DNA of 13,970 nucleotides from an uncultured archaeon (GTDB lineage Archaea; Asgardarchaeota; Lokiarchaeia; Sigyniarchaeales; SOKP01), in contig CAZBPC010000078.1 in NCBI GenBank assembly GCA_964493715.1, positions 1 through 13,970 of the forward strand, given 5' to 3'. This document shows, one piece after another, positions 1 through 13,970 of this stretch. The notes under the pieces are model-generated. The model did no database searches and was not told the origin of the DNA. It worked only from the letters and a program-made list of their open reading frames with translations. The translations under genes were made by a program, and so were the position numbers. Position 1 is the first letter of the stretch. Each line of letters starts with the position of its first letter.

Positions 1-326
1 GGGGTCATGATGAGATATTGTTCTCCAAGTCGAGCCATTGAACCCCCCTTTTCTCTCAAAAATATTTTTAGGTCTTCTATACCTCGTTTTAATTTTGTAA
101 CGTCCACACTCTTAAGGAGATCTTGCGTATTCACAATTAAAATCTTGCGGTTCATTAACTCCTTTTTGATTTGCTCAACTTGATCAAGAGAGGAAAAGTC
201 AAATTTCTTAATAATAAAGTTTTGTTTAAGTGTTGTAAGTTCATTTGAGAAACCCATAGTTTCTTCTGGTGATCTTAATAGATCATCCTCCACTTTTTTC
301 CAAAGTCTAGTCAATTCTCCTTTCAC
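1..326 (-). CDS. sepF: Cell division protein SepF, archaeal type (DUF552); runs off the window edge, 3' end missing
   Basis: Not in the ORF track. Manual translation from GTG at 326 (TTG at 314 is an alternative start): MKGELTRLWKKVEDDLLRSPEE...IKKFDFSSLDQVEQIKKELMNRKILIVNTQDLLKSVDVTKLKRGIEDLKIFLREKGGSMARLGEQYLIMTP. The pattern 'D...IK.EL....ILIVN...LKR.IE.LK......GG..ARLGE.YLI.TP' is typical of archaeal SepF. Confidence 0.85.
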   Translation of the reverse strand, partial: MKGELTRLWKKVEDDLLRSPEETMGFSNELTTLKQNFIIKKFDFSSLDQVEQIKKELMNRKILIVNTQDLLKSVDVTKLKRGIEDLKIFLREKGGSMARLGEQYLIMT

Positions 327-438
327 AACCTATTTTGTATCATTTCATATTTGTAATTTACTTTACAAATATTTAGGGCATGTGTATTATGTACACGATA
401 CGATATAAAATTGCGAATATTATCCTCGTATTAATTCT

Positions 439-502
439 TGATGATTATTGTTTAAAATTATATATATGCTTAGTTTCATATTAATGATCATATTAATCAT
501 CA
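439..502 (+). promoter_or_regulatory. Putative TATA-box promoter of the DUF35/thiolase operon with flanking repeats
   Basis: TTATATAT at 458-465; perfect 9-bp inverted repeat TGATGATTA (439-447) / TAATCATCA (494-502); direct repeat TCATATTAAT at 476-485 and 488-497. Confidence 0.45.
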
Positions 503-519
503 TAAAAAATGAAATCATA

Positions 520-981
520 ATGAGTGAAGAAAAAGTTATTGTTGCAAATAAGGGTCTTGTTCGGGCTGACTTTGCATTTTGGGTTGGTCAATATTTGGAC
601 AAATTCTATGATGGATTAGAAAATAAAAAGATCAGGGGAAATAAATGCTCAAAGTGTGGAGATGTGTTCGTTCCACCGAGAAAGATCTGTGGTAAGTGTA
701 ATGTAGTAATTCCATTAGAAGAAAATTGGGTTGATTTGCCCGAAACGGGAACTATCATGAATTTCACGACTACACCATATAGAGTTAATGATAGAAGCTC
801 GAGAAAGACAAAAGATTGGACAATTGGCATGATTCAGATTGATGGGAGCAATACTTCAATAATCTATAGATTATTGAATATGGAACCCGAAGATGTTAAA
901 ATTGGCATGAAAGTTAAAATCGAATGGAACGAAAATACGAAAGGAGACCCTTCGGATATCAAGGGTTTCACAAAAGTTTAG
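520..981 (+). CDS. DUF35-family Zn-ribbon/OB-fold protein (acyl-CoA-binding thiolase/aldolase partner)
   Basis: G.KCSKCG.VFVPPRKICGKC zinc ribbon followed by an OB fold (GTIMNFT...IQIDG...VKIGMKVKIEW). Start moved to ATG 520 (MSEEK); the 24 extra residues from 448 translate the AT-rich promoter region. Confidence 0.92.
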   Translation: MSEEKVIVANKGLVRADFAFWVGQYLDKFYDGLENKKIRGNKCSKCGDVFVPPRKICGKCNVVIPLEENWVDLPETGTIMNFTTTPYRVNDRSSRKTKDWTIGMIQIDGSNTSIIYRLLNMEPEDVKIGMKVKIEWNENTKGDPSDIKGFTKV

Positions 982-994
982 GAGGTGCGTAAGA

Positions 995-2134
995 ATGCAA
1001 AAAGTAGGAATAGTAGGGTATTATCAAGTAAAATTATATTCAGATGCGAATTATGGACGCTATGAAATGATATTTGAGGCATCTCGAGGTGCTTTAGATA
1101 AAGCTGGTCTTAAAAAGAAAGATATTTCGACAGTAATCTCGTGTACTAATGATTATTATGACGGTCGTACCATATCTAACTGCTTCACGGTTGAAGTTGG
1201 AGGTGGCTACATGGCTGATGAGAGTAAGGTTGAAATGGATGGTGCACATGCTGTATTATATGGGTTAATGCGAGTTCTTTCTGGAAACCATAATTTAGCA
1301 GTAGTTTGGGGCGGTAGCATGCCATCTTGTTATCCTTATCATACTGTGAGACTTTATGAGACAGATCCAACTTGGGAACGTTCTCTAGCATACGTCAATG
1401 ATATTACTTCAGCTGGTTTTCAGATGAGGGCGTATATGGAAAAATATGGAGTGACTGCTGAAGAGATTGCTAAAGTAGCAGTAAAGAACAAGAAAAATGC
1501 TGCTAAAAACCCATTAGCACTTAAAGAAGCTCAATTGGCAAATTTAACAATTAAAGATGTTTTAGATTCAGGAACATACGCTGATCCAGTCACTGAATTG
1601 ATGGTAGCTCCCCCTTGTGATGGAGTAGCAGCATTATTGTTAGCACCTGAAAAACAAGCGTTAAAGATCACTGATAAACCCGTTTGGATAACAGGCGTTG
1701 GATATAACCAAGATCCTTATTATCTTGGAGATCGGGACTTATCTGGATGCAAATCAATGAACTTAGCAGCAAAGATGGCATATGGTGGTGCTGGTATTAC
1801 TGATCCATATTCAGAAATTGATGTGGCGGAATTATTTGAATCTTATGCCCATGAAGAATTAATTTTCGCAGAAGAATTAGGTTTTGCTGATAAGGGAAAA
1901 GGAGCTGAAATTAATTCGGTAATAAATGGAGATTTAGCCATCAATCCTTCTGGAGGTGCCCTTGGTGGAAATCCTCCCTGTGCAACTGGTTTAATCCGCG
2001 TCATTGAAGCGGTTAAGCAATTAACGGGTGAGGCTGGGCAATATCAAGTTAAAGGAGCTAAAAGAGCTGTAGCATCGGGGCAAATAGGAATGTGTGCCCA
2101 AAATAATATATTATATGTATTGGAGGGGAATTAA
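995..2134 (+). CDS. Thiolase-fold (SCP-x type) protein, Ltp4-like, lacking the nucleophilic Cys
   Basis: RBS GGAGGTG at 981-987. Thiolase-fold motifs PPCDGVAA, IDVAEL, INPSGG, ATGLIR..EA..QL.GEAG. 'DYYDGRTIS...ESKVEMDGA' resembles actinobacterial Ltp4 (recalled as DYLAGRAFS...ESHVEMD.A). Confidence 0.88.
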   Translation: MQKVGIVGYYQVKLYSDANYGRYEMIFEASRGALDKAGLKKKDISTVISCTNDYYDGRTISNCFTVEVGGGYMADESKVEMDGAHAVLYGLMRVLSGNHNLAVVWGGSMPSCYPYHTVRLYETDPTWERSLAYVNDITSAGFQMRAYMEKYGVTAEEIAKVAVKNKKNAAKNPLALKEAQLANLTIKDVLDSGTYADPVTELMVAPPCDGVAALLLAPEKQALKITDKPVWITGVGYNQDPYYLGDRDLSGCKSMNLAAKMAYGGAGITDPYSEIDVAELFESYAHEELIFAEELGFADKGKGAEINSVINGDLAINPSGGALGGNPPCATGLIRVIEAVKQLTGEAGQYQVKGAKRAVASGQIGMCAQNNILYVLEGN

Positions 2135-2135
2135 A

Positions 2136-3383
2136 ATGGGAAGACAAGTAGCAATAGCTTCTGCTGGATTTAGTGAACATGCTTCAAAGCGTTCCGACGT
2201 GAGTATGCCTGAATTAGTTAGCGAAGCAATAGAGGATTGTTTGAAAAATGCTCCAAGTGTAGAACTTGGTGATATTGATGCATTTGTTAATGGAAATATG
2301 CCCGCTTTTGAGGGATCAAATATACCTGAATTATGGATGACCGATTGGATGGGTGCAAGAAATAAACCTTTATTACGAGTAACAACTGGTGGGACTACCG
2401 GTGGAACAGTTGCAATATCCGGCTATTATACTGTAGCTGCGGGATTACCCGGAGTTGACACGGTTTTGGCAGTAGCATTTGAACAGCAATCTCAAGGAGA
2501 TACCAGCGTTGGTTTAGCTAGCGTCGCTTATGGAGAAATTTCTATTCTCAACACGCTTGGAATTCCATACGATCAAATATCACGTTTGCTTTCAGCAGGA
2601 GCGGCTATTGGAGTAGCAGCTTACCAAGCAACGACCTATATGAATAAAACCAAAATTAAAGAAGAGGATTTAGCAAGAGTAGTTGTTCAAAATAGACGTA
2701 ATGCTGCAAAAACGTGGTGGGCACATTTAAAGATGCCTAATCTTACAATAGAAGAAGTTTTAGATACGCCATATGTTCAATACCCTTTACGATATGGAAT
2801 GGTATGTCCGGCAAGCGATGGAGTATGTGCCATGTTATTTACAACAGAAGAAAAGGCTAAAAATATGTGTGATATACCCGTATATGTTAATGGAGTCGCA
2901 AGTGTGGCTAATGAATCAGCAGTTTTAGGCTATGATGGTAGCGGTTCAGCTCAAGTTGATCCTTCAATGCAACTCGGAGCGATTAGATCCTCTGAGTTAG
3001 CTTATAAACAAGCCGGAATTTCTTTTCCAAGAAAAGAAATTGATTATGCTGAGGTATACGCACCTTTTCCGAATCAACAACTACTTTGGACAGAGAAACT
3101 CGGACTTTTCGAAGAAGGAACTGCTCCAGCAATGCATGAGGCTGGAGTAACAGATTTTAATGGCGAATTACCTGTGAATTGTTCGGGAGGTGTAAATGCA
3201 ACAAATGCAATTGGAGCATCTGCTATGGAAAGACCCGCAGAGGCAGCACTCCAAATAATGGGAAAAGCCAGTAATCAAGTGCCAAAAACGGTCCATACCG
3301 CAATCGGATCTGGATGGGGTGGTTCATTAAATCTCATAACTTTAATGGCTATGTCAGATCAGCCAAAAAGGCAATGGAGGTAG
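2136..3383 (+). CDS. Thiolase-fold (SCP-x type) protein, Ltp3-like, lacking the nucleophilic Cys
   Basis: Start moved to ATG 2136 (MGRQVAI), 1 nt after the upstream stop, with GGAGG at 2122-2126. 'KRSDVSMPELV.EAI...FEG..IPELWMTD.MGA.NKPLLRV.TGG..GG' and 'AEVYAPF...VNCSGGV..TNAIGAS' closely resemble actinobacterial Ltp3. Confidence 0.88.
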   Translation: MGRQVAIASAGFSEHASKRSDVSMPELVSEAIEDCLKNAPSVELGDIDAFVNGNMPAFEGSNIPELWMTDWMGARNKPLLRVTTGGTTGGTVAISGYYTVAAGLPGVDTVLAVAFEQQSQGDTSVGLASVAYGEISILNTLGIPYDQISRLLSAGAAIGVAAYQATTYMNKTKIKEEDLARVVVQNRRNAAKTWWAHLKMPNLTIEEVLDTPYVQYPLRYGMVCPASDGVCAMLFTTEEKAKNMCDIPVYVNGVASVANESAVLGYDGSGSAQVDPSMQLGAIRSSELAYKQAGISFPRKEIDYAEVYAPFPNQQLLWTEKLGLFEEGTAPAMHEAGVTDFNGELPVNCSGGVNATNAIGASAMERPAEAALQIMGKASNQVPKTVHTAIGSGWGGSLNLITLMAMSDQPKRQWR

Positions 3384-3389
3384 AGAAAA

Positions 3390-3917
3390 TTGTCAAAAAT
3401 GACTCAAAGGAAATCCTTAGATTATGTCAAGAAAGATTATATAAGAACTCGCACATTACCAGGAAGTTGGTATTTATCGAGTTACAAATACAAGTTTAAT
3501 ATTACACACATGAAACCTTTTTTAGAGAAATTAAAGGAGAAAAAACTTATAGCAAATCAATGTTCTTCCTGCAATAGGGTGTTTTATCCACCTCGATTTG
3601 TTTGCGGGAAATGTCTTGTTAAACCTGATAAATGGGTTGACATCAGAAATACTGCAAGCGTGTCAACATATGCAATTTCATATTTGAAAGATCCAGAAAC
3701 TGGAGAAGTTCAGCAAAGACCCATGGTATTAGTTCATCATGACGGAGCTGATACTGCAAGCATAGCTGAATTAAGCCCTGATTTAGATGTGAAAGATACT
3801 TATGTAGGAATGCCCATCATAGCTCATTGGAGAGATGAAAGAACTGGTGGATTAATGGATATTGAATATTATGATAAGTTTGACGATGATTCAGATGATC
3901 TTAGAAATAACGATTAA
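3390..3917 (+). CDS. Second DUF35-family Zn-ribbon/OB-fold protein
   Basis: TTG start with GGAGGT at 3376-3381 (ATG 3399 is an alternative). CSSCNRVFYPPRFVCGKC zinc ribbon; OB fold with ..DGAD...VGMP..A.W...RTG...DI.YY. Confidence 0.92.
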   Translation: MSKMTQRKSLDYVKKDYIRTRTLPGSWYLSSYKYKFNITHMKPFLEKLKEKKLIANQCSSCNRVFYPPRFVCGKCLVKPDKWVDIRNTASVSTYAISYLKDPETGEVQQRPMVLVHHDGADTASIAELSPDLDVKDTYVGMPIIAHWRDERTGGLMDIEYYDKFDDDSDDLRNND

Positions 3918-3924
3918 TAAGTCA

Positions 3925-3980
3925 ATTTTTTAGTTAATTTATAACTTTTTTTTTACTTTTTTAAAAATAAAAAATATAAA
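3925..3980. terminator. Probable bidirectional oligo-T terminator region between two convergent operons
   Basis: T-tracts on + (about 3926-3962) immediately followed by A-tracts (T-tracts on -), between the stops at 3917 and 4000. Confidence 0.55.
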
Positions 3981-3999
3981 AATATTTTAATTTGGAAAT

Positions 4000-4803
4000 T
4001 TAACCTCGATAATCGAGTAATATAACAGCATCAACGGTTAACTCGTAGTTCTCGTCTTCGTCATTGTCATGGATTAAAACTTTTTCCACTTCATCCAACT
4101 GTCCGATTATTTCTAAAAGGTCTGATTGCTGAAGTATTTTGACTTCTGATTGCTTCAATTTCATTCTCAATTCAACCGATCCAGGTATAGATTTTGCGGA
4201 GGTCAACAAAATAACTCTATTTGTAACTTCTGTCAACTTTAAAGCGAATTCTAAAGATTCATCACCCGCGTCAAGAATTAAAATTCTTTTATCTTTTAAA
4301 TCCTCAAGATTTGTGGGAATTTCCTTATAAACTCCCTTCCCAACGAACTTTTCGACTCCCAAGATGAGTTGCGTGTCTAACTGACAAGATGTGGTTATTT
4401 CCACTTCAGGTTCAGCTCCTGTACGATAATTATCTATTGCAGCTTTCAATGCATCTGCTGCTAAATTGGAACAATGCATTTTAATGGGAGGCAATCCGTC
4501 TAATTCTTCGGCTACATCCTTACGAGTAATCTCGTACGCCTTATCGAGAGTCATTCCTTTTGCCATTTCAGTAACCATTGATGATGTAGATACTGCTGAG
4601 CCGCAACCAAATGTTTTAAACTTAATATCATCTATTATTTCTTCTCCCTTGTCATTTTTTCCAACTTTAATGTAGATCCACATCAAATCTCCACAAACAG
4701 GATTCCCAACTTTTCCAACTCCATCTGCATCTTCAATTTCTCCAACATTTCTTGGGTTTCTAAAATGGTCCAATACCTTTTCTGAATAACTTGTTGATTT
4801 CAT
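4000..4803 (-). CDS. iscU: IscU/NifU_N Fe-S scaffold fused to a C-terminal degenerate thioredoxin-reductase-like NAD(P)-binding domain
   Basis: YSEKVLDHFRNPRNVG, GNPVC37GD39, FKTFGC67GSA and LPPIKMH110C111S form a complete IscU motif set. Residues ~147-267 (GVEKFVGKGV...KDKRILILDAGDESLEFALKL...VILL...VDAVIL) follow the TrxB NADPH domain. RBS GGAGAAGGTGA. Confidence 0.93.
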   Translation of the reverse strand: MKSTSYSEKVLDHFRNPRNVGEIEDADGVGKVGNPVCGDLMWIYIKVGKNDKGEEIIDDIKFKTFGCGSAVSTSSMVTEMAKGMTLDKAYEITRKDVAEELDGLPPIKMHCSNLAADALKAAIDNYRTGAEPEVEITTSCQLDTQLILGVEKFVGKGVYKEIPTNLEDLKDKRILILDAGDESLEFALKLTEVTNRVILLTSAKSIPGSVELRMKLKQSEVKILQQSDLLEIIGQLDEVEKVLIHDNDEDENYELTVDAVILLDYRG

Positions 4804-4822
4804 TTATTTATTCACCTTCTCC

Positions 4823-6004
4823 TTATTTATATTCTTTTAAAAATTCTGGTGGTGTCAATGGAGATAATTTTCTTAACCTTTTAACAACACCGGGTAAAAC
4901 TCCAATTGCTCTATCAATATCAGATTCTTTTGTAAATCTTCCTAAAGAAAAGAGTAAACTACCATGAGCTTCTTCATGTAATAATCCCATGGCTAGTAAT
5001 GTATGAGACGCTTCTAATGTTTTAGATGAGCATGCAGACCCAGTAGCACCACTAACATTTTCATCTCTCAAAGATAAGATTAAAGATTCACCTTCGATAT
5101 AATCAAATCTGAAGTGAGCATTATTAGGTAGACGTTTTTCTGGATGTCCATTTAAATGTGACTTAGGAATTGTCTCAAGCACGCCTGAAATTAACTTATC
5201 TCGTAATTTTTTTAAACTGGAAGCTTCTTCATTTATGACAGATTTCATGATTTCAGCAGCTTTTGCAAACCCTACTATACCAGTTATATTCTCAGAACCG
5301 GATCTCATGCCTTTCTCTTGACCACCCCCGATCATAATTGGATTGATACGCACTCCTTTTTTTAAGTATAAAGCCCCAACTCCTCTTGGACCATAAATAT
5401 CATTTGATGAAAACGTGATTAAATCAATCGGGATCTTTTGAACATCTATGGGAATAACCGCTTCACTCGCCACCGCATCTGTGTGGAATAAAATTTTCTT
5501 TTCATTAGCGATTTGAGCTATTTCTTTAATGGGTTGCAATGAACCAACTTCATTACTAGCTGTAGAAATAGATATTAAAGTTGTTTTATCTGTAATCAGT
5601 TTTTTTAATATATCGAGCTTAATTATTCCATATTGATCAACAGGAACTCTACTAACTGCAAAACCTTGTTGCTCTAAATATTTGCCAATATTTAATATTG
5701 AAATGTGCTCTATCTCAGATATGATGATATGATCTCCTTTACGCTTATTTTTTAATGCTGAACCTATTAGCGCCATGTTGTTTGATTCTGTTGCTCCAGA
5801 AGTGAATAAAATATCTTCTGCATCGGGTGCATTTATAAAGTCTGCAACTTTTTTACGAGACTGACTTAAGATTTCTGTAGCAACATCTCCGTGTCCGTGA
5901 AGTGATGCTGGATTAGCAAAATCTTTATTAAAATAAGGTAACATCTCTTTAACTACTCTTTCATCAACCGGTTTTGCCGCTTGATAATCCAAATATACAC
6001 TCAT
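4823..6004 (-). CDS. iscS: IscS/NifS-family (class V aminotransferase fold) cysteine-desulfurase-like protein with PLP Lys replaced by Asp
   Basis: YLDY..A.P, FANPASLH, FTSGATESNN, IEH, HTDAV, GGGQEKGMRSGSEN and TGSAC325SS are present. The canonical SGHKIYGPKG reads SSND202IYGPRG (GAT codon at 5399-5401). Confidence 0.93.
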   Translation of the reverse strand: MSVYLDYQAAKPVDERVVKEMLPYFNKDFANPASLHGHGDVATEILSQSRKKVADFINAPDAEDILFTSGATESNNMALIGSALKNKRKGDHIIISEIEHISILNIGKYLEQQGFAVSRVPVDQYGIIKLDILKKLITDKTTLISISTASNEVGSLQPIKEIAQIANEKKILFHTDAVASEAVIPIDVQKIPIDLITFSSNDIYGPRGVGALYLKKGVRINPIMIGGGQEKGMRSGSENITGIVGFAKAAEIMKSVINEEASSLKKLRDKLISGVLETIPKSHLNGHPEKRLPNNAHFRFDYIEGESLILSLRDENVSGATGSACSSKTLEASHTLLAMGLLHEEAHGSLLFSLGRFTKESDIDRAIGVLPGVVKRLRKLSPLTPPEFLKEYK

Positions 6005-6037
6005 CTTTATATCTCCCCTTTCTCTTAATATAATAAG

Positions 6038-6400
6038 CTAGAACCACATGGTTGCATCTGCCTCTAACACAAGATCATTCAATGTAGCTGCCCCTACAAT
6101 CTTAAGATTAGGGATCAATTCTACTTTATCCCAACCTAACATTCTTTTTGAGGCTTCGCATACATAAAATGTTACACCCATTTTTAATGCTTTATCGATC
6201 ATCTCTCGAACGCTCGGAAAACTTCCTAGTTTAATTTTTTCCGCTTCACCTGGTTTTAATACTTTCAAACTAGTTCCTAAATAATAAACAATCGCATTTA
6301 TATCCATTGCTTTAGCAGATTGAGCCAATACTAAAGGTGAATACTGGCGTTCTGGTTCGTGGCTTGTTTGAACATACAATATGGTTTTTTCTTCACTCAT
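6038..6400 (-). CDS. DsrE/DsrF/TusD-family sulfur relay protein
   Basis: 120 aa; A...GVTFYVC81EAS motif with the conserved Cys; ends GAATL..L..EAD....F; lies between tusA and iscS. Confidence 0.85.
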   Translation of the reverse strand: MSEEKTILYVQTSHEPERQYSPLVLAQSAKAMDINAIVYYLGTSLKVLKPGEAEKIKLGSFPSVREMIDKALKMGVTFYVCEASKRMLGWDKVELIPNLKIVGAATLNDLVLEADATMWF

Positions 6401-6412
6401 TTTTTACCACCA

Positions 6413-6661
6413 TTATTTTTTTTTTCTGAAAATAAAAGTTAAAAGATCATCTTCCTTCTTAAAATCCAAGACCTCTGTCTCAGTACGCTTTGCCCAGCGC
6501 AGTAAATCTTCTTCAGCGGCAGGATCATCAGCAAGAACTTTAAAGCATTGACCTATCTCAATAGATTCACTCATCTCTCTTACTTCGAATAAGGGTTCAG
6601 GACAAAATAAACCCGTTGTATCCAATTCTTTTATAATATCAAAATCTTTTTTTTCTGTCAT
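6413..6661 (-). CDS. tusA: TusA/SirA-family sulfur carrier
   Basis: LDTTGLFC20PEP (CPxP) and VLADDPAAEEDL..W motifs; 82 aa; RBS AGGTGGT upstream. Confidence 0.93.
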   Translation of the reverse strand: MTEKKDFDIIKELDTTGLFCPEPLFEVREMSESIEIGQCFKVLADDPAAEEDLLRWAKRTETEVLDFKKEDDLLTFIFRKKK

Positions 6662-6898
6662 GTCAAAACCACCTTTTTATAATAATTATTTGGATTTTAT
6701 ATTGGATAGTTTATATTATTACTTTTAACATCTAATATACTACTAGATAAAATGCTGTAAATAACTTCTCATTATAATTTAGTGATAAATTACATTGATG
6801 AGAAAATCCCAGAAAACAAAGATTAAAGCATCATTATAATTTATAAATTAGGTTTTATTCAATAATCTTCCTATTTTAGTATTTGATTAAAAAATTAA

Positions 6899-7984
6899 TC
6901 AAAAAAGGAATGGCTCACTGACTCCAAAATAGTTTTCAATAACTCTTAATATTTCATCTTTAGTACCAATGTACCCACATAATTGATGAGTAGCCTTTCC
7001 ATGTGAAGTATTATCTATTGTCTTAAATGGATTTAATTGAAGTTCTAATTCACCATAACGTAAAGAGGGCTTATTTGGAGATTCAGAATTATACGATTGG
7101 ATCACTCCAATTTCACTGTCAGGGTGATCTCTGGAAATATCAAAACAATCTTCCTGTTTCTTTGGAACATCATTGGACAGCTTGACGATGAAGCCAAATT
7201 CTTCAGTATTGGGGATTTTAATTACATACCCAATTTTTGGATATTTTTTAAAATCAATATCTTCAGGTCTAATTGCTAATTTATAGATATCATCTACATC
7301 GATTTTGAATGACACATGATCTGGGGCCTGTTTTATTCTATCCTCAGGAATGATTCTGAAATATGATAAAGGCTTACTATCAGATCTTGTTGGTATTATC
7401 ACAGTTCCAGGATTTTCTCGACCACCGCTAATTACGCATGCTAATGACCATCCATTTGCTTCAATGTTTGGTTGAAAAATTACACAATCATCGATGTATT
7501 CAATCCCACAGTAATCTGAAATACCTGTATTAATTGGTTCCTTAATAAGTTTGAACTGGCGAGTTATTTCACCTCGGAGAAACACTTTAGATATGTAATT
7601 ATTGAAAGCAATTGGTGATGAAATGGTACAAGATTTCACATCCTCTGCTAATATTTCATAATTCGCGGGATCTAACCCTTCTTGACATTTCCAGTTTTCG
7701 AAACTTTCGGGTCTTTCATAAAAAAAAGTTTTCTCAGGACTAATCCAATACCTATCTCCACCAATATCCCAAGATCTTGATTTGATATTCTCCGTTATAT
7801 TTGGGTTGATCCATAGAAGGTTATAAGAGTCATTTCTTGGAAATAATCCTAACACGCGCCCCCCATAATCTGAAATCAGAGCAGAACTATTCTCACTCAT
7901 AGATAATTCACAATACTGAAGGTGTTTATTTATGGAGTTAATTAAAGCTTCTTTTGTATAATAATTCATATTTAAATCAACCAT
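6899..7984 (-). CDS. Hypothetical protein, DUF6786-like (probable galactose-mutarotase-like beta-sandwich)
   Basis: Long ORF (361 aa; ATG 7969 is an alternative start). GGRVLG..., WINP, GGDRYWISPE and QSYN...YGELE resemble the DUF6786 family as recalled; not verified by search. Confidence 0.6.
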   Translation of the reverse strand: MVDLNMNYYTKEALINSINKHLQYCELSMSENSSALISDYGGRVLGLFPRNDSYNLLWINPNITENIKSRSWDIGGDRYWISPEKTFFYERPESFENWKCQEGLDPANYEILAEDVKSCTISSPIAFNNYISKVFLRGEITRQFKLIKEPINTGISDYCGIEYIDDCVIFQPNIEANGWSLACVISGGRENPGTVIIPTRSDSKPLSYFRIIPEDRIKQAPDHVSFKIDVDDIYKLAIRPEDIDFKKYPKIGYVIKIPNTEEFGFIVKLSNDVPKKQEDCFDISRDHPDSEIGVIQSYNSESPNKPSLRYGELELQLNPFKTIDNTSHGKATHQLCGYIGTKDEILRVIENYFGVSEPFLF

Positions 7985-8078
7985 TGAAAACTATTAAAAT
8001 TTAACTCATTCTTATTGTATTTGGATAGTATCGCAATTAGTATGATTTTAATAAAAAATTTGTTTTCCACAAAAGGAA

Positions 8079-8834
8079 CTACGTATCATATCCTAGTTTA
8101 ATAGTAATTGAGATGGATTCATCGTAGGTTTGGCCTTCCACAATGCATTTAAAAGGCAATTCTTTTGATTGTAATAATTCAGTAAAATATCCCAACCAAT
8201 ATTCTGAATATCTTTTATTCTGTCTGTGGCGAAAAAGCATGTGGTATTCATCTTCAGTACTATGATTTATGTCGATTGAATAAAAATAGTTAGCAACAAC
8301 CCAAATTTTTTGGATCGTATGTATAACTTCTTCGAATGTTAAACTCTTCAAAGGTCTCGAATTATTATACCACATTATCAAATCAAGTGATACATTTTTC
8401 TTGAAAGGTTTATCCAAGGCTGTAGAAGGTTCAGCAGCAGCTCTAATTAATTGATTAAAGGTTGTTTTCCCAATCAACATCATTTTCATTTCATCGCGGG
8501 CACGAATCCATAAATCTCTATCAGCCTGCTTTAGATCATCATAATATTTTAATACTCTCTCTAGGAAAATAAAATCCGTTTCTTCTTGATTTTTATACTT
8601 TTCAATTATTCCTTGAGCTTCAGGAGACATGGAATTAAAATCATCATAAGATGTTATTGCATCACGAATTAAATTGGATATTGTTACTCCTAAATTCTTA
8701 TACTTGTCTATTATCATCCGAGTCGTGTCTGAAACTTTAACATAAATTGGTTTATCTTTCAATTCACTATCTAGAGCTTCTTCTTCATTTTCATCATCAT
8801 CTGTTTTTTTATTTTTTTCCAACTCATCGATCAT
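8079..8834 (-). CDS. Hypothetical protein, probable regulator: acidic N-terminus, ribbon-helix-helix-like segment, alpha/beta C-terminal domain
   Basis: 251-aa ORF with RBS GAGGT. KPIYVKVSDTTRMIIDKYKNLGVTISNLIRDAI fits the RHH pattern (alternating strand, helix, G-x-T/S-x-S-x-L-I-R-x-A-I). The ORF is secure; the function is inferred. Confidence 0.6.
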   Translation of the reverse strand: MIDELEKNKKTDDDENEEEALDSELKDKPIYVKVSDTTRMIIDKYKNLGVTISNLIRDAITSYDDFNSMSPEAQGIIEKYKNQEETDFIFLERVLKYYDDLKQADRDLWIRARDEMKMMLIGKTTFNQLIRAAAEPSTALDKPFKKNVSLDLIMWYNNSRPLKSLTFEEVIHTIQKIWVVANYFYSIDINHSTEDEYHMLFRHRQNKRYSEYWLGYFTELLQSKELPFKCIVEGQTYDESISITIKLGYDT

Positions 8835-9158
8835 CTTCGGCTTGATAACCTCTTTTTATTCAATGTATAATATGAATATATACAATTATATTTATAAATT
8901 TTCATCTTATTTTTAATTAGAGACAATAAAACACAAAATTCTTTACATTCATATATAGAATTATATACATTTTCTTGTAGAAATTTATCACAAAAAAATG
9001 GATTGATATATAGAAATATATATTTTAATTTATCTTTATCACTGATGATTTTATAATTTTATCGAATTTTCGAATCTTCACGAACATTTAAATATATTAG
9101 TATATTTTAATATATATAAGATTAAAAAAATAAAAAAAGAAATTAAAAAAAAATATCA

Positions 9159-9569
9159 ATGTCAAGAAATAATAACCCTGCTGGAGTAGTAATTGGACTA
9201 TTAGTATTTTTATACATTGGATTTGTATTTTTTATCCCTAGGATGGGCTTTTATCCAGTGTTTACTATTTTTCCAGGCATTTTCATATTAATTTTTATTG
9301 CATCAATGGCAACTATTATATCAAATAAAAGAAGTTCAACTGCTAATCGGGCTTTTAAGAATGAAAATCAAATAAATATTCAGAAACCAAATCCATATCG
9401 GGTTGAAAACCGATCTCAAGATCACCTTACAAACTCAAGCTATCAAAGAGTTGAAGAAGAAATTGAGGTAAAGCCAATCATTCGATTTTGTCAATATTGT
9501 GGGACTAGAATTGAAAGAGATTCAATGTTCTGCCACAATTGTGGGATTAAATTAGATTATGAGGTTTAA
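9159..9569 (+). CDS. Membrane protein with two N-terminal TM helices and a C-terminal zinc ribbon
   Basis: Two hydrophobic segments (aa ~9-27 and ~32-54), polar linker, then FCQYCG....DSMFCHNCG. Confidence 0.85.
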   Translation: MSRNNNPAGVVIGLLVFLYIGFVFFIPRMGFYPVFTIFPGIFILIFIASMATIISNKRSSTANRAFKNENQINIQKPNPYRVENRSQDHLTNSSYQRVEEEIEVKPIIRFCQYCGTRIERDSMFCHNCGIKLDYEV

Positions 9570-9608
9570 AATAGTTAAGTATCTATGAAATTGAATATCA
9601 GTATTCTC

Positions 9609-9688
9609 TAGGGGCGGAAGTCAACGCAGATAACGAACTTAATGTAAAATTGGATGTAGGGGTGGAAAATAGTATCGCCCCTGCTCCA
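9609..9688 (+). other. GC-rich intergenic hairpin with a duplicated 5' arm (candidate structured RNA)
   Basis: 9651-9665 pairs with 9675-9688 (14 bp, 3 G-U pairs, 1-nt bulge, 9-nt loop). TAGGGGCGG at 9609-9617 can pair with the same 3' arm. Confidence 0.45.
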
Positions 9689-9732
9689 TTAATATCAAAT
9701 AAATTATTAGAATTAATGAAAAAGGTGAAAAT

Positions 9733-9936
9733 ATGAGCATGAGCGAAAGTGTCACGAAAAAAGAAAAAGATAGAATCATATTATTTCACGGTGAAGATAT
9801 CCATTCCAAAAAATTTCAAAAAAGAATGCATAGGACGAGTAACTCTAGTTTATTTCGAGTCATTCTTATTAATGCTGCTTTGATAGTTAGTGTAATTATA
9901 ATCATTATACTGCTCGTGAATGCATTAGGATTATAA
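9733..9936 (+). CDS. Small hypothetical protein with one C-terminal TM helix (tail-anchored topology)
   Basis: RBS AGGTGA just upstream; basic N-terminal region, then VILINAALIVSVIIIIILLVNALGL-stop. Confidence 0.7.
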   Translation: MSMSESVTKKEKDRIILFHGEDIHSKKFQKRMHRTSNSSLFRVILINAALIVSVIIIIILLVNALGL

Positions 9937-10012
9937 TATTCCTTTCATAGTGAAGTAATTCAAATTTTAACAATACTCAATTTAGAGTCTTATCCTTTAT
10001 ATCTTGTTTAAA

Positions 10013-10435
10013 TTAACTAGCCCTTTTCGTCATTTTATCTTGAATATCTTGAACAAAATATTTTTCAATTTTACATTGAAATTTATCGAACTTTGAGGGA
10101 TCTATTTTCGGTTTAATTAATTCAGCTCGATATTCTTCTATAAATAAACTCTCAATTGTAGATAAACGAGCCTTAATTGTTTTCCTTTTGATTTTTGTAG
10201 AGCATTTCAATATAAAATAGAGCTTATAAATTGTATTATGATAAAAATTATAATTATATTCTCCTAAAGTAATATTATTAATATGGTCTTGACTATCTTC
10301 AATCATGCTTCTTGCAAATGTTTGAATTGTTTGGAAAAAACCACTAAGTAAGTCTGATTTAGACTTTTCCTCTGTTGAGAAGGTATATAAAGGTTTTCCT
10401 TCCCAATCAAGCACCCAAAATTCTTCAGCAATCAT
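10013..10435 (-). CDS. Longin-like domain protein (Asgard eukaryotic-signature type)
   Basis: FWVLDWEGKPLY (beta-hairpin), DLLSGFFQTIQTFA (helix), INNITLGEYNYNF...LYFIL (strands), L..I...FIEEY (helix), F..F...I. This is the beta-beta-alpha-beta-beta-beta-alpha-alpha longin order and the pattern common in Lokiarchaeia longin-like proteins. Confidence 0.75.
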   Translation of the reverse strand: MIAEEFWVLDWEGKPLYTFSTEEKSKSDLLSGFFQTIQTFARSMIEDSQDHINNITLGEYNYNFYHNTIYKLYFILKCSTKIKRKTIKARLSTIESLFIEEYRAELIKPKIDPSKFDKFQCKIEKYFVQDIQDKMTKRAS

Positions 10436-10659
10436 CTTTACTCTCTAGGGAACCATTTTTGATATGAAAATTATAATAATAGTCTTAGCTATATTATTTA
10501 AATATAAATATCCTCTAGCTTTTTCATAGAAAAAAAAGCAACTTATATTTAGATCATATTCTCGTTGGATTGGTAATTATTTTTTATGGCTTGAAAATTC
10601 TTCGCAAATTTTATAATAAATAGAATATCATAAAAATCAACATCTTTTTAGTGAAAAGC

Positions 10660-11337
10660 ATGATTGAATATATCTTTTTAATAATATTCTTCATTGTTAC
10701 AATAGTTGAAGTGTTTAGCGAATATAAGGACAATACTAAGATTGAATTTTTTACTAAACCACTATTAATGCCTTTACTAATTCTGTTTTATATTTTTGGC
10801 GTAATCGAAGGAGCTTCAATTGCTAAAGTTGATTGGCTAATAGTCGTTGCATTAATAGGTGGTTGGGCCGGGGATGTTCTCCTAATGCAAAAGGATCAAG
10901 AGAAATGGTTTTTATTTGGGATGGTGGCTTTCCTAATCAACCAAATCTTTTATATAATCTCATTTTTCTTATCCATATCTAACATCACTAACTTTAATGC
11001 TTGGGGATTTTACTTACTAGGACCAGTACTCTTAATTTTAATTTTTATGGTGCCGAGATTTATTAATAAAGCAGGTGAGATGAAAATTCCCGTGTTAGTA
11101 TATTTAGTCGCCATTTTGCTAATGCACATCTCTGCAATTCTAAGATTGGCAGAATTCCAAGGATTACCATTTATCTTAGTTTATGTCGGTTCGATTTCTT
11201 TCATATTTTCTGATGCGACAATAGCAGTAAATAAGTGGGATAAGGAAACCACCCAAGGACGTCCAATTATTATGACAACCTATCTTTTAGCCCAGTTCTA
11301 TATTACTTTAGGTGTATTATTTACTGCGTTATTATAA
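10660..11337 (+). CDS. yhhN: YhhN/TMEM86-family lysoplasmalogenase-like membrane protein
   Basis: About 8 TM helices; TKPLLMPLL, GDVLL, F..G...FL, FIFSDA.IA.NK and IMTTYLLAQ motifs. ATG 10660 preferred (GTG 10651 possible). Confidence 0.88.
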   Translation: MIEYIFLIIFFIVTIVEVFSEYKDNTKIEFFTKPLLMPLLILFYIFGVIEGASIAKVDWLIVVALIGGWAGDVLLMQKDQEKWFLFGMVAFLINQIFYIISFFLSISNITNFNAWGFYLLGPVLLILIFMVPRFINKAGEMKIPVLVYLVAILLMHISAILRLAEFQGLPFILVYVGSISFIFSDATIAVNKWDKETTQGRPIIMTTYLLAQFYITLGVLFTALL

Positions 11338-11453
11338 ATTAAAAAATAATAAACACACTTTTTTTTATTATCCCTTCTTAAAAATCTTCTAAAAATAACA
11401 ATACAAATTTTTGAAATGAGTTCTAAGTAAGAAAATTTTTAATTTAGCAATAA

Positions 11454-11461
11454 TTTATAAA
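11454..11461 (+). promoter_or_regulatory. TATA box of the tRNA-Thr/tRNA-Met unit
   Basis: TTTATAAA ending about 28 nt upstream of the tRNA-Thr 5' end, preceded by an A-rich BRE-like stretch. Confidence 0.6.
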
Positions 11462-11488
11462 ATAATACATAACAAACCTCTCATATCA

Positions 11489-11563
11489 GCCCTAGTAGCA
11501 TAGCGGTATTGCGTTGCCTTGGTAAGGCAAAGGTCGGGGGTTCAAATCCCCCCTGGGGCTCCA
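11489..11563 (+). tRNA. tRNA-Thr(GGT), intronless, CCA encoded
   Basis: Acceptor GCCCTAG/CTGGGGC; D arm GCAT-AGCGGTA-TTGC; anticodon arm TTGCC-TTGGTAA-GGCAA (GGT at 11521-11523); T arm GGGGG-TTCAAAT-CCCCC; discriminator T at 11560; CCA at 11561-11563. Confidence 0.97.
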
Positions 11564-11573
11564 TATTAACATT

Positions 11574-11713
11574 GCCGATGTAGCATAGGCTGGTTATTGC
11601 GCCAGACTCATAATCCTACTGAAAAATGGGTCAGACAGGATGTACTCTGGAGGTCGAGGGCTCGAATAGTCATTGGAACTGACTCCATTGACTTGAGTAT
11701 CCCTCCATCGGCA
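11574..11713 (+). tRNA. Elongator tRNA-Met(CAT) with two introns (32 nt in the anticodon loop, 33 nt at 59/60)
   Basis: Acceptor GCCGATG/CATCGGC with A73 at 11713. Anticodon stem CCAGA (11602-11606)/TCTGG (11646-11650), CAT at 11609-11611. T stem GAGGG (11656-11660)/CCCTC (11701-11705). Introns 11614-11645 (or 11613-11644) and 11667-11699. G1-C72 and no triple G-C anticodon stem argue against initiator; the GCC start favours Met over Ile2. Confidence 0.93.
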
Positions 11714-11725
11714 TTTTCTTTTTTT
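11714..11725 (+). terminator. Oligo-T terminator of the tRNA unit
   Basis: TTTTCTTTTTTT directly after the tRNA-Met discriminator. Confidence 0.65.
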
Positions 11726-11828
11726 AATTCTTATAATTAGGAAAAAAGTTTTCATTTGCTAACATTTCTCAAGTTTGAGATAACTATTTACTTGAAACTA
11801 AAAGATAAAAGAATATATAAAAAATAAT

Positions 11829-12587
11829 TCAAATCTTATTCCATTTCCAAGCAGTTGAAATTGCCCCCTGCCGACAAGTAGCAACGCAATTACCGCATAG
11901 AATGCACTCGACATTCTCCAGTGAACCTTCTTGCACCATAGCAGTGACATCAAGGCTCATTGGGCAAGATTTGGTACACAATTTGCATTGCGTGCATTTT
12001 TCCGTTTCAACTTCCAAGTGATAAGAAGGATATTTGAGTTTATTTTTTATTTTCGTTCCAATTATCATGAATGGTGCCATCCAACACACGTAATGGCATC
12101 CCGCTCGCTTTCCAGCAGCATAGGTTAATAGTAGCAACCCAAATACAACGGAAAGGTAAATTACGTAACTGCCTGGAGAGTCGACCGAGATACCTGACTC
12201 TGTAAGATGAAACATATTAATTGATTTGTATCCTCCCGCCATTATTGCAAAAGTTATGATGATTCCAATCCATGGAACCCAAATGAACCACTTGATAAGG
12301 TTTCGCTTTCCTCCTTTAGAAGTCTTATTATGAACCATTCCTCCAAATTCCATCAGACCTCCTCCCGGACATATGTATGCACAGAATGCCCTTCCGAAGA
12401 CTAGCGAGGTTAGGAATAGTCCAATAAATACTATAAAACTCCCATTAATAATGCCTTCCATTGCTCCATCAATGATAACATATGGAGAGAGATAATTTAG
12501 AGTTATTGGGAATAACATTAAAGAAATAAACAAAATTCCCTTTCTTAATTTCTGGTTTGGTTTTTTCATATTGTCGTTTGTTTTCAT
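11829..12587 (-). CDS. Membrane-bound 4Fe-4S binding protein (NapH/MauN/Fer4_5-like)
   Basis: Four TM helices; FGRAFCAYICPGG and RAGCHYVCWMAP motifs; C-terminal CTQCKLCTKSCP and CILCGNCVATC ferredoxin motifs. Confidence 0.9.
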   Translation of the reverse strand: MKTNDNMKKPNQKLRKGILFISLMLFPITLNYLSPYVIIDGAMEGIINGSFIVFIGLFLTSLVFGRAFCAYICPGGGLMEFGGMVHNKTSKGGKRNLIKWFIWVPWIGIIITFAIMAGGYKSINMFHLTESGISVDSPGSYVIYLSVVFGLLLLTYAAGKRAGCHYVCWMAPFMIIGTKIKNKLKYPSYHLEVETEKCTQCKLCTKSCPMSLDVTAMVQEGSLENVECILCGNCVATCRQGAISTAWKWNKI

Positions 12588-12608
12588 TTCAATTTTACCT
12601 CAACTTAT

Positions 12609-13253
12609 TTATTCCCTTGGTTTCAAGCCTTCACCGAGCATTTCAAATACAAAATCAACAATTTGTTTAGTAGTAATATTGAGATTTTCTAAGTTTTTCT
12701 CTCTACGAGTTAATTCTTTGATCAATCCACTAGTCAGAGTAGCTAAAGTAATCCCTATCATTATCGGATCTTTATCTGTACGTAATTTATTATTTTTGAT
12801 TGCTTCCACAATCACACCGACAAATAAATCTCGATATGCGTTGCTTTGTTCCAAGTACGCTTTTTCATTTGTAGTAAGTTCCTTTTTGGGTTTATTTGCA
12901 ATATCGAGAAATTTATCACCAATATGATGAAAAACCATGGCATAATCAGGAGCCCCTTTATAGAATTCGTGATATGCTTTTCCTACCGCCATAAGTTGTG
13001 CGATTCCTGGTTCTTCCCTTTTAATAAATTTTTTTGTTTTTTCAATGATCATTTGATAGGCTCTTATACCTAAAGTTAAATATATCTCATCTTTTGAGAG
13101 AAAGTATTTATAAACCGTTCCCTTACTAAACTCTGATTCTTCAGCGATTTGATCCATTGTTGTATCATCATATCCTTGAGAAAGAAATAATTTTTCAGCT
13201 TTTTGAAGGATAAAATCCTTTCTTTGTTCTATTTCACGTTCTTTACGACTCAA
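12609..13253 (-). CDS. TetR/AcrR-family transcriptional regulator
   Basis: R...IL.KAEKLFLSQGYDDTTMDQIAEESEFSKGTVYKYFLSKDEI is a TetR HTH; TTG start; 21 nt from the downstream 4Fe-4S gene. Confidence 0.93.
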   Translation of the reverse strand: MSRKEREIEQRKDFILQKAEKLFLSQGYDDTTMDQIAEESEFSKGTVYKYFLSKDEIYLTLGIRAYQMIIEKTKKFIKREEPGIAQLMAVGKAYHEFYKGAPDYAMVFHHIGDKFLDIANKPKKELTTNEKAYLEQSNAYRDLFVGVIVEAIKNNKLRTDKDPIMIGITLATLTSGLIKELTRREKNLENLNITTKQIVDFVFEMLGEGLKPRE

Positions 13254-13268
13254 TGTTTTTTCACTTTA

Positions 13269-13364
13269 TTGACTAATAGTATTTTTTTAGACCAAGGGTC
13301 ATTACATAATTAAAGTTTATTTTCCTATATAAACTTTTGGTTCAAAAAATGACTATGAGTCATT
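13269..13364 (-). promoter_or_regulatory. tetR promoter (TATA box) flanked by three TGACY-N3-RGTCA-type candidate operators
   Basis: TTTATATA on - at 13326-13333. Perfect AATGACT-ATG-AGTCATT at 13348-13364; GACC-AAG-GGTC(ATT) at 13290-13303; degenerate TTGACT-AAT-AGTATT at 13269-13283. Confidence 0.75.
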
Positions 13365-13611
13365 ATTATTTTTAAAGCTTTTTGTCAAATTTAGAATAAT
13401 TAATGCTGTTTCGATAAAAAGATTGGATTTTCATATTTCCTAACTGAAAGCACTTTAAAAAATGAGTTAAATACATATAATTATGGTAATTTTCTTAAAA
13501 ATTTTGTATATCTTATGATTCAACTCAAAGTAATTCCCTATTTTAAAGATTTAGTGCCTCAAGAAAATTCAATAACACTATAAAATTAAAGAATAAATAT
13601 AGAAAAATTTT

Positions 13612-13970
13612 TCATACGATTTTTCTATGGGATAATAATTGATTTAGCCAATCATATACCCGTTGATATGGGTTTACGCCATCTATAGGTTCTGATACTG
13701 GTTCAGGTATATATAATACTTCAGAAATTGGTTCTGGTTTAGATTTATAAACATACTCTGGTTCATATACTGGTTCGACTGGTTGTACATATGCTGGTTC
13801 TGGTTCAGGTTCATAAACGGATTCCGGAGTCGTTGCGGGTTTATGCTTAGAGACAAACTCTGATTTTTTCTCTTCCTTTGGTTCAAAATTCCTATAAGTA
13901 ACTAATTGCGTTAACCATTGTCCCAGTCGTATATTTATGTCATCTATTAATATTTCTGGAGTGGCTTCTG
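13612..13970 (-). CDS. 3' end of a hypothetical protein with a Pro/Glu/Tyr/Val-rich repeat; 5' part outside the window
   Basis: Not in the ORF track. Open frame from 13968 to TGA at 13612-13614: EATPEILIDDINIRLGQWLTQLVTYRNFEPKEEKKSEFVSKHKPATTPESVYEPEPEPAYVQPVEPVYEPEYVYKSKPEPISEVLYIPEPVSEPIDGVNPYQRVYDWLNQLLSHRKIV*. Confidence 0.75.
   Translation of the reverse strand, partial: EATPEILIDDINIRLGQWLTQLVTYRNFEPKEEKKSEFVSKHKPATTPESVYEPEPEPAYVQPVEPVYEPEYVYKSKPEPISEVLYIPEPVSEPIDGVNPYQRVYDWLNQLLSHRKIV

Follow-up and report, generated by a model that had tools for sequence, protein, structure and literature searches.

Linkage of tusA and dsrE to a lysine-less iscS–iscU pair in an Asgard archaeon and across archaeal and bacterial phyla

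Genes for the sulfur-carrier families TusA and DsrE lie near most IscS homologs that lack the PLP lysine and near none of those that retain it. Among 228 unique IscS homologs with flanking DNA (100 Lys-bearing and 128 Lys-less, sampled non-randomly by similarity to the query), TusA and/or DsrE was encoded nearby for 119 of the 128 Lys-less copies versus 0 of the 100 Lys-bearing copies, although these 119 linked loci are not independent observations because the linkage may trace to a single ancestral event. This comparison had been set in advance by a first-pass annotation of the window (the whole stretch of 13,970 nucleotides analyzed here, from an uncultured Asgard archaeon), and the enrichment it anticipated was borne out. 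The pairing suggests that sulfur may be fed into clusters without breakdown of cysteine, and it bears on two standing questions: how anaerobes without an active cysteine desulfurase supply sulfur to Fe–S clusters, and what role the catalytically dead IscS of the Archaeoglobus fulgidus type plays. The near-exclusive linkage nominates TusA and DsrE as candidate donors of sulfur and points, for some lineages, to a reductase built into the system.

In the window, the minus strand at 4000–6661 carries tusA (6413–6661; 82 aa; PF01206, E = 5.9e-18), dsrE (6038–6400; 120 aa; PF02635, E = 2.3e-14), a Lys-less iscS (4823–6004; 393 aa; Aminotran_5, E = 9e-75) and an iscU fusion (4000–4803; 267 aa; NifU_N, E = 1.6e-46), in that order. 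The ORF coordinates bear out the initial description of four co-oriented genes separated by 12, 33 and 19 nt, and the cysteines it had named (TusA C20, DsrE C81, IscS C325 and IscU C37, C67 and C111) are all present. The arrangement is best explained as one operon encoding a variant Fe–S assembly module of the ISC/MIS type. The window also encodes a DUF6786 protein and a DUF35-like protein, both absent from all other loci compared, which places them outside the conserved unit. DNA of the window was found in salt-marsh and sediment metagenomes.

The absence of the PLP lysine from IscS, likewise noted at the outset, was examined by alignment to A. fulgidus IscS2. The window motif FSSNDIYGP aligns with SSNDIYGP of 4EB5, the best PDB match (E = 6e-135), and in a further entry for the same protein, 4R5F, the motif reads SSNKIYGP, with Lys in that column. 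Together these motifs identify the lysine column as Asp202, the residue type found in 4EB5, and the preceding His column as Asn201. Relative to Lys-bearing copies, the pocket carries the changes Q179A, H201N, K202D and A102S. The only cysteine, Cys325, lies in the mobile loop (GSACSS) and is conserved in 71/71 sequences. The protein scores below every NCBIfam cysteine desulfurase cut-off (461.4 versus 530.75 bits for NifS and 392.3 versus 643.2 for IscS); of the features of class-I cysteine desulfurases it thus has the mobile-loop Cys but neither the Schiff-base Lys nor the equivalog scores. A non-Lys residue in the PLP column, a loop Cys and an adjoining IscU are the features of the non-catalytic A. 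fulgidus type, and all three are found here; in our tree the protein groups with the D-type sequences, a clade with 103 members and support of 0.999.

Judged by sequence, then, a Lys-less IscS is not new by itself but belongs to the known A. fulgidus type, for which absence of desulfurase activity and ligation of the IscU [2Fe-2S] cluster by the IscS Cys have been reported (Marinoni 2012, Yamanaka 2013 and Pagnier 2014, cited in PMC7585200; also PMC13066941). The window pair resembles A. fulgidus IscS2–IscU (4EB5/4EB7/4HVK) in its SSND motif, which puts Asp in the PLP-lysine column, in its loop Cys and in the adjoining IscU. It differs in that the published pair, in the accessible portions of these sources, is treated alone and its sulfur donor left open, whereas the window has tusA and dsrE upstream and an IscU with an additional C-terminal domain.

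Window TusA belongs to its family by PF01206 (64.9 bits; cut-off 28.6) and matches the E. coli TusA structures 1DCJ and 3LVJ_C (E = 7e-7). It contains the cysteines C20 and C39; Cys20, within DTTGLFCPEP (motif G-x-x-C-P-x-P), aligns with E. coli TusA Cys19 and is invariant among TusA proteins encoded beside Lys-less IscS (53/53 in one set and 93/93 in another). Against the E. coli-type equivalog NF001423 it reaches 44.5 bits, below the cut-off of 78, and against the YedF profile, which would favor a selenium reading, only 28.8 bits (cut-off 110). The family and equivalog scores point to a family member that is not the tRNA-thiolation ortholog.

DsrE is recognized by PF02635 (54 bits; cut-off 22.7) and also by PF13686 (E = 5e-14). 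Its sole cysteine, C81 in YVCEAS, is kept together with Ser84 in 61 of 62 relatives, the remaining one having a gap. The closest solved structure is 3MC3 (E = 4e-12), which is S. solfataricus SSO1125, a DsrE3A (PMC11094781). The hallmark reported for the DsrE3A subgroup is a pair of conserved cysteines arranged as Cys-X7-Cys (PMC4175335), but the window protein has a single Cys and lacks the second; from its sequence we classify it as a single-subunit, DsrE3-like protein. Across related operons dsrE occurs in only about six of ten and is missing from about four of ten.

The IscU scaffold domain (residues 1 to ~133; 4405..4803, minus strand) scores 196.2 bits against TIGR03419 (cut-off 187.9) and matches 7C8M (E = 1.6e-52) and 4EB5_C (E = 1.3e-48) by sequence, and Foldseek returns the same two structures at E ~1e-17. 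The cluster residues expected of a scaffold, C37, D39, C67, H110 and C111, are all there; C37, D39, C67 and C111 are conserved in 95 of 97 relatives, the other two being fragments.

The fusion proposed at the outset also proved real: the structure model including the C-terminal extension has a mean pLDDT of 85.7, and the extension (residues ~145–267; 4003..4371, minus strand) matches the NADPH-binding domain of TrxR and TrxR-type FNR proteins. By sequence the matches to TrxR are weak (TIGR01292, E = 2e-9; 2ZBW, E = 1.5e-6), whereas Foldseek recovers the fold of an isolated pyridine-nucleotide-binding subdomain (3F8D, 2ZBW and 3AB1; E ~1e-10 across ~125 columns). Four relatives (L050, L169, L176 and L180) have IscU joined to a whole flavoprotein of the TrxR type (Pyr_redox_2, E = 1e-37 to 3e-44), and the window domain aligns with the central part of these fusions. 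The FAD-binding segments found in all four (an N-terminal GxGxxG and a C-terminal GD motif) are absent from window IscU, and the NAD(P)H-binding GxGxxA is replaced (LDAGDES versus VGGGNSA in the full-length fusions). The C-terminal domain thus appears to be a degenerate remnant of an FNR-like flavoprotein and, because it lacks both the FAD segments and the canonical nucleotide motif, is probably not a reductase.

The linkage recurred in each part of the survey. Both tusA and dsrE were present at 71 of the linked Lys-less loci, tusA only at 41 and dsrE only at 7. Linked loci made up 56/61 Lys-less versus 0/10 Lys-bearing copies in the Asgard set, 14/17 versus 0/62 in a mixed sample of genome contigs, 28/28 versus 0/2 in the Halobacteriota and 11/12 unique Lys-less versus 0/17 Lys-bearing copies in the phylum of genome G202. 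Neither gene was found at nine Lys-less loci, of which five had 3 kb or more of flanking sequence. Lys-less copies come from bacteria of several phyla as well as from Asgard archaea, Halobacteriota and Thermoproteota. In archaea the order is tusA-(dsrE)-iscS-iscU, and in bacteria either iscS-iscU-dsrE2-like-tusA or Rrf2 regulator-tusA-iscS-iscU, with iscS the Lys-less copy throughout. Gene order, DsrE subtype (PF02635-like versus PF13686) and flanking genes differ across phyla while the linkage is retained.

Five genomes of Halobacteriota, possibly Methanosarcina relatives to judge by copy number, carry three iscSU copies each; tusA and dsrE accompany the Lys-less copy in 5/5 cases, where tusA-dsrE precedes it, and none of the 10 Lys-bearing copies. 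If that assignment is right, the question could be addressed in genetically tractable hosts. Archaeoglobaceae relatives (L170, L184 and L187–L189) have tusA, sometimes with dsrE, directly upstream of the Lys-less IscS. L170, L188 and L189 were considered as the A. fulgidus locus itself, but their 580–597 bits to 4EB5 indicate related rather than identical proteins; A. fulgidus lies outside the sampled genomes. We found no prior description of a tusA/dsrE linkage to Lys-less IscS in the literature searched, although Garcia et al. 2022 may mention such a context and a 2019 TusA review from the Dahl group may cover the neighborhoods of tusA.

The first-pass annotation had further named the system a candidate cysteine-independent one, a label that is not supported for the window organism. 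Contig C10 of the same genome encodes a normal Lys-bearing IscS, which has no tusA or dsrE beside it, as well as a SufB-like protein and a plain IscU. TusA could thus be loaded with sulfur from cysteine, and nothing requires the module to be cysteine-independent there. Both types of IscS occur in this genome and in most genomes of its family, and Asgard genomes without a Lys-bearing IscS have SufS-family proteins, which at 343–416 bits to TIGR01979 fall below the cut-off of 475.1. The situation is different in Halobacteriota, where five of six tested genomes with the operon have no strong Aminotran_5 member besides the Lys-less IscS; the weaker matches in genome G250 are an aminotransferase and SepCysS. 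With no other convincing desulfurase, these five would need a sulfur donor other than a cysteine desulfurase.

We propose a persulfide relay from DsrE through TusA to IscS Cys325 and IscU, a reading to which we give an even chance; the sulfur source, the direction of flow and the electron donor are what we infer. The Lys-less IscS is predicted to be unable to desulfurate cysteine because its PLP lysine and neighboring pocket residues are replaced, and it would act instead as an IscU partner that lends its mobile-loop Cys325, as A. fulgidus IscS2 does. Cys81 of the DsrE3-like protein would take up sulfane sulfur from polysulfide or another persulfide donor and hand it to TusA Cys20, and TusA would deliver it to IscS Cys325 or straight to the IscU cysteines, where it would be reduced and combined with iron to give [2Fe-2S]. 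TusA would be the constant partner and DsrE an optional booster, and in some lineages the FNR-like flavoprotein fused to IscU would serve as a built-in reductant. Such a fusion fits sulfur that arrives as S0, since S0 needs a reductant and sulfide does not. Structure prediction for two copies of the Lys-less IscS with TusA gave a score of 0.27 against a mark of 0.32, obtained without controls and neutral on binding.

DsrE3-type proteins are homotrimers, and they are reported to bind polysulfide sulfur and to donate it one-way to TusA in vitro (PMC11094781, PMC4175335), a direction that, by analogy, would fit a relay toward IscS and IscU. The cascades concerned (Metallosphaera cuprina, PMC4175335; sHdr, PMC11094781) resemble the window unit in having a single-subunit DsrE3-like protein beside TusA with the carrier Cys conserved, but they feed dissimilatory sulfur oxidation (sHdr, rDsr), whereas the partner here is IscS–IscU and neither the window nor the conserved unit contains sulfur oxidation genes of the sHdr or rDsr type. 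The E. coli Tus system draws on the same protein families, with IscS, TusA and a partner from the DsrE family, and in it TusA Cys19/20 meets the IscS loop Cys; there, sulfur originates from an active PLP enzyme and is accepted by TusA for tRNA thiolation (PMC2854127). Because a Lys-less IscS cannot be the source, the flow we propose is reversed relative to E. coli, toward IscU. TusA and IscU are reported to be unable to occupy E. coli IscS together, with IscU displacing TusA (PMC2854127), and if this holds here it would complicate delivery to a stable IscS–IscU complex.

Among known Fe–S systems, a close counterpart to the core is MIS, the MisS/MisU system of Garcia et al. 2022 (presented in the review PMC13066941), which shares a two-gene IscS-like/IscU-like core, a distribution in anaerobic archaea and bacteria and a possible use of sulfide. 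This 2026 review regards MIS as the system studied least, knows of no accessory factors for it and gives it no additional components, whereas TusA, alone or together with DsrE, accompanies the Lys-less subset described here, in some cases along with the FNR-like fusion. Methanosarcina acetivorans, which has three iscSU copies, offers a further likeness in that its IscS1 reportedly has no catalytic lysine (PMC7585200), although "TusA" occurs 0 times in that article.

Of the alternatives to the relay, one is that IscS–IscU builds clusters directly from free sulfide, a mode proposed for anaerobes of sulfide-rich settings, while TusA and DsrE donate no sulfur and instead regulate the module or serve to buffer or detect reactive sulfur. 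[quoted passage not shown] We nevertheless think it unlikely, because it leaves unexplained both why carriers with invariant cysteines are linked to Lys-less and not to Lys-bearing copies and why four relatives fuse a full flavoprotein reductase to IscU. Cysteine could also still be the source, if an active desulfurase (the Lys-bearing IscS on C10 here, SufS-like proteins elsewhere) loads TusA, and TusA and DsrE shuttle the sulfur to IscS–IscU as a specialized second scaffold; such a relay would be neither inorganic nor cysteine-independent. The coexistence of both IscS types in the window genome and most of its family, the SufS-family proteins of other Asgard genomes and the established IscS-to-TusA transfer in E. 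coli (PMC2854127) are all consistent with this, but the five Halobacteriota genomes without another strong Aminotran_5 candidate and the lack of tusA or dsrE beside all 100 Lys-bearing genes make it rather improbable as an account of the unit.

We regard it as very unlikely that TusA and DsrE are acceptors through which the module exports sulfur from the IscS–IscU cluster or persulfide to thiolation of tRNA, molybdopterin or thiamine. Some bacterial loci stand behind an Rrf2-family (PF02082) regulator gene, which, if IscR-like, would point to Fe–S biogenesis. No thiolation enzymes are found in the conserved unit, the genes flanking it in the window are not conserved elsewhere, and a Lys-less IscS makes no persulfide from cysteine, going by the A. 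fulgidus data cited in PMC7585200. An acceptor role would nevertheless agree with the weak match of TusA to the E. coli equivalog. It would also follow the course of the E. coli Tus pathway, in which sulfur passes from IscS to TusA to TusBCD.

The linkage might, finally, be a frozen accident of one ancient operon without current functional coupling. Although free trees from FastTree and a quick IQ-TREE run separated the Lys-less copies into two to three clades, a single clade of all Lys-less sequences was not rejected in AU tests, with p = 0.42 in one and p = 0.56 in another, where the constrained tree was ahead by 7 log-likelihood units, and the claim of convergent lysine loss was therefore dropped. 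The shared residues Q179A, H201N and A102S, as read from the alignment, fit a single origin and convergence equally. A single origin is thus compatible with the accident explanation, but we consider that explanation extremely improbable given that the linkage has been kept across archaeal and bacterial phyla despite changed order, DsrE subtype and flanks, and that the sulfur-carrying and cluster-binding cysteines do not vary.

If the relay is extended to the whole group, Lys-less IscS and IscU, joined by TusA and optionally by DsrE, could constitute an ancient and widespread PLP-independent way of mobilizing sulfur for Fe–S clusters, in which sulfane sulfur travels as protein persulfide from DsrE via TusA and the IscS loop Cys to IscU, with an FNR-like partner as reductant. 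Anaerobes without a cysteine desulfurase (e.g. the tested Archaeoglobaceae) could rely on it as their functioning ISC-type system, and it could stand near the root of the desulfurase-driven ISC machinery that reached eukaryotes via Asgard and bacterial ancestors. We offer this broader view tentatively and think it somewhat less probable than not. Asgard archaea carry two ISC-type systems with different sulfur logic, which bears on Fe–S biogenesis at the origin of eukaryotes.

RNA-library contigs 95–99% alike to the window span portions of all four genes and bridge the iscS–iscU and dsrE–iscS junctions, which is weak evidence because such libraries can contain DNA. By a 31-letter criterion no contig bridges the dsrE–tusA junction, and none covers 3800–4120 or 6582–7000, so these data are uninformative on transcript ends. 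Downstream of the iscU stop codon (TAA, 4000–4002), a T-rich tract on the same strand (3950..3999) is a possible archaeal terminator, and the ORF layout places a convergent gene on the opposite strand beyond it. Upstream of tusA, an AT-rich intergenic region of 237 nt (6662..6898, minus strand) probably contains the promoter for all four genes, and a Shine-Dalgarno-like AGGTGG lies at 6669–6674, 7 nt ahead of the tusA ATG.

The window's contig (C78) belongs to a 3.68-Mb genome, which the source names of close IscS homologues assign to the Asgard archaea (Lokiarchaeota, Promethearchaeota), and carries four co-oriented genes that run from position 6661 to 4000 on the minus strand: tusA (6413-6661; 82 aa, PF01206 E 6e-18), dsrE for a single-subunit protein (6038-6400; 120 aa, PF02635 E 2e-14), a gene for an IscS/NifS-like protein (4823-6004; 393 aa, Aminotran_5 E 9e-75) and an iscU whose product is extended at the C terminus (4000-4803; 267 aa, NifU_N E 2e-46). 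The ORF coordinates confirm the gaps of 12, 33 and 19 nt described in the first-pass annotation, and all of the cysteines it named (TusA Cys20, DsrE Cys81, IscS Cys325 and IscU Cys37, Cys67 and Cys111) are in place. The 237 nt 5' of tusA are AT-rich and contain an AGGTGG site, and a T-rich tract lies 3' of iscU. Genes flanking the cluster in the window are not conserved beside it in other loci, and we therefore regard tusA-dsrE-iscS-iscU as the unit. Four metatranscriptome libraries yielded contigs of 95-99% identity that cover portions of each of the four genes, and the iscS-iscU and dsrE-iscS junctions are each bridged by single contigs; the support for expression is weak, because such libraries can contain DNA.

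The best solved relative of the window IscS is A. fulgidus IscS2 (4EB5, E 6e-135), with which it shares an identical SSNDIYGP motif. A second deposited A. fulgidus IscS2 sequence (4R5F) reads SSNKIYGP at this motif, and aligning the two places the PLP lysine at Asp202 and the preceding histidine at Asn201 of the window protein. The PLP lysine is thus missing, as had been claimed from the sequence. The window protein scores below every NCBIfam cysteine desulfurase cut-off. Compared with 74 lysine-bearing homologues, lysine-less IscS proteins (hereafter IscS*, with any other residue at the lysine column) show the pocket changes Gln179→Ala and Ala102→Ser and keep 80 of 95 otherwise conserved columns. 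According to PMC7585200, A. fulgidus IscS lacks desulfurase activity and contributes its own cysteine as a ligand of the IscU [2Fe-2S] cluster, and M. acetivorans IscS1 likewise lacks the lysine. The window's IscS*, which has the SSND motif in common with A. fulgidus IscS2, is of this known kind, and because both cases appear in that text a lysine-less IscS is not in itself new.

We examined whether tusA and dsrE adjacency is enriched beside IscS*, a check proposed in the first-pass annotation. IscS homologues with flanking DNA came from five sources. The window's phylum supplied 199 genomes, and genome_contigs gave 80 loci of mixed archaeal and bacterial origin. A further 301 genomes belong to the phylum in which a Methanoperedens MAG falls, with one family of that phylum also included, and another 301 to the phylum that contains a "Deltaproteobacteria" MAG. 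Five genomes with three iscSU copies each completed the set. After removal of identical and partial sequences, 228 IscS remained, with 1.5 to 5 kb of flank examined for TusA and DsrE. Adjacency was strongly enriched: TusA and/or DsrE lay near 119 of the 128 lysine-less IscS (both in 71, TusA only in 41, DsrE only in 7) and near none of the 100 lysine-bearing ones. The residue at the lysine column of the lysine-less set was D in 100 sequences, Q in 16, T in 5, E, S and A in 2 each and P in 1. Among the nine lysine-less loci with neither gene, the contig ends just upstream in two (L031 and L073), flanks are short in two (L136 and L233), and no tusA or dsrE was present in at least 3 kb of flank in five (L051, L052, L053, L055 and L138). 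The cleanest control is the within-genome contrast: in the five three-copy genomes, tusA/dsrE precede the lysine-less copy in 5/5 cases and the lysine-bearing copies in 0/10. Lysine-bearing IscS paralogues in the window's own family also had tusA/dsrE beside them in 0/10 cases.

The linkage persists although the arrangement of these genes differs among groups. The archaeal order is tusA-(dsrE)-iscS*-iscU, most bacterial loci have iscS*-iscU-dsrE-tusA with a DsrE of the PF13686 type, and a Nitrospirota-type group has an Rrf2 regulator followed by tusA-iscS*-iscU. The constant partner of IscS* is TusA, and the presence of DsrE varies even inside the window's genus. Lysine-less sequences form two or three well-supported clades in free trees. 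A single lysine-less clade was not rejected by the AU test (p 0.42), and once the third group was included the tree constrained in this way was better by 7 log-likelihood units (AU p 0.56). For this reason we do not claim independent origins, and we treat the 119 loci as non-independent data points; what stands is a linkage long retained across domains, together with the within-genome contrast.

Two lysine-less IscS loci occur in a single Asgard genome (G002): one has neither TusA nor DsrE, and upstream of the other lie DsrE, one TusA and a tandem fusion of two TusA units (158 aa) (L054:2592-3065 and 2196-2486). In another locus of an Asgard genome (L052:4671-6254), IscU is split after about residue 39, near the first cluster cysteine; the insert is an intein (Intein_splicing) that contains a LAGLIDADG homing endonuclease (LAGLIDADG_3). 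The tusA-(dsrE)-iscS*-iscU arrangement also occurs on contigs whose labels name Actinomycetes, Actinobacteria, Spirochaetota and Nitrospinota MAGs (L077, L125, L128 and, for Nitrospinota, L078). In the first three of these (the L077 contig is 213 kb long), IscS is 60-62% identical to the window's and the IscU C-terminal domain is present, similar to a Thorarchaeota locus (L076); L078 has an IscS of 54% identity, and its short downstream flank showed no IscU. These four cases may reflect horizontal transfer or binning error.

The first-pass annotation proposed that TusA and DsrE load sulfur onto IscS* for transfer to IscU in a cysteine-independent system. Independence from cysteine was not borne out for the window's organism: another contig of its genome (C10) encodes a lysine-bearing IscS (26032-27195; SASAHKLYGPKG), a plain IscU of 129 aa (19249-19635) and a SufB-like gene (30545-31204), which together form a loose second Fe-S neighbourhood (C10:19249-31204). 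A further IscU/SufU-like ORF lies at C83:6698-7153. Asgard genomes without a lysine-bearing IscS still encode SufS-family proteins. In G012 and G023, two complete genomes of Asgard archaea (loci L060 and L061), the gene after tusA-dsrE-iscS* is not iscU but one of the SufS family, which scores 415.6 bits to TIGR01979, under the 475.1 cut-off. A partial lysine-bearing IscS, left out of the 228 for its length, sits immediately upstream of tusA in one lysine-less operon, in divergent orientation (L171:3-707), and a SufS-like gene or lysine-bearing IscS fragment is similarly placed in L156, a locus from Halobacteriota like L171, hinting that an active desulfurase is sometimes co-located with the operon. 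Nevertheless, five of six Halobacteriota genomes with the operon have no strong Aminotran_5 member besides IscS* (weaker matches in G250 are an aminotransferase and SepCysS), and a donor other than a cysteine desulfurase is therefore needed there.

The simplest reading of the operon is a relay in which sulfur would pass from DsrE Cys81 to TusA Cys20 and from there to IscS Cys325 (or IscU), with reduction and cluster formation to follow. PMC11094781 and PMC4175335 describe DsrE3 proteins as taking sulfur from polysulfide and handing it one way to TusA. The window DsrE has its nearest match in 3MC3, a DsrE3A structure, but is missing the second motif cysteine of DsrE3A. In E. coli, TusA directly meets the IscS loop cysteine, although IscS cannot hold TusA and IscU together, a caveat for such a relay (both from PMC2854127). 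A full-text literature search found no paper tying TusA or DsrE to lysine-less IscS or IscU operons, though a prior mention may exist, and a 2026 review (PMC13066941) gives MIS no additional components. The protein families and the dead IscS are already known; a dedicated relay around the latter, and the breadth of that relay, appear to be undescribed.

The IscU extension also bears on the sulfur route. In an AlphaFold model of the window fusion (mean pLDDT 85.7), the IscU domain matches 7C8M and 4EB5_C, and the matches of the second domain are to the subdomain that binds NADPH in thioredoxin reductases and in ferredoxin-NADP reductases of the TrxR type (3F8D, 2ZBW and 3AB1; E ~1e-10). Only this central subdomain is left in the window protein and its motif is degenerate (DAGDES), so the domain is probably not redox-active. 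It is matched in 59 of 97 unique IscU beside IscS* of the D type, 54 of them about 250-299 aa long, four long fusions and one a fragment. Beside lysine-less IscS in four loci (L050:5403-6746, L169:159-1490, L176:2660-3991 and L180:164-1483), the IscU is joined to an entire flavoprotein of the TrxR type (~440 aa; Pyr_redox_2 E 1e-37 to 3e-44). This flavoprotein retains its FAD and NAD(P)H motifs, lacks a CxxC pair and may serve as a built-in electron donor for the scaffold. Attaching a reductase to the scaffold would be logical for sulfur delivered at the S0 level, a point that favours the persulfide route.

Elsewhere in the window, two thiolase-fold genes (995-2134 and 2094-3383, plus strand) have ORFs overlapping by 41 nt and are flanked by genes for DUF35-type zinc-ribbon/OB-fold proteins (448-981 and 3390-3917, plus strand). 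This region (448-3917) resembles the archaeal acetoacetyl-CoA thiolase/HMG-CoA synthase/DUF35 complex. A 140-aa protein encoded at 10013-10435 on the minus strand matches a longin domain weakly (Fuz_longin_1, E 2e-5, slightly under the cut-off), a eukaryote-like trait of the sort one expects in Asgard archaea.
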